Source of the DNA: an uncultured Actinomycetota bacterium
GTDB lineage: Bacteria > Actinomycetota > Acidimicrobiia > Spongiisociales > UBA4744
DNA: 64,000 nt
Assembly (NCBI GenBank): GCA_963823915.1
Contig: CAWGNJ010000004.1
Coordinates: forward strand, 6,915 to 70,914
Direction of reading: 5' to 3'
A program made the translations under genes and the position numbers. The notes beneath the pieces were generated by a model. That model saw nothing but the letters and a program-made list of their open reading frames with translations, was not told the DNA's origin and made no database searches. Position 1 is the stretch's first letter, and every line of letters begins with the position of its first letter. This document shows positions 1-64,000 of this stretch, one piece after another.

Positions 1-454
1 GATGCCGCAGCCAGTCCGCTTCTCTGGGCTCTACCCAGGCTTCCGGTTTCGGCGTGTCCGGGATGCGCGCAGCCATGGCCCGGACCAGAGTTTCCGGCAC
101 TGCTGTCCGGGCTTGGAGAGCAACTTCGATGACCGTCTTGAACGCTTCCGCCGGTTCGTCGTCGCCGAGGACCCCGGTGGCTCCTACGCGAACCGCCGCG
201 GCGAAGCTGCTCACGGTCAACTCCGGGACCACCGCCACCACCGGTATGTGTGGGTGAGCCTCTTTCAAGTGGCGGATGTCGTCCAGGACCGTCATTTCTG
301 ACACAGCGACGATCACCGCAATACCGTCACGACCCGGTTTCCACGACGACAACTGGGTCAGCTCGGTCGGGATGAGGTCCGAATCGGCAAGTATCGATGA
401 CACTCCGCGCCGCCAGGTGGGCGTGCTCCCGGCGACTGCGACTTTTCTCGTCAT
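1..454 (-). CDS. Response-regulator-like protein (CheY-like receiver fold, probably NarL/LuxR class); N-terminal part only, 3' end off-window
   Basis: Manual reverse translation from ATG at 454..452 is open to the window edge: MTRKVAVAGSTPTWRRGVSSILADSDL...GIAVIVAVSEMTVLDDIRHLKEAHPHIPVVAVVPEL...AAVRVGATGVLGDDEPAEAFKTVIEVAL. The alternating beta/alpha pattern fits a receiver domain, but the usual acidic phospho-acceptor positions are not obvious (pseudo-receiver?). It is absent from the ORF track because it runs off the edge. Confidence 0.5.
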   Translation of the reverse strand, partial: MTRKVAVAGSTPTWRRGVSSILADSDLIPTELTQLSSWKPGRDGIAVIVAVSEMTVLDDIRHLKEAHPHIPVVAVVPELTVSSFAAAVRVGATGVLGDDEPAEAFKTVIEVALQARTAVPETLVRAMAARIPDTPKPEAWVEPREADWLRH

Positions 455-675
455 GCTTTCAGCGTAATGGTTTGCCCCTCGGTGTTGCTTTCTGGTCGCG
501 GCGATGGGACGCAAATCTCAGAAGGTGGCAGTCGGCAGCCAAGCCGGGGGCAGCGCCACGCCCCAAACATGGCGCCGGATTGACACTGTGCGTCATGGAC
601 CGGGCGGCCATGTTGGGCTCATGATGCGGTCAAGCCAAGCGGTCACAAAGACTGCGGAATGCGAAAGGAGCAGGA

Positions 676-1501
676 ATGGCTGAGGAAGGCACAGTAGCTC
701 GCGTCAAGCGGAGCATGACTGCATTGCTGAAGGGTACGGGCGGAATCGTGGGTGGCGCTGCCGACGTGGCCAAGGACGCCACGGTGACAACGCTGAAGGA
801 CGCCGGCGAGGTGGCCACGACGGTCACCGGAACCGCGTCTCGACATCGTCGACGGTGCGCTGTCGGCTGTTGACGAGGTTGGCACCGGACTCGTCCGCAC
901 GATAAAGGGCGTCGTTGTCGGCATTGTCCAGGGTGTTGGCGAGATTGCCACTGTCACCGTGGGTGTGCTGTCGGACACAGTCCGGGCTGCCCTCAAAGGG
1001 ACGGGTGCCATCGGCGCAGATGTCACCAGAACCGCCGGTGGCATAGCGGAAGGGTTGATCACGGCTACCAAGGATACGGGGGTCGGTCTGGCCGAAGGCG
1101 CAGTAACGCTCGGTAGGTCCACGGTGGCAGGGGTCAAGGATCTGGGCGGCGACCTGGTGGGTACCGCGGCAAGCACAGTATCTGGGGCAATCGCCGGAGC
1201 CGGCGAAATCGGTGGCGACGCACTGACGGTCGTCAAGAACACGGCCCGGGGCCTGGTTCAAGGCGCCGGGGCTGTAGAAGCTGACATCGTCAAAGTGACG
1301 AGAGGGGCCATCGCGGGTGCCATCTCGGGTGCGAAGGATCTCGGCCTCAGCGTCGAAGATGCAGCTTCGGCCGCCGCAACGGGAGCGTTCGAGGCAGCCG
1401 AAGAGATCGGGGAATCGGCCGTTCATGCGGTCAGAGATATTGCAGCCAGCGGAGTCAACGGCGTCACGGCCGTGATCGCTGGGCAAAGCGACAACAGTTA
1501 G
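676..1501 (+). CDS. Gly/Ala/Val/Thr-rich low-complexity repeat protein; reading frame split near 830-845
   Basis: AAAGGAG lies 7 nt upstream of ATG 676. The frame-1 ORF 676..873 (..KDAGEVATTVTGT) stays repeat-like only to about 835. Frame 2 is open from 797 and continues the same composition (LDIVDGALSAVDEVGTGLVRTIKGVVVG...) into ORF 959..1501. There is no signal peptide. Confidence 0.5.
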
Positions 1502-1517
1502 TCGCGGAGCAACAGTC

Positions 1518-1545
1518 GGGCCTGACGCCAAACGGCGTCAGGCCC
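1518..1545 (+). terminator. Perfect 12-bp GC-rich hairpin directly after the stop codon at 1499-1501
   Basis: GGGCCTGACGCC-aaac-GGCGTCAGGCCC. There is no U-tract, as is frequent in high-GC Actinobacteria. Confidence 0.5.
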
Positions 1546-1602
1546 GAAGTCGGCGAAGTTCTAGCATGGGTTTGGCAGCACAGAAGAAGCGAAGGAGTAG
1601 GT

Positions 1603-2651
1603 GTGAAAGTCGGCTTTGCCGTTAACAAGATTGAAACCGAAGAATCGGTGTATACCACCACGCGGCTCGGTCAGGCATTGACAAACAAGGGTCACGAGGC
1701 TTGGACATTGGGGGTCGGCGATCTCGCCTATGACCCTGATGAAAGCATCCGAGCACGAGCCGTCCGACCGTCAAAGACTCGCTACACGACTCCTCAGGCG
1801 TATCTGCGTGATCTTCAATCGAAAAAGGCTCGTACCGAGCGGATCACAGTCGATGATCTGGACGTTCTGATGCTGAGGAACGATCCGTCGACCGAGAAAG
1901 GCTCAAGGGAATGGGCCAAGACCGCGGCGATCGACTTCGGTCGAATGGCGATGCGCCGCGGCGTGATCGTGCTCAACGATCCAGTTGGTTTGGCCAAGGC
2001 CGCCAACAAGATGTACTTCCAGAAGCTTCCCGGAAGAAGTTCGCCCGCATACGCTCATCACCGCGCAACCGTGACGAAATCAAAGCGTTCGCTCGGGACA
2101 TGGGCGGCATATAGTGCTCAAACCGCTCCAGGGTTCTGGAGGCGAGGGCGTGTTCTTGGTCCGTCCGGACGACATGGCGAACATTAACCAAATGATCGAG
2201 GCAGTAAGCCGCGACGGGTATGTAATCGCTCAGGAGTACTTGACCGGGGCTGAAGAAGGTGACACCCGGCTCTTCGTTATGAACGGTCAACCTCTGCGCC
2301 ACAAAGGCAGGTATGCGGCTTTCCGGCGCATCCGTCGTGGCGGACGACATGCGATCGAACGTGCATGCCGGCGGTGTGATCGGCAAGGCGACGATTGATG
2401 CTGACGCCTTGCGACTCGCGGAGATCGTTCGCCCCAAGTTGGTCCAGGACGGCATGTTTCTGGTCGGCCTGGACATCGTCGGCGACAAACTCATGGAGAT
2501 CAACGTCTTCAGCCCGGGCGGTTTGGGCAGCGCCCAGAAGCAGGAAGGCGTGAATTTCACCGAGGCGGTGGTTCACGCGCTCGAACAGAAGACGGAGTAC
2601 GCCCGGTATTACCGACGCACTTTCGTTAATCAAGAAATGGCGACACTCTGA
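1603..2651 (+). pseudogene. Glutathione-synthetase-like ATP-grasp ligase (GshB/RimK-related); three frame disruptions
   Basis: GAAGGAG precedes GTG 1603. Pieces in three frames join into a GshB-like sequence: MKVGFAVNKIETEESVYTTTRLG...NKMYFQKLP|EEVRPHTLITRNRDEIKAFARDMGGI|LKPLQGSGGEGVFLVRPDD...GDTRLFVMNGQPL|DDMRSNVHAGGVIGKA...FLVGLDIVGDKLMEINVFSPGG. Shifts are near 2027, 2112 and 2330. Confidence 0.75.
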
Positions 2652-3490
2652 TGGAGAAGGAAATGGAAAACGCGCGACGGCCTGGACGATTCGGCGGGGT
2701 GGAATGCCGATCATTGCTACAGCTATACATGCGGGGCACGATGTTCGGCCGGAAGTAACCGACCTCTTCGAGATAACGGAAGAGGACCGCCTTCGAGAAG
2801 AAGACCCTTTCACGGATCGTTGGATCTCAGTCGCGGACAATCGGCTTGCGGTTCAGAGGTCGCGGTTCGAAGTCGATCTCAACCGGCCACGCCCGAAGGC
2901 CGTCTATCTCGACTCCCGAGGACGCTTTTGATCTGAAGGTGTGGAAGGACGGTCCTTCCGATGCGATCGTGCAGCGATCCCTCGGAATCTATGACGACTT
3001 CTACGAGGAATTCCGCGGCTTTGTGCGATGACGTTGAAGCCCCCACGGGCAGTTTGTGGTGCTCGACCTCCACTCTTACAACCACCGTCGCAATGGTCCG
3101 GATGCTCCGGTGGACGATCCCGAGAAGAACCCGGAGATCAACGTCGGGACCGGCTCAATGGACCGGGACCGGTGGGAGGGACTCGTGGATCACTTCATCA
3201 AGGACGTGGCCGCGTCGCCTTTCGACGGCGGGCATCTCGACGTGCGGGAGAACGTTCGTTTCCAGGGCGGGCACTTGGCCCGCTGGGTGCATGAGAACTA
3301 CCCCACCTCCGGATGCGCACTCGCCATCGAGGTCAAGAAGGTCTTCATGGACGAGTGGACCGGTCAAGAGGATGAAGCGGCGATGGTGAGCATGCTGGAA
3401 GTGCTTCGAGCGACGGTACCGGGTTTGCTCGAAGAGGTTGGCCGGCTGACGCCGACCGAATCAGGGGTCGGTCGAGATCGACGAGGTTGA
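2651..3490 (+). pseudogene. N-formylglutamate amidohydrolase (FGase) family protein; at least three frame disruptions
   Basis: ATG 2651 shares its A with the upstream TGA stop. The pieces are [18 protein letters not shown]...DPFTDRW, KVWKDGPSDAIVQRSLGIYDDFYEEFRGF and QFVVLDLHSYNHRRNGPDAPVDDPEKNPEINVGTG...ALAIEVKK. Two in-frame stops at 3029-3037 are bypassed only by frame changes. Confidence 0.7.
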
Positions 3491-5354
3491 GGCCCCGGCG
3501 TACTCGCTCGATCCGGTAGTGGGTGTCGGGAACGTCGAGATAAGACGGTCGTAACACAGGTGGTACCAAGACCTGTCGCCGGAGCAGCTCCTCGATGGTC
3601 GGTGTGTGTTCCGCGGCCATCTTGCCGACGAAGAGCGATTCGAGCCGACCCCCTTTCTTGATGAAATCTGTCACCTCCAGGAGTCCCCTCAGGTACACGG
3701 CGTCTTTCACGAGTCCGCCGCCGCGATGGACCCGCATGGCGATGAGGTACGCCGCCCTCGCCGTGAAGCCGTGATCATCGCGGAGCGCTGCGAAAGTATC
3801 CATGAAGGTCGCGCCGTCGATCACCGACCGGGCGGCCAACACCCGGCCCGCCAGGGTCCGGAGCCGGCCGGGGGTGAGGCCCCCAACCAGGTATTCGGCG
3901 AACACCGCCAAACCTTCCTGCAGAGCGTCGTGATTGGCAAGTCCACCGGCGAGCAACCGGAAGGGTTGGGCTCGGCCGTTCCAGTACGTGACCACGTGGG
4001 TCCCCACCTCGTGCTGGATGAGAGGCTCCACGCGCTGGACCGGGAAACTCATGCCGGATCCGACCATGAGATCACCCGCAGATACCATCAATGACACGAT
4101 GTCCTCGCGGACAACGACCCGGCCCGTCATGGCCGGGTTGACCATTCTGTACCTTTGGAATTCTGACTCCGCTCTCGCCACGAAAGTGGCTGTGTCAATC
4201 TTGCGGCCCCGATTCCCGACAGACCGGCCCGCCAAAGAACGGGCAAGCGAGGTGGCCAAGTCAACGAGTTGTGAGTCCACGTTCCCGTATAAGGCGATGC
4301 CGGTCGGCAAGAAGCTAGAACGTTCCCGCTCCCCGATCAAGGTGAGTTTCAGGTCGAGCTCGCGTTGTTTTTCGCGAAAGATGTGCTCGAGCGTGGGATC
4401 TTCAATCCGCTCCACTTTGGCTTGGTACACGGTTCGCTTGAGCAAGGCGGGGTCGATGGTGCGCGGCCGATACCGGAAGCGGGGTGGTTTCTGGTACCGG
4501 GATCTTTGGAAGGCACGGAAGGCTTGCTCAGCATTGGTAGGAGTCACCATCAGGAGGAGATCGAACGACTCGGCGACAGAACTCAGGGTTTGATCTACTT
4601 GCACGACTGCCCGCACAAAGGTACGGCGACCCAGCGCCTGGTAGTGGAGCGGTCGGTGGACTGTCTCAGACCGGGCGAACTCGAATGCCGTTCGCCTCAA
4701 CACGGTGTCCATCTGGCGAGCGAGAGACTTCTGCATCAGCGGGAACTCCTCTCCGGTTGTGTCATCCCGGTGGATCGGAGCCACCTCAATTCCCACATAT
4801 CGAGCGGAGAGTTCTCGGGCCCGTTGCCGAGTGAGTACCACGGGCAACCCGGGTGGGGAGAGCCGGCCACCCGGTTGCAGGGATACTTGCGCACTGCGTT
4901 TGAGGATCTGGATCTTGGCGAGAGCATCTGACAGCCGTTCGACGGTTGAAGAGTCGAGCCACTGTTTGTCGGCGATCACCTTGAACGATGCCATCCGGGC
5001 GTGGGGGACATCGATGGCGCTCTCCTTCGCCTCCCATACTTCGATGATCAAGAAGCCGCCAAAGACTGAGGAAAGCACACTGGCCAGGCGTTCGACCAGT
5101 CGGCCGGTCCAGGCGTGTGCCCGAACTCGGGTGGGGGCGATGAGGTATGAGGCCTCGCCGGTAATCAGCCCGGCAATTCCCGGATCGATCCCCGTTTTGG
5201 GTGGCCGGTACAGGATGAGGAAGGGAAGTTGCCGGTCGATGTGGAGACGTCCGCCGGGAGGGAGAGTCCTGCGGACCCGCTGGCCTTTGGCGAGCCGGTC
5301 CGCAATCTCCTCGATCAACTGATCGGTCAAACGATCGTGTCCGGCGGTAGCCAT
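3345..5354 (-). CDS. QEGLA-motif protein (DUF1704 / tyrosine-phenylalanine carboxypeptidase-like putative metallopeptidase)
   Basis: Intact 669-aa ORF containing HEVGTH (HExxxH) followed by ...HDALQEGLAVFAEY. The 3' 146 nt overlap the convergent FGase ORF, so one of the two C-termini is probably artefactually extended. Confidence 0.8.
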   Translation of the reverse strand: MATAGHDRLTDQLIEEIADRLAKGQRVRRTLPPGGRLHIDRQLPFLILYRPPKTGIDPGIAGLITGEASYLIAPTRVRAHAWTGRLVERLASVLSSVFGGFLIIEVWEAKESAIDVPHARMASFKVIADKQWLDSSTVERLSDALAKIQILKRSAQVSLQPGGRLSPPGLPVVLTRQRARELSARYVGIEVAPIHRDDTTGEEFPLMQKSLARQMDTVLRRTAFEFARSETVHRPLHYQALGRRTFVRAVVQVDQTLSSVAESFDLLLMVTPTNAEQAFRAFQRSRYQKPPRFRYRPRTIDPALLKRTVYQAKVERIEDPTLEHIFREKQRELDLKLTLIGERERSSFLPTGIALYGNVDSQLVDLATSLARSLAGRSVGNRGRKIDTATFVARAESEFQRYRMVNPAMTGRVVVREDIVSLMVSAGDLMVGSGMSFPVQRVEPLIQHEVGTHVVTYWNGRAQPFRLLAGGLANHDALQEGLAVFAEYLVGGLTPGRLRTLAGRVLAARSVIDGATFMDTFAALRDDHGFTARAAYLIAMRVHRGGGLVKDAVYLRGLLEVTDFIKKGGRLESLFVGKMAAEHTPTIEELLRRQVLVPPVLRPSYLDVPDTHYRIERVRRGLNLVDLDRPLIRSASAGQPLRANPVPSLEALPACSPSPLHPLDRSTRP

Positions 5355-5607
5355 CGGCGTCCTCTACGTACGGTTGTCGAGGAGTGTAGAGATATGTCTC
5401 ACGAGCACGGGCGACTCGCATGCGACTGAGATCGTGGAAGAGACCGACAGAAACTTCGAGTTCCTTCCGTCACTGCGGGGCCGGACGGCTTCGGCGGACA
5501 TTGCATATGCTCTAGTCACAGCTCCTGACAGCCGGATCTAGGTGAGCCCGACGGAGGACCGGCCACATGCACCACCTGTCGGAGACCCGTAGCACCCACA
5601 CAGTCGG

Positions 5608-6375
5608 CTACGCCTCAGGGTCGGCGGCGTCCTCCTCGGCCTGACGTTCGGCGATCTCCGACATGAGTTCCATGTGCGCTCGGTCGCCCTCCATGCCGAC
5701 CCTTCTGGTACCAAGGTCTTCTAGGACGTCGGCGTAGCCGTACAGGATCAGAGTGTCGTGCTCGTGGATACGAGTGTGGCCCCGAGGAGCTCCGAGAAAG
5801 GTGCCGTCTGCGCGTCGAATCCCGAGCACGACCACGCCCTCGGCAGGGAGGTGGAGATCTGCCAGGCCATGCTCGGCCACCCAGCTGTCCGCCTCAACCC
5901 CAAGCTCGGCCACGGCGTAGTTACTCGCCAGGTCGAGGAGTTGGACGTAGTCCCGCAGCTCGAGCTTGGTGAACCGCCGCAGCGCCCGGCTGATTATCTT
6001 GGAAAGCAGCCGATCGACAGTCCGGCTTCGGGCCGCCACCAAGATGAGGATCAGGCCCCCGGCCAGTGTGCCCACCCTCATCAGCGCATCCCCGGGGTCG
6101 CCCTGCCCGGCGAATCCGATAACCAAGGTGGCGATGATCGTGATCAACCCAGCGTTGCCGAGCAGCATGAGGGTCAGGACGATGCGGCGGCGCATCGGGT
6201 GGTTGACAATGAGCTCTGACTCGGTCGTCGTGAAGCCGACCCCGGTAAGGGCGGAGCGTGCTTGGAAGTGCGCGACCTCAGCGGACACACCAGTGGCAGT
6301 GAGTGCGATAGTCCCTACCCGATTCACGATCAGGGTTACGGTGACCACAATCAGCAATGTCGCGACAGCGATCAT
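5608..6375 (-). CDS. Membrane protein with C-terminal TrkA-C (RCK_C) domain, ion-channel/transporter-like
   Basis: 255 aa. The hydrophobic N-terminal half includes the TGVGFTTTES segment. The C-terminal half (LRDYVQLLDL...EGVVVLGIRRADGTFLGAPRGHTRIHEHDTLILYG) has a typical RCK_C pattern. Confidence 0.6.
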   Translation of the reverse strand: MIAVATLLIVVTVTLIVNRVGTIALTATGVSAEVAHFQARSALTGVGFTTTESELIVNHPMRRRIVLTLMLLGNAGLITIIATLVIGFAGQGDPGDALMRVGTLAGGLILILVAARSRTVDRLLSKIISRALRRFTKLELRDYVQLLDLASNYAVAELGVEADSWVAEHGLADLHLPAEGVVVLGIRRADGTFLGAPRGHTRIHEHDTLILYGYADVLEDLGTRRVGMEGDRAHMELMSEIAERQAEEDAADPEA

Positions 6376-6596
6376 TTCACGAGTTCCCGGCCATAGCCCA
6401 CAGCATTGTCCGCAGGGTAGATGGGTTCCTTTGATTCACGCCTCAGAAACCTCTGGTGCGTTGTCGACAGGTTGTCATCACACCGAGAAGGAAGCATGGA
6501 GGGTCTAGAGCGGCCTGGCCACCGGGTTGACGACTAGCCGGATCGCCCGCCATGTTCCATACCGCTCGTGGGCCAACATGACCGGGGTTGGCCGGC

Positions 6597-7364
6597 TCAT
6601 AATCCAGTGTCCGGTGGTTGTGTCGGTGGCGCATTTTTCTGGTCCTGGGCCGGACTGATCGTGAATCCGGCTGTCAGGAGTTGCGTGTAGGGCACATGCC
6701 GCTTTCCGCCCTGGGTACTCTCTAGCTCCAAGGTGGCCGGATGAAGCTCGACCACCTTGCCGGTCTCCTCCCCGAATTGCAGTTGCATGCCCGCGTCCAA
6801 GAATCGTGCAACATATCTTCCGGCACTTATCTCTCGCGCAGCGGGACGTCCTCCCAACCCGACCAAAAGGGCGCCCGATAGGGCCACTCCGAAGCCGGCC
6901 AACCCGACCACGATCAACAACACGGTGGTGTCGACCCCCAACTGGGCGAGAGCCAATAGGATCGCCGCGCCCAATACTGTCCAGCGGGCTATCGAACCGG
7001 CTCGCCGGGCGGTTCGGCCGGACGCTCGTTCGAGCCCGAACATCAGCAATCGGGAGGCGGCGACCGCCACCGCGTACCCGGCGAAGAGGATGAGGCCTGC
7101 GGCGAGCAGCCTTGGCATGTAGTCGAGGAGCTGGCGGGGGACATCTTCGAGGGTCTCGGGCCAGACGAGCGCTACTGCCAGGAGCACTCCGACGAGGCTG
7201 AGGAACCAGAACGCAAACAGCCCGGCGATTCCGGCTATCGGCCTGGTTGCATCGCCGCCGGGTGTTTTGAGCAAGCGTCGGCGAATCAGCCAACCGGCCG
7301 CGGCCCCGAGGACCAATCCACCGGCCACGAAGGCAAGCGCCAGGAGCCACCGTTCAGTCGTCAT
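6597..7364 (-). CDS. Small MscS-like / conserved-TM-helix membrane protein
   Basis: 255 aa with 4-5 TM helices, then a beta-rich C-terminus (GMQLQFGEETGKVVELHPATLELES). Co-oriented with, and overlapping, the anti-sigma gene. Confidence 0.45.
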   Translation of the reverse strand: MTTERWLLALAFVAGGLVLGAAAGWLIRRRLLKTPGGDATRPIAGIAGLFAFWFLSLVGVLLAVALVWPETLEDVPRQLLDYMPRLLAAGLILFAGYAVAVAASRLLMFGLERASGRTARRAGSIARWTVLGAAILLALAQLGVDTTVLLIVVGLAGFGVALSGALLVGLGGRPAAREISAGRYVARFLDAGMQLQFGEETGKVVELHPATLELESTQGGKRHVPYTQLLTAGFTISPAQDQKNAPPTQPPDTGL

Positions 7365-7671
7365 CTTCCTCCGTCATGGCATCGAACACTCTCCAACCTA
7401 GCGAGAACAGGTCGGCCGCCACCGACCACGTGGCTGTGTCTCTGGATCGTTTCTCGACGGTCAGTCTGATGCGGTCTGCGAAGCCGGCGTGAGGGGTGAC
7501 GACCTTGGCCAGCAAGTCACGAGCTTCGCGGTCGAGGCCGGTCAGGGTGTCGAGTTCGGTCAGACAACGCTCGCATGAGCTCACATGCCGGGTGAGATCA
7601 TCTCGCATTCCTCCAGCCCATCTCAAGAGGGCGCGACGGTGGGGGTGACGGCTCACGACTCCTCCCGCCAT
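7354..7671 (-). CDS. zf-HC2-type anti-sigma factor
   Basis: Contains HVSSCERCLTELDTL (H-x3-C-x2-C) and lies immediately downstream of the ECF sigma gene. An alternative start is ATG 7608, preceded by GGAGGA. Confidence 0.65.
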   Translation of the reverse strand: MAGGVVSRHPHRRALLRWAGGMRDDLTRHVSSCERCLTELDTLTGLDREARDLLAKVVTPHAGFADRIRLTVEKRSRDTATWSVAADLFSLGWRVFDAMTEEDDD

Positions 7672-8180
7672 TCGCGCAGTTCATCCATCAGCTCTTTCCG
7701 GGCGCGAAACAACCTGGTTTTGACCGTTGAGAGCGGCACCCCGAGAACCTCGGTGATGTCCTCATAACTCAGCCCTTCCAGCTCGCGGAGGGTAACAATC
7801 GCGCGACTGACGCTATCCAGCTCGAACAAGGCATCCTCGAAAGCTGCCATCAAGGCCCGATCCATTGCCTCCGTCTCAGCAGAGGGGGCGGCGCGATCCG
7901 GCATTGCCAGGGGGTCGACAGGCGTGTCCCGTAGCCGGCGCAGCTCTGACACTGCTGCGTTGTGAACGATGCGCAGCAACCAGGTGCGGAGCTGGGATTC
8001 ACCCCGAAAGTGGTCCAGGCCGAGCCAGGCCTTGATGAGGGACTCCTGAACGACGTCCTCGGCTAGGACGGGGTTGCGCACCACCGCCACCGCTACGCGG
8101 TACATGGCAGCTGCGTGGTCTCGGTAGAGGGTTTCGAGATCGAGGTTGTGTTCATGTCCTGGCTCTGTTTGCGGTTCCAT
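7653..8180 (-). CDS. ECF-type RNA polymerase sigma-70 family factor
   Basis: Region 2 (ETLYRDHAAAMYRVAVAVVRNPVLAEDVVQESLIKAW) and region 4 (VTLRELEGLSYEDITEVLGVPLSTVKTRLFRARKEL) are both present. The ORF is open to 8324, but the internal ATG 8180 gives a typical 176-aa length. Confidence 0.85.
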   Translation of the reverse strand: MEPQTEPGHEHNLDLETLYRDHAAAMYRVAVAVVRNPVLAEDVVQESLIKAWLGLDHFRGESQLRTWLLRIVHNAAVSELRRLRDTPVDPLAMPDRAAPSAETEAMDRALMAAFEDALFELDSVSRAIVTLRELEGLSYEDITEVLGVPLSTVKTRLFRARKELMDELREWREES

Positions 8181-8331
8181 GGCGGCCGTCGAGTTATGGA
8201 CGACAGTCGGGTCTTCGAGGTCGCGCGAGATTGCTGCGAACCAGACCGTGAGACGCTCACCCAGCGCGGTGGCGAGTCGGATGATTGCCGTGGCGGGATC
8301 GGTTTGGCGGAGAGAGTGGAGCACCGGAGAG

Positions 8332-8607
8332 TTAGCCTCGACTGCGTTTCGACGGGCGCACGCGAACTTCAGGCGCCAGGTCTACCAACCCTAGGTCGAT
8401 CCAGAAGCCGTACGACAAGTGATCCTCGATGGCAACCCGGGTGGCAACCGGGTCCCCGAATGCCTCGACCGTGATCAGCGCCTGGTTGCCGGTCACCCGC
8501 AGATCGACCAACTGCACCCTCAGCGGGGACAACCGGGCGTCGAGGGCGCGACGTAGGGCCGCTACCGAGATTGTGGTTTCGCCAGCGGGTCCATCCTGTA
8601 CGCGCAT
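8332..8607 (-). CDS. Small hypothetical protein resembling the C-terminal domain of the AmaP-like proteins encoded at 9131-10206
   Basis: 91 aa. TISVAALRRALDARLSPLRVQLVDLRVTG..ITVEAFGD parallels TRVTAAAIRRAVSQRLRDLPGVVAASPIAHRR..DMRVEIGQG in ORF 9652..10206. Confidence 0.35.
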   Translation of the reverse strand: MRVQDGPAGETTISVAALRRALDARLSPLRVQLVDLRVTGNQALITVEAFGDPVATRVAIEDHLSYGFWIDLGLVDLAPEVRVRPSKRSRG

Positions 8608-8693
8608 GAGGGCACGATAGAAGATCCGACGCGACTTATCGCCTCGACCGGGCGTCTGTCCAGTGAGGTCAACGACACAAGGAGATGTGGGTT

Positions 8694-9134
8694 ATGGCAG
8701 ACGTAGCAGTACAGGACGTAGCAGTGAAGAAAGAGCGGGTGCTCGAGGGTTTCGTGTTGGAAACCGAGAAAGGGATCACCACCGTGGCCGACGTCGTGGT
8801 GGCCAAGATGGCCGGTATCGCGGCGCGTGAGGTGGAAGGCGTCCACGAACTCGGAAAAACGTTCCGGCGGTTGCTGGGTCGGGTCAGCCCGGGCGAATCG
8901 TTGAGCCAAGGTGTCAATGTTGAGGTCGGCAAACGGGAAACGGCCATCGATCTCGTGATCGTCATCGACTACGGCTACTCAATTCCGGCGGTGGCTCAAG
9001 ACCTGCGGGAGAACGTCATCACCAAGGTCGAAACGGGCACCGGTCTGGTGGTCAAGGAAGTGAACATCGAGGTCTCCGATCTTTTCGTTCCCACCGGCGA
9101 GACCGAGCCCACCTCCGCCTCCCGGGTCGAATGA
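8694..9134 (+). CDS. Asp23/Gls24 family envelope-stress protein
   Basis: Contains GITTVADVVVAKMAGIAAREVEGVHEL...GVNVEVGKRETAIDLVIVIDYGYSIPAVAQDLRENVITKVE. AAGGAG is 9 nt upstream of ATG 8694; the ORF track starts at 8685. Confidence 0.85.
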   Translation: MADVAVQDVAVKKERVLEGFVLETEKGITTVADVVVAKMAGIAAREVEGVHELGKTFRRLLGRVSPGESLSQGVNVEVGKRETAIDLVIVIDYGYSIPAVAQDLRENVITKVETGTGLVVKEVNIEVSDLFVPTGETEPTSASRVE

Positions 9135-9655
9135 TCAGGACCATCGTTCTGCGAGTCCTCGGCCTCCTGGTGGTCGCCGCCCTCGGGTTGGCGGCCACCA
9201 GTCTGGTCGCTTTCGGGTTGGAGCGCCGGGTGCCGTGGCTATCCGACGGCATTCGCTCCTTCGCCGATTGGGTACACACCCCCCCATTGAAGGGTGCGGC
9301 AGTTCTGGCCGGCACCGGGTTGGTGGTGGTTGCCATTGCGGTCGTCATCGTGGTGGCTGCCCGCCGCATCCGCGGAGTTCGGAATCTTGACAAGACGGCG
9401 GCCGGATCCACCGTCATTGACATGGAATCCGTGGGAGACGCACTTGAGCTGTCGCTTCGCCGCATCGACCCGAAGATGCAGGTGACCTCCCGCCGGAGCA
9501 GGCTTCATGTTGCCGCTCCGCCGGGTTCCGGAGATCGGTTCGAAGTGGCCGACGAGGCCAGCGGTCTCGTTCGTGAGGCACTCGAGCAGATGGGACTGTC
9601 GGACACGCCGTTCACAGTGAGTGTCCGACAGGTTCCCGAAACGAGGGTGACATGA
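9131..9655 (+). CDS. AmaP-like alkaline-shock membrane anchor protein (copy 1)
   Basis: ATGA start/stop overlap with the Asp23 gene. Two TM helices are followed by a soluble domain, which is the usual Asp23-operon partner architecture. Confidence 0.55.
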   Translation: MIRTIVLRVLGLLVVAALGLAATSLVAFGLERRVPWLSDGIRSFADWVHTPPLKGAAVLAGTGLVVVAIAVVIVVAARRIRGVRNLDKTAAGSTVIDMESVGDALELSLRRIDPKMQVTSRRSRLHVAAPPGSGDRFEVADEASGLVREALEQMGLSDTPFTVSVRQVPETRVT

Positions 9656-10206
9656 GAGCCGTGCAGCGGATCTCCGCGCTCCTCGGTTGGCTGGCCATCC
9701 TCGCCACCGGACTGTTGTTGATCGCCGAAGCAACCGGCATCGCCGGAGGACGATGGAGACACACCGTCGGGGACGTAGCCGAGTGGATAGACCGGTCGAA
9801 CTTGGCGAGGTGGACGGCGGCGCTGCTCGGAGTCCTGATCGGACTGGTAGCTCTCGCCGTGCTGATTGCCCAATTCATCCCCGCGCAACTCACCGGACGT
9901 TCCTCCGTGGTAGATCGAGGCACAGCCGGATCGACCCGGGTCACTGCCGCAGCTATTCGGCGTGCGGTCAGTCAACGCCTGCGTGACCTTCCCGGCGTGG
10001 TCGCTGCCTCTCCCATCGCTCATCGGCGACGCCTAGACATGAGAGTCGAGATCGGTCAAGGAGCCAACGCCGATGCCGTTACCCGGTCGGTACGGGCACA
10101 ACTCGACGAAGAGTTCTGGGGATCCCTCGGAACCGAGGAGATCCCCGTCGACGTGCACCTCACCTACGTACCCGTCGCTGCGCGAACTGAGCAGGAGACA
10201 GCATGA
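9652..10206 (+). CDS. AmaP-like alkaline-shock membrane anchor protein (copy 2)
   Basis: ATGA overlap with the preceding gene and the same architecture as 9131..9655. Confidence 0.55.
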   Translation: MRAVQRISALLGWLAILATGLLLIAEATGIAGGRWRHTVGDVAEWIDRSNLARWTAALLGVLIGLVALAVLIAQFIPAQLTGRSSVVDRGTAGSTRVTAAAIRRAVSQRLRDLPGVVAASPIAHRRRLDMRVEIGQGANADAVTRSVRAQLDEEFWGSLGTEEIPVDVHLTYVPVAARTEQETA

Positions 10207-10379
10207 ACGCAAAGACCTACGGAATGATCATCGGAATCACCCTGGCCGTGATCTGGCACTGGCTCGGCGGGACGGCGGTACTCTGGTCCGTGCTACTCGG
10301 CCTGATGGGCTTCCTCATCGGGTGGGTACTCGAGAACCCGCAGAGCCTGATCAAGGGCCTCCAGCGCCTCGAACGCTGA
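10203..10379 (+). CDS. DUF2273-like small integral membrane protein (58 aa; below the ORF-track cutoff)
   Basis: Manual translation: MNAKTYGMIIGITLAVIWHWLGGTAVLWSVLLGLMGFLIGWVLENPQSLIKGLQRLER*. ATGA overlap with the upstream gene. Two-TM mini-proteins are typical of Asp23 operons. Confidence 0.55.
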   Translation: MNAKTYGMIIGITLAVIWHWLGGTAVLWSVLLGLMGFLIGWVLENPQSLIKGLQRLER

Positions 10380-10522
10380 CATCAGCACCCGACCTGTAGG
10401 AAGGATTCGCTTTGTTGCGAAGCGGAACCCCGGCGCCGGAAGCGGCTCGGCGAAGATGCGGCCCAACGCTGTCACAAGATGATATTCAACTTGCAGTGCT
10501 CGACCTATGAGGATTCGGGACA

Positions 10523-10603
10523 CAACGCAGCTCACACGACAAGACTGAACTCCTCTGCAGCGGAACCCGCGGGGTGAGGGTTCGAGTCTGTCCTCCGCGG
10601 CCC
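10523..10603 (+). ncRNA. Module A1: conserved box (..TCACACGACAAGACTGAACT) plus a tRNA-minihelix-like hairpin
   Basis: At 10568-10600 a 7-bp acceptor-like stem CGCGGGG/CTCCGCG stacks on a T-arm-like hairpin GAGGG-TTCGAGT-CTGTC (G-TTCGAGT-C fits the T-loop consensus). It is homologous to module C at 23977-24054. It lies in a 430-nt non-coding gap between convergent genes. Confidence 0.35.
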
Positions 10604-10687
10604 TAGGGAATGCGGCTGGTTCCCGGATCCCGCTGTATGCGCTGCTGGCCTTACGCCGCGACGGAGTACGACCTGGCGAGTGGCGCC

Positions 10688-10726
10688 GGGCGTGTAGTTA
10701 GTTCCGATATCCCCCCTCCGACACCA
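10688..10726 (+). repeat. Module A2: GCGTGTAGTTAG...CCGATATCCCCCCTCCGACACCA, ending in a tRNA-3'-end-like ..ACCA
   Basis: About 76% identical, without gaps, over about 50 nt (extending into the terminator) to 18296-18345. It shares the exact 13-mer CCCTCCGACACCA with 24042-24054. Confidence 0.4.
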
Positions 10727-10728
10727 AC

Positions 10729-10756
10729 AAACCCCCAGTTCAACGGGGGTTTTCTT
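10729..10756. terminator. Intrinsic terminator hairpin, potentially bidirectional
   Basis: aaaCCCCCagttcaacGGGGGttttctt. The U-tract is on the + strand and an A-tract/TTTGTT on the - strand, downstream of the convergent gene ending at 10810. Confidence 0.6.
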
Positions 10757-10809
10757 ATTCTCTTCCAGAGGGTTTGAATTTGTTGTGTCTGTGGGGTCGA
10801 AACTCTTTG

Positions 10810-11562
10810 TCATGGTGCCGGGTTGATGGGATCGCCTGGGTTCCAGGCTCCGAACCCTCCTATCGGGTCGGGTGGGCAGAGGTCATAGAGTTCCTGGAAA
10901 TCCAGATTGGACGTTACCGAGAGCGGGTAGTCGTCGTGCTCGAAGTTACCTTGGAGGGCGATGAGTTCTTCCAGGGTCGGATACCTCTCGTAGACGTACC
11001 CGTACTCAGCGGCGCAGTCCCGCCAAGCGAGCTGGTAGGAATAGACCTCCTCCCACATGGCCCTCGTTCTGGGTACCGATTTGGGGAAGTGAAGACCCTC
11101 GTAACAGGCTATTGCGGTGGCCATCCCCATCTGTCGTCGTTCAGTGGGGAGCAGGTAGAGGTTGAACCCCTCCCGCTCGTCGACTCCGTCTCCGAATCCG
11201 TGGTCGATGACGCACTGGGTCTTCAGGCGATCCAGCCAACCCAAATCGAGGTCGAATCGTTCCTGAGGGGTGATATCGGAGAAGTCGGCGTACCCCTCCA
11301 TGGGTGGCAACAGGAATGGTCGACCCTGGCTGTCGACCGGCCCGAAATACTCGCCGTGTAGATCATCGAACAGACCCAACCGGCGGGCACGTTCCTCGAT
11401 TGTTAGGTCCTCAAGATTGGTGGTCGACGGAGACTCGGAAATCGTTGTGGAACCTTCTGGCGAGGTCGTGGTGGACGGTGAATTGGTTGCGGTCACCTCG
11501 CTTGATCCCGACCCGCATGCTGCCAGCACCAGGACGCCAGCCACCAACACCGCTTTGGCCAT
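10810..11562 (-). CDS. Hypothetical lipoprotein with Ser/Thr-rich linker
   Basis: The internal start gives MAKAVLVAGVLVLAACGSGSS (lipobox LAAC), then a TSP-rich linker and a Cys-containing globular domain. Confidence 0.6.
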   Translation of the reverse strand: MAKAVLVAGVLVLAACGSGSSEVTATNSPSTTTSPEGSTTISESPSTTNLEDLTIEERARRLGLFDDLHGEYFGPVDSQGRPFLLPPMEGYADFSDITPQERFDLDLGWLDRLKTQCVIDHGFGDGVDEREGFNLYLLPTERRQMGMATAIACYEGLHFPKSVPRTRAMWEEVYSYQLAWRDCAAEYGYVYERYPTLEELIALQGNFEHDDYPLSVTSNLDFQELYDLCPPDPIGGFGAWNPGDPINPAP

Positions 11563-11943
11563 TGACGGCGGGTGACTTCTCCAGAGTCCAGATTCCACGG
11601 GCACTTCTCTCCAAAGCTACATCGGCTGGAGACACTCTCCGGCAAACAACCTGAAGCGATATCCTTATCCGGTCGCGGGCTAGCGCCCGCCGACACAGGT
11701 ACGAAGGCGACCGTCCGACCCTCCTAGGTCTCCCAATCCTCAAGCCGCCACTCCGGGTGGTCGTCTCTTGACGAGAGTCCTCCGACACTGAGAAAACCCC
11801 AGGCCAGATGCCCACGGATGACCGCGGGTAGGCGGTTCAGTAGCGACCAACAGGCGGTCATACACCCAGGTCTCCCAGCCGTTCTCCGCCAAGGACGTGC
11901 GCCCAATCGGCGCGCCGCTCGACGCCTTCGGCAAGTGTGGTGA

Positions 11944-12975
11944 TCACTTGGCCTGGCGGCGGATATGCGCTTCCTCCGCCCAGCCCTCGAGGACTCCGTC
12001 GGGGTCGGTGACTCGGGCCCAGGCACCCTCCTCGCTCACCAACAGGTACCAGGTACCCGGTTGCAGGCTGCCCACTACGGCTGTGGTGTCGCGCAGACCA
12101 CGCACCTCGACGGGGTCGAGAACGTAGACCCATTCGGCGGCGGTTGTCAGCGGTTCGGGTGGCGGGGGTTTGGGTTGTGGGGTGGGGGCGTGCGCGATGA
12201 CGTTGGCGGTGGTGGCCGGTGGGGGTGGGGTTGTGTCGACCGGTTGGCCGCATCGGGTGCAGTAGGCGGCCTCGGGATCGAGGGGGTGGTCGCATTCCGA
12301 GCAGGCCGCTGCTCGGGGCGTGCCGCATTGGGCGCAGAAGGCGGCGTCGGCGGCGAGTGTTGTGCTGCAGTTGGCACAGGCGCGCACGCTGGGGTCGGCC
12401 TGAGCTCGGGCAGCGGCGTGGGTCCTGATGGCGTCGATGAGGTCCCAGAAGCGGGGTTCCCGGGGGGAGGTGTCGGCGAGATCCTCGAGGAGGTCGAGGG
12501 CGTCCTGGTAGCGGCCTGCTTCTTGGAGGACCCGGGAGGTGATGATCCACAGCGCCGGTGCTACCTGGCCCCGCTCGGCGAACCAGCGCACCGCGGCGAG
12601 CAGGTGGAGGAGGGCGTCGAAACGGCGGCCCTCGTCCCACAGAGCGGTGCCGAGGTGGGAGCGCAAGGTGACGTTGTCGGGTTCGTGGGCGAGGCCCAGC
12701 TCGAGCAGTTCGATGGCGGGCGCGAATTCGCCACCTTTCAAGAGCTCGAATGCCCCCAAAAAGGCCAGGGCGGCAACTGCTCGATCGAAGAGCGGCCCCT
12801 TGGGGTCATCCGGGCCGGCGTCGATGCGGTACCGGGAGACATCGATGGCCATCGCCGCCGGGTCGACGATACCCTGCTCGAATAGGGCCGCGGTCTCGTC
12901 CGACACCGGGAGCGGGACGCTGGGCAGTCCGGCTTTGTGTTGCAGAGGCTCGGAGGGTTGGATCCACACCGTCAT
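11944..12975 (-). CDS. TPR-like N-domain + double zinc-ribbon + Pro-rich linker + SH3-like C-domain protein
   Basis: 343 aa. Contains CANCSTTLAADAAFCAQCG and CSECDHPLDPEAAYCTRCG, then PPPPATT..PKPPPPEP, then WVYVLDPVEVRGLRD..GTWYLLVSEEGAWARV. Its start overlaps the stop of the upstream giant gene by 4 nt (12972-12975). Confidence 0.65.
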   Translation of the reverse strand: MTVWIQPSEPLQHKAGLPSVPLPVSDETAALFEQGIVDPAAMAIDVSRYRIDAGPDDPKGPLFDRAVAALAFLGAFELLKGGEFAPAIELLELGLAHEPDNVTLRSHLGTALWDEGRRFDALLHLLAAVRWFAERGQVAPALWIITSRVLQEAGRYQDALDLLEDLADTSPREPRFWDLIDAIRTHAAARAQADPSVRACANCSTTLAADAAFCAQCGTPRAAACSECDHPLDPEAAYCTRCGQPVDTTPPPPATTANVIAHAPTPQPKPPPPEPLTTAAEWVYVLDPVEVRGLRDTTAVVGSLQPGTWYLLVSEEGAWARVTDPDGVLEGWAEEAHIRRQAK

Positions 12976-15900
12976 AGCGTCGGGTTGTAGTCGAGCAACA
13001 TCCGACGGGTGGCGTCGACGAACTCTGTCTCTGTCATACGCAGCTGCTGCAGGATCCGGGCGGACTCCCGGGGATTGTTACGGATCGCGGTCGATGCCTG
13101 CACCAGGGCCGGGTTGGCCATCGGCTGACCAGATCGAGCTGCGATGTAAGCAGCCCGATCCGCGGCCTTGGCCAGAGATTTGGCGTCTGTGTACTTGGCG
13201 GCGGCTTTGAGTTGCTCGTCGAGCAGCGGACGCATCTCACGGGAGGAGATCCGGGTCGGGTCGGCCGGCCAGTTGTCGACTTTGTCAAGGGGGATTTGCC
13301 CATAGCGGGACCCAGTAGCTGCCTCGTCGAAAGTCCTGACAGCCTCCAACTCGTTCTGGTCGATGATGGCCTGACCCGACGTGGAGTAGCGGGAGACGCT
13401 GCCGTCGGCGCGGGGCGTGTACACCTGGGTGGAGCCCTGGATGCTCTGCCGGGAATTCGTATATCCCCTCGGGTAGGCGTCGCCCGGCCCGGCCCCGGAC
13501 CCGAACCCCGAGTAGGAGTCCATGTCCATGTCCTTTGCGGTCAGGCGCCGCGCCGCCGCCGCCGGGTTGTCGCGACCCTGCCGCTGCAGATCAGCCACCG
13601 CTTCCTGGAGCGAGACGTCGTTCTGGCGGGCGTACCTCACGGCGGGGTCGGTGGGGTCGTTCAACGCCAGCTCCGCATTGCGTTTTTGCATCCGAGTGAA
13701 CTCTCTCTGCATGTCGGCGGCCGCGTCCGCCGGATTGTCGAACCCGTGGCGCCGTTGCCACATAGCCACGTCGCCATCGCTGAACGAGGTGACGATGGTG
13801 CGATCGGCGTCGGTCATCACCGACCGGCCCGGTCCCACCGAGCCGCTGTTGCCCACCATCACCTTTTTGGGACGCACGCCGTGCCGGGCGGCGAAGTCGT
13901 CGATGCTGTCCACGGCGCCTCTGCGGATGGCACCCTCGGTGATCTCGTCGTGGACCGCCACGAGCCGGTTGGCCGTGGCATTGTCGAGGCCCCCGGCCGC
14001 TTCCAGCCTGCCCGCGCGTTTCATGCCGTCGCCCTGGAAGATCTGCCGCCGGGCCAGGTCTTCGCTGCCGTCCAGAGCGGTATCGATGGTTCGTCGCACG
14101 TCGGCCAGATCGGGTTCGAGGTTCGCCGCCACTGCCCGAGCGGTGTCCCGAGCTGCGTCGGTGGCATCGAGGGCCCGGTCGGCAACGCGGACAGTGTCGG
14201 CGGCGGCGTCGGCGGCGTCCAGGGCCCGGTCGGCCACTCTGGCCGCATCAACGAGATCATCGGCGACCGCCAGGGCGCGGCCGGCCCCGGCGGTGGCCAG
14301 GGTGAGACCGACGTCGACTAGTCCCATTCCCAGCGAAGTCAGCCGCTGCCCCAGGGTCCGCTCCCCGTCGATCGCGTCGGAGAAGTCCTGTATCGGGGTG
14401 AGCATCTTCACGAACCCCACCGGGTCGTTCACGGCCGCTTGGGCAATCGCGCCCCCAACCCGAGAGACCCCGGAGGCGGCGTCGCTGACGCTCTCGGCGG
14501 CGTCCCCGAAGGCACCACCGGCAGCTGCTCCGGCGACGTCGTAAATCGTTTCGGCGGCGGTCTCGCCGAGGACCCGCCAATTCTCCCAAGTGGTCGCCTC
14601 GTCATACGCCACGTCGAGCCCTTGACGGGTCGCGATCCCTGCGTCCCGGACCAGATCGGGGATGCTCTCCACTTCGGTCAATATGCCGGCTTTGGTGTCG
14701 TCACTGACGCTGTCCCACCATTCGTCGAGTGCCGCCTGCTGCTCCGCCTCCGCCGCCTCCAGACGCTCGCCCGCCGCCTGGCGTCGCTCGTCCCAGGTCT
14801 CGTTGGCTGCGATCCGCGCCCGCCCCGCCCGGATCTCCTCCAGCATCTCGGCGTCCCGTTCCCGGGACCGCCCGGTCAAGTCACCGAACCGCGCCGCCGC
14901 CGCCTCGTCGCTGTCGCGCTCGGCAATGATGGAGTCGACACGGTCCTGCTGGGCCTGCCGCTCCGCCACCAGGTCCCGGTTCCAGTCGTCCAGCAGGGCC
15001 GGCGCCTCAGACGGGTCTACCCAGTGGCCGTCGCCACCATCCCACGGCCAGAACACCATCCCGGTCCCCGGGTCGACCTCGAGCGGCTGCTGGTCGTATG
15101 GGTCGATGAACGGTCCCGTTGGCGCCTGGGGCGGCACCGCACTGGATCCGCCTCCGAGTCCACCCAGGATCTCGGCGATCTGGCCAGAGGCTTCGGCCAT
15201 AGTGATGGCGCCGATCGCAGCGGCGGCGATCAGTCCGGCAACTGCCTGCGCTGCTGCTTCCTCGGGTTCGATGGGTGGGTCGGAGCTCGTCCCGGACTCC
15301 GGGCCTGTTACGGTCGTAGCCTCCGTAGTTACGCTGACGGGCTGCGTGTCGGTCGTAGTCGTCGTGGTGGGACCGGGGGGAGTCGGCTCCGCACTTGCCG
15401 AGAGGTCTTCGATGTTGACGACCGTCTCGATCATCGGTTCGATGATCTCCTCGATGAGCGTGACCGGGCGGCGATAGCCATCCGGCCCCTTATCGCCCAG
15501 ATCAAACCCAAGGTTGTCACCGACGCCGTAGAGAAGGAATGGACCCGAGACCGCGATGACCCGGTCGTCGACGCCGCCGACACTCCACCAGCCGCCGGTC
15601 AGCCCGAACTCAGCCAGGCTTCCCACGTTGTACGTGGTGGTCGGGTCGTCCAGGACGGAGCCGTTCTCCGCCCAGTCCTGGTACCACGCCTGCCGCGGCT
15701 TCGATTTCGATCTCGAACTGGTTGCGAGCGTCGGCGGGGGATGCAAAAAGGAATACCGCGATGACGTGATCCAGAGCTGTGTAGTCGTAGAAACCTTGAG
15801 AGGCGCAGCCGGCAATCGCCGAGTCGATGGGCGCCAGTGTCAGCTCGAAAAAGAATCCGTTATCGAGGCCGGGGGAGGGGGACCGGTCCGTCGGCGTTAG

Positions 15901-16482
15901 CGAACAGATCTCCTCGTCGGTGAGGCTGACCTCCTGGGCCGCAGCCGGTGTCACGGTGCCTGCGATCGCCGCCACGCTGGGAAGCATGAGGGCGGTGACG
16001 GCCGCCGCTACGCCGGCGCCGGCCAGGGTTCGTTTCATGGGGCCGGTGCGGCCAACCATGAGGCCGATGCCCAAACAGGCGCTAAACCAGGCGAGCGTCT
16101 GGCCGAGGCGCACGGTGCCGGTGCGTGACGCCAGTCCAGCAACCTGCATAGTGACGATCCCAGCACCCCACAGTACGACACCCAAGGGGCTGCGTCTGGC
16201 GTAAAGACCGCGCTCCTCGCGGTTGATCTTGAGTGTCAACCCCTGGGCGAAACCGAGGGCGAGACCGGCCAGGACTGCGACGATGAACGCCACGGTTGTC
16301 GTGTTGATCCTCGTTACGGCCGCCATGACGATGATGGCAGCAATCCCGATTGCGGCTCGGGTCAAGTCGAAACCGGGCCGGATCTTGCTCTTCTTGCGAG
16401 CGAAGATCACGGCGAACGTCAGTGACGCAACGGTGAGCACGATCGATCCGATCGTTACCGCTCGCGCCAACCCTTCCCCCAA
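12972..16482 (-). CDS. Roughly 1170-aa multidomain membrane/secreted protein: polytopic TM N-module, extracytoplasmic domain, PT-linker, Ala/Asp/Arg coiled-coil region, C-terminal Pol-beta-NTase-like region. One frameshift near 15695
   Basis: GGGAGGAGG lies 7 nt upstream of the TTG start at 16482. ORF 15610..16482 (5 TM helices plus a signal-like MKRTLAGAGVAAAVTALMLPSVAAIAGTVTPAAAQ at 16038) has no stop before it overlaps ORF 12972..15815. The sense junction is ..NQFEIEIEAA|AWYQDWAENGSVLDD. Confidence 0.6.
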
Positions 16483-16651
16483 GGGCGACCTCCTCCCGCG
16501 ACTTCCGGAGAGCCGTTACCGGTGACGCCTCCACACTACATGGTGCCTGTGCGCCGGGAGACCGCAGCGAGGGGACGACCTTGCCGCCTTGCATCGCAGC
16601 GTGACGCGTCTCCCGATCCACCCGTTGTGGTGGGGACAGACAGGCAGACCT

Positions 16652-18139
16652 CTAGCGAGCGACCATCACCGTCAGCTCGGAGAACCCGGATCCCGAGGGA
16701 TTCTCGTGCCCTTCGAGGAGGATGCGCACCGACCGTCCGATGACGTCGGGCTCGACGAGGACGTTGGGGTCCGGTGTCCCCGGCAATTCGACACGCTCCT
16801 CGTAGATAATCTCGTCTGAATCGTCGATGATCTGGATCGTCACGGCGGCGAAGCCGTGATCCGTGCGGCGACGGACGGTGGCATGATCCGCGTTGGAGAC
16901 TATCGCCACGGCGCCGATGAACTCGTCCCGGGTTCCCGTCCACTCGAACGTGGAGAACGGGCCGTCGCCGCTCGACGAGATCCACGACGTGGTCACGTCG
17001 CCATCGACCGACTTGGCTGCGGCGTACGAGCCACATAGGCGGGACGACGCCGTCACGGTGCCTTCCCCGGTCGCGTCGTGGTTGGCGACAGGAAGCGTGG
17101 TCGTTGTTGTGCTCGTCGTGGTGGCGGCTGTGGTCGTGGTCGCAACTGTGGTTGTTGTAGGTATGGTCGTGCTCGTCGTCAATTCCCCCTCTGCCGTCAG
17201 AATGGCGTCGGAGTCTCCGGTGACATCCGAGCCTATGGGCCTGACGAACGGCTCACCGGTGGCGGTGTCCTGCAACACGAACCGGGTGAGGGGTTCGTCG
17301 CACGGCTCGATTTGAACGACGGCCGCTGGATCGAATCCCGGCCAAGCCACTCCGACATAGGTTGGCGTCACCACGGCGACCGGGAGGCTCAAAGGACTGC
17401 CCGACTCGCACCGCACCCGAGGTTCACCGGTCGCCGCCACGAGGACGGCCATTCCCTGCTGCAATATTGCCTGTCGAGGAACGGGGCTTCCTTCGTCGAG
17501 AACGTGCGTTGTTACCCGTACGTCCTGAGTGAGGATCATCGAAGTCAGGCCGGCGACGAAATCCATAACCTCCTCAGGCTCGATTCCCTGTACCTCCGCC
17601 CAGGCCTGCGAGACGGCCGGTTCCCCAGTGAGGTGACGTCGGAGAATGTCGGTGTCACAAACCGAGATCCCGCGTGCGCTTCCATAGTTGAGCTCATCCG
17701 ACCCCTTCACGTGAGCCACCTCAGCGGCATCCGCCAACGTAAGGGTGGAGGGCGGTCCCGGTGCCTCGGGTGTGGATATCGAAGCGAGCAGGTTTGGTGT
17801 GAAGGCGTGCTCGACCACGCCGACGGGCTCTAGGTAGACCTCGTTCGGCGGGAACGTCAGGGGATTCTTGGAGCCCTGGATGGCAATCCACCCGCCGACT
17901 CCACCGACCAGCACGACCACGGCGAGGGCCGCTGGAAGCCAGCTTCGGTCTCTCTTTCCCGAGGGAGGAGGCGGCCCGGGCGGTGCAGGAGGGGGCGGTT
18001 CCGGTGACAGGGGGGGAGGCAGTGGGGCGACGGGAACCGCCAGGGGAGTTCCGCAGGTGACGCAAAAACGGTCGGCGGCGCTCACCGCCTCCCTGCAATT
18101 CGGGCACCTCAGCTCCACCGGCCACTCCCCATCTTCCAA
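16652..18139 (-). CDS. Zn-ribbon / Pro-rich / single-TM anchored protein with an extracytoplasmic domain, Thr-rich linker and C-terminal discoidin (F5/8 type C)-like domain
   Basis: 495 aa. Contains CPNCREAVSAADRFCVTCG, then PPLSPEPPPPAPPGPPPP, then the TM helix LPAALAVVVLVGGVGGWIAI, then TTSTTIPTTTTVATTTTAATTTSTTTTT. The C-terminus (..SWISSSGDGPFSTFEWTG...VRILLEG) resembles a galactose-binding-like fold. Confidence 0.6.
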   Translation of the reverse strand: MEDGEWPVELRCPNCREAVSAADRFCVTCGTPLAVPVAPLPPPLSPEPPPPAPPGPPPPSGKRDRSWLPAALAVVVLVGGVGGWIAIQGSKNPLTFPPNEVYLEPVGVVEHAFTPNLLASISTPEAPGPPSTLTLADAAEVAHVKGSDELNYGSARGISVCDTDILRRHLTGEPAVSQAWAEVQGIEPEEVMDFVAGLTSMILTQDVRVTTHVLDEGSPVPRQAILQQGMAVLVAATGEPRVRCESGSPLSLPVAVVTPTYVGVAWPGFDPAAVVQIEPCDEPLTRFVLQDTATGEPFVRPIGSDVTGDSDAILTAEGELTTSTTIPTTTTVATTTTAATTTSTTTTTLPVANHDATGEGTVTASSRLCGSYAAAKSVDGDVTTSWISSSGDGPFSTFEWTGTRDEFIGAVAIVSNADHATVRRRTDHGFAAVTIQIIDDSDEIIYEERVELPGTPDPNVLVEPDVIGRSVRILLEGHENPSGSGFSELTVMVAR

Positions 18140-18290
18140 CCGTACCAGCGGCGCAGCAGCCGGGTGGCTTCGAGGCGGAGAGGGCCCAGCGATCGTGACG
18201 GACTCGACCCCGTGGGTATGACAAGGGTCCGACGACTCTATCCAGGCGACTCGATATACGGATCAAACGGCGCGCAGCTAGGCCTCCCAG

Positions 18291-18332
18291 GGGTCGCGTG
18301 TACTTGGGGTTGAAGTCGCTCCTCCGACACAA
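18291..18332 (+). repeat. Module B: degenerate copy of the minihelix/CCUCCGACAC module
   Basis: GGGTCGCGTGTACTTGGGGTTGAAGTCGCTCCTCCGACACAA. It has a T-loop-like GTTGAAGTC and a partial acceptor pairing GTCG../..CGAC. It is homologous to 10688-10726 and lies in a divergent intergenic region. Confidence 0.4.
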
Positions 18333-18335
18333 ACA

Positions 18336-18368
18336 AACCTCCAGGTCACAGGCTTGGACGTTGTTTCT
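18336..18368 (+). terminator. Candidate intrinsic terminator following module B
   Basis: AACCTCCAGG-tcacagg-CTTGGACGTT forms a 10-bp stem (one mismatch, one G-U), followed by GTTTCTT. Confidence 0.4.
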
Positions 18369-18520
18369 TGGCCGGTGGGTACCTGGACGTTTCGGGGTAG
18401 ATGGGTGCCCAAATGGGTGCCAAAACCGCCGTCAACGTGTTTGACATACATCTGAGAGGGACGGCGGGTTCTCCTAGCAGGCCGTTTGGCTTGGGCGTAC
18501 ACTGACCAGGGGAAGGACCG

Positions 18521-21069
18521 TTGACCATCTGGCGTACTAACGGCGGGCACTCCGTCCCCAGGTCGCGGACGACTTGGGAAACGGCAACCCCGCCGCGCCA
18601 AGTTCCGCTCTTGGCGGTCGGGATAGTAGGACTGTTGATCGTTTCGCTCTTCCCGATCTCTGTGTATGCCCAAAACCCCGCCGAACCTCCGCTACCGGTC
18701 GGAACGACCCAGGTGATCGAGGGGCTCCGGTGTCCGGAGACGCTCGCCAATCTCACGTTGACCGAGAAGGAGCACTCGGGCCTATTCCCGATCGATGTGG
18801 TCTATCACCCCCGGGCGGATTCAACCGACGAGTTCGCCTTCGCATGCAATTACCAAGGTGATTTTGCCGGGGGTCTGATGGGCACGGCCGAGATCTCGGT
18901 GTATTGGACCACCGACCCCTACCGGTCCAAGCCGTACGGCCCGGCCAAACCACCCTGTGATCATTCCGGCACATTCGACCTCTCCATGCAAGAAGCTTTG
19001 TTTCCCAATATTCCCGGGTCCGCCTTCGGGGGTGGCTGGATCGTGAGCGAAACGACCGCATCGGCCGTCATCATCTCTGTATTCGGAGAGCCGTACCTGG
19101 AACCGTCCGGAGTGCTGGGCCAGCAGCTGTTGACGCACGTGCAGGACGTGGCGGCGAGTTGCGACCCGGGACCCGAGTGTCTCTTCACGGGAGCGGTGAC
19201 CGACGCGGGCGCTCGCCCGGGCACTTCGACACGAGGCGGACCCGACCCACTGCAAGGCGTGCGGGTGGCGCTGGTCCGGACCTCCGATGACTTGGAGCTG
19301 AAGGTGGTGGCGACGGACGCCAACGGCACGTACCGCTTCTCTTCGTCGGAAGTGACCTTTCCGAGCGACTTCGACGGCCGATACGATCCACTGGCCATGC
19401 GTCTGCGGCTGCAGGAAGCCGCTCACGATCCTCCCCGATTCGAGGTGATCGTGCCCATCGACGGGGCTCTCGAAGCCACGTCTTTGCTGAGTGATGAGTT
19501 CGGTTTCGATGCCGAATGTGAAGATGGTCTTGTTGAGCGTGACTTCGCGTTGGGCGCTATCCCCGAGGATTTCTTGGGGGAAGTCCCCCAGAAAGACTTC
19601 TGGCCCGACTTGGGCGAGATCTACGACCGGGTGTGGCGGGCCTGGGAGCTAGCCGACTCGATTGGTCAGCCTCTCGACTACGGGCTGCCGCTCGACATCA
19701 TTGGTTTCTGTAGCAGCTTGGGGAAGTGCGAGGGAAAACGAAAAACGGCCTTTTGGACCACAACCAATAGCCCGGATCGTGATCCGTTCATCGCTTTCGG
19801 CGACGACACCTCTCAGTTGGCGGATGGCAATTGGCCGGACAACCGCGAATACCACGAGTTCGGACACCACTTCATGGCAGACGGGTTTGGTGATGCGATG
19901 CCCAGATCGCCCGGCGACGAGAACCACGCCGGCTACTACGTCAACCCTTCGTCCACCGATTCCTGGAGGGAGGGATGGGCGGAGTTCTATTCGATGATGG
20001 TGGCCAAGCACGTCGACCAGGAGATAAGGCCTGAGCTCTATCGGGTCGAGGGCGTTTACCTGAACCTCGAGTTCGACTACCGGCCTTGGATGGCCATGGG
20101 CACGGCCGAGGAACTGGCCGTGGCGGGATTGCTCCTCGATCTCGAAGACGGACCGGATGATTATGCGACCGGGCGTCAGCTTGCGGATCTGCGGATTGCC
20201 TGGCATGAGATCACCACCGACCAGAACGGGCGGCTCCTGATCGGCGGCGCCGTTAACGACAGCCCGACCGACTACAGCGAGCAGACCATGGTCGCTGCCA
20301 CCTTCCACGACCCAGACGGCCGTCTGCTCCATACGGGATGGGTCGCCACGATTCCCTGGGATCTGCCGTTCGCCGGCGGCGAGGGTTTCTTCTCGCTCAT
20401 GCTGCCCGAAGACCTGGAATGGGACTCTCTGGAGATTACCGCCATCGAAGGCAGGCCCGGTGACGTCCTCACCGACGACGACCCGGTTGACCTGACCCTC
20501 GACGAAATCTGGCAAACCATTGTTTCCTTCACCAGCCAGCAACAGGCGGGTAACGGATACGTGTTCGACGTCGTCGACCTCTACACGGCCTTCCGCCAAC
20601 GCTACGGCGGAAGGGATGCAGATGGCAACGGTATGGACGACATCGAGCAGCTGTTCATCGCCCATGGTTTGTTTGCCGACACGGATGGTGACCGCAGCTT
20701 CCTGCATGGCAACGAGGTCGGGCGCACGGATCATGCCGCGCTGATGGTGCCGGGCCTGGGGGAACTGCTCCCCGGATGGATCCCGCGCCGCACCTGCCAC
20801 CCTTGGCGGGCAGCCTCATCGACGTCGACACCGGCCCGGTCGCGGCGGGCGTCGTGGTGCAGGTTTCGCCACCGCCGCCGCTCGAGTACACCGGGTATAG
20901 CTATGTCACCTACCCGGACGATGACGGGAAAGTGCACGTGGCCGTTCCGCCAGCAGACATAGGGGGGACGGTAGGACTCACCGCTATCGCCGACGGCTAC
21001 CGACCGACGGCGGTCGGCACCCTCGAGGTCGATCGATACTGGCAGGAAGTCGAAGCCGCCGCAGGGTGA
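18521..21069 (+). CDS. Secreted zinc metalloprotease (HEFGHH) with a carboxypeptidase-regulatory-like beta domain; one frameshift near 20785
   Basis: Signal/TM segment LLAVGIVGLLIVSLFPISVYAQNP. GVRVALVRTSDDLELKVVATDANGTYRF. HExxH is at 19853-19870 (YHEFGHHFMADGFGD). The sensible C-terminus continues in ORF 20776..21069 (..LPPLAGSLIDVDTGPVAAGVVVQV...). Confidence 0.7.
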
Positions 21070-21170
21070 AGCGCCGGTGGCCTTCGAAGTGACCTTCGAA
21101 CCGGGCGCGGTTGGCCCCGGGGGAGACGCCCCCGTGTGGCCGTGGGTTCTGACCGTGGCCGGAGCGGGCC

Positions 21171-22543
21171 TTGTCTTCGGCGGCGGCCTGGCGTTTTGGC
21201 GGCGCAGGATGGGGCGCCGTGCGCCCGGCTAATCCTGTCTCGTGTCCGCAGGGACATGGTCCCCTTGCGGCTGATCAGCGGTACTGCACGGTCTGCGGGG
21301 TCTGTGTGCGTTGCCCGGATGGCCATCCCGTCGACAGAGAAACAAGGTCCTCAGTACTTGCCCGACGGTGTGGTTCACCGCTTCAGAGGAGTCCCATCGG
21401 GGCACCTTCGGCGGTGCGGGTCCCCTCCGACCCACCCGCAGCCGGCGGGTCTGGGCGGCGACCTGGGGGTCTGCTGCTCGGCTTGGTGCTTGCCCTAGGG
21501 GCGGGCATGGTCGCGGCGGGTATCACATTTCTGGGCGGCGGTGAGCCGACCGGCTTCTCGATAGATGCGCCGCCAACTGGTCAAACGGTGGTGTTGGTAG
21601 CCGAGGGCACAGCTCAGTTGACCGGGGGACACGAGCAGCTCCCCACCAATCCGGTCCCACAACGACTGGATCGGTCGACCCGCCGACCCCATCCACCGGC
21701 GGCGGTCCGGCCTCCTCCATCGCCCCGCAGGAAGAGGACCAACGTTTCCTCATCCTGGTCGATGGCTTGTACGGCTACATCGATCGCTCGGGGCGAGTGG
21801 TGATCACCCCGCAGTACCTCTCTGCCGACGACTATTCCGAAGGTCTTGCACCGGTGCTGCTGGGAGATGCGTGGGGCTATATCGACATCTCCGGCCGGTT
21901 GGCTATCGAACCGCACTTCGCCTCTGCCCTGAGATTCTCGGAGGGCCTGGCACTGGCCTCGGAAGGAGATGACATCTTTGGTTACATCGACACGAGCGGC
22001 GAGTTCGTGATCAGACCCCAATACCTTCGTGCCGGACGATTCGCTGAGGGTCTGGCGGCCGTGCAAAGCCGCGAGAACCACTTATTCGGCTACATCGACA
22101 CGGAGGGTCGTGTTGCCATTTCGGCCGAATGGGGGTGGGTCGGGCATTTCTCGGAGGGCCTTGCCCCGGTTGAGATCGAGGGGCTGTACGGCTACATCGA
22201 TCGGACCGGCACCGTGGCGATACCTCCTCGCTTCGCCACCGCCGGCTCCTTCTCGGCCGGTCTGGCACCGGTGGTTGCGGAGGGTCGCGGCGGGTTCATT
22301 GACACGCTGGGCGAGGTAGTGCTCCTGACCGACTACCCGCTGGTCGGGGCTTTCTCCGAAGGCCTGGCGATGGTTCAGACGGCCGAGGGCCTTTTCGGCT
22401 ACATCGACACCAGTGGGTCGCTGGTGGTAGCACCGAGATTTGACTCGGCCTGGGAGTTCGCCGGGGGCCTTGCTCCGGTGGTGTTGGGTGAGCACATCGG
22501 ATACATCGACCACACCGGCGAACTCGTGTGGTCCTCCGCCTGA
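21171..22543 (+). CDS. Zn-ribbon / TM-anchored WG (KWG-type) beta-repeat protein; one frameshift near 21655
   Basis: CPQGHGPLAADQRYCTVCG, then TM helix GLLLGLVLALGAGMVAAGITFL, then a PT linker visible in frame 2 (PTTTGSVDPPTPSTGGG), then about 11 repeats of the type GYIDxxGxxxIxPxFxxAxxFSEGLAxV. Confidence 0.65.
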
Positions 22544-23011
22544 TCCGAATTCGGGTGTTTCCCTCCTACCTGCAGACCGGGAAGAGCATCTTGATTGGGA
22601 AGAGCAGGCAAAGGATGATCGCCGAGGATCTTTGTTCGCTTTCGAGTTGATCGGGCGCACTGCCTGACCGTTCCGACTTCCCGGCGGTCGATTCACCGGC
22701 CGGCATGTTCCTCGAACCAGGCGATGAAAGCGGGCGTCTCCTTTTCGAGCGCCGCATCACCGGGCCGGTGGTGGCGGCCGCCGAGGGTGAGCTCCGGTTC
22801 GTGGGTTCCGGCGGCTTCTACCTCATCGGGCCGTTGGACGAGCGTTAGGACCTGGTGATGTTGGTCCGCCATTAGAGCGGGGCGGCCTTCATGCGTATGG
22901 CGCAGAATGATGAATACCTGGCAGGGTTAGGGCATCGGGAGCAGCTTTGGAGGACTCACGGCTGCTCCCGATCGTCGAAGCCGATCAGCTCTGACGACAC
23001 TGAGTCGTTGG

Positions 23012-23695
23012 TCACTCTGTCGGGTGCCCCACCGGGATGAGATAGAGCGGCTCATGGTCGCCGGGGAGACCCAGAACCTCATGTACCTGGTCGTCGTGGA
23101 ATGCGCCGATCGGCACCGCGGCGAGTTCCAAGGAGACCGCCTGCAACAAGAGGTTCTGGGCGGCATGCCCGACCTCCACCTGCACGTACCGCTCGGCTCG
23201 ATCTCCGTACTTCTGCTCGGTGCGGGAGTACACGGCCGACAGCACGAAAACCGCCCCCGCTTGTTCAACGGAATCCTGCGAAAGCGCCGCTTCTGAAAGC
23301 TTGCTCCGCAAGTCAACCTCGCCGAGAACCTCGAGTTGATGACGATCCGGGTCGTAGCGGTAGTGTCCGTCGCCGGTGACCAGATACAGCTCCAGCGGGT
23401 ATAGGCCGCCTGCCGAGGGTGCCGTGCGGCCACCGGCCAAAGATGTAATCCCCTGCGTCGCCCACAAGAGCTGAGAGAGGTCGGCCAGGTCGAGGGGGGC
23501 CGGTTGGTACTCGCGAACCGATCGACGTCGGGACAACGCGTCTGTCAGAGAACCGGCGCCGGTCACTACCGGCGCCGGCAGATCGATTCGTTCTGTCACC
23601 ACCGTATCTCCTGAATCTGGTACGTCGGAACCCTCGTCGGGAGCGATACAGCCACAGATCTGCATGACGATGACCAATACCGCGCACCATCGCAT
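23012..23695 (-). CDS. SagB-type / nitroreductase-family flavoprotein with lipoprotein-type signal peptide
   Basis: GAGGAG precedes ATG 23695. MRWCAVLVIVMQICGCIAPDEG is followed by RRSVREYQPAPLDLADLSQLLWATQGIT...GGLYPLELYLV...VEVGHAAQNLLLQAVSLELAAVPIGAF. Confidence 0.75.
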   Translation of the reverse strand: MRWCAVLVIVMQICGCIAPDEGSDVPDSGDTVVTERIDLPAPVVTGAGSLTDALSRRRSVREYQPAPLDLADLSQLLWATQGITSLAGGRTAPSAGGLYPLELYLVTGDGHYRYDPDRHQLEVLGEVDLRSKLSEAALSQDSVEQAGAVFVLSAVYSRTEQKYGDRAERYVQVEVGHAAQNLLLQAVSLELAAVPIGAFHDDQVHEVLGLPGDHEPLYLIPVGHPTE

Positions 23696-23976
23696 GGGAC
23701 ACTCCTCAATCCATGGTGGCCCAATGAGACGCCGGCGGCTAGAGGCGGAGGACACATTGCGGTCCTCGTGAGGACTGACTGGCGCCAGGGGTCGGCGGCG
23801 CCTACTGCGCCACTTGGCCGTGGTAGCGGAGGCGAGCGGGGCGATACGCTGGAGGCATGCCGCGTTGGCTCTGTGTGGTCCTGGGTGGACTCCTGAACCA
23901 TTGAGTTCTGCGGGAGAAACCCCGTCGAACCACATTCAACGCGCTTAGTTGATCCCGGGGGATATCGGTTGACAGC

Positions 23977-24108
23977 GCGATTCACACGACGAGGCTGAAC
24001 TTGTCGGAGGGAGCGCAGCCTGGGGCCAAAGTACGAATCCGCCCTCCGACACCATTGCCGACCACAGGCTGCCGGGGCGGTGAGGGCGCGCTGCGGGAGG
24101 GTGTTTTT
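23977..24108 (+). ncRNA. Module C: conserved box + 9-bp hairpin ending ..CCCTCCGACACCA, with a downstream competing GGGAGGG-U-tract (attenuator-like)
   Basis: The box gcgatTCACACGACGAGGCTGAACT matches 10523-10551 with transition-only differences. GTCGGAGGG (24003-11) pairs with CCCTCCGAC (24042-50). The loop has a D-arm-like AGCGCAGCCTGG and a T-loop-like GTACGAATC. CGGGAGGG at 24094-24101, followed by TGTTTTT, can pair with the same CCCTCC instead. Confidence 0.35.
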
Positions 24109-24253
24109 GCACTTTCGCGACCCGCGGTGACAGATGGCGACCGGCGGAAGCTCGAAGCCTGGCACCGATTCGCTCAATTGGCGTCCGAACCGGATCCAAC
24201 ATCCGTATCGCTGCACATTCCGTATACCTATTGAGATTTGATAGGAGCACACA

Positions 24254-24721
24254 ATGCACTTCCCGCAAGTGACCGGTTCCAACCTCGAGCGGCGCCGTTT
24301 CACCCTCCCGGGTGATCTGGAAGGTGACCTCAACCTTTTGTTCCTGGCGTTTTGGCAGCGGCATCAATCCCTCGTCGACTCGTGGATGCCTTTGGCGAAT
24401 CGTTTGCAAGAACAACGGAAAGATCTGGTGGCGTACGAACTGCCGGTGATCCAATCCCGCAGCAGGGTCTCGCAATGGTTTATCGACGGTGGCATGAGAG
24501 CCGGCATCCCCGACCGCCGGATCCGCGAGCTCACGATCACGCTCTACCTGGACAAGCCGCCGTTCCTCGATGCGCTGGACATATCCGACGACCGCACGAT
24601 TCAGGTCCTGTTGGTCGATCGATCTGGACGGGTCGTATGGCGAACCGCCGGCGCTTGGGACCAGGAGCGCGAAGCCGATTTGGTTTCCTTCCTCGATCAG
24701 CAGATCGCCCACCGGAGCTGA
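24254..24721 (+). CDS. Hypothetical protein, possibly thioredoxin-fold-like (no redox Cys motif seen)
   Basis: Intact 155-aa ORF with coding-like composition: FPQVTGSNLERRRFTLPGDLEGDLNLLFLAFW...IQVLLVDRSGRVVWRTAGAWDQ. Confidence 0.4.
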   Translation: MHFPQVTGSNLERRRFTLPGDLEGDLNLLFLAFWQRHQSLVDSWMPLANRLQEQRKDLVAYELPVIQSRSRVSQWFIDGGMRAGIPDRRIRELTITLYLDKPPFLDALDISDDRTIQVLLVDRSGRVVWRTAGAWDQEREADLVSFLDQQIAHRS

Positions 24722-24814
24722 TCCGGGAACACCCCTCACCCTGTATTTGTTTCTTTTAATGGATAGCCGGGCGGCTGATGTGAAGGCCGACCGGTGGATC
24801 TAAGAAAGGCAAGC

Positions 24815-25946
24815 ATGAAGAACACGATCAAACTTGGAAAACTGGCCGGAGTCACCGTTGAGTTGAACTGGACCGTGCTGGTAATCGCAGCCCTTGTCAC
24901 CCTCTCCGTGGCGGGCGGGATACTTCCGGCCGCGGCCCCCGGCTATAGACAACCCAGTACGTTGTGGGCGGAGTGGCGGCAGCTTTGGCATTGTTGGCCA
25001 GCATCCTTGTTCACGAATTGGGACATGCCGTCGTGGCGCAACGCAACGGAGTGAAGGTCGAACGTATCAGCCTTTGGGCATTGGGCGGGGTCGCCCAACT
25101 CGAGGGCGAAGCTGAGACCGCCCGGGCTGAGTTTCTGATCGCCGGGATCGGTCCGGCTATCAGCCTGGTGCTCGGACTGGCTTTGATCTATCCGGCTTCG
25201 GTGCTCGGTGGACTGTTCGGGGCCGTGCTCGGCTGGCTGGCCGGCATCAACATCATCCTGGCGGTCTTCAACCTCATTCCCGGGGCTCCCCTCGATGGGG
25301 GCCGGTCTGTTGCACGCCTGGTTGTGGAAGCGCCACGGCGCCGTTCTCGGGCTACGGCAACGGCGACGAAGGCCGGGCGGTTGGTTGGCACGGGCCTCAT
25401 CGTCCTGGGAATCGTCCAGTTCGTGGCCGGAGGCGCCGGGGGCCTCTGGACGGCACTGATCGGCTGGTTCCTCCGAGGGGCGGCCACGGCTGAGGGCAGC
25501 TACAGCACCATCCGCTCGGAGTTGCAGGGCGTCCGAGTGAAAGACGTGATGACTCCGGCCGGGCCGCCGGAAGGAGATTGGATGTCGGTGGCAACGTTCA
25601 TAGATCGCCGGGCGATTGCCGACCACCGGTCCGGTCTATTTCTTGACCGGGATCGAGGGAACGCCGAGCCGGCTGGTTACGTTGCAGGCTCTGGCTGCCG
25701 TGCCGATCGATGAGCGATACACACTATCCGTGCGATCGGTAGCTCAGGAGCTCGGCGAACTGCCTGCGGTGCAGGCCGAGGAACCGGCCTCGGACCTTCT
25801 CACAAAACTGAGCCCGGGAGATGCTCACAATCGTATGGGATGGTTCGGTCCCGGTAGGTACGGTCAATGCCGCCCAATTGGGCACCGCCTTGGAGCAGGC
25901 GCGTCTCCTTTCGAACCTGCGAGGCGAGACGCCGGCCGCTGCCTGA
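24815..25946 (+). pseudogene. Site-2 protease (peptidase M50) with C-terminal CBS-like region; about five frame disruptions
   Basis: The pieces are MKNTIKLGKLAGVTVELNWTVLV, GGVAAALALLASILVHELGHAVVAQRNG (HExxH), NLIPGAPLDGGR, LLHAWLWKRHG, VRVKDVMTP, PVYFLTGIEGTPSRLVTLQAL and MLTIVWDGSVPVGTVNAAQLGTALEQ*. Shifts are near 24955, 25305, 25340, 25625 and 25820. Confidence 0.75.
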
Positions 25947-26145
25947 CCGAAGTATCAATGCATCAACCAGTCGTTCAGCGTTGGTCCTCCTCGGTCCAGG
26001 GCAGCGTTACCTTTCGCGCCGGAGCAGAACTCGGAGCTCATCCCGCTCGAATGCACTAGAGAGACCAGACATAGTCCTAGTTGGGGGTCGCAAGCCAACT
26101 ATCAAACGGTGCGGACCGACTCTCACCACTCGCACTCGGAGGGAT

Positions 26146-27581
26146 TCAACGCAATCGATCGGCCAACGCCGACCGGGCCGCGTGGTAGCCCGACATTCCG
26201 TGCACGCCCGGACCCGGGGGAGTGGCTGATGAGCAGAGGTAGAGACCCGCTCCGATTCGGTAGGGGTGGAGGGCCAGCCGGGGGCGGAGGAGCATGCGGA
26301 GGCGGTCGGTCCGTCCGCCGGCGATATCTCCACCAACCAGGTTGGGGTTCCACTCCTCGAGTTCGGTCGGACTCATAGTGTGCCGCGCAAGGATCAGTTC
26401 ACGGAAGCCCGGCGCAAAGCGTTCAATCTGTTGCTCGATAGCCTCGGTCATGTCCACCGGGAACCGACCGGCCCGTGGCAGTAAACCCACAACACGTGTT
26501 TGCCGTCGGGAGCGCGGTCCGGGTCGATCACCGAAGGCTGAGCGGCGATCACGAAAGGACGGTCGGGAGACACGCCGTTCCAGACCTGCCTCTCCGCGTC
26601 GGCGATCTCCTCAAACGTTCCTCCTACGTGCACCGTTCCCGCCCGGCGGCACTCATCTGCGGTCCAGGGGACCGGGCCCTCGAGTGCGAAATCGACTTTG
26701 AAGGACCCGGGGCCGTGGGGATAGCGCCGAAATGCCCGGCGGATCCGGGCCGGCATCCTGTCTCCGGCGATGGCAGCTGCGGCCCTGGGCCCGGTGTTGA
26801 GCAGCACCGTTTCGGTCGGGGGAATGGTGTCCAAGTTGTCGATCGTGTGATCAGTTTCAATCGAACCGCCCAGGTCGTCCACGACGGCGGCCAGGGCGTG
26901 GACGATCGACTGTGATCCACCCCGGGCTACCGGCCAGCCGGTCACATGGGCCAGCGCGGCTAGGACGAGCGCCACGGCCGTGTTGCCAGACTTGTCGAGC
27001 GGCATCGGTGTGTGGGCGGCTAACCCGGCGAGCAGCGCCCGTCCCTCCTCGGTGTGGAGCCTCTTTGCGGCCGTGGCGGCCGGGAGCAGACCGCGGAGGC
27101 CCAATCCGGCCAGAGCGAGCGGATGGTCGGGGATGCGGAATACCGGACCGAACACTGCACTTTCGATCACATCCCACCGACGGGCCAGACCGCCCACCAC
27201 CTGCCGGTACAAGGGTCCGTCCGCTCCCAGCCGGTCGGCGGTGCCGGTGATCGAGTGGTGCAGGGTCACGGCCAGACCGCCGTCGAGTGGATGGGCCAGC
27301 GGGATTTCCGGGCGCAACCACTCGAGTCCATACCGGTCGAGGGAAAGGGATCTGAACAATGGCGAGGCAGCTCCGAGTGGGTGGACGGCGGCGCCCAGAT
27401 CATGACGGAACCCGGGAACGGTGACCTCCCCGGTCGCCGATGCGCCGCCGATGGCGCGAAGCTTTCGACGACCCTTCACCAAGGAGTAGGCAGAGTAACC
27501 TTCTCTGATGCAGCTTGCAGCCTTCTCCCTCAGGCGGAACCGGTATGTCCCCCTGTCGGCCCTGCAATAATCGCTGTTCAT
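26146..27581 (-). pseudogene. Phytoene-desaturase-like (CrtI family) FAD-dependent oxidoreductase; at least two frame disruptions
   Basis: The C-terminus FAPGFRELILARHTMSPTELEEWNPNLVGGDI (ORF 26146..26490) joins ..DGKHVLWVYCH.. (the tail of ORF 26448..28487). The N-terminal dinucleotide-binding motif is visible only out of frame (IIAGPTGGHTGSA). Confidence 0.7.
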
Positions 27582-29160
27582 ATGGAGATAGCGTTTCTCG
27601 TCTCTGCCTTTGGGTTTGGCTTGCTCGCCAGGCTGGGTGGACTTCCGCCGCTGGTGGGGTATTTGGTGGCCGGCTTTGTGCTCCACGCGTTCGGGTACGC
27701 CGCAACCGAGGCAATCGACTTGATCTCCGAAGTGGGGATTCTGCTGCTCCTCTTCGGGATCGGCCTCAAGTTGCGTTTGGGCACTCTGGTCCGGCCGGCG
27801 GTTTGGGTTACCACCACGGTGGTCGCGGCCGCCGCTACCGTGCTCATCGGTGGACTGCTGCTCGGGGTCGGCGTGCTTGGTGTGCCTCTGTTGCGGGATC
27901 TCGATCCCGGTCAGGCCCTCATAGTCGGGTTCGCCTTCTCCTTCTCGAGCACCGTCTTTGCAGTGAAAGCTCTGGAGCGGACCAACGAGTCGGGGTCGCT
28001 GGCCGGTCGCCTGGCGGTAGGCGTGCTCATCCTGCAGGACATCTTCGCGGTAGCCTTCCTCGTCGCAGCCGGCGGGGGATGGCCTTCCCCTTATGCGGTG
28101 CTGCTGGTGCCGGGTTTCTTCCTTCTCCGCCCCCTCGTCGGTTGGCTGCTCGATCGAACCGACCACAGTGAGATGGTCGGTACTGCTCGGATTCACGCTG
28201 GCCCTTGGTGTCGGGGCCGGAGCATTCGGTCTGTTAGGGCTCAAAGCCGACCTCGGGGCGCTGGTGGCCGGGCTGATCCTGGCGCGGCATCCTCGGGCGG
28301 GCGAAATGGCGGACCGCTTGTTGGGTTTCAAAGACTTGTTCCTGATTGGATTCTTCCTATCCATTGGCTTGCAGGGAACTCCATCCCCGGCCGCCTGGAT
28401 CGTTGGGGTGGTGCTGGTCGCCCTGGTGCCGGTGAAGAGCGCCGCGTTCTTCTGGGCGTTCACCCGCTTCCGGCTACGGCCTCGCACTGCCCTGCATACT
28501 TCGCTGACTCTCTCTACCTACAGCGAATTCGGACTGATTGTCGGAACGGCCGCCCTCGCGTCGGGTCTGCTCGACCAAGATTGGGTCTCGACGCTCGCGA
28601 TAGCTGTGGCCACCTCATTCGTGCTGGCCTCGGCCGCCAACTCAGTCCGCTACCGGTTGTATGACCGATGGTCGTCTTCGCTCGGCTCGTTCGTGCGGCA
28701 TCCACCGGCACCGGAGGACGCGGTGATCGATTGCGGCGATGCTCGGGTGCTCATCTTCGGTATGGGGCGGGTCGGCGCCGGCGCGTACGACGAGATGGTG
28801 GTCCGGCGGGGTTCCTTGGTGGTGGGAGTGGATCGGCGTCAAGAGACGGTGGACCGTCACCGCGCCGAAGGGCGGATTTCTGTCCGGGGTGACGCCCTCG
28901 ACCGGGACTTCTGGGAGAGGGTTCGGTTCCGCCCCGACGTCGACCTGGTCATTGCTGCGATGAGTAACCATGCCGCCAATCTCGAATGTGTCAAGCGGGT
29001 TCGCGAGTTCTTGCCGGCGGCCCGCATCGCGGCTGCAGCCACTTTCCCGGACCAGGTTGCGGAGCTCCAGGAGGCTGGAGTCGACGTGGCCCGGAATCTC
29101 TACGAGGAGGCCGGTCAGGCGCTGGCCGACGACGCGGTCAGTGTCGTCTTCGGCGACTAG
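27582..29160 (+). CDS. CPA2-family cation:proton antiporter with C-terminal TrkA-N (RCK) domain (Kef-type); one frameshift near 28175
   Basis: MEIAFLVSAFGFGLLARLGGLPPLVGYLVAGFVL...GILLLLFGIGLKL continues after the shift as VLLGFTLALGVGAGAFGLLGLKADLGALVAGL... and then VLIFGMGRVGAGAYDEMV (a Rossmann GxGxxG motif). Confidence 0.8.
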
Positions 29161-29361
29161 CCGCATCGGTTGTTGGGTCGGCATGCAGCCCCGGGACATG
29201 CGGCTCCGGTTGGCTGCCGATACCGATCTGGGTCGCCGGTATTCGCCCCGTCCGGCGTCGAGCCCTCCTTCGGCCAACATCGCGGACTCAATCCAGAATC
29301 GCTGTCGGTTCCGAACAAGGTGTGATGGTTTGTTATTCGGACTCTTTCGCTGCTTGGCGCA

Positions 29362-29625
29362 GTGACCATGACGGTCACCATTGTTCTCGGTTTCCTATCA
29401 GGTGGCTTCATGGATGAGGGCTCAGCAATCTGGGCCCTTTCCTGGGGCAAAGTGACGTTGATCGACCTCTACGTCGGCCTTGTCTTCTTTGGCCTCTGGG
29501 TATCCGTAAGAGAACGTCGGCTATCAGTGGTGGTCATATGGTGGTTGGGTTTGGTCGTCTTCGGAAACCTCGCTGCCGCCCTGTACATTGTTTTCGCTTC
29601 GTTCACCGTCTTCAAGCGTTCGTGA
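29362..29625 (+). CDS. Small 3-TM membrane protein (DUF1475-like)
   Basis: 87 aa: WGKVTLIDLYVGLVFFGLWVSVRE...VFGNLAAALYIVF. The family assignment is from memory and has low certainty. Confidence 0.4.
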   Translation: MTMTVTIVLGFLSGGFMDEGSAIWALSWGKVTLIDLYVGLVFFGLWVSVRERRLSVVVIWWLGLVVFGNLAAALYIVFASFTVFKRS

Positions 29626-29725
29626 GCTGCTGACTGGAGAGCGGGTCCATCCCAATTCCGCGATCATCCCCGAGGCCGAGGTCGGCTCTTGAACGCCCTC
29701 GCGGCGGTTGCGGCCGTCATACATC

Positions 29726-30398
29726 ATGTCCACAGCTGAGATCCGCGCCGAACTGAGAGATCTGGTGTCGGCCGGATAGCAATCGCCGACGGGGTGGTGC
29801 CCCCACTGTTGTTCGTCGTGGCCAACGCCCTGTGGGGGGTGACGATCGCAACATTGGTAGGGATCGGTTCTGCGGTGATGATCACAGTCTGGCGTCTTGT
29901 CCGAGGACGACCGGATCCGGTTTGCCGTGGCCGGGCTGCTCGGGATCGCCCTCGCGGCAACCTTGGCCCTCAGGTCGGATTCGGCCGGCGACTTCTTCCT
30001 TCCCGGGATTATCAGCAGTTCGGCCACCGCCGTTGTGATCGTTTTGTCGATTGCGAGCGCGCAGGCCCTTCGTGGCCTGGACCAGTCGGCTGACACGGGG
30101 TTGGCCGCTCGGGTGGTATTGGCATCCGAACGTCAGACCTGCATACTCCCGGACCAGTTGGATTTGGGCGGGGTTCTTCGCATTTCGAGCGCTGGTCCAG
30201 TGGCGCTTCTACCTCGGTGGGGACACGGCGGCTCTCGGTTTGGCAAGGGTCGTTCTGGGATGGCCGGCGCTGCTGGTCCTTCTGGTTTTCACCTATGTGT
30301 TAGGTCGTCGCTGGCTGGTGGAGCTTCGGGGACCCTCGGTAGAGGAGTACCAGACCGGCTCGAAGCAACCTTGGGAAGGTCAGACCAGGGGGTTCTGA
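29726..30398 (+). pseudogene. DUF3159-like actinobacterial membrane protein; about three frame disruptions
   Basis: The pieces are MSTAEIRAELRDLVSAG*, VPPLLFVVANALWGVTIATLVGIGSAVMITVWRLVRGRP, FAVAGLLGIALAATLALRSDSAGDFFLPGII and WHPNVRPAYSRTSWIWAGFFAFRALVQWRFYLGGDTAALGLARVVLGWP. Confidence 0.55.
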
Positions 30399-30557
30399 AG
30401 CGAACGGCCCGGACAACGCTGGTTTGAGAGCGTGCCGAAACACTGACTCTGTCGAGACGGAGTTCGCGACGTTCCCATCGGCCGGACACGGGCTGCATAA
30501 GGCTGTGGTCTTCACCGGCCAGGTAAACGATTCTATGCCCTGTGCGGTGTGTAGGGC

Positions 30558-31097
30558 ATGAAGGTGATTGGAGTCTTGGTGAACGAACCGGATGCGGGCG
30601 ATAGGGCGCTGCCTTTTCGAGAAGCCTTCCCTGTGTTCTACCGCCGGGAATACCCGAAGATGGTGGCGATCGCTGCCGCGGTTTCCCGTCGTCGGCCAAT
30701 CGCGGAGGATCTCGCCCAGGAGGCGATGCTGAGAGCCCATAGGCGTTGGGATCGAATCTCCACCTATGATCGTCCAGGCGCATGGGTAAGGCGCGTCACG
30801 ATCAACCTGTCGCTGAGCGCCACGAAGCGCGCTTCCGCCGAGGCGCGCGAGACTGGTCCGCCTCGCCGAGCTCCCGACGCTTCCAGAGCCCGATGTTGCC
30901 GACGATCTGGTTTGGAGGGCCGTGGCAAAGCTCCCCGGAAAGCAGCGTGCTGCGATAGCACTCCACTACCTGGAGGATCGGCCCATCAACGAGATTGCTG
31001 AGATCCTCGATATCTCTCATGCCACGGCCCGAGTCCACCTGCACCGCGGCCGCCAGGCACTAGCCAAGACCCTTGGCCCCAAGGAGGCGTCCGCATG
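30558..31097 (+). CDS. ECF-type sigma factor; one frameshift near 30845
   Basis: Region 2 is FYRREYPKMVAIAAAVSRRRPIAEDLAQEAMLRAHRRW. Region 4 appears only after a frame change (LPGKQRAAIALHYLEDRPINEIAEILDISHATARVHLHRGRQAL). The stop overlaps ATG 31095. Confidence 0.75.
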
Positions 31098-32162
31098 AGC
31101 GAGCACGACATACATACCGCGTTCGACCATCTGAAGAGGGATGCCACGACGAGCGTCAAGACCGAAGAACGCCTCAAACAGATAGTCGAGCGACCCCGCC
31201 GCCGGTGGCAATCAACGGTCGCCGTCCTGACCGGAGCCGCCGTCGTGGCACTTGTCGTCGGTGTCGGCATCCTGGCTGTGCCGTCGGGTAACGACTCGGA
31301 CCCGGTCCAGCCGGCAAGGGGCGGGTCGACGACCAGCTCGGTCGACAGCACCACTCTCCCAACAACGACGCTACCGAGTCAGACGGGCCTGCCCGATCTC
31401 GGCGTCGGCACGGTTGTGATCGCCAATCCCGGCGCTGCAACGACGGCCGCTGACGGCATTGTGGTGATCGGCGCTGAAACAGCGGTCGGTGACGGGACCG
31501 GTGGCCTGGTCGTGCTGCGCAACGAAACGATCTTGCGTCTCGCCGCCGATGGCACGGAGACCGAACTCCTAGGCGCGGCGAGTCTGATCGACGAGTTCGG
31601 ACTGGTGTCGCTGTGGCTACATGACGTGACTCCTTTGGACGGCACAATGCGTGCTGTGGTCACCGTCCTGTACGGCCAGGAGTACCCGGATGTCTACGAG
31701 GAGATTTGGTTTCTCGATCTCGATAGCGGGTCAATCGAGTCCGTGTACCAGATAGTGGCGGTCGAGAGCCACATAACAAGGGTCTCTGCTGCGAACGGCA
31801 GGATGGTTGTGAGTATCTCGTTTGAGGGCGGCACCTATTTCGAGTATCTCGACACCACAGGTCAGCGAATCGAGGTGATCGGTCCCTACGCCGACTCTCC
31901 CATTGGTTCCCCGGAGTTCCCTGAACTCATCGACCAAGCTGTCCTGTCGCCCGATGGCTCCACGTTCGCATACGTCGAGGTTGGAGACATCCAGACCTTC
32001 CAGGAGGGCTACCTGTACGCCAATCTGGTGATCTGGGACCTCCTCAGCGGCACTGAAGTCTGGAGGCTCGAGATCGAACTTCGCAACGGCATCTGGCCCG
32101 GCCGCATGGACTACGACGGCGTGGTGGTGGTTCTCGGCCGCTACGCGCCCCGGGCGCGATGA
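31095..32162 (+). CDS. Single-TM protein downstream of the sigma factor (probable anti-sigma/sensor) with a beta-rich extracytoplasmic domain
   Basis: ATGA coupling to the sigma gene. The TM helix is VAVLTGAAVVALVVGVGILAV, followed by an ST-rich linker and then a TolB/beta-propeller-like segment (..AVLSPDGSTFAYVE..). Confidence 0.5.
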   Translation: MSEHDIHTAFDHLKRDATTSVKTEERLKQIVERPRRRWQSTVAVLTGAAVVALVVGVGILAVPSGNDSDPVQPARGGSTTSSVDSTTLPTTTLPSQTGLPDLGVGTVVIANPGAATTAADGIVVIGAETAVGDGTGGLVVLRNETILRLAADGTETELLGAASLIDEFGLVSLWLHDVTPLDGTMRAVVTVLYGQEYPDVYEEIWFLDLDSGSIESVYQIVAVESHITRVSAANGRMVVSISFEGGTYFEYLDTTGQRIEVIGPYADSPIGSPEFPELIDQAVLSPDGSTFAYVEVGDIQTFQEGYLYANLVIWDLLSGTEVWRLEIELRNGIWPGRMDYDGVVVVLGRYAPRAR

Positions 32163-32333
32163 GTCCCTGGCCCCGCTGCGAGTGGCTTCACTGCAAACCG
32201 GAACAATCACCGAACTCAGCACCCCCGGGCCACCCAGCCTGATCAAGTGAATCAGCTGAGGAGCTGCTCAGTGAGCTCAGGGGCGACGCAGCTCGTATCC
32301 AATCGGCACCCGGGTACCGATACGCTTCTTCGC

Positions 32334-32876
32334 ATGCGCCGGTTCGGCCGGAGCCTTGTTCTGATTGCAGCACTCCTGTTGTCTGGTGCATGCGCCGTTC
32401 CCTCTTCCGATCTGCAACAGGGCCCTTATCCCGAATCCACACCAGACGAAATCACAACGAGATTGAAGCAGGGGTTCGAGCTGATGGAACGGCATGGGGT
32501 GTTGGTCTTGGTAGACAGAGAGGATTGCCGCCTGATCGAGTACCGCAACGGGACGTTCTCACCGCACAGCGCCAAATGGTGCTTCGACTACGCCCGAGCC
32601 GCCGAGCCGGAGCCGTTCATTGAGAGGGCGACGGATGATTTCAACCAACTGGTGTCGTCGCTCGACGTTGGGAGAGCCAGATTCAGCGAAGTCATCGAGG
32701 TCGGGTACTCCTCGGATGGGAAGCTGACCCGAGCGACCTTCAAGTTCGTTTACAACTTTGGGACGGAGCTCTTGGTGTTCGATCCCGGGTACCGGCTTCC
32801 GGCTGACGAGGCGGGCGAGCGGTGGCATCAGGTCGTCAACGCCGATTGGTACTTGGAAAAGGTCGATTGGAACTAG
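32334..32876 (+). CDS. Hypothetical lipoprotein
   Basis: MRRFGRSLVLIAALLLSGACAVPSS (lipobox). The ORF is open from 32247, but the signal peptide begins at ATG 32334. Confidence 0.55.
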   Translation: MRRFGRSLVLIAALLLSGACAVPSSDLQQGPYPESTPDEITTRLKQGFELMERHGVLVLVDREDCRLIEYRNGTFSPHSAKWCFDYARAAEPEPFIERATDDFNQLVSSLDVGRARFSEVIEVGYSSDGKLTRATFKFVYNFGTELLVFDPGYRLPADEAGERWHQVVNADWYLEKVDWN

Positions 32877-33682
32877 GTACGTGGTGGCCGGGGGATCAAT
32901 ACCGGCGTGCGGTTGGTGTACTGCTGGTACTCCTCTTCGTCACCCCAGCGCTTCTCGGCCCGGGCCTCGAGCATCGGGATGCCGCTCACCCGGGTGAGCA
33001 ACAGCACGACGAACACCGGCGAGATCAGGGTGATCCACCGCCAGCCCGACAGCACCGGCAGCGCCATGATGGCGATACCGGTCCAGAGCACGATCTCACC
33101 GAAGTAGTTCGGGTGTCGCGACCACGCCCAGAGGCCTGAAGTGATGAACCGGCCGTCGTTCGCCGGGTCCTTTCTGAAGACCGATTTCTGCCGATCGGCC
33201 ACGGACTCGATCGCGAATCCGACAACCCAAACGACGATGCCGACGATCGCCACCCATCCGATCGGCTCTCGTTCGGCGCCGGTGATGATCGCCAGCGCGG
33301 CGGCCAAGGTGAGCAGCACCCACAGCCCCTGCAATGTCCAGGTCATGAAGAACCGCAGCGGATCCGTCTTGATGCGGTCGAAGCGTCCGTCCCGTCCGTC
33401 GCGCCGTACCCGGCGGAACAGGAAGGAGCCGAGCCGGAGAGCCCACACCCCCACCATCGCCGCCACGATCACGGCCCGGGCGTCGAGATCGTCGCTGAGC
33501 ACCAGAGCGACAGCCGTGACCGTGAGATAGGTGGCGCTGCCGGTGAGGTCGAAGTAGTGCTCGGTCTTGGCCCGGTTGGAGGGCACGAACACCACCCAGT
33601 TGATGGCGTAGGCGAGCAGACCGCACACCGCGAACACCGCGATGGAGCCCACCTTCGAGCTGCCGTCGCTTCCGGCGAGCAC
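32873..33682 (-). CDS. DUF1295 / steroid 5-alpha-reductase-like membrane protein
   Basis: 269 aa, polytopic. Contains TSGLWAWSRHPNYFGEIVLWTGIAIMALP, the family hallmark. Confidence 0.75.
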   Translation of the reverse strand: MLAGSDGSSKVGSIAVFAVCGLLAYAINWVVFVPSNRAKTEHYFDLTGSATYLTVTAVALVLSDDLDARAVIVAAMVGVWALRLGSFLFRRVRRDGRDGRFDRIKTDPLRFFMTWTLQGLWVLLTLAAALAIITGAEREPIGWVAIVGIVVWVVGFAIESVADRQKSVFRKDPANDGRFITSGLWAWSRHPNYFGEIVLWTGIAIMALPVLSGWRWITLISPVFVVLLLTRVSGIPMLEARAEKRWGDEEEYQQYTNRTPVLIPRPPRT

Positions 33683-33745
33683 GACGAGCGCACCGATCAG
33701 CAGGGCGGCGACGATGCCGATGAAGCGAGTTCCGGTTTTGGTCAG

Positions 33746-35242
33746 TCATGGCGGTAATCCTAGACCTGCAGTCAGCGGAGCCTGAGGGCTCTGGCCGGTC
33801 GCAGCCCGGCTCTCGGCAGCGTCGACGATGCCGCGGGCCATCTGCGCGAAGATGACTCGATGGAATGGGGTGAGGGCGAGCCAGTACAGGCGACCAAACA
33901 GCCCGCGGGGATAAAAAGATGCTTTCTGACGGAGGCGCCTACCCGTTGGGACCGTTTCGACTTCGAACTCCAGCCAGGCATCACCCGGAAGCTTCATTTC
34001 GGCGTGGAGTTGAAGGAAACGACCGGGGTCGATGGACGAAACCCGCCAGAAATCGACTGCTTCGCCGATTCGCAGGTCTTCGGGGTGTCTTCTGCCTCTA
34101 CGGAGTCCGACTCCGCCGATCAGACTGTCCACGATTCCGCGCAGCTTCCAGGCCCAGTTCCACGAGTAATAGCCAACGTTGCCCCCGATCCCGGTGAATG
34201 CCCAGAAGACATCGGAGGACGGTGCAGATGTGTCAACGGTGCGTTCGTCGTGGTTTTCCGCGGCACCAGCCCACTCCGGGTCGGTGGGAAGCGGTTCCGC
34301 GGGGGAGGCGGTGGCATCCGACCAGCGGGTAGCTATCTGAGAGCCTTCAGAGGTGCGCAGGGCCATAGAAACGGAATCCCGATACCCGGTCAGGCTCCCG
34401 GCAAGAGTTTCGGCGATCGTGTTATCGGCAACGGTCACCTCGTTCTTCAGGCTCGCAACGAGTGGTTTGGCCACACCCGCCGGAAGGGGAGTCACGAGGC
34501 CGATCCAATGCTTGGAGAGCCCCGGACTGAGAACCGGCACCGGGATTATCACCCGGCGGGGCAGACCGGCGACCTCCGCATAGACTCTCATCATGTCTTC
34601 GTAGGTGAGTTGGTCCGGGCCACCGATTTCCCATATGTGGGATTCGCCTTCTGGGTCCTCGATGGCCGCTATGAGGATCTTGAGTACATCTGTGATGGCT
34701 ATCGGTTGGCATCGGGTTCGAACCCAGGTCGGGGTGACCATGACGGGCAGGACCTCGGTGAGGTGTCTCATCATCTCGAATGAGACGGACCCGGAGCCAA
34801 TGATGACGGCAGCCCGCAGCTCGGTGACCGCGACGGGGCCGGAGGCGAGGGTGCGGCCGACCTCATGTCTGCTGCTCAGGTGCTTGGACAGCTCGTCGCC
34901 GGCGCCCAGCCCGCCGAGGTACACGATCCGGTCGAGCTCGGCGTCGGCGGCGGCGTCCGCAAAATTCTGAGCCGCCTGGCGGTCGCGTACGTCGAAGTCG
35001 GCTGCGTCTCCACCCATCGAGTGAATGAGGTAGAAGGCCGCATTGCATCCTTCCATCGCCCGGTCGAGACTCGGGCGATCGAAGGCATCGGCGCGAACGA
35101 CTTCGATGTCGTCGAACCACGGTTGTCCGGACAGTTTGGCCGGGTTTCGGCTCATGCAACGAACCGAGTGGCCTTCGGCTAGCAGGGCCGGGACCAGCCT
35201 TCCGCCGATATAGCCGGATGCCCCGGTAACGAGAACCTTCAT
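33746..35242 (-). CDS. NAD(P)H-binding SDR-family protein fused to a DUF2867-like C-domain
   Basis: MKVLVTGASGYIGGRLVPALLAEGHSVRCMSRNP... The ORF is open to 35350, but the Rossmann motif starts at ATG 35242. Confidence 0.75.
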   Translation of the reverse strand: MKVLVTGASGYIGGRLVPALLAEGHSVRCMSRNPAKLSGQPWFDDIEVVRADAFDRPSLDRAMEGCNAAFYLIHSMGGDAADFDVRDRQAAQNFADAAADAELDRIVYLGGLGAGDELSKHLSSRHEVGRTLASGPVAVTELRAAVIIGSGSVSFEMMRHLTEVLPVMVTPTWVRTRCQPIAITDVLKILIAAIEDPEGESHIWEIGGPDQLTYEDMMRVYAEVAGLPRRVIIPVPVLSPGLSKHWIGLVTPLPAGVAKPLVASLKNEVTVADNTIAETLAGSLTGYRDSVSMALRTSEGSQIATRWSDATASPAEPLPTDPEWAGAAENHDERTVDTSAPSSDVFWAFTGIGGNVGYYSWNWAWKLRGIVDSLIGGVGLRRGRRHPEDLRIGEAVDFWRVSSIDPGRFLQLHAEMKLPGDAWLEFEVETVPTGRRLRQKASFYPRGLFGRLYWLALTPFHRVIFAQMARGIVDAAESRAATGQSPQAPLTAGLGLPP

Positions 35243-35282
35243 GAACGTCCCTTCCGTAGGCTCGTGATAGACATAGTGACCG

Positions 35283-35765
35283 TCACCATCCCCTGGTGCC
35301 TTCGCCGCCCTTGAAAGGGCCCACGATATTGGCGGTGATCCAGCCGCCATAGAACCGGCCTGGCTGCGGCATCACGAGTTCGGTCCCGAGGAAGCAGCTC
35401 TCCATGAGGCCCGGGTAGAAAGAGACGAAACCTGCGAGCCCTTCGTAGCCGGCCAGCGGTTGCGGGTAGCTCCAGGCGGCGGCCGGCGCCGTCATTTCGC
35501 CAACCCGGACATTCCAATACTCGGCTCTGCCCTTCCACTCGCAAGTGGTGCTTCGAGGGTTCCGCTCCAGCACCTCAGGAGCGACGGCTTCGTACGGTAC
35601 GTAGATGTTGGGCGGGTGGCTGGTTTCAAGAACTCGTAGGGCCTGTGAACTGTCAACGATGGTCTCTCCGTTGAAGATAATCCTCACCGGGCGGGGTTCA
35701 ACCTCGACGCGTGGGGGTCTCGGATAATCCCAGACTGACTCCTGGCCGGACGTATTGAGTTTCAT
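35283..35765 (-). CDS. DUF427 domain protein
   Basis: ESVWDYPRPPRVE..RIIFNGETIVDSSQALRVLETSHPPNIYVP...CEWKGRAEYW is a typical DUF427 pattern. Confidence 0.7.
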   Translation of the reverse strand: MKLNTSGQESVWDYPRPPRVEVEPRPVRIIFNGETIVDSSQALRVLETSHPPNIYVPYEAVAPEVLERNPRSTTCEWKGRAEYWNVRVGEMTAPAAAWSYPQPLAGYEGLAGFVSFYPGLMESCFLGTELVMPQPGRFYGGWITANIVGPFKGGEGTRGW

Positions 35766-35869
35766 GCAGGCGGATCTCCTGGGAGTTGAGCGCTTGACAG
35801 CAGCGCCAGCGCTGGGGTCACTTCTTCTTCGAGGCCGGCACCCTACACAGATGTAGCAATCTTCCTAGA

Positions 35870-36472
35870 TTGAGTCAGATGGATGACAGACTCCGCTTCC
35901 AGCGGGAACAACTTGGCCGCATGCGGGGAATGACCCGCTACTACCACGAGCGCTTTTTCTCAGATGTGCGCCTGGCCGTGATCACTGTGCTGGCGCTGCT
36001 CGTCCTGGGGTGGTGGGAGGTGGAGGAAGCGTTCTTGCTGGTTCCGGTCGTGGCGCTCTGGGGAGCCACCATGACTGCGTTTGACGCTTCCTATCTGCTA
36101 TTCGCCCGCCATTACTCGGCTCGTCTGGAATCCGACATCAACAACGCCGTCGGAGAAGGGACGCTCCTCGCTGCCCGCGTCGAGGACACCTACTTGTTTC
36201 CACTCGGCCAGCGCAAAGTCGTTGTCCTGGCGTTCGGCCCGGGCTTCACCTGGTTCGGGTTCATGACCCTCTTCATAACCGCCATCGGATTGGCCGCTTT
36301 CGTGCTTGGCCTGACGCTGAGTCTGCCCGTGCTGAGCGATCACGGTTCGTGGTGGACTGTCTCCTATCTCGCCTTTCTCGGCATCGCAACGCTCGGAGCA
36401 CTGGGAGTCGGCCTTTGGTGGTTCGTGGGTGGCGAGGGCGAGCGACGCCTCACCTCGGTGCTCGACACGTAA
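35870..36472 (+). CDS. Hypothetical 4-5 TM membrane protein
   Basis: Intact 200-aa ORF with hydrophobic segments and coding-like composition. No family recognised. Confidence 0.4.
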   Translation: MSQMDDRLRFQREQLGRMRGMTRYYHERFFSDVRLAVITVLALLVLGWWEVEEAFLLVPVVALWGATMTAFDASYLLFARHYSARLESDINNAVGEGTLLAARVEDTYLFPLGQRKVVVLAFGPGFTWFGFMTLFITAIGLAAFVLGLTLSLPVLSDHGSWWTVSYLAFLGIATLGALGVGLWWFVGGEGERRLTSVLDT

Positions 36473-36548
36473 GACGGGACCCTCGGCTCTGCGCCGAATG
36501 CGGTCGAGTCGCGCACGAAAACGGCGCCGCCGCGGTCGACCAACGCCA

Positions 36549-37735
36549 TCAACCGGTTCTTACGGCCTCGGCCGGCTCGATCCGCGCCGCCGCGCATCGC
36601 CGGATACAGGCCGGCAATTCCTCCGACGGCGAGCGCGGCACCGATGCTCCCGAGGAGACCGGTGATGGGGACGGCCAGCGTGAGACCACGGTTTACGGCA
36701 AACGCAACGGTAATCCCGGCGCCGAGCAAGACCCCCACGAGTCCGCCGGCGGCCGCCAGGATGGTGGACTCGAAGAGGAACTGGGCGCGAATGTGGGCTC
36801 GGGTGGCGCCCAGCGCTCGGCGTACTCCGATTTCCATTCGTCGTTCGAGCACCGACATCACCATGATGTTGGCGATCGCGACTCCCCCCACCAGCAGTGC
36901 CACTGCGCCGAGCCCGACCAAAAGCCCGGTGAGGGCCTCTTCAGCCGCTTGCCGGGCGGCCAGTGCATCCGAAGGTCGGGTGATCTCCACCTGGTCAGGG
37001 CTCTCGGGACTGATGGTGGCAGGAAGCACGTCGACCACATCGTCGATCGAATCCGGGTTGACCCGCAGATAGATCGAGGTAGGTGCCGCCGGAGTGTCGA
37101 ACAGCTGCTCGGCGATCGTTGCCCCAATGAAAGCCCCGCGCTCGAGGTCGGGGTGGAGGGGGAGTTCGTCGGCGATTCCGATGACGGTGAACCAGTTCTC
37201 ACCCAGATACACCCTGCGGTCGCGGCTCGAGGCTGCGGATTCCGAGCCGTTCGGCGGCCACGTTGCCCAAGACGATCACCGGAAGCCGGTCGGCGGCGTC
37301 ATCGAGGAACCGTCCCGTGCGGATCTCGCCGCCGACGACCTCCAGCAAGCTGTGCTGGGCGGCGAACACGCCGATGCCGCTGGTCTGCAGGGCGGGCACC
37401 AGATCAGAGCGCCGCACTGCCGTATCCACGAGCGTGGTCGCTGAATAGCGCCTGACCGGTCCGACCCGACCCGCCATCTCGGCGGCCCCGTCGGGGAAAC
37501 CATCCGACTGGCCGAGCACTCCCGGCCCTTCCGTCACTCGCAGGAGGTTCGTCCCCAGGCTGTCCAGGGCAGCCAGCAGGTCGCTGCGTCCCGAGGCAGA
37601 GATGCCCAGCACGGCGACGATAGCCGCAATGCCAATGGCGATCCCGGCCGCGGTCAGCACCGACCGTCCGCGCCGTTTGAGAATTCCCTGGTAGCCGAGG
37701 CCGATGATGTCGCCCAGGCGAAGCTTGCTCTTCAT
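36549..37735 (-). CDS. ABC transporter permease, FtsX/MacB type; two frameshifts (near 37205 and 36595)
   Basis: [44 protein letters not shown].. joins ..ENWFTVIGIADE...GVAIANIMVMSVLERRMEIGVRRALGATRAHI...GLYPAMR. The expected tail AARIEPAEAVRTG* is recovered by removing one G near 36590. ATGA overlap with the ATPase gene. Confidence 0.75.
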
Positions 37736-38409
37736 CCGGAACGCTCCCCGGCGATGCACCCGTCGAGGAGGGAGACCTCCCGTCCGAACCGATTGGCGAC
37801 TTCCCGGTCGTGAGTGATCACGACCACGGTGGTGCCGGCCTCGTTCAGACTGAGCAGCACATCGATGATTGCGGCGCCCGTTTTGGAGTCGAGATTGCCG
37901 GTGGGTTCGTCGGCGAATACCACGGCCGGGTTGCCGAGAATGGCCCGGGCAATAGCGACACGCTGGCGTTCACCACCCGAGAGCTGGGTCGGCAAATGAT
38001 CAATCCGGCCGGCCAGGCCGACCCTCTCCAGTGCGTCGGCGGCTCGTATCCGCCGATCCCGTCCGGCCACACCACGATACAAGAGCCCCTGGGCGACATT
38101 GTCGAGGGCGGTGGTACCAGACAGCAGGAAGAAGTCTTGAAACACGAAGCCGATGAGGTTGGCCCGTAGTCCCGAGAGCTGTTTATCGGACATACGACCA
38201 ACGTCGTTGCCGTCCAATCGCACCGATCCCTCGGTCGGGCGATCGAGCGCTCCCATGATGTGCAGCAGCGTCGATTTCCCGGAGCCAGAAGGGCCGATTA
38301 CGGCGAGGGAGTCGCCGGTCTCAGCCGACAGGTCGACGCCGGCGAGGGCGTCGACCCGCGGTGGGCCGGGGTAGGACTTGGAGACCCCTTCGAGCTCGAT
38401 GAGACTCAT
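37732..38409 (-). CDS. ABC transporter ATP-binding protein (MacB/LolD-like)
   Basis: Walker [10 protein letters not shown], signature [14 protein letters not shown], Walker [13 protein letters not shown]. Confidence 0.9.
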
Positions 38410-39467
38410 CGCGGTACCGCGACGAGATCGCCTTCCCGGACGTCACCAGTTATCGCTACCAACCCATCGGCGAATTTGCCGAGCTCAACGGCCACGAGCC
38501 CGTTCGTGTCGCCTTCTACCACTTCGACGGCATAGCCGCCTTCGGCGAGTGCCAGCACTGCCTCCACCGGGACCAGGAGCACGTCGAGGACTTGTTCGGA
38601 GACGACCTCAACGTCCACCACCGCCTGCTCGAAAGCGGCAGCCTCGGCGGGTCGATCGAAGGCAATGGTCATTTCGAGGGTCTGGCGTCCCGTCAGGGGG
38701 TCCGTCACGGCGACGTTGGAGATGGACTCGACGGTGCCCGGTGTCTCGGTGTCATCCGGCAACACGATGACCACCGCATCGCCTTCGCCCACGAGATCCT
38801 GCTGGTCGATTTCGAGCAGCACGGCGATCTCCCGAGTGGTACTGGAGGTCTCGAAGACTGGCGTTCCCGGTCCGACGGTGGCTCCCACCTGGGTGAGCAG
38901 GCGACCCACCCGAACAGATCCGCTTTCAAAAACGATCCGACCGAGGTCAATGGTGCCGTTGTCTTCAAGGCCAACGTCGGCCTGCCACTCCTCCACGATG
39001 TTCGCGGTTTCAGCCGTGAACTCCTGATCGATCGCCATCTCATCGTTGGGATCGAACCCGAGAGCCGCCAGGTTGCGTTCGAGCTGTTCGACGTCGGGCC
39101 CATCGTCGACCCCGTCCAGAAGAGGCCGCCACGCCGGCCGATCGCCGTAGAACAGGAAGACCGGTGCTCCGTTGAGTTCGAGCAGCGGCTCACCCCGCCC
39201 AATACTCGCCCCCTCTTCCGGCAGCCAGGTGACCACCCCGCCGGTGGCCACGTAGACGATCGACGGGTTCCGGTAACGGAGGTTTCCTTCGAGAACCTCC
39301 ACGTCGATGAGGTCGCCTCTGGTGAGCGGGGTGGTAATGAGCGCTGGCTTCTCAACCGGCTCGGCTTCTTCTTGCTCCTCGACGAGGCGGTTGATCCCGT
39401 AGAACCCGCCGGCCCCGACCGCCCCCAACAGGGCGATGGCCGCGATCCATCCGAGCGTTCGCTTCAA
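38406..39467 (-). CDS. HlyD/MacA-like periplasmic adaptor with an inserted peptidoglycan-binding (PG_binding_1-like) domain
   Basis: N-terminal TM helix, then VEQLERNLAALGFDPNDEMAIDQEFTAETANIVEEWQADVGLEDNGTIDLG, then beta-barrel-like segments. 4-nt overlap with the ATPase gene. Confidence 0.7.
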   Translation of the reverse strand: MKRTLGWIAAIALLGAVGAGGFYGINRLVEEQEEAEPVEKPALITTPLTRGDLIDVEVLEGNLRYRNPSIVYVATGGVVTWLPEEGASIGRGEPLLELNGAPVFLFYGDRPAWRPLLDGVDDGPDVEQLERNLAALGFDPNDEMAIDQEFTAETANIVEEWQADVGLEDNGTIDLGRIVFESGSVRVGRLLTQVGATVGPGTPVFETSSTTREIAVLLEIDQQDLVGEGDAVVIVLPDDTETPGTVESISNVAVTDPLTGRQTLEMTIAFDRPAEAAAFEQAVVDVEVVSEQVLDVLLVPVEAVLALAEGGYAVEVVEGDTNGLVAVELGKFADGLVAITGDVREGDLVAVPR

Positions 39468-39470
39468 GGA

Positions 39471-40058
39471 TCAGCCTCCCATACCGGGGAAGGCGGCGAG
39501 GTCTTGACATGCTTCCATGGCATCCGGGAACTCCGGGTCGACGAACGCCTGCGCCATCTCGGTCATCGGGAACGGTATTTCGCTGCCCGTGAAGGTCGGC
39601 AACGGATCCGGCCACAGGTCGACCCCGTTGTCGCGCATGCAGACCGAGAACTCGTTGAGCTGATCGGTGAGGCTGGCGATGAGTTCGGGGTCGAGTTGCA
39701 GCTCCACGCCTTCGCCGGCCTCGGCGAAGATCGTCCGGCACGACGCCAGCGCAGTCTGAAACTCTGGGTCGAGCATGTCGAATTCTTCGGCCATCGAAGC
39801 AGAGATTACCGGTTGTCCCTCGGCGTCAAACGTGATGTCGGGCAGGTCGATACCGCGGTCGCGCATACATGCGGTGAAGTCGAGCGTCACCTCCTCGAGG
39901 GTCGGCGGGGCGGTCGTGGCCGTAGTGTCGACCACCGTGGGCGAGGTTGGCTCGAGCGTGGCGATGGTATCGGTCGGGCCATCTGCCGAATCGGAGCTAC
40001 AGGATGCCAACAGCAATGCCACGATCACCAAACCCAGCACCCAGATCATTCGTCTCAT
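39471..40058 (-). CDS. Lipoprotein with an internally duplicated Cys-pair module
   Basis: MRRMIWVLGLVIVALLLASCSS. Two repeats are present: FTACMRDRGIDLPD...DPEFQTALASC and FSVCMRDNGVDLWPD...DPEFPDAMEAC. It is the first gene of the ABC operon. Confidence 0.6.
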   Translation of the reverse strand: MRRMIWVLGLVIVALLLASCSSDSADGPTDTIATLEPTSPTVVDTTATTAPPTLEEVTLDFTACMRDRGIDLPDITFDAEGQPVISASMAEEFDMLDPEFQTALASCRTIFAEAGEGVELQLDPELIASLTDQLNEFSVCMRDNGVDLWPDPLPTFTGSEIPFPMTEMAQAFVDPEFPDAMEACQDLAAFPGMGG

Positions 40059-40187
40059 CGTTCCTACCTCGTTCAGTAGCACGGAGGATAGCGACAGGCT
40101 GGGAATCAGACTTCCGCCGGTGTCGCGGTGGCCCCGACAGATGTCCCCACGCAGAGTAAGGTCTGGCCCCATGCGGGAGGACTCTTT

Positions 40188-40913
40188 GTGACCGTTTGGA
40201 TCGCTCTTGTGGCGGTCGTGGCCGGGTACCTGTTCGGCGCGGTGTCGTTCACCCGGATTCTCGGCCGGTGGGTTTTGCCCGGTGATGATCTGAGCGGGGT
40301 GGAGGTCCAACTCGGTGAGGGAACCCTCCGTTTCGGTCGGACCAGCGCATCACTGATCTCGCTCAAACGTGGGCCCGGTTATGGATGTCTGACCGGTTTG
40401 CTCGACATGGCCAAGGCAGCCCTTCCGGTTCTAGCCTTCAAACTGGCCTTCCCGGACCATGATTACGAGTTCCTCGTCGCCGCCGCAGCGGTGATCGGCC
40501 ACAACTACCCGATCTTCTACCGATTCCGGGGCGGGGCCGGGATGTCTCCCTTCCTCGGCGGTCTAGCGGTTCTCGATTGGTTGGCGGTCCCGGTGGTGAC
40601 TCTCCTGGGCAGTCTGAGCGGTCTCATACTGCGGAACGTGGTCATCGCCTACATCTTCGGCATTGTCTGGCTGTTCCCCTGGTTCTGGTGGCGGGGGTCG
40701 GGATGGGAGGCGTTCGCCTATGCCGTCGTCGTCAACGTGGCGGTGTGGCCGACGATCTGGCCGGTGATGCGGGACCTGACCCGGATGCAGAAGTCGGGCG
40801 AAATCGATCGAAAAGAGGCAATGAGGCTGCTGACCAGCGGGCATCCATCGCTCAATCGAGACCGGTACCTATCGGAGGACGCCGGGGGAGCCGACGACGT
40901 CTCACCCGGCTAG
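40188..40913 (+). CDS. Divergent PlsY-family (glycerol-3-phosphate acyltransferase-like) membrane protein
   Basis: GGGAGG lies 8 nt upstream of GTG 40188. VAGYLFGAVSFTRILG...LLDMAKAALPVLAF...AAVIGHNYPIFYRFRGGAGMSPFLGG. The canonical SGNxGATN motif is not evident. Confidence 0.55.
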   Translation: MTVWIALVAVVAGYLFGAVSFTRILGRWVLPGDDLSGVEVQLGEGTLRFGRTSASLISLKRGPGYGCLTGLLDMAKAALPVLAFKLAFPDHDYEFLVAAAAVIGHNYPIFYRFRGGAGMSPFLGGLAVLDWLAVPVVTLLGSLSGLILRNVVIAYIFGIVWLFPWFWWRGSGWEAFAYAVVVNVAVWPTIWPVMRDLTRMQKSGEIDRKEAMRLLTSGHPSLNRDRYLSEDAGGADDVSPG

Positions 40914-43201
40914 CCGGCGTCCTCAATGGTCACCATCCCGGTGTAGCCGTCCACCACCACGGTGGCCCCGTCGGGCAGGCGAGTTGCTCCCGGCACCGAG
41001 ACGACACAGGGGATACGGTATTCACGGGCAACGATGCTGCTGTGCGAGAGGATCCCGCCTGATTCGGCGATGACGGCGCCCGCCCGGGCAAACAAGGGTG
41101 TCCAACCGACGTCACTGAAGGGGATGGCGATGACATCACCGGACTTGACCCGGGGTGAGTCCTCGATTCCCCTGACGACCCGCAGGGTGCCCCGGTGGCG
41201 TCCCCGCGCGGTGGCCACCCCGGCGAGTTGGTCGACCTCGAGCGGCCCGCGTCTGGCCGGGACGAAGTCATCACCGAAGATCATGTCGGGCATCTCGATG
41301 TCGGCTAATTCCGTCATCTCCGCCTTGCGAAGCGATACCAGTTCGCTTGGCGAAGCTGGGTGAGAACCATTCATCAGCGCGGACCGGACCTCGTCGAGCT
41401 GCAGGTACATCACGTCGTCGGGGGAGTCGATCATTTGGCGTTCGACCAGGCGCCGCCCGATCTCCAGAAAGGTCGGTCTGAATAGTCCGTACCCGTGGGT
41501 GTAGACGAAGCTGACGTGCTCGCGGTGATCCACGAACGTGCTGGATCGGCTTTGGAGGAAATTCACCCGTTGTCGTGCAACTCGCCCGAGATCCCGGGCA
41601 GCTTCTCGCCAAGGTCGAGTCTGGTAGGCGCCGGTCACCTCGGCGTGATCGAGAGCCATCCGCAGCACCGCGTCCGGCTGTTCGATCCACGGTGGAACCG
41701 AGAAGTCGTTGCCGCTGTCGGACAAATGGCCGAACTCATCGAGGAAGCTCTGGACGGCCGGCTCCAGGTCATCTGGAAGGGCTCGGTAACCATCCCGGCG
41801 AATCGCCTCGACCGCGGCAGGTCCCGCGCCGGCAATGCGCTTGCCGAGCCGGTCGAGTGCCCTGTTCGGGTTGTAGGGGTTGGCCGGATCGCCGAGTTCC
41901 AGGTCGAGTTCGTCCGGGTCGATCCCCAGGTTGCTCAGTGATCGCCGCAGCCATGCCACATAGAGATTGGCCAGCAGCGGCGTGACGATGTTGGCATAGG
42001 CGGCGCGGGTGGTGACCGACGCCAACTCGTCGACGTGGGCCAACAGACCGGAATCGCTGAGCGCTTCGAGGTTGGTCCCGTCGATGGTGGCGTACTGGTC
42101 CCGGAGTGCATCGATTTCCGGGCGGACCGTTCTTCCGTAGCGGGTCTTTCCGATCAGGGTTGCCAGCATGCGGGGAAGGTGGCGCATGGTGGCCAGCGAA
42201 GGCCGGAACTTCGGCTTGGTCTCCGACGGGAGTCCCAACAGCATCTCGAGTCCATCGCGCGGCATCCCCAGGAGTTCGAAGATTTCACCGATGGTCCCCA
42301 TGTTGAAGTACGACCGGTAGGCGAAGGACTTGGCGAGCTGCTGGGGTTGAAGGTCGTTGGGGCCGATCAGCTCTGCGAACAACATGATCCACGCCTGGTT
42401 GACGACCGGAACGTTCACCGACCACACGAGCGGCTTGATCATTCCGGGCATGACCTCCTGCGAGATCCGATTGGAGTAAACGGTGACGTCGTCCAAGCCC
42501 GTGATGGGTCTCACTTGAACCCACCAAATGTGTGTTCCGTCCCACACCCACTCGAGGTCGACCGGCGCTTCGAACTGGTCGGCGATCCGGATGGTCTCGG
42601 CCGCGATCTGACCGGCCAGCCGATCGTTGAGCACAGCGGTCTCATCGGGTTTGGTGCTCCAGGCCCCCCACCGTTCGATCCAGCGTTCCGGTGTAACGCC
42701 TTCTCCGACGAGGGCATCGCCCCGTCCCGCCACCGCCTCGATGACGACTTCGTTCAGCCCGGTCATCGGATTGCGTGAGAACGCTACGCCAGAGATCCTC
42801 GGTGAGACCATCCGCTGGACCATCACCGCCATGGCAACGGGCTGGCGATCTCCCGTCCTTTTTCGATAGGCGGTAGCCGTGGAGCTGCTCGCCGAGTCGC
42901 GCACGACCCGAATGGCGTCCGCGACCCCTGTTGGTCCCCGTACGTCGAGGACGGTTGCGAACTGGCCGGCATAAGAGGATTCGAATCCGTCTTCGACTGC
43001 GGCCGACGACCGGACTGCCCATGGCCCGTCATCTGGTAGCCAGGATTCAATCGAGAGGGGTTTTTCGGGCTGTTCGGAGGCGCGGATCACCCAGGTCTCG
43101 GGAACCCGGAGTCGGTTCTTCAGCAGCCACAGAACGTGGGCGGCCTTGCCGCCGACGGCGGCATCCGCCACAGTCCGATCGGTCAGAAGCTCTGCCTCCA
43201 T
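40910..43201 (-). CDS. PEP-utilising enzyme: PPDK_N-type ATP-grasp domain + C-terminal phosphohistidine swivel domain (PEP-synthase/rifampicin-phosphotransferase-like architecture)
   Basis: 763 aa. N-terminus GGKAAHVLWLLKNRLRVPETWVI; C-terminus GDVIAIPFSDVGWTPLFARAGAVIAESGGILSHSSIVAREYRIPCVV. No PEP/pyruvate TIM-barrel domain follows. Confidence 0.8.
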   Translation of the reverse strand: MEAELLTDRTVADAAVGGKAAHVLWLLKNRLRVPETWVIRASEQPEKPLSIESWLPDDGPWAVRSSAAVEDGFESSYAGQFATVLDVRGPTGVADAIRVVRDSASSSTATAYRKRTGDRQPVAMAVMVQRMVSPRISGVAFSRNPMTGLNEVVIEAVAGRGDALVGEGVTPERWIERWGAWSTKPDETAVLNDRLAGQIAAETIRIADQFEAPVDLEWVWDGTHIWWVQVRPITGLDDVTVYSNRISQEVMPGMIKPLVWSVNVPVVNQAWIMLFAELIGPNDLQPQQLAKSFAYRSYFNMGTIGEIFELLGMPRDGLEMLLGLPSETKPKFRPSLATMRHLPRMLATLIGKTRYGRTVRPEIDALRDQYATIDGTNLEALSDSGLLAHVDELASVTTRAAYANIVTPLLANLYVAWLRRSLSNLGIDPDELDLELGDPANPYNPNRALDRLGKRIAGAGPAAVEAIRRDGYRALPDDLEPAVQSFLDEFGHLSDSGNDFSVPPWIEQPDAVLRMALDHAEVTGAYQTRPWREAARDLGRVARQRVNFLQSRSSTFVDHREHVSFVYTHGYGLFRPTFLEIGRRLVERQMIDSPDDVMYLQLDEVRSALMNGSHPASPSELVSLRKAEMTELADIEMPDMIFGDDFVPARRGPLEVDQLAGVATARGRHRGTLRVVRGIEDSPRVKSGDVIAIPFSDVGWTPLFARAGAVIAESGGILSHSSIVAREYRIPCVVSVPGATRLPDGATVVVDGYTGMVTIEDAG

Positions 43202-43279
43202 TGTTCCTCTGCCCCTCTATGCTCATCTACCACGCTGAGTGGTTCCGTACATATCGTACGGCACGAGAGCAGGGGATGG

Positions 43280-44266
43280 ATGATGTCTGAAAAGGTAGCG
43301 GTACTTCTGTGCGGGTACGGCGAAGTCGAGCATTATGACGAGTTCGCCGAGTACAACGAGCGGTCGTTTCGCCTGTTGGTATCGAAATCGATCAAGTTTC
43401 CCGACTTCTCCATCCCCTGGTTGTCCCGCCGTCTCGAGCGGCAGCAGCGCAAGGAATGGCATGCCGCCAAGCACTATCACTCACCCCACAATGAGATCTT
43501 CGAACGGCAACGGGCGGGAATCGAGCAATCCCTCAAGGAAACTTACGGAGATGACGTTGCCGTGTTCAAGGCCTACAACTTCGTCGACCCATTCCTGCCC
43601 GAACAAGTGCTTGCCGAGGTTCGAGAGCAGGGATACGAGCGGATCGTCGTCTACCCCTGGTTGGTAGTGGACTCGGTGTTCACCAGCGGCCTGGCCCTGC
43701 AACAGATTAATGAGGCACTCAACCCCGATGGTGCTTGGGTGAAAGACATCCGGTACCTCCCCTCCTTCTGGGAACGCTCCGATTTCCAGGAGCTACTGGG
43801 TAGGCACATCGAAGAAGGCATCGCTCCGCTACTCGACCGCTACGTTCCCAGCCAGGTGGGCGTCGTTCTGTGCCTGCACGGGTGTCCTCTCGAAACCAAG
43901 GGAATGGAGACCGGCGTGCGGGAGAGCACCGCTCTCTACTACGCCATACAGGGGAGGCTCATCAGCCGGTTCCCTCTGATCAGCCCGGGTTGGATGAACC
44001 ATCCGGTTCCTGGCAAGTGGACGACTCCCGATGTTGATCAAGCCGCCTCCAACCTCATCGGCTTGGGAGCGCGGGCGATCGTGTTTGCGCCGATCGGTTT
44101 CGTCACCGAAAACCACGAGACCCAACTCGATATCGGCTACACCATCGACAGGATCAGAGATCAGGTGGAGACCGCCCATCTCGCCACCCTCAACGAAGAC
44201 CCGGCCCTGCTCAGCATGGGCGCCGGGTGGATTCACCCGTTGATCGATGAATTGCGCGCTGGATAG
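43280..44266 (+). CDS. Ferrochelatase-family protein
   Basis: VAVLLCGYGEVE.., IVVYPWLVVDSVFTSG, VVLCLHGCP, WMNHPVPGKWTTPDV, IVFAPIGFVTENHETQLDI are in the same order as the ferrochelatase conserved blocks, but divergent. Confidence 0.65.
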   Translation: MMSEKVAVLLCGYGEVEHYDEFAEYNERSFRLLVSKSIKFPDFSIPWLSRRLERQQRKEWHAAKHYHSPHNEIFERQRAGIEQSLKETYGDDVAVFKAYNFVDPFLPEQVLAEVREQGYERIVVYPWLVVDSVFTSGLALQQINEALNPDGAWVKDIRYLPSFWERSDFQELLGRHIEEGIAPLLDRYVPSQVGVVLCLHGCPLETKGMETGVRESTALYYAIQGRLISRFPLISPGWMNHPVPGKWTTPDVDQAASNLIGLGARAIVFAPIGFVTENHETQLDIGYTIDRIRDQVETAHLATLNEDPALLSMGAGWIHPLIDELRAG

Positions 44267-44278
44267 AACGACGGACGG

Positions 44279-44544
44279 GTGGCGGCCAACATAGACAGGC
44301 TTGCCGACGGCTACACCATCCAAGATGCGATCGACTTCATCGGGCCTGAACCTGCGGCGGGCAAGGTCGCCCCCTCGTGGCAGATGGCGTTAATTGCTTG
44401 CCTTTCGAGCGACTGCAGCAAGGAGAGACCTTCGAGTGGGAAGGGGACCTACCAGCCGGGAACTACCACACCGTGTGCGTCCACTTACGCAATACGGGCG
44501 ACTGGCGTACCTGGTCCGGTGGCGGGTTCACTGTGTTTGACTGA
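44279..44544 (+). CDS. Small hypothetical protein; one frameshift near 44385
   Basis: AANIDRLADGYTIQDAIDFIGPEPAAGKVAPSWQ continues in another frame as DGVNCLPFERLQQGETFEWEGDLPAGNYHTVCVHLRNTGDWRTWSGGGFTVFD*. Confidence 0.3.
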
Positions 44545-44549
44545 TCGAG

Positions 44550-44922
44550 CTACCCGGCAACTTGCCACGTCCATGCGTACCAGGCGATCAGTCCGTTGAA
44601 CACCAAGCTCACAACGATCAAGAAATTGTCGTACCACCCGACGTAGGGCAGTCCGACGAGGTTGAAGAGCGCCAGGAAACCCGCGGCCGACGATGCTTAT
44701 CCACCGGATGGCGGGATAGTTCACCGTCACGGAGAGGACGATCATGACGATCGGAATCAGCATTACCCCTGCGGCCAGCAGCCACATCGGTTGCGTTACC
44801 GGTTGACCGTCCATTTCTCCGGCAACAAAGTCGCCGGCAAACAGGCGCAGGACATCCCCGAGAAGGTAGGTCAGCATCAGGGCTACCCACAGTCCCGCAG
44901 GAGTGATCCTCACATCAACCAT
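44550..44922 (-). CDS. Small 4-TM membrane protein; one frameshift near 44690
   Basis: MVDVRITPAGLWVALMLTYLLGDVLRLF...MWLLAAGVMLIPIVMIVLSVTVNYPAIRWISIV continues after the shift as ..GFLALFNLVGLPYVGWYDNFLIVVSLVFNGLIAWYAWTWQVAG*. Confidence 0.45.
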
Positions 44923-45927
44923 GATTCCTTCGCCCTCTTTCTAGTTTCCGCTCGAACGGTGATTACGATTTTTCCGCGGGTGTGTCCCTCTCCGTAGTGT
45001 TCGAGAGCTTCGGCGGTATCGGCCAACGGATACGTTCTATCGATTACCGGCGAGACCTTTCCGGCTTCTATGAGGTCCGTGAGGACAATGAGATCCTCGC
45101 TGCTCCCGGTCGCGGCCATGGGACGAAGCCTCTGCGGTACGAAAAGCGATACCACCAGCGCTTGGAGAGCGCGGCCAGATAGCCTCCGATCAAGTTGCCG
45201 CGGCCCTTGTTGCTGTTGGGTATGAAGGTACCTTTGCGGGTGAGGGCTCGCCGATAGTCCGATAGGGACCGGTTTCCTACGTTGTCGAATATCAGGTCGT
45301 AGCGCGGCCCATTGGCGGCGAAGTCTTCCTGGGTGTAGTCGATCACGTGGTCGGCGCCGATCGAGCGGACGAGGGCTACGTTGGTCGGGCCGCACACGCC
45401 GGTCACTTCTGCGCCTAGAGCTTTGGCGATCTGCACGGCGAACGTGCCGACCCCTCCGGACGCCCCGTTGATCAGCACCTTTTGCCCGGATTCGACCCGC
45501 CCCGTATCGCGCGGAGTGCCTGCAAGGCAGTGACGCCGACCACCGGCACGGCCGCCGCTTGCTCGAACGTGAGGTTGGACGGCTTCCGGGCCAGGGCGAC
45601 GGCCGGCACACAGGCGTACTCGGCGAAGCCTCCCCGGCTGAGTTCGGTGTAGACCTCATCGCCGGGCTCGAACGTCGTCACGTTCTCACCAAGGGCTTCG
45701 ATCCGTCCGGCGATGGCAAGCCCGAGAACCCCGTTCTTGGGTCTTCGCAAACCCGTCATCGGGCGGAGGATGTAGGGCTTGCCCCGGAGTAGGTCCCAGT
45801 CGCCCGGATTGACGGCCCCTGCCAACACCCGTACGAGAACTTCGCCTTCTTTGACTACAGGCCGTTCGATGTCGCGGAGCTGCAGGCCGGCCGGCGTTCC
45901 GTACTCGTGGTAGACGATTGCTCGCAT
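44910..45927 (-). pseudogene. Zn-type alcohol dehydrogenase / NADPH:quinone reductase family; two frame disruptions
   Basis: MRAIVYHEYGTPAGLQLRDIERPVVKEGEVLVRVLAGAVNPGDWDL.. joins LINGASGGVGTFAVQIAKALGAEVTGV.. and then ..LIEAGKVSPVIDRTYPLADTAEALEHYGEGHTRGKIVITV. Shifts are near 45475 and 45160. Confidence 0.75.
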
Positions 45928-46071
45928 GGCGGTCTCCCCATCGGTCCCGATTGTGGCGGCACAACCGCCACACGTCACCCAAGCTCCAGGACCGCGCTGG
46001 CCGCCACCAGAGCCAAAGGTCCCAAAACACTTGCCCTTGTCCCCTGTCGGCGGTGGGTTCCTGACCCCGAC

Positions 46072-47076
46072 TCACATGTCGGTAACGAGAACTACCTTGC
46101 CCGCGTGTCCGCCCCTCTCGAGCAACTCGTGCGCCCGGACTGCTTCCAACAAATGAATGCGTTCCGCCACCGCCGGTCTGAGCTGACCTGCGGCCAGCGA
46201 GTCGAGAAGCTCCGTCAGAGTCTGCATCCGTGCAGATGTCGCGAGGTTCGGGGTCGTCAAGGCCTTCTTGCCGTCCGGAATGAGCTTGAGCAGAGCGAGC
46301 GTCAGCAGGGTGAGTGGAATGACCTTCATGCCTGCCTTGGACGTGGCGGCCACCCCGAACCACACCAATCGCCCCCGCTTGCGCAAAGCTCGGTAGGAAC
46401 GCCAGAGTTGCCGGGCACCACCAATGGGATCGAATACCGCGTCCACCCCATCGCCGGTGACACCACGGATGCGCTCGACAAAATCCTCGGTGCGGTAGTC
46501 AATGGGTGTCGCTCCGAACTTGGAAACGAGTTCGTGGTTGTGTTTGGAAGCCGTACCGAACATCTCCAGTCCGGCCAGCCGGCCCAGATCGAGCAAAGCG
46601 GTCCCGACTCCTCCTGCCGCGCCTTGGATCAGTACACGGTCTCCGCTCTGCACGCCGGCGGTTTGGATCGCCAGGTCGGCAGTGAGGTAGTTGACCACGA
46701 GGCAGACGGCCTCAGCCGAATCGACCTCCGCGGGGACGGGCACCAAATCGCCGGCCGGCAGGCAGATGAACTCGGTGTACCCGCCGCCGCCCAACGAGAA
46801 AGTGCCGCCGGCCACCCTCTGGCCCGGCTCGAGGGTTGATACTCCCTCGCCCAGCTTGTCCACAATGCCGACTACGTCTTCCCCCAGAGTGAACGGTACG
46901 CGCGGAACTCCGGGGAGCAAACCGGAGCGTCGATGCATGAGATCGTATGCGGAAACTCCGGCGGCCAGCACCCTCAAACGCACCTGACCGGCCTCGGGCT
47001 CGGGGAGATCCTCTTCGACCACCCGCAGCACCTCGGGCCCTCCGTGCTGCGACACGACCACCCGGTGATGCTTCAT
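46072..47076 (-). CDS. NADPH:quinone oxidoreductase (MDR superfamily, zeta-crystallin-like)
   Basis: Intact 334 aa: MKHHRVVVSQHGGPEVLRVVEEDLPEPEAGQVRLRVLAAGVSAYD...VLIQGAAGGVGTALLDLGRLAG. Confidence 0.85.
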   Translation of the reverse strand: MKHHRVVVSQHGGPEVLRVVEEDLPEPEAGQVRLRVLAAGVSAYDLMHRRSGLLPGVPRVPFTLGEDVVGIVDKLGEGVSTLEPGQRVAGGTFSLGGGGYTEFICLPAGDLVPVPAEVDSAEAVCLVVNYLTADLAIQTAGVQSGDRVLIQGAAGGVGTALLDLGRLAGLEMFGTASKHNHELVSKFGATPIDYRTEDFVERIRGVTGDGVDAVFDPIGGARQLWRSYRALRKRGRLVWFGVAATSKAGMKVIPLTLLTLALLKLIPDGKKALTTPNLATSARMQTLTELLDSLAAGQLRPAVAERIHLLEAVRAHELLERGGHAGKVVLVTDM

Positions 47077-47377
47077 GCCGGTGCCCTACCTTGAACGACC
47101 GGGGACAATCGTTGGCGTTTGACCTTGCTTCTCCTCTTGGGCGTCCCGTCAACCATGAACGGCACGAGCCGACCGAGCTAGGGCCACTAGACCATTTTGT
47201 GAGAGCCATGGATGCCTCCCCGATTGCCGCTCCTCGTCAACACAAGCGGACTTTGGGACAACGAATCGGGGCCATCCGACCCTATCGACCCTCGCGGTCG
47301 ACAGGCAGTGTTGGTTCGGGAAGGGGCTCACAGGTTTCGCCTCTTCCCTTGACAATCGGTCCAGCCTCGGGAGAGTC

Positions 47378-48322
47378 ATGAACCCAGCCACCAACGGCAA
47401 CCCTACGGCCATCCAAACAACCAGCATTTCCAAGACCTTCGGTGATTTGAAAGCGGTGGACGGCATAGACCTGTCTGTCGATCAGGGTGAGCTGTTTTCG
47501 CTGCTCGGCCCCAACGGTGCCGGGAAGACCACCACGATCAAGATGTTGTGTTGTTTGCTCAAACCCACCAGTGGCACCGCCACGGTCATGGGTTATGACA
47601 CACAACAAGATCCGCTGTCGGTCAAGCAGGCCATCGCCGTCTCGCCGCAAGAGACGGCTATCGCCGAACGTCTCAATGCCTGGGAGAACATGAGCCTGAT
47701 GGCCGGTCTCCACGGGTTCGACAAACAAGAAACGAGAACAAGATCTGCCGAGCTGCTCGAAATGATGGGCCTTACCGAAAGGGCTAAGGATGGTGTCAAG
47801 AAGTTCTCCGGGGGCATGAAGCGAAGACTCAGCATCGCCATGGCCCTCGTCTCCGATCCTCAAGTGTTGTTCCTCGACGAGCCGACCCTCGGCCTCGACC
47901 CACAATCGAGAAGGGCGATCTGGGAGTACATCGAAGGGTTGAAAGGCGAGAAGACGATTCTGCTCACTACTCACTACCTCGAAGAAGCCGATGCACTGGC
48001 CGACCGGGTGGCCATCATCGACGAGGGCAAGATCGCGGCGTTGGGAACACCCGGTCAGCTAAAGGACGGCATATCCGGATCGCAGGTGACGGTGGTCGAA
48101 GCGCCGAATCTGACCGATGAGGCCATCGAAGCTCTGCGGCGGATCTACCCGACCGTTCGAGAGATTGAGGGAGGGGTGGAGATCGAGGCCCAAGAGGCGG
48201 GTGTCTATGAGATCCAGGATGTCCTGCGGCCCCTCGGAATTGCTATTCAATCCACATACAAAAAGCAGGTCACGTTGGACGATGTGTTCCTGCATCTCAC
48301 CGGAAAGCAGTTGAGACAATGA
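47378..48322 (+). CDS. ABC transporter ATP-binding protein (DrrA/ABC-2 type)
   Basis: Walker A GPNGAGKTT, signature FSGGMKRRLSIAMAL, Walker B LFLDEPTLGLD. Confidence 0.9.
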   Translation: MNPATNGNPTAIQTTSISKTFGDLKAVDGIDLSVDQGELFSLLGPNGAGKTTTIKMLCCLLKPTSGTATVMGYDTQQDPLSVKQAIAVSPQETAIAERLNAWENMSLMAGLHGFDKQETRTRSAELLEMMGLTERAKDGVKKFSGGMKRRLSIAMALVSDPQVLFLDEPTLGLDPQSRRAIWEYIEGLKGEKTILLTTHYLEEADALADRVAIIDEGKIAALGTPGQLKDGISGSQVTVVEAPNLTDEAIEALRRIYPTVREIEGGVEIEAQEAGVYEIQDVLRPLGIAIQSTYKKQVTLDDVFLHLTGKQLRQ

Positions 48323-49041
48323 GGTCCCTGGAGCTGGCCAAGAGAAACTTCAAGGAAGTGTGGCGGGATCCACTGTCGCTGGGAATCACAATCGGACTGC
48401 CCGTGCTGATATTGCTGGTTCTGCAGTTGTTCGGGTCGGTTGACGAGTTCTTTTCCCCCACGGTGCTGACCCCGGGAATCGTCCTCTTTGGCTTTGTGAT
48501 GCTGATGTTCAGCGCCGCAATGACGCTTTCCCGTGACCGGGAGAGTGCGCTGTTCTCGCGGTTGTTGACGGCCCCGCTTCGCTCGAGCGACTTCGTGGCC
48601 GCCTACTCGCTGCCCTACGTTCCGGTGGCGATCATCCTGGGCGTACTGCTCTTCGCCATCGGGGCGATCCTGGGGCTCGAGGTCGCGGGAAGTGTCGCCC
48701 TGGTATTCCTGATCTTGTTGGTCATGGCGTTTTTCTACATAGGGTTGGGAATGATCATGGGGTCGCTGCTTCCGCTGGCGCCTCTTTCCGGTGCCTATGC
48801 AGTGGTTCTCCTTTTGACCATTTTTGGGGGAGCCTGGATGGACTTAGAGGCCATAGGAGGCGTGTTCCAGAGTGTCGGGAACGCTCTTCCCTTCGCACAT
48901 GCCCTTGATGCCACTCGAGATGTCATGGTCAACGGAGCCGGGTTTGCTGCGATCGCGACGGACTTCTACTGGGTTCTCGGATACACCCTGGTGGTTGTCG
49001 TCCTGGCCCTGGTCTTCTTCCGACGCAGAATGGTGGAGTAA
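48319..49041 (+). CDS. ABC-2 type transporter permease
   Basis: 240 aa with 6 TM helices. 4-nt overlap with the ATPase gene. Confidence 0.8.
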   Translation: MRSLELAKRNFKEVWRDPLSLGITIGLPVLILLVLQLFGSVDEFFSPTVLTPGIVLFGFVMLMFSAAMTLSRDRESALFSRLLTAPLRSSDFVAAYSLPYVPVAIILGVLLFAIGAILGLEVAGSVALVFLILLVMAFFYIGLGMIMGSLLPLAPLSGAYAVVLLLTIFGGAWMDLEAIGGVFQSVGNALPFAHALDATRDVMVNGAGFAAIATDFYWVLGYTLVVVVLALVFFRRRMVE

Positions 49042-49071
49042 CGGGCCGGATATCAAGCCCCCGATCTCATC

Positions 49072-50496
49072 TCAGGTGACCGTCAGGGATTTGCCTCTCG
49101 ACGGAAACAGGATCCGTCGTGAGTCGAACAGCACCACCGCAAAGAGCCCCAAGCCGCCGAAGAGGATGATCCACCGCAGGTAACGGCGTTCGAAAGATGA
49201 GGAGTTGGAAACGGCTTCCTCACTGATCGGGGTGCTCTCGACTCGGTCGCCCGCCAAAGCACTGATCGTACCGGTGTCAACGCTGGGAGTCGGTGTAGTG
49301 GTTTCGGGTGAAATCACCGTTGGGCCCGAGCCGGAACCGGCGATCTGCTCAGCGTCGTCATCGTCGGCCGCGCCGCTGTGGGCGTTCTCATGACAGCCGA
49401 CACATTCGAAGCCGCCCGAGTGGGCCACCTCATGGCAGCCTGTGCAATCGGCGTAGACATCTTCGCCGTGCGGTACCCCGTGACAAGCGGTGCAGTCGGT
49501 CCGGTCGTTGTGGGGTGCGTGACAAGCGGCGCATTCGGCATCGGGAGCAGTGGAGCGGTGGACCGAGCTGTGACAGGCGCTGCAGTCGGTGCGGTCGTTG
49601 TGGGGTGTGTGGCAGGAGGCGCATTCGGTGTCGGCCGGTCCCGCATTGTGGGTGGAGACGTGGCAGGTCGTGCAGTCGGTGCGGTCGTTGTGGGGTGTGT
49701 GGCAGGAAACGCATTCGGCATCGACGGTGGAGGGGAGGTGGATGTCGGTGTGGCAGGCGGTGCAGTCGGTGCGGTCGTTGTGGGGTGTGTGGCAGGCGGT
49801 GCACTCGGTGTCGGCCGGTCCGGCGACGTGGGTGGTGTGACAACTCGTGCAGTCGACCCGGCCGTTGTGAGAGATGTGGCAGGCGAGGCATTCGGCATCG
49901 GGGCCGGTCGGTGTGTGGGTTGTCGTGTGGCAGGCGGTGCAGTCGGTGCGGTCGTTGTGGGGGGTGTGGCAGGCGGCGCATTCGGTGTCTGCGGCGGTGG
50001 GGACGTGCACCGGCGCATGGCAGGCGGTGCAGTCGGTGCGGTCGTTGTGGGGGGTGTGGCAGGCGGCGCATTCGGTGTCGGCGGCGGTGGGTAGGTGGAT
50101 GCCGGTGTGGCAGGCGGTGCAATCGACCCGGTCGTTGTGGGGTGTGTGGCAGGTGGCGCATTCGGTGTCGGCGGCGGTGGGGACGTGCACCGGCGCATGG
50201 CAGGCGGTGCAGTCGGTACGGGCATTGTGGGGTCCATGGCAGGTTGCGCAGGCGGCATCGGCCGCTGTCGGTAGGTGGGTATCGGAGTGACAGCTAGTGC
50301 AGTCTGTCCGGGCGTTGTGCTGTTCGTGACAGGTGACACATTCGGCATCGGCCGGTCCGGGGTCCTGCGGGGGGCGGAGCAACAATTGGGTGCCGGGCAG
50401 TGGGCCCAACTGGTCGGCGGCAACGGTCGTCTGACCGAGCACGATGACCGAAAGGCCGGCTATCAGGATGGCGAAAAGTGTGAGCCGCCGATGCAT
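49072..50496 (-). CDS. Tandem-repeat multiheme c-type cytochrome (22 CxxCH), Sec signal peptide, C-terminal TM anchor
   Basis: See findings. The unit ECxxCHxPHNxRxDCxxCHxxxHxPxxxDx occurs ten times, plus CTGCHEVAHSGGFECVGCHENAHSG. N-terminus MHRRLTLFAILIAGLSVIVLGQTTVAADQ; C-terminus YLRWIILFGGLGLFAVVLFDSRR. Confidence 0.8.
   Translation of the reverse strand: MHRRLTLFAILIAGLSVIVLGQTTVAADQLGPLPGTQLLLRPPQDPGPADAECVTCHEQHNARTDCTSCHSDTHLPTAADAACATCHGPHNARTDCTACHAPVHVPTAADTECATCHTPHNDRVDCTACHTGIHLPTAADTECAACHTPHNDRTDCTACHAPVHVPTAADTECAACHTPHNDRTDCTACHTTTHTPTGPDAECLACHISHNGRVDCTSCHTTHVAGPADTECTACHTPHNDRTDCTACHTDIHLPSTVDAECVSCHTPHNDRTDCTTCHVSTHNAGPADTECASCHTPHNDRTDCSACHSSVHRSTAPDAECAACHAPHNDRTDCTACHGVPHGEDVYADCTGCHEVAHSGGFECVGCHENAHSGAADDDDAEQIAGSGSGPTVISPETTTPTPSVDTGTISALAGDRVESTPISEEAVSNSSSFERRYLRWIILFGGLGLFAVVLFDSRRILFPSRGKSLTVT
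49380..50346. repeat. About 90-bp tandem repeat array (about 10.7 units, with a 180-bp super-period in places) that encodes the heme-binding units
   Basis: Recurrent ..GCAGTCGGTGCGGTCGTTGTGGGGTGTGTGGCAGG.. starts at about 49580, 49670, 49760, 49940, 50030 and 50210. The near-identical segment GGGGACGTGCACCGGCGCATGGCAGGCGGTGCAGTCGGT occurs at about 49996 and 50176. Confidence 0.85.
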
Positions 50497-50759
50497 TTCT
50501 CAATCTCCCCAGCGTTGATCAGCACCGGCATAGCCGGATGCGGCAAGGAGATTGGCCTTCCAAGCCGTTCAGCTGACCAGGACGCGCAATCATTGCTTCG
50601 ATTCCGCGACCACACCTTCCAACCCGCCGACATCCTACCAAGTCGACGCGACGTCGGAAAGCGTTCCGGCTTTCTTTGTGACCTTGTGCTCTACTTCATT
50701 TGCGGGCCACGGCCGTATGGTGCATGGAGTTCGAGCGCTTCGATCAGGATCGGTAGGGA

Positions 50760-52430
50760 ATGATGGCCAAGGGGGCTGAGGAAAGACCGCCGGGGTGGGC
50801 CTCCCGCCACGGTGTCGCTCTCGGCGGGTGGTCGGTCATCTTGATACTGTTGGCGGTCAGTGCTGCTCCCTTGATCGCTCCGGGACAGCCCATTGACACC
50901 ACCCCAGGCGAGTTCTCGAGCGATCGGGCGATCGAGCACGTGGCCAGCATTGCTCAGGAGGCCCATCCGATCGGTAGCCCGGCGATAGTTCGGGTGCGCA
51001 GCTATCTGGTGGCGGAATTGACTGCTCTCGGCTTGGATCCCGAACTGCAGACGGTCACCGTCGCGGACTACTTCGGAGACCCGGGAGGCACCGTAGAGAT
51101 AGTCAACGTGATGGCTCGGATACCCGGCCGGGAATCCACCGGAGCAATCGCCCTGGTAGGCCATTACGACTCGGTTCCGACCACAACGGGAGCCAACGAT
51201 GACTCGGCCGCGATCGGAGCCATTCTGGAGACCGGCCGGGCATTGCTCGCCGGACCGAGCCTTCGCAATGACGTCATCCTGCTATTCACCGATGGCGAGG
51301 AACCCGCCCCTCGCTACGGGTCGACGGCTTTTGTTGCCGAGCACGCTTGGGCGGCCGAGGTGGCTTTCATTGTCAACTTCGAGGCCGTGGGCGGATCGGG
51401 TCCATCGATGGTGATCGAGACCAACGGATCCGAAAGTCTGTTGGTCGAAGGACTGGCGAAAGCGACCGAGCACCCGGTGGCCTTTTCCTTCCTGCCCGAA
51501 ACGGTGGAACTCATTGGCGGGGTCGGGACCGATTTCGATCCGTTTCTGGCGGAAGGCGTCCCCGGATTTCACCTGGCCTATCTGCGTGGATCGCCCATCT
51601 ATCACACGTTCAGCGACTCGCTAGCGCGGGTGAGCCTGGCCAGTCTCTATCACCACGGATCGTACGCGCTTGGCCTCTCCCGCCACTTCGGGGAAGCCGA
51701 CCTCCTCGAGCTGGCGCCGCCCGAGAAAGCTGTGTATTTCACGGTCGGGAGGTGGGTGCAAGTTCATTACGCGGCGGGTTGGGTGGTGCCCCTGGCGATG
51801 TTGGTTGTGGCGCTCTTTGGAGTCTCGGTGGTCCGCCGGGTCAACCGGGGCGAGTCGTCACTTCGAGCTCTGCTGGCGGGGGTATTGGTTGTGACGATCC
51901 GCATCCTGGCAGCGGTTGTTGTCGCCACTCTGGCGTGGAAGGTTTTGACCAGCGTCCGCCGGTCACCCGGCGTCCTCGAGGGTTACCTCTACCTGCTGGC
52001 CCTGCTGGCACTATCTGCCGGGATTTGGTTGACCATCCTCCGGGCCTCTTCGAGAAGGAAGACCAAAGTCGATATGGCGGGCGGCATAGTGCTGAGTTGG
52101 GTGATCCTGGCGGTCATAGCCAGCTTCTGGGCCCCACGAATGGGTTACCTGTTCGCTTGGCCGGCATTGGTGGGTTCTCTGGTTCTGGTATTCCCGCCGG
52201 CCCAGGGATGGACCCGTCTTGGCTCATTGGGCTTGCTTGGCTTGCCCACCCTGGTTTTGCTCGTCCCGGCCATCGACACCTTTTTCCAAATGGCTCTACC
52301 CAGGCCCGGAAATCTTGACTCGGAGATGGTCGAGGTGATCGCCGTGGTGATATTCCTGGCTGCTCTTTCGGCTGCCCTTATTGCCGCTTGTCATCAACGT
52401 TCGTCGAACACCGTGATGACGCCCGAATAG
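50760..52430 (+). CDS. M28-family aminopeptidase domain fused to a polytopic C-terminal membrane domain
   Basis: IALVGHYDSVPTTTGANDDSAAIGAILETGRAL...VILLFTDGEE, followed by at least 7 hydrophobic helices. Confidence 0.8.
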   Translation: MMAKGAEERPPGWASRHGVALGGWSVILILLAVSAAPLIAPGQPIDTTPGEFSSDRAIEHVASIAQEAHPIGSPAIVRVRSYLVAELTALGLDPELQTVTVADYFGDPGGTVEIVNVMARIPGRESTGAIALVGHYDSVPTTTGANDDSAAIGAILETGRALLAGPSLRNDVILLFTDGEEPAPRYGSTAFVAEHAWAAEVAFIVNFEAVGGSGPSMVIETNGSESLLVEGLAKATEHPVAFSFLPETVELIGGVGTDFDPFLAEGVPGFHLAYLRGSPIYHTFSDSLARVSLASLYHHGSYALGLSRHFGEADLLELAPPEKAVYFTVGRWVQVHYAAGWVVPLAMLVVALFGVSVVRRVNRGESSLRALLAGVLVVTIRILAAVVVATLAWKVLTSVRRSPGVLEGYLYLLALLALSAGIWLTILRASSRRKTKVDMAGGIVLSWVILAVIASFWAPRMGYLFAWPALVGSLVLVFPPAQGWTRLGSLGLLGLPTLVLLVPAIDTFFQMALPRPGNLDSEMVEVIAVVIFLAALSAALIAACHQRSSNTVMTPE

Positions 52431-53641
52431 CTGGACACCCAGACGCGGCGGGTAGCGGCGTCAAACGTGATCCCAATTGGGTGATGGGCGACGCTGAGGG
52501 TTTGCAGCACCGACATGTCGGTGGTGGCCACCTTGGCGATCGTGTCCGAGTTGTAGTTGACAACATAGAGGGCCGTGCCGTCACCGGAGATGGTCATGCT
52601 GCGAGGAGCGTTTCCGGTAGACACACGGGCAACAATCTCGCCGGTCTGGAGGTCGATTTTGGCGATCCGGCCTTCTCCGTTCAAGGTCACGTAGAGGAAA
52701 CGGCCGGTGGGATCCATGACCAGGTGGCGAGGGCCGGAACCGACGCCCTCCAGCCAGGAGACCGACAGGCTCTCGAGATCCAGAACCGCGATGCGGGTTG
52801 ACCCCATCACAGCCACGTAGGCGGTGCTCGAGTCGGGCTCGACGGCAATTCCCCGGGGGTGGCGCCCGGCTTCGACCCGGGCCAGTTCCTCGCCGGTTTC
52901 GACTTCGATCACGCTGACGTCGAAGCTGCACCAGTTGGCTACCAACAGATACCGGTCATCGGGGGTGACGGTCAGGTATTTTGGTACGGCTCCGACCGGG
53001 ATGATCTGGTCGATCTCCAAGGTTTGGGTATCGATCCGATAGACGAAGCTCTCGTCCCATCCCGCCAATCCGCAGCCGTCGCCGCCCGGACGGGAGAATC
53101 CTGGTCCGTACATCTCGTAGTTGGATACGAAACCGTAAGCACCGTCACTGGTAAAGGCCGCCTCAACCGGCGCCCCGCGGTATTCGCCTTCGAGGCCGAA
53201 GTCGTTGAGCTCGACTGTATCGGAGATGGTTTTGACCAGCTCGAAGGTTCGGTTGTAAACCGTCACGGTGTGGCGGTACATCATGTTCTGGGCGAAGAAC
53301 AGGCCGGTCCCGGAATGGACGATCGACTTGGGAGATAGCTCTCCGGTGATGGTGGCCACCTGCTCCAACGAAAGTGTGTCCGCCGGGGGCGGCGGAATCG
53401 GTGGTTTGGTGGTGGTGGTCGTGCTGGTAGTGGAAGTGGTCGGAGGTTCAGACGTGGTGGTGGGCGGAGTGGTAGTGGAAGTCGGCGCGGTCGTGCCGGC
53501 AGACGTCGGCGGGGCAGGTGACTCGGCTTCGACGGCGGTGCAGGCGCCGAGGAGCAAGAACCCGGCTACGAGGACGGAGCGGAAGGGCGTTCTGATAATG
53601 CAGGCAGCGTAGACGGGCGACGGCGCCTTGTCGGGAACCAA
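52394..53641 (-). CDS. YVTN-type beta-propeller lipoprotein with Pro/Thr-rich linker
   Basis: FLLLGACTAV lipobox, then TTAPTSTTTPPTTTSEPPTTSTTSTTTTTKPPIPPPP. Repeats of the type PRGIAVEPDSSTAYVA / PRHLVMDPTGRFLYVT / PRSMTISGDGTALYVV follow. Confidence 0.75.
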   Translation of the reverse strand: MVPDKAPSPVYAACIIRTPFRSVLVAGFLLLGACTAVEAESPAPPTSAGTTAPTSTTTPPTTTSEPPTTSTTSTTTTTKPPIPPPPADTLSLEQVATITGELSPKSIVHSGTGLFFAQNMMYRHTVTVYNRTFELVKTISDTVELNDFGLEGEYRGAPVEAAFTSDGAYGFVSNYEMYGPGFSRPGGDGCGLAGWDESFVYRIDTQTLEIDQIIPVGAVPKYLTVTPDDRYLLVANWCSFDVSVIEVETGEELARVEAGRHPRGIAVEPDSSTAYVAVMGSTRIAVLDLESLSVSWLEGVGSGPRHLVMDPTGRFLYVTLNGEGRIAKIDLQTGEIVARVSTGNAPRSMTISGDGTALYVVNYNSDTIAKVATTDMSVLQTLSVAHHPIGITFDAATRRVWVSSYSGVITVFDER

Positions 53642-53683
53642 CCTCAGGTCGTGGCCTGATCGCCCGGCCCGATAGTCGTCGAT

Positions 53684-54229
53684 TCAAACAGGCACAAAGT
53701 AGACGTCGGTCGGCTTGAGCTTGCTGTTCCGCAAGAAGCGGGGTTGGACTTCCATCCCGATCCACTCGATCGAAGCCTCATCAGGATCGACTCCCATGAG
53801 CCGACTGAGGAACAGGGTGTCGACTCCTTCGTACTCGATCATGGCCAGGACATAGGGAGTCTCCGGGAGAAACTCCTCGGATCCGAAGTGGCACACCGTG
53901 AAGGCGTGGATCCGGGCCCGATTCTCCGTGATGTCGATCCAGTCTGTTTCCGATCCCGAATACATGTCGTGGCCCCGTGGGGTCGCGTAGGTGTACCCCG
54001 ATTCCGGGTCTCGGCTGGCCAGGAGTCTCCGATTGGTTGCCCCCGCAAACCAGGGACTGTCCTGACCATATGAGTGGAGATAGGTGATCGAGTAGCCCTG
54101 TTCAATCTGGATGGGAGCCAGGCGTTTCAAAAAGGCCAACGAGTCGGGGTCGGAATCGATGGGGAACGGGATGCCGTGCACGGTGAACCCGCCCAGGGTT
54201 TCTTCCCGTCGATCGGGGAGCTTCGCCAT
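53684..54229 (-). CDS. DUF35 OB-fold protein (partner of SCP-x-type thiolase)
   Basis: 181 aa, immediately downstream of the thiolase-like gene, with an OB-fold-like C-terminal half (IHAFTVCHFG...YVLAMIEYEGVDTLFLSRLMG). Confidence 0.6.
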   Translation of the reverse strand: MAKLPDRREETLGGFTVHGIPFPIDSDPDSLAFLKRLAPIQIEQGYSITYLHSYGQDSPWFAGATNRRLLASRDPESGYTYATPRGHDMYSGSETDWIDITENRARIHAFTVCHFGSEEFLPETPYVLAMIEYEGVDTLFLSRLMGVDPDEASIEWIGMEVQPRFLRNSKLKPTDVYFVPV

Positions 54230-54230
54230 C

Positions 54231-55595
54231 TCAGGCCTCCTTCCGAAGAACGCTGACCGTCACGTAGGTGCCCGTGCCGGCATGGGAGTGGATCGCTCCC
54301 TGTCGAGCGCCAGGAACCTGAAGGGTCGGGTCGCCAAAGTGTTTGTCGACGGTGCCCTGCAATTGCCAGATGGCGAACACCCCCTGCATGAGCCCGGTCG
54401 CGCCGACCGGGTGGCCGCAGCCGATCAGGCCCCCGGAAGGGTTGACCGGAAGGAGAGGACTGTCTTCCAGATCGAGTCCGTAGTCGATGCCCGGCATAAA
54501 CGTCTTGCCGGACGCGGCGAACGGTCCACCCTCCCCGTAGCGGCACAAGCCCAGATCTTCGTATGTCTGGATCTCGCTGGAGGTGTAGGCGTCGTGCAAT
54601 TCCACGAAATCGAGATCGATGAGAGGATCAACAATCCCCGCCCGGCGATACGCCAGATTGCCGGCTGCCCGACCTGCTCGGAACGAGTGGATTCCGGGGT
54701 AGCGAGCGCCTCGATCCCATAGTTGTTTGTAGTACGCCCGGGTTTCCTCAGAGTTTCGCTCGAGCTCAGTGGCGTAGTCGCGCATGAAGGTGTCGTAGTC
54801 GACGTGAGGCCGGTCGGACATCCGCATGGCATCGGTCCCGCGTCCGATCCCGGCCACCTCAACGAGAGGACGAGGGATGGATGCACCTTCCTTTTCCAGA
54901 CGCGCGAGCCCTTCTTCGGAGGCGAAAATCACCGAGGCCGCCCCGTCCGACATGACGCAAATGTCGAGCCGGGTGAGTGGCCAGGCGACCATCGGCGATG
55001 AACGGACGTCTTCAACTGAATAGCGGTTGCGTTTCTGGGCGTACGGGTTGTGGTAGGCGTTGAGGTGGTTCTTGACGGAAACGTGGGCCATCTGTTCGAC
55101 GGTCGTCCCATACTCTTTCATGTGCCGGGTGACCATCATGGCGTAGTAGCCCGAATAGAAGCCCCCAACGGGATAGTCCCAGGACACATCGGACGCCAAA
55201 GCTATGAATTCGTTGCCCTTCCAGGTCTCAACGTGGCTCATCGTCTCGAATCCGTAGGCAACACAAACATCCATGTCTCCCGACGCAACGGATTTCCATG
55301 CTTCCTGGAAACACAGGCCACCGGTTGCGCCGCCGCCCTCCACCCGGTGGCCGGGTTTGGGCAGCAAACCCAGGTAGTCCTGGGCCATGATTCCGGCCAT
55401 CAACTGGCGGGAGAAATGGTCCGAGAAATAGGATGCCACTGAGCCGTCCACCGTCGCGGTGAAGGTGGGCATGTCGAGGCCCAGGTCGGCGATGGCGTAG
55501 TCGTAGGACTCCTTGATGATGGCCTGGAACGTCTTGTCGGGCCGCGCTTTCGCGAACTTGGAGACGCCTCCCGAGATGGCATAGACCGGTCGCAT
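54231..55595 (-). CDS. Thiolase-like (SCP-x / nonspecific lipid-transfer type) protein
   Basis: 454 aa: MRPVYAISGGVSKFAKARPDKTF...GGGATGGLCFQEAW...LIGCGHPVGATGLMQGV. Confidence 0.8.
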   Translation of the reverse strand: MRPVYAISGGVSKFAKARPDKTFQAIIKESYDYAIADLGLDMPTFTATVDGSVASYFSDHFSRQLMAGIMAQDYLGLLPKPGHRVEGGGATGGLCFQEAWKSVASGDMDVCVAYGFETMSHVETWKGNEFIALASDVSWDYPVGGFYSGYYAMMVTRHMKEYGTTVEQMAHVSVKNHLNAYHNPYAQKRNRYSVEDVRSSPMVAWPLTRLDICVMSDGAASVIFASEEGLARLEKEGASIPRPLVEVAGIGRGTDAMRMSDRPHVDYDTFMRDYATELERNSEETRAYYKQLWDRGARYPGIHSFRAGRAAGNLAYRRAGIVDPLIDLDFVELHDAYTSSEIQTYEDLGLCRYGEGGPFAASGKTFMPGIDYGLDLEDSPLLPVNPSGGLIGCGHPVGATGLMQGVFAIWQLQGTVDKHFGDPTLQVPGARQGAIHSHAGTGTYVTVSVLRKEA

Positions 55596-55668
55596 TCCGC
55601 TGATCCTCTCCGCCGGCAGTTGCCACCATGCTACGCGGTCCTACCGGCCGGATCGGTAGGGTCTCAGC

Positions 55669-56133
55669 ATGATCAGCGCCGGAATCCTTCTCTTCCGCCG
55701 GACCGACAAGTCCGTCGAGGTATTGCTTGCGCACCCCGGTGGTCCCTTCTGGGCAAAACGAGATGCGGGAGCCTGGAGCATTCCCAAAGGTGAGGTCAAT
55801 CAAGGCGAAGATCTGCTGGAGGTTGCCCGGCGAGAGTTCGAGGAGGAGGTGGGGACCCTCATCTTGGAAGGCGTCCCGCAACCTTTGGGCTTTGTGGCCC
55901 TAAGGTCCGGCAAGGTGGTGCACGCCTGGGCCTGTGAGGGTGATATGGACCCGGCCCGGCAGCGGTCCAACACATTTGTGATCGAGTGGCCGCCCCGCAC
56001 CGGTCAGACGGGGGAGTTCCCGGAAGTTGACCGGGTCGAATGGTTCAAGCCGGAGACCGCCCGCCGCAAGCTCAACGTGGCTCAGGCCGCGTTCATCGAC
56101 CGATTGATCAGGCTGCTCGACGATCAGACGTGA
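55669..56133 (+). CDS. NUDIX hydrolase
   Basis: The Nudix box is visible: GAWSIPKGEVNQGEDLLEVARREFEEEVG. Confidence 0.85.
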   Translation: MISAGILLFRRTDKSVEVLLAHPGGPFWAKRDAGAWSIPKGEVNQGEDLLEVARREFEEEVGTLILEGVPQPLGFVALRSGKVVHAWACEGDMDPARQRSNTFVIEWPPRTGQTGEFPEVDRVEWFKPETARRKLNVAQAAFIDRLIRLLDDQT

Positions 56134-56151
56134 TGAATCCGGTCGCCGGGT

Positions 56152-56775
56152 ATGGGACACTGTTATCGAATGCTCAATCGGCTGGCACTCTGGTGGATCC
56201 GTCTAACCGGATGGAGGATCGAAGGGGGTCTCCCTGCGGACCCCAAGTTCGTCGCCGTGGGCGCCCCTCACACCAGCAATTGGGATTTCGTGGTCATGCT
56301 GGGGGTGATGGCTTCGTTCGGAGTGAAGCCTTCCTTCATGGGCAAGGACAGCCTCTTCAAAGGTCCCTTCGGGTTTGTGATGCGTCGGCTGGGGGGGATC
56401 TCAATCCGGCGAGGGGTTCGCGAGAGCGTCGTCGAGCAAATGGGAGCGGCCTTTGCCGCGGCGGATTCGTTGGTCCTAGTGATTGCTCCCGCGGGGACCC
56501 GGCATCGTTCCGATCATTGGAAATCGGGTTTCTACCATATTGCCCGCCGGGCGGCCGTTCCGATCGTCCCGGCCAAGATCAACTACCGGGACAAGCTGGT
56601 CACCTTCGGAGTCCCGGTATTGCCGGGCGGCGACGTGAGCGTCGACATGGGCGATTTGCGCCGGTTTTTCGCCGACGGATACGGCAAGTTCCCGGACCAG
56701 GCGTCCGATCCGCGATTGGCTGAGGAGGAACCAGAAGGGGGCGCTCGCCGAGGAGCCTTAAGTCTCCAGGCGTGA
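56152..56775 (+). CDS. 1-acyl-sn-glycerol-3-phosphate acyltransferase-like (PlsC family)
   Basis: H(x)4D motif APHTSNWD; later VIAPAGTR. Confidence 0.75.
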   Translation: MGHCYRMLNRLALWWIRLTGWRIEGGLPADPKFVAVGAPHTSNWDFVVMLGVMASFGVKPSFMGKDSLFKGPFGFVMRRLGGISIRRGVRESVVEQMGAAFAAADSLVLVIAPAGTRHRSDHWKSGFYHIARRAAVPIVPAKINYRDKLVTFGVPVLPGGDVSVDMGDLRRFFADGYGKFPDQASDPRLAEEEPEGGARRGALSLQA

Positions 56776-58419
56776 CTCCACGACCTGCTGGACCTCATCT
56801 GCCAGGGCCCGACCCTGTTCGAGCAAGCTGGTGGCCGCGGACCACGCGTTACCCGCCCATCTTTCGTCGGCCAGAGAACCCAGGTTGATACGAACGTTGA
56901 GGGCAGCCCCCTCGGCTGCGGCTAGTGCACAAGCGCCGGCCACTCCCGCGTCGGTAACCGCGTTGGGATTGCCGTCCCGGGCGACGGTCAGGGCCAGTTG
57001 CAGGGCTTCGACGGAGCGTTCCAGGACCTCGAGCGGAACCCGGGTGGCCTGCTGGTTGGCCAGTTCCATTGCTTCGGCCCGAGCGATCATTTCCACATCC
57101 GACTTCTTGGGGAGCCGCATGGAGGCCAGCACCTGATTGAAGGCGTCCGTGTCCCGGTCCACGGCATGAAGAAACCAATCTTTGAGGTCTTGGGCTTGCC
57201 GCCCGAGACCCTCCATGGCGTCGCGCGAATCTTCCATGCCTTTCTTGGCGAAAGTCAGGGCCGCGATCATCGAGGACAGACCTGCCGACAACGATCCGCA
57301 CAGCGCAGCCACACTTCCGCCTCCCGGGGCGGGGGAGCCGGTCGCAAGCTCGTCGATGAAGTCGCTCACGGTTCGCGCCACCAGACCGGTCGGAGTTCCC
57401 ACGTACCGGTATTCGATGACCTTGGCTTGCGGGTCGAAGGGTGCCAGATCGTCCAAGCCGAGAGATAGCACCGCCGCGTGGATCCGTTCGGACTCAGGGA
57501 CGCCGGTGGTTGCCCCTTGCCCCGCCAGATAGTGATCGCCTGCCGCCAAAAGCGCCGCCCGGGGGACGAGCCCGACTAATTCGCTGCCCGTGACTCGCAG
57601 ACCGCGCAGGTTGGCCTCCCGGCGAGCCGCGTCAAACACCTGATGGATCGAGGTGACTTTGAAGTTGGTCAGGTTGAAAGAGAGTTGGGCCCGGCCGTAC
57701 TCTTCGATGTACCAACCGACCCCCCGCAACTCCTTGAACTCTCCGGGCTCGCGCAAGGCCGTTCCTTCGGGGTCGCGGAGGATCTGACCGGAATCGTCCC
57801 GGCGGGGACGGCCCGTTTCCCGCAGAACCCCGGCAATTTCGTTGGCCAAGCGCCGGTCGCGGGTATTGAGATTGATGTTGTAGGCGATCAGGAATTCCCG
57901 GGCTCCGATCGCGGTAGCTCCGGTGCGGGCCTTGAACCCGGCGGGTCCAAAATCGGGGGCATCTTCCCGGTCGGCCAAACCTTCGTACTCGCCTCGCCGG
58001 ACGGCGGCCAAGGAGCGACGGTTTTCATTGCGGGCCGCAGCTTCGTAAAGAAACACGGGGATCGCGAGTTCCTCGCCGACCCGCTGCCCGAGCCGCCGGG
58101 CCAGTTCGACGCACTCTTCCATCGTCACATCCTGCAAAGGGACAAACGGGCAAACGTCGGTAGCGCCCATGCGAGGATGCTCACCATGGTGGCTCGTCAT
58201 GTCGATGAGCGTGGCGGCCATCCTCATGGCGCGAAAGGCTGCCTCTTCAACAGCCTCCGGAGTGCCCACGAACGTGACCACGGTGCGATTGGTGGCCGAC
58301 CCCGGGTCGACGTCGAGCAAGACGGCTCCCTCCACGGCCTCGATTTCGCGGGTGATGGCGTCGATGACAGATTGGTCACGACCCTCACTGAAGTTGGGCA
58401 CGCATTCGATCAATCTCAC
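56758..58419 (-). CDS. Bifunctional glutamate formimidoyltransferase / formimidoyl-THF cyclodeaminase (FTCD-like)
   Basis: MRLIECVPNFSEGRDQSVIDAITREI...NRTVVTFVG, plus a C-terminal helical cyclodeaminase-like domain. 553 aa, intact. Confidence 0.85.
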   Translation of the reverse strand: MRLIECVPNFSEGRDQSVIDAITREIEAVEGAVLLDVDPGSATNRTVVTFVGTPEAVEEAAFRAMRMAATLIDMTSHHGEHPRMGATDVCPFVPLQDVTMEECVELARRLGQRVGEELAIPVFLYEAAARNENRRSLAAVRRGEYEGLADREDAPDFGPAGFKARTGATAIGAREFLIAYNINLNTRDRRLANEIAGVLRETGRPRRDDSGQILRDPEGTALREPGEFKELRGVGWYIEEYGRAQLSFNLTNFKVTSIHQVFDAARREANLRGLRVTGSELVGLVPRAALLAAGDHYLAGQGATTGVPESERIHAAVLSLGLDDLAPFDPQAKVIEYRYVGTPTGLVARTVSDFIDELATGSPAPGGGSVAALCGSLSAGLSSMIAALTFAKKGMEDSRDAMEGLGRQAQDLKDWFLHAVDRDTDAFNQVLASMRLPKKSDVEMIARAEAMELANQQATRVPLEVLERSVEALQLALTVARDGNPNAVTDAGVAGACALAAAEGAALNVRINLGSLADERWAGNAWSAATSLLEQGRALADEVQQVVESRLET

Positions 58420-58451
58420 GGGACCTCCGGGTGTGACCGAACGCAGACTAC

Positions 58452-58473
58452 CGGACCGGTTGCGGACCGGTTG
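58452..58473. promoter_or_regulatory. Perfect tandem 11-mer CGGACCGGTTG x2 (each containing the palindrome ACCGGT) in a divergent promoter region
   Basis: Read directly at 58452-58462 and 58463-58473, between the FTCD start (58419, -) and the amidase start (58516, +). Confidence 0.3.
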
Positions 58474-58515
58474 GGGGCCGGAGGCGACCAGAATGGGTGC
58501 GAGCCGGAAGGACCT

Positions 58516-59754
58516 ATGGCCGCCCGCAGACTGGTAATCGCACTCCTCTTTGTGCTGTTTCTACTCGTCCCGATTGCGTGTACGACGGCGACCGAACCCC
58601 CGGGTCCCACCGTCAACCCAATCTCGGTGACTTCCACGGTTCCGCCGCCCACGACCAATCCGCCGACGACCACGACCAGCACCACCCTGCCCCCGGTGCC
58701 GGACGTTCTGCCGGAACCTTTGCCCGATCCGCCGGCTCCCCAACCAGGCCAGGATCCTCCGGCCGGGCAAACCGGCGTTGCGGTGATTGCCGCGGGCGGG
58801 ACCGAGCTGTGGGCCGACCGGTCCGACCAGCCTTTCGTCCGTGCTCACGAGGGGCTGGTGTTTGCCGTGGAAGGTCGCGAGGGCGACTGGTTCTCGTTGC
58901 GGACCATGTGCGATACCCAAGCGTGGGCCAAGGCCGCCGGCCTCGACTTCACTCCCCAGACGGCGCCGATCACGGTGGGCGAGGGAACCAATTTCAGCGA
59001 CACCGTGGTGGTCCTCGATCCCGGACACGGCGGCGCCAATCATGGGGCCCGCGGGTCAACCGGGCTCCGGGAGGAGATAGTGAACCTCGACATCGCCCGC
59101 CGGGCGCGCGATCTCCTCGAGCAGCCCCATACCGTCGACTGGGAAACCGGGATTGTCTATCCAGGTCAGAACATCCCACCGGTAGGCCGGGTGTGGGTCA
59201 CCCGCACCGAGGGGCCGGTCGGGGCCGACTACGAAGCCGGTCTTCTGTTCCGAGCTCAGCTGGCGGGAAGCGCCGGCGCTCATGCCCTCATCTCTATCCA
59301 CAACAATGCTTCTCCCGATGGCCCGTTCGAAGGCCCGGGCAGCGAGATCTTCTACATGTTCAAAGATCCCGATTCGCGCCGGTTGGGAGGCTTGCTCATC
59401 GAAGAGATGCGGAGATCGTTTGCTCAATTCGACATTGCCTGGATGGGTGACAAAGACGCCGGAGCCAAGTACCGGCTCCAGGAAGACGGCGAAACCGACT
59501 ACTACGGCATCCTCCGCAGAGCCCAAGTGCCGTCAGTGATCGCCGAAGGCGGGTTCATCTCGAGCCCGGAGGAGGAAGCCCTGCTCGCCACACCGGAATT
59601 CCGCCAAGCCTACGCAGATGCCATCTATCGGGCCCTGGTTCGTTTTGCCACCACCGACGATCCGGGATCAGGTTTCACCACGCCGTACCTGCGGACCACA
59701 CCGGTCGGCAGTGGAGATGCCCGACCCACCTGCCAGGTGCCTGCTCAACCCTGA
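58516..59754 (+). CDS. N-acetylmuramoyl-L-alanine amidase (Amidase_3) lipoprotein
   Basis: MAARRLVIALLFVLFLLVPIACTT, then a PT-rich linker, then VVLDPGHGGANHGA...ALISIHNNA...GFISSPEEEALL. The ORF-track extension to 57643 is antisense to the FTCD gene. Confidence 0.8.
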   Translation: MAARRLVIALLFVLFLLVPIACTTATEPPGPTVNPISVTSTVPPPTTNPPTTTTSTTLPPVPDVLPEPLPDPPAPQPGQDPPAGQTGVAVIAAGGTELWADRSDQPFVRAHEGLVFAVEGREGDWFSLRTMCDTQAWAKAAGLDFTPQTAPITVGEGTNFSDTVVVLDPGHGGANHGARGSTGLREEIVNLDIARRARDLLEQPHTVDWETGIVYPGQNIPPVGRVWVTRTEGPVGADYEAGLLFRAQLAGSAGAHALISIHNNASPDGPFEGPGSEIFYMFKDPDSRRLGGLLIEEMRRSFAQFDIAWMGDKDAGAKYRLQEDGETDYYGILRRAQVPSVIAEGGFISSPEEEALLATPEFRQAYADAIYRALVRFATTDDPGSGFTTPYLRTTPVGSGDARPTCQVPAQP

Positions 59755-60125
59755 GCCCTGGCCAGGAACCGGAGGCGGTCGACGATAACCCGGGTGTGGG
59801 TCCCCCCGGCGATTATGTCTTCTCCCTCATAGGCCCGTAGGTCGAATTCGACTCGGTTGCCCTCGACCGCCCGGATTTCGGCAACGGCGTTTACTTCAGC
59901 CCCAACCAGCGTCGGGGCGGTGTGATCCACGGAAACATTGATGCCGACACTCGTCAGGGCGGCCGGGAGCCCCTCCAGAGCATTGACTGCGGCTGCTTCC
60001 AACCAGGCGACGACCCGAGGAGTGGCTAGCACGGGGACATCGCCGCTGCCCAATCGGATGGCTGTGTCGTCTTCGGTCACCTGAGCCGCATAGGTGCCGC
60101 GGGTTCCCGTCCTGGCTGTGCTCAT
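59745..60125 (-). CDS. Hotdog-fold thioesterase (fluoroacetyl-CoA-thioesterase-like family)
   Basis: 126 aa: VPVLATPRVVAWLEAAAVNAL...SVGINVSVDHTAPTLVGAEVNAVAEIRAVEGNRVEF. Confidence 0.65.
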   Translation of the reverse strand: MSTARTGTRGTYAAQVTEDDTAIRLGSGDVPVLATPRVVAWLEAAAVNALEGLPAALTSVGINVSVDHTAPTLVGAEVNAVAEIRAVEGNRVEFDLRAYEGEDIIAGGTHTRVIVDRLRFLARAQG

Positions 60126-60129
60126 TGCC

Positions 60130-60521
60130 TCAGATCACCCGGCCCTGTTCGAAAAAAGTCTGCAACGGTTCGCGTCCCGCCACTACGTGGGTGGTGAGGT
60201 GTTCCCATTCCCCGTATCGCTCCTCGCATCGGGAGCTGCAAAAACTCGAGCGGGGCTTGGGGTACCTCCGTCCCACAAACAGCGATGGTGAAGACGTTTG
60301 AGCCAGGCGGGTCGTACAGCGCAATGGGGTGTTCGACGATGAGCTTGGAGACGTCGCGTACCGATCCCGATTCGGGTTGGTCTGCGCAATATCGTGCAAA
60401 GTGGGGTAGTATGCCATAGGTACCTTCGTCCCGCTGCACGTTAACGACGGGATCCGATTGGTCGGGCGCATTGGTCGCCACCAACCGGGCGCCGGACAAT
60501 CCAATGGTGATGATCCGACAT
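60130..60521 (-). CDS. Hypothetical protein of about 130 aa; two frame disruptions
   Basis: ATG 60521 is preceded by AGGTG. The sense pieces are IITIGLSGARLVATNAPDQSDPVVNVQRDEGTYGILPHFARYCADQPESGSVRDVSKLIVEHPIALYDPPGSNVFTIAV and ..EERYGEWEHLTTHVVAGREPLQTFFEQGRVI*. Confidence 0.35.
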
Positions 60522-60530
60522 ACTCGACAC

Positions 60531-62222
60531 CTACTTGATTCGGAAGCCGTCATGTTCGTTGGCCATGAACCCAAGCCGCCACCGTGCCGATGTGGATGTC
60601 TTCTTGAAGGTAGGCCTCCTGGCTGGCCGCGGCCGACCCACGCAGAGCCTTGCCGCCCCGCGCCTCTCGCATGGCCGTGATGCGTTGTTGCCAGACGCCG
60701 AAGTTCTCCGGGCGAAGGTCGATCCAGCCCTTTCGAGCCCACGCGTCGCGACTCCGCGCTGCCCATCGCCACGGTCCGGGCTCCGGCCACTTCGGGGATC
60801 CGCACAAACGGTCCCCGGATCAGGTTCCGGCCGTCGGCCGTGAGGATCGGAAGACCCAGTGAAGTGATGGTGTCGCGCAAAGAGGGGCGGTCCTCGAGAA
60901 CGCTGCTGATCGTCTCGGAGATCTCCGACGGTGCGGAGGCCAGCACCTTGGGGAGGGTTTGATACGCAAGCTTCAGCAGTTCGGCTTCCCACAGCAGCTT
61001 GGAGAGCTCGGGTGGCCCAAGCTGGCCGAGGGCGACGCTGTGGGTTCCCGTCTCGACCTCGAGCCGTTCCAAGTTTTCGACTCGCACCGGAACGGAGGAT
61101 TCCGGCTCGATAGGACGACCCCAGCAGCGACGCGTCGACCGCGGCGATGATGTCCCGACCGGTGTTCCCGCCCGTGATTTCCTGCATGCAGGTGTGGGCG
61201 ACTTCTTCCGGTGTCACGTATTCCATTTGGCCGATCGAGGTTATGGCCTCGAACTCACCTTTGGTGAAGACTCCGTTTTCTCCGGTGTCGACCACCGGTA
61301 GCTGGAGATCGGAGAGGCGCTCGAAGGCAGACGTCGGTACCCGGAGTTCCAAGAGACCATCCAGGGGAACGGTCCGGGCGGCGTAGAGGCGAACGGGTTC
61401 GCCATGCTCGAGGACCGTCCGGTATTCAACAGCCGAGAAACCGATCAATGCGGCGGGTTTCACCTCTTTGACAACCGGTTCGCCGTGCGTACGAGCGAGA
61501 AGGAACAGCAATCCGGTATGGGCGAAGGCGACCGAAGCCTTGGTCATGAGCTGGGCCGAAGGCCGGTCCTCACTATGGGTATAGGGGATGTTGAGGCCCA
61601 TGCCGCCGGTCCCGGTCGTTCCCACCTTCAGGTACAACCGGGTACCAGCCTCGTGCATCGCCCGGCTGAGGATCATCACGTGCCGGATTAGTTGCGGCAC
61701 GGCCTGAGAAAGAATCAGCGCCTCGACATCATGCTGGGTCTTGGCTCGCAACTCCGCCGGATCGGCATCGACCGGTATCTCCGAGATGGTTTGCTTGGCG
61801 ATGAGGGAAGTTGTGTAGACGTTCTGGTAGCTGATAGCCGTAGCGGTGTTGATGCAATCGACGATCACATCCGGGCGATACTGGAGGATGAGGCGAGCCA
61901 GGCTGGATTGTCGGTACGCCTCATCGATCGGTCCGAGAAGGTCGGCAAAGATCCCCTCCCGGGCCTCCGGGTCTTCCAGCAGTTCGTCCCGATGCCGGCG
62001 GGAAAAGGCTTCACGCAGGAAGACATCGCCCCACTCACCGATGATCTCGGTGGGGGAATCCGGGAACACGCTGCGGAGGTCCTCGACCGCCCGATTGGCG
62101 CCCTCCTCGACGAGGTCTCCAATGACCACTCTGGCGGGCTGGAGGTCGCTGATGATTCGGCGTGCGACCTGGGTGCCTACCAGGCCCGCTCCGCCCAACA
62201 GCAGGAAGGTTTCATCTCGCAC
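60531..62222 (-). pseudogene. Rossmann-fold NAD(P)-binding protein of about 580 aa (saccharopine-dehydrogenase-like N-domain); about three frame disruptions in the 3' third
   Basis: MRDETFLLLGGAGLVGTQVARRIISDL... reads sensibly for about 385 aa. It then continues in other frames: VENLERLEVETGTHSVALGQLGPPELSKLLWEAELL..., AWARKGWIDLRPENFGVWQQRITAMREA..., ..FMANEHDGFRIK*. Confidence 0.5.
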
Positions 62223-62298
62223 GTTTTCAACCTACCCGGTCTGGAAGGACACGGCAGGTCGATTGACCGGAACGACTCGGACCCTACAATCCCGTTCC

Positions 62299-63033
62299 AT
62301 GAGTGATGACCCTGCCTACAAAAGCAGTCCTTCGTACACCCAGCACTTGGGGCGGAGCCGTCAATATCTGCGCGACATCATCCTGGGTGTGAACGACGGG
62401 CTCGTCTCGATGTTCCTGCTGGTGGCCGGCGTCGTCGGGGGCGGCATGGCGACCAGGAACGTTCTGCTCACCGGGATTGCCGGCGCCATCGCGGGGGCCG
62501 TCTCGATGGCCGCCGGGGAGTACATCGCTACCAAGTCGCAGGAAGAAGTCTTCGAAGGCGAACTGGCCCTCGAACGGGAACACATTCGTGATTTCCGCGA
62601 AGACGAACTACACGAATTGGGCGACCTTCTCAACGACATAGGTCTCAAAGGTCCTCTTCGCGATGAGGTGGTGTCCCATTTCGGGGCAGATGACGAAGCC
62701 TTGCTGAAGGTGATGACTGCTTTGGAGTTCGGGGTGGTCGAGACCGAGCGGCGATCTCCCTATCTGGCGATGTTCATTTCGGGCGGGCTGTTCTTGTTGG
62801 GAGCCCTGCCCTCCGTGCTCCCGTTTGCATTTGTGACTAGCGCCCCCCAGGGGTTGGTGATTGCCACGATCGGGGCGGTGATTGGTTTGCTGATCGTCGG
62901 CGCCGTCAAGACCTGGGCCACCAGGGGTGATCCGCTCCGGGCCGCTCTCGAGAACCTGCTGGTAGCGGCCGGCGGCGGGGGTCTGGCCTACGGGGTCGGT
63001 TTGCTATTCGATCGTGTGGTCAACGGGGGTTAG
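62299..63033 (+). CDS. VIT1/CCC1-family iron/manganese transporter
   Basis: YLRDIILGVNDGLVSMFLLVAGVVGG...AGAVSMAAGEYIATKSQ...five TM helices. Confidence 0.8.
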   Translation: MSDDPAYKSSPSYTQHLGRSRQYLRDIILGVNDGLVSMFLLVAGVVGGGMATRNVLLTGIAGAIAGAVSMAAGEYIATKSQEEVFEGELALEREHIRDFREDELHELGDLLNDIGLKGPLRDEVVSHFGADDEALLKVMTALEFGVVETERRSPYLAMFISGGLFLLGALPSVLPFAFVTSAPQGLVIATIGAVIGLLIVGAVKTWATRGDPLRAALENLLVAAGGGGLAYGVGLLFDRVVNGG

Positions 63034-63349
63034 TTCGCTCGCTGGCCCGGATCCGGTCCGCCAGACCGAACCTTGGCACCCGGGCGTCGACGAACGCCCC
63101 GGTCGCCTCGGCGAAACCCGTTGGATCTTCCGGGGTGATGATCATCGGGTCACCTTCGACCATCACCCGAAAACGGAAGGGCGTAAGCCTTTCGACCGTC
63201 ACCTCTTCGAGCGGCCACGAACCCAACCGGTTCGGACCGGCCCAGATCCTCAACCGTTCATTCTCGATTTGGATATGGATCGGCAGACCGGAGGCTGGAT
63301 CTCCTTGATTCTGGATACGGGCTTCGAATTCGGCGATATCGTCCCCCAA
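63020..63349 (-). CDS. Small hypothetical protein (about 110 aa)
   Basis: A TTG start preceded by GGATGGAG gives GDDIAEFEARIQNQGDPASGLPIHIQIENERLRIWAGPNRLGSWPLEEVTVERLTPFRFRVMVEGDPMIITPEDP... The upstream part of the ORF-track call looks non-coding. Confidence 0.35.
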   Translation of the reverse strand: MGDDIAEFEARIQNQGDPASGLPIHIQIENERLRIWAGPNRLGSWPLEEVTVERLTPFRFRVMVEGDPMIITPEDPTGFAEATGAFVDARVPRFGLADRIRASERTNPR

Positions 63350-63479
63350 GCCACTCCATCCTAACGGCCTCCGCGACAACTCGGACCGCCGGCTGGCCGC
63401 CTCAACTATTCGGGTTTCAGAATTGCCGGGCGAGCGCCGATACAACGGTGAAGCGCAAGCGTGAAGGAGCCTGACAGTC

Positions 63480-63719
63480 GTGTTCACCTTCCAATGCACC
63501 CGATGCAGGAAGAAGCCGGCGATCATCACCCGGGGACGGCGTGTGTTCCTATGCGCGGATTGCGCCACCGGGTCACTGTGGTACGACATGGTCGGATCCC
63601 TAATGGACCCGGATGCGAACGGCGGGACGCCGACCGACGTATTGTCTCCCACGGTTGATGAGGAAGAACCCGAGGATTTGTCCGAGGGACCGGTCGACCC
63701 TTGGGCGGTCACCGCCTAG
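63480..63719 (+). CDS. Stand-alone ClpX-type C4 zinc-finger protein with an acidic tail
   Basis: FQCTRCRKKPAIITRGRRVFLCADCA (CxxC-x17-CxxC), then a Pro/Asp/Glu-rich tail. Confidence 0.5.
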   Translation: MFTFQCTRCRKKPAIITRGRRVFLCADCATGSLWYDMVGSLMDPDANGGTPTDVLSPTVDEEEPEDLSEGPVDPWAVTA

Positions 63720-63830
63720 TTATCCGGCGTATCGGGTCCGGCGACCCTCTCTCATAGGCCCTAAGTCCCTGCCCGAAGACGACCCGCCGAGGGACAATAT
63801 GAACAAACGGTGCACAGTGATTGGATTGGC

Positions 63831-64000
63831 ATGTTTGAGGTTCTTGAAGCAAGCGATCTGGCTCCCGATGTCAGGTATCTGAGGATCAAAGCGCCCAAAA
63901 TCGCACTGCGGAGAAAACCCGGCCAGTTCGTCATCGTCCGGGCGACGCTCGGACGGAGAGCGGATTCCCCTCACCATCGCCGACGCCGACCCCGAGGAGG
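63831..64000 (+). CDS. N-terminus of a sulfide-dehydrogenase/NfnA-like FAD/NAD-binding oxidoreductase subunit; partial, frameshift near 63940
   Basis: MFEVLEASDLAPDVRYLRIKAPKIALRRKPGQFVIVR continues in another frame as SDGERIPLTIADADPEE, the typical start of this family. It runs off the window. Confidence 0.6.
   Translation, partial: MFEVLEASDLAPDVRYLRIKAPKIALRRKPGQFVIVRATLGRRADSPHHRRRRPRG

Follow-up and report, generated by a model that had tools for sequence, protein, structure and literature searches.

A tRNA-like intergenic gap is an integration scar, very probably left by serine-recombinase elements at tRNA-Leu

In an uncultured bacterium, an Asp23 operon and a convergent gene are separated by a gap, positions 10380-10809, in which letters resembling parts of tRNAs precede a strong terminator. 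Does it hold an RNA gene, the decayed remains of one, or a structure of another origin? The window analysed here is a stretch of 64,000 nucleotides (G000:C4:6915-70914) from a MAG with six contigs that is 53% complete and has 62% G+C. According to the ORF list, the gap is bordered on the left by a 58-aa gene that closes the operon (10203-10379, plus strand), with Pfam matches to Asp23 and DUF6286 on the genes upstream of it, and on the right by a 264-aa gene (10810-11604, minus strand) for which the Pfam search gave no match. The Asp23/ECF block as a whole (6598-10461) is a conserved module in relatives and the sole part syntenic with G001 (L042, G001:C9); since this synteny reaches only to 10461, the gap is a synteny breakpoint. 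In G001 the block is followed on its 3' side by what we take to be rplM-rpsI, and the orthologue of the 58-aa gene there adjoins these genes, not this gap. A homologue of rplM was not found in our own, incomplete, assembly.

A sequence-only reading of this DNA had found no credible ORF in the gap, and we agree: mechanical ORFs of 30-93 aa are present, and none matches Pfam. The letters that it singled out are also in place. CGCGGGG (10568-10574) and CTCCGCG (10594-10600) enclose GAGGG-TTCGAGT-CTGTC, together called a tRNA 'minihelix', and CCCCCCTCCGACACCA at 10711-10726 is followed by a hairpin at 10729-10752 with a T-tract, the only terminator-like site that a terminator scan found in 10000-11200. 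A further 'conserved box' at 10523-10551 did not hold up, because its sole outside match (10539-10574, E=9e-4) lies inside a G031 coding sequence, presumably that of a translation-factor-like protein (frame ...NKIDLPAAEP...), and is due to chance.

Recombinase tails and a displaced tRNA end

In a DNA search of 61 relatives, positions 10655-10728 matched 8-10 loci in several genera, with a block of about 65 nt that contains long invariant runs. At L005 and L032 this block forms the 3' end of an ORF of 564 aa, which runs on the opposite strand, and the ORF at L032:369-2063 carries the Resolvase, Recombinase and Zn_ribbon_recom domains (Pfam) of a large serine recombinase (LSR), with Pfam matches on the homologues as well. 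Nucleotide matches and translation identify 10651-10725 of the window, minus strand, as the last 24 codons and stop of such a gene, a tail that we call type B and that forms the P arm of the junction. Its frame, GVGGGISELTTRPAPLARSYSVAA followed by the stop, can be compared with intact LSR tails ending ...VRVGGAIPMLTTRPAPLARAYSVTV and ...VRVGGPTPTLTTRPAPLARSYFLAV; the intact proteins P0002 and P0007 end ...LTTRPAPLARAYSVTV and ...LTTRPAPLARSYFLAV, and the tail at L002 reads ...ELTTRPAPLARLYSVAA. Within the tail, the CGTGTAGT box (10691-10698, assigned to no strand) is invariant in all ten homologues. It corresponds to ACYMCACG read outward, at position 18 from the centre of the site, and is a putative outer motif of the recombinase-binding type that also encodes the T-T-R of the tail.

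The tail runs into tRNA sequence. Positions 10710-10726 on the plus strand comprise the 3' strand of the T-stem, the 3' strand of the acceptor stem, the discriminator A and the CCA of tRNA-Leu(GAG), as judged from identity to the genome's own gene: 10710-10724 is identical at 15 of 15 positions to its end at C1:357933-357947. The tRNA-Leu genes of relatives have the same 3'-end sequence, with the CCA encoded. Inside this tRNA end lies the shared core, CCTCCGACAC (10715-10724). The B' arm, 10727-10757 on the plus strand, is native tRNA-Leu downstream sequence with its intrinsic terminator, as seen from the terminator scan, from relatives and from an empty site in G007; the tRNA-Leu 3' end and terminator of G035 and of G004 (L004, L006) share 90-91% identity with 10710-10752. 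The right side of the junction is thus the sequence found 3' of the target in unoccupied genomes, and the left side, 10655-10725, aligns with the tail side of L016, L015, L003, L005/L032, L026 and L028. We conclude with high confidence that 10651-10757 as a whole is best explained as a type-B recombinase tail joined to a displaced tRNA end and terminator, an attR-type junction. The predicted terminator at 10729-10752, which now closes the 3' region of the Asp23 operon, probably ends transcripts of that operon and possibly those of the convergent gene; beyond it, the gap would seem to have no present function.

The 'minihelix' is a second remnant of the same kind. On the minus strand, 10567-10597 reads in the frame GGQTRTLTPR (type A), and 30 of 33 nt in this region agree with metagenome contig L035, where the LSR 3' end is uninterrupted and the tail is GVGGQTRTLTPRGAPSGEFPLAA followed by a stop. 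A second uninterrupted LSR tail, L022 of G006, is 90% identical to it over 30 nt. The remnant has an internal deletion of about 18 nt, and its homology stops 5 nt into the core (CCTCCG). Between the two tails, the spacer at 10598-10650, assigned to no strand, is element DNA 3' of the type-B stop codon and is partly conserved with the homologous junction L002 of G011 (the GGTTCCCGGATCC block). The notion that the 'minihelix' derives directly from a tRNA can therefore be set aside: the segment is a recombinase gene tail in reverse complement, and looks like a T-loop because the tail DNA mimics the tRNA target. Its 'acceptor stem' is partly fortuitous. We also tried the segment as a deleted initiator or other tRNA, and found no specific match among the genome's own tRNAs.

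A partner for such a junction exists elsewhere in the genome. Directly against the tRNA-Leu(gag) gene at C1:357862-357947 stands a minus-strand LSR gene (C1:359468-357953), which contains many frameshifts, as does much of the assembly; these may reflect either decay or assembly indels. Contig L035 links a body of this C1 type with the GGQTRTLTPR tail, so the 'minihelix' is the tail type of the LSR that now sits at the genome's own tRNA-Leu. On another contig (G000:C3:762953-763028), beside tRNA-Gly and tRNA-Cys, ARAGORN called a tRNA whose anticodon has four bases (gacg); an assembly indel in a tRNA-Val is the probable cause.

An RNA gene, a decayed tRNA or a chimera

Direct searches for an RNA gene were negative. 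ARAGORN found no tRNA or tmRNA gene in the window, and related loci were likewise negative; Rfam gave no match at gathering score in the gap region. In a cmscan of 10250-10900 at E<=10 there were just two chance matches, both to human lncRNA models, and even at this threshold no match to the Rfam tRNA model. No tmRNA was found in the gap by the ARAGORN tmRNA search or by Rfam, and no covariance model of YrlA or other Y-RNA-like RNAs, of the ydaO riboswitch or of another Rfam family matched it, so both checks speak against any likeness to tmRNA (RF00023), tRNA, Y-RNA or riboswitches. Only the last 16-17 nt (10710-10726) are tRNA sequence, in contrast to what a tRNA gene or pseudogene would present. 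Folding energies do not exceed those of shuffled sequences (z-scores of -0.16 for 10380-10660 and -0.92 for 10640-10760), and the consensus fold of ten homologues, at -9.1 kcal/mol, includes a covariation term of only -0.03 kcal/mol. Taken with the absence of Rfam and ARAGORN matches, these values argue against the idea of an unannotated structured RNA gene.

One could still suppose that a tRNA-like small RNA gene, either a 'minihelix' borne by a mobile element or a Y-RNA- or tmRNA-like RNA with a CCA end, is transcribed from the gap and ends at the terminator 10729-10752. A strong terminator does stand directly 3' of an NCCA end, the block is conserved at the nucleotide level with third codon positions included, and a 6-bp hairpin (10673-10678 with 10684-10689) is kept in ten homologues, with two pairs changed on both sides and, in L026, an insertion of 14 nt in the loop. 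However, the conserved block is in frame with LSR genes and ends at their stop codon, both 'compensatory' changes fall on third positions of codons in the PAPLAR stretch and are synonymous, and a predicted inverted-repeat binding site fits the nucleotide invariance. With the negative searches, the fold z-scores and the covariation term given above, and with a scan that gave no promoter-like site, such a gene is very unlikely. It is likewise very unlikely that a resident tRNA (Leu, or initiator Met in the case of the 'minihelix') or tmRNA decayed in place with no mobile element involved. The tRNA-Leu 3' end is perfect and keeps its terminator, the 'minihelix' has a T-loop-like GGTTCGAGTC, and GCGTG stands 5' of the T-arm in both the window copy and the real tRNA, all of which such decay could explain; but over the 60 nt 5' of the tRNA end the homology is to LSR tails and not to tRNA-Leu, the 'minihelix' matches the LSR tails of L035 and L022 over 30 nt or more and none of the genome's own tRNAs better than a generic T-arm, and an intact tRNA-Leu(GAG) with an abutting LSR is present elsewhere in the genome.

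The remaining alternative concerns the assembly: the scars would be real, and a chimera formed at the repeated tRNA-Leu end and terminator would have placed them beside genes, the Asp23 operon on the left and accessory genes on the right, that are not their true neighbours. The MAG, with its six contigs, partial completeness and frequent frameshifts, invites this suspicion, as do the synteny breakpoint against G001 and the multi-copy nature of the repeat family. The repeats are short (about 15-70 nt) and diverged, though, and unlikely to mislead an assembler that yielded contigs of 200-900 kb, and L002, from another genus, has the same order of tail, spacer, core and terminator. We regard a chimera as very unlikely. 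The gap is an integration scar and not an RNA gene, and its bases are conserved because they hold a protein-coding tail and recombinase-binding motifs. Of the earlier suggestion that this is a decayed tRNA-derived locus, one part survives, in that its second tRNA-like element is indeed a displaced tRNA-Leu 3' end with a terminator; the cause is site-specific integration and not the decay of a resident tRNA or tmRNA gene.

Attachment sites and two forms of the recombinase

All four kinds of attachment site can be read from these genomes. The order tRNA end, core, terminator (attB) is found in G007 and L006; tail, core, LSR body (attP) in L032, L016, L035 and L022; tRNA end, core, LSR body (attL) in C1; and tail, core, terminator (attR) in the window. 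Their comparison places the crossover within or beside CCTCCGACAC. The attP-type sites are imperfect inverted repeats, with 15-21 of 32 positions matching, and carry ACYMCACG at position 18 in both arms in three of the four uninterrupted sites and in the right arm only in L022. As in the model for the Listeria A118/LI integrase (PMC3783163), attP forms a pseudo-palindrome, about 50-54 bp long, whose arms each bear an outer motif. In that model the zinc-ribbon motif of serine integrases is shifted by 5 bp (PMC3783163), and the tRNA arm of attB is similar here, having ACYMCACG at position 12, about 6 bp nearer the centre. Unlike the A118/LI sites (PMC3783163), the right arm of attB shows a shift of just 1-2 bp, and the identical core of attP and attB appears unusually long at 10-12 bp; the fit to the serine-integrase model is therefore partial.

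The recombinases themselves fall into two length classes. Among 18 close homologues, 13 sequences were read. Three of these, of 562-564 aa, have the tail ...VRVGG(A/P)IP.LTTRPAPLAR(A/S)Y..., the third (P0012) in the variant form ...VRVGGPTATPSTRDPWEAVLDLAA, and the other ten, of 545-561 aa, are clipped to a ...GGGT C-terminus. Copies that adjoin tRNA-Leu, of 545-552 aa, end ...VGGGT, and their last codons, GGA GGG GGG ACT TGA, are the reverse complement of the tRNA-Leu T-arm and acceptor. In the wider family (812 clusters at E<=1e-30), 10 of the 27 divergent representatives that were read, at 35-52% identity, end VGGGT; five more end in near variants (VRRGT, VRGGT, VEGGT), and several others read into a tRNA in another frame, for example ...RGDLNPHALLGH. 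At L038 the LSR gene (620-2278) overlaps tRNA-Leu(AAG) (2259-2343), on the opposite strand, by 20 nt, and an overlap of tRNA and LSR genes is found in three independent assemblies. The two length classes and this overlap indicate that attP lies inside the LSR gene, as in self-partitioning integrases.

These observations suggest how integration would proceed. With the element's attP in the recombinase gene, about 20 codons 5' of the stop, a crossover within the shared core CCTCCGACAC, at a position that the comparison only brackets, would split the gene. The gene body would stay beside the now complete tRNA (attL) and would end ...VGGGT by way of the tRNA T-arm reverse complement, while the tail, the last 18-20 or so codons, would move to the far end of the element and be joined to the displaced tRNA 3' end and terminator. 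By the same scheme, 10567-10597 would be the partly deleted tail of a second element, of type A. The clipped LSR body, which lacks about 19 residues, all of them beyond the Pfam domains, is probably still active.

The nature of the elements can be glimpsed from relatives. At L043, secG, a His_Phos_1-family gene, tpiA and pgk come after the LSR gene; upstream of the tRNA-Leu of our own genome we take two ORFs, from their sequence, to be tpiA and gpmA, a neighbourhood similar to that of L043. The element side of L043 (1-9300) contains a TrwC relaxase, an AAA_30 helicase and type I restriction-modification genes; a second core was not found in 10 kb on that side. This gene content suggests that some elements of the family, at least, may be conjugative or mobilisable. 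A scan of viral contigs for the core gave no match, and hence no sign of a phage origin; a scan of a genome collection gave a handful of MAGs and two chance matches (Achromobacter and a haloarchaeon). One LSR homologue bears the source label 'Acidimicrobiia bacterium'. The 60.6-kb contig G050:C59 (which includes L005, L017, L027 and L032) repeats with an exact period of 22,436 bp over at least two periods and carries an uninterrupted full-length LSR; this contig is a tandem array or else the concatemeric assembly of a circular element.

Integration history and relation to known systems

The gap is thus very probably the distal, attR-type junction of LSR elements at tRNA-Leu, where integration events would have been catalysed by the LSR. 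Junctions of the attL type are present at C1 and also at L038 and L043, C1 being on another contig than the gap. The attL is directed at the right end of C1, 10 kb away, and the attR at the left end of C4, at a distance of 17.6 kb, from which we infer that C1 and C4 are two ends of one island split by the assembler. The contig ends showed no overlap and no spanning or split ORF, and no single contig holds both junctions. Some observations run against a simple picture. The LSR at the C1 attL matches the type-A tail of the 'minihelix', not the type-B tail of the intact gap junction, and the type-A remnant has no host arm. Several scars, moreover, each have their own terminator-like host arm (10727 and 18331 in the window, and in G007); such duplication counts against simple site-specific recombination, because this leaves the host arm single. 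The locus would therefore not be a simple attL/attR pair of one element, and its history appears to include several insertions and deletions. To the left, the gap may not border on plain island cargo. On the right, we looked to synteny of the 264-aa gene for an empty site and rejected it: the G007 orthologue lies between two tRNA-SeC genes and is not syntenic. These tRNA-SeC genes, at 7125-7219 and 9033-9123 of L033 (G007:C9), are 1.8 kb apart.

Further scars lie in the same orientation as the gap tails. At 18283-18333, minus strand, CVGGATSTPSTRDPWEA followed by a stop matches the P0012 tail (...GGPTATPSTRDPWEAVLDLAA), and within 18283-18360 CCTCCGACAC and a terminator-like arm, now decayed, come after this tail. 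The unit occurs in several copies, in G007 (three), G001 and G005, and between 16.6 and 21.1 kb of the window it alone is conserved, not the flanking genes. Another remnant, related to GGQTRTL, is found at 23985-24054 on the minus strand (GVGGRIRTLAPGCAPSDKFSLVV and a stop, ending in CCCTCCGACACCA). A much weaker candidate for a tail remnant is seen at about 11770-11800. At G000:C4:2662-2820 (L016:1497-1655), 4.1-4.3 kb before the start of the window, an uninterrupted remnant of tail, core and body preserves just the last 53 LSR codons, at 83% identity to the L005 enzyme, the remainder of the gene being absent; possibly it marks where stacked elements meet. In the relative G007, L034 (G007:C15) has an unoccupied tRNA-Leu(gag) with its terminator at 3395-3482, and tail-plus-core scars 7.6 and 12.4 kb downstream of it (11100-11150 and 15926-16000), the first joined to LSR-body-like sequence and the second to a second copy of the terminator.

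Integration into tRNA-Leu by serine recombinases is already known: eight serine recombinases of Mycobacterium AICEs target one tRNA-Leu gene, and such targeting is there called rare (Ghinet et al., 2011, PMC3218068). Our case shares with these elements an actinobacterial host, an LSR with the Recombinase domain PF07508 and the tRNA-Leu target, and, in the TrwC relaxase of the relative L043, a counterpart to conjugative or mobilisable cargo. It differs in that the host clade is apparently Acidimicrobiia, and the likeness drawn here is one of target and domains. The accessible part of the same paper (PMC3218068) does not mention attP within the ORF or C-terminal clipping, both of which are present in the LSR family described here. 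For these the closer parallel is archaeal. In 'suicidal' tyrosine integrases of the SSV1, pTN3 and pT26-2 types, the integrase gene contains attP, a tRNA gene serves as target, and integration partitions the integrase gene and leaves the detached piece at the far junction; a 2021 review holds recombinases that interrupt the gene encoding them to be exclusive to Archaea and of the tyrosine type (PMC8371274). In contrast, the present enzyme is a serine recombinase in Bacteria, and it loses just the last 18-20 or so residues and keeps all recognised domains. The locus also resembles the tRNA genomic islands of tyrosine integrases, with a displaced copy of the tRNA 3' end at the distal border and copies that pile up at one tRNA; here, however, the recombinase family is another, and the repeat is flanked by a recombinase gene fragment and not by arm-type binding sites. 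The scar, in short, is an ordinary object and the LSR family a less ordinary one, the self-clipping gene layout being its less familiar part.

We offer, as a tentative proposal that we ourselves consider improbable, that this LSR clade corresponds, in Bacteria and among serine recombinases, to the self-partitioning integrases of Archaea. From the circular element would come a full-length LSR with the conserved tail (LTTRPAPLAR.Y and variants), from the integrated one the clipped ...VGGGT form, and the difference in length could act as a built-in switch of direction or stability. The right arm of the host site resembles that of the element, so attL would stay attB-like, and newcomers could stack at the same tRNA to give the scar arrays at 10.6, 10.7, 18.3 and 24.0 kb.

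With this analysis a candidate RNA gene gives way to a mobile-element boundary, which explains the assembly break near tRNA-Leu and shows the accessory genes at 10.8-24 kb to lie among integration scars at a tRNA-Leu hotspot. An apparently Acidimicrobiia clade joins the few serine recombinases known to target tRNA genes. Its layout, with attP inside the ORF and two isoforms, is otherwise known, in the literature surveyed, only from archaeal tyrosine integrases. The attB/attP pairs of such LSRs can be read directly from genomes, which makes them useful for integrase prospecting.
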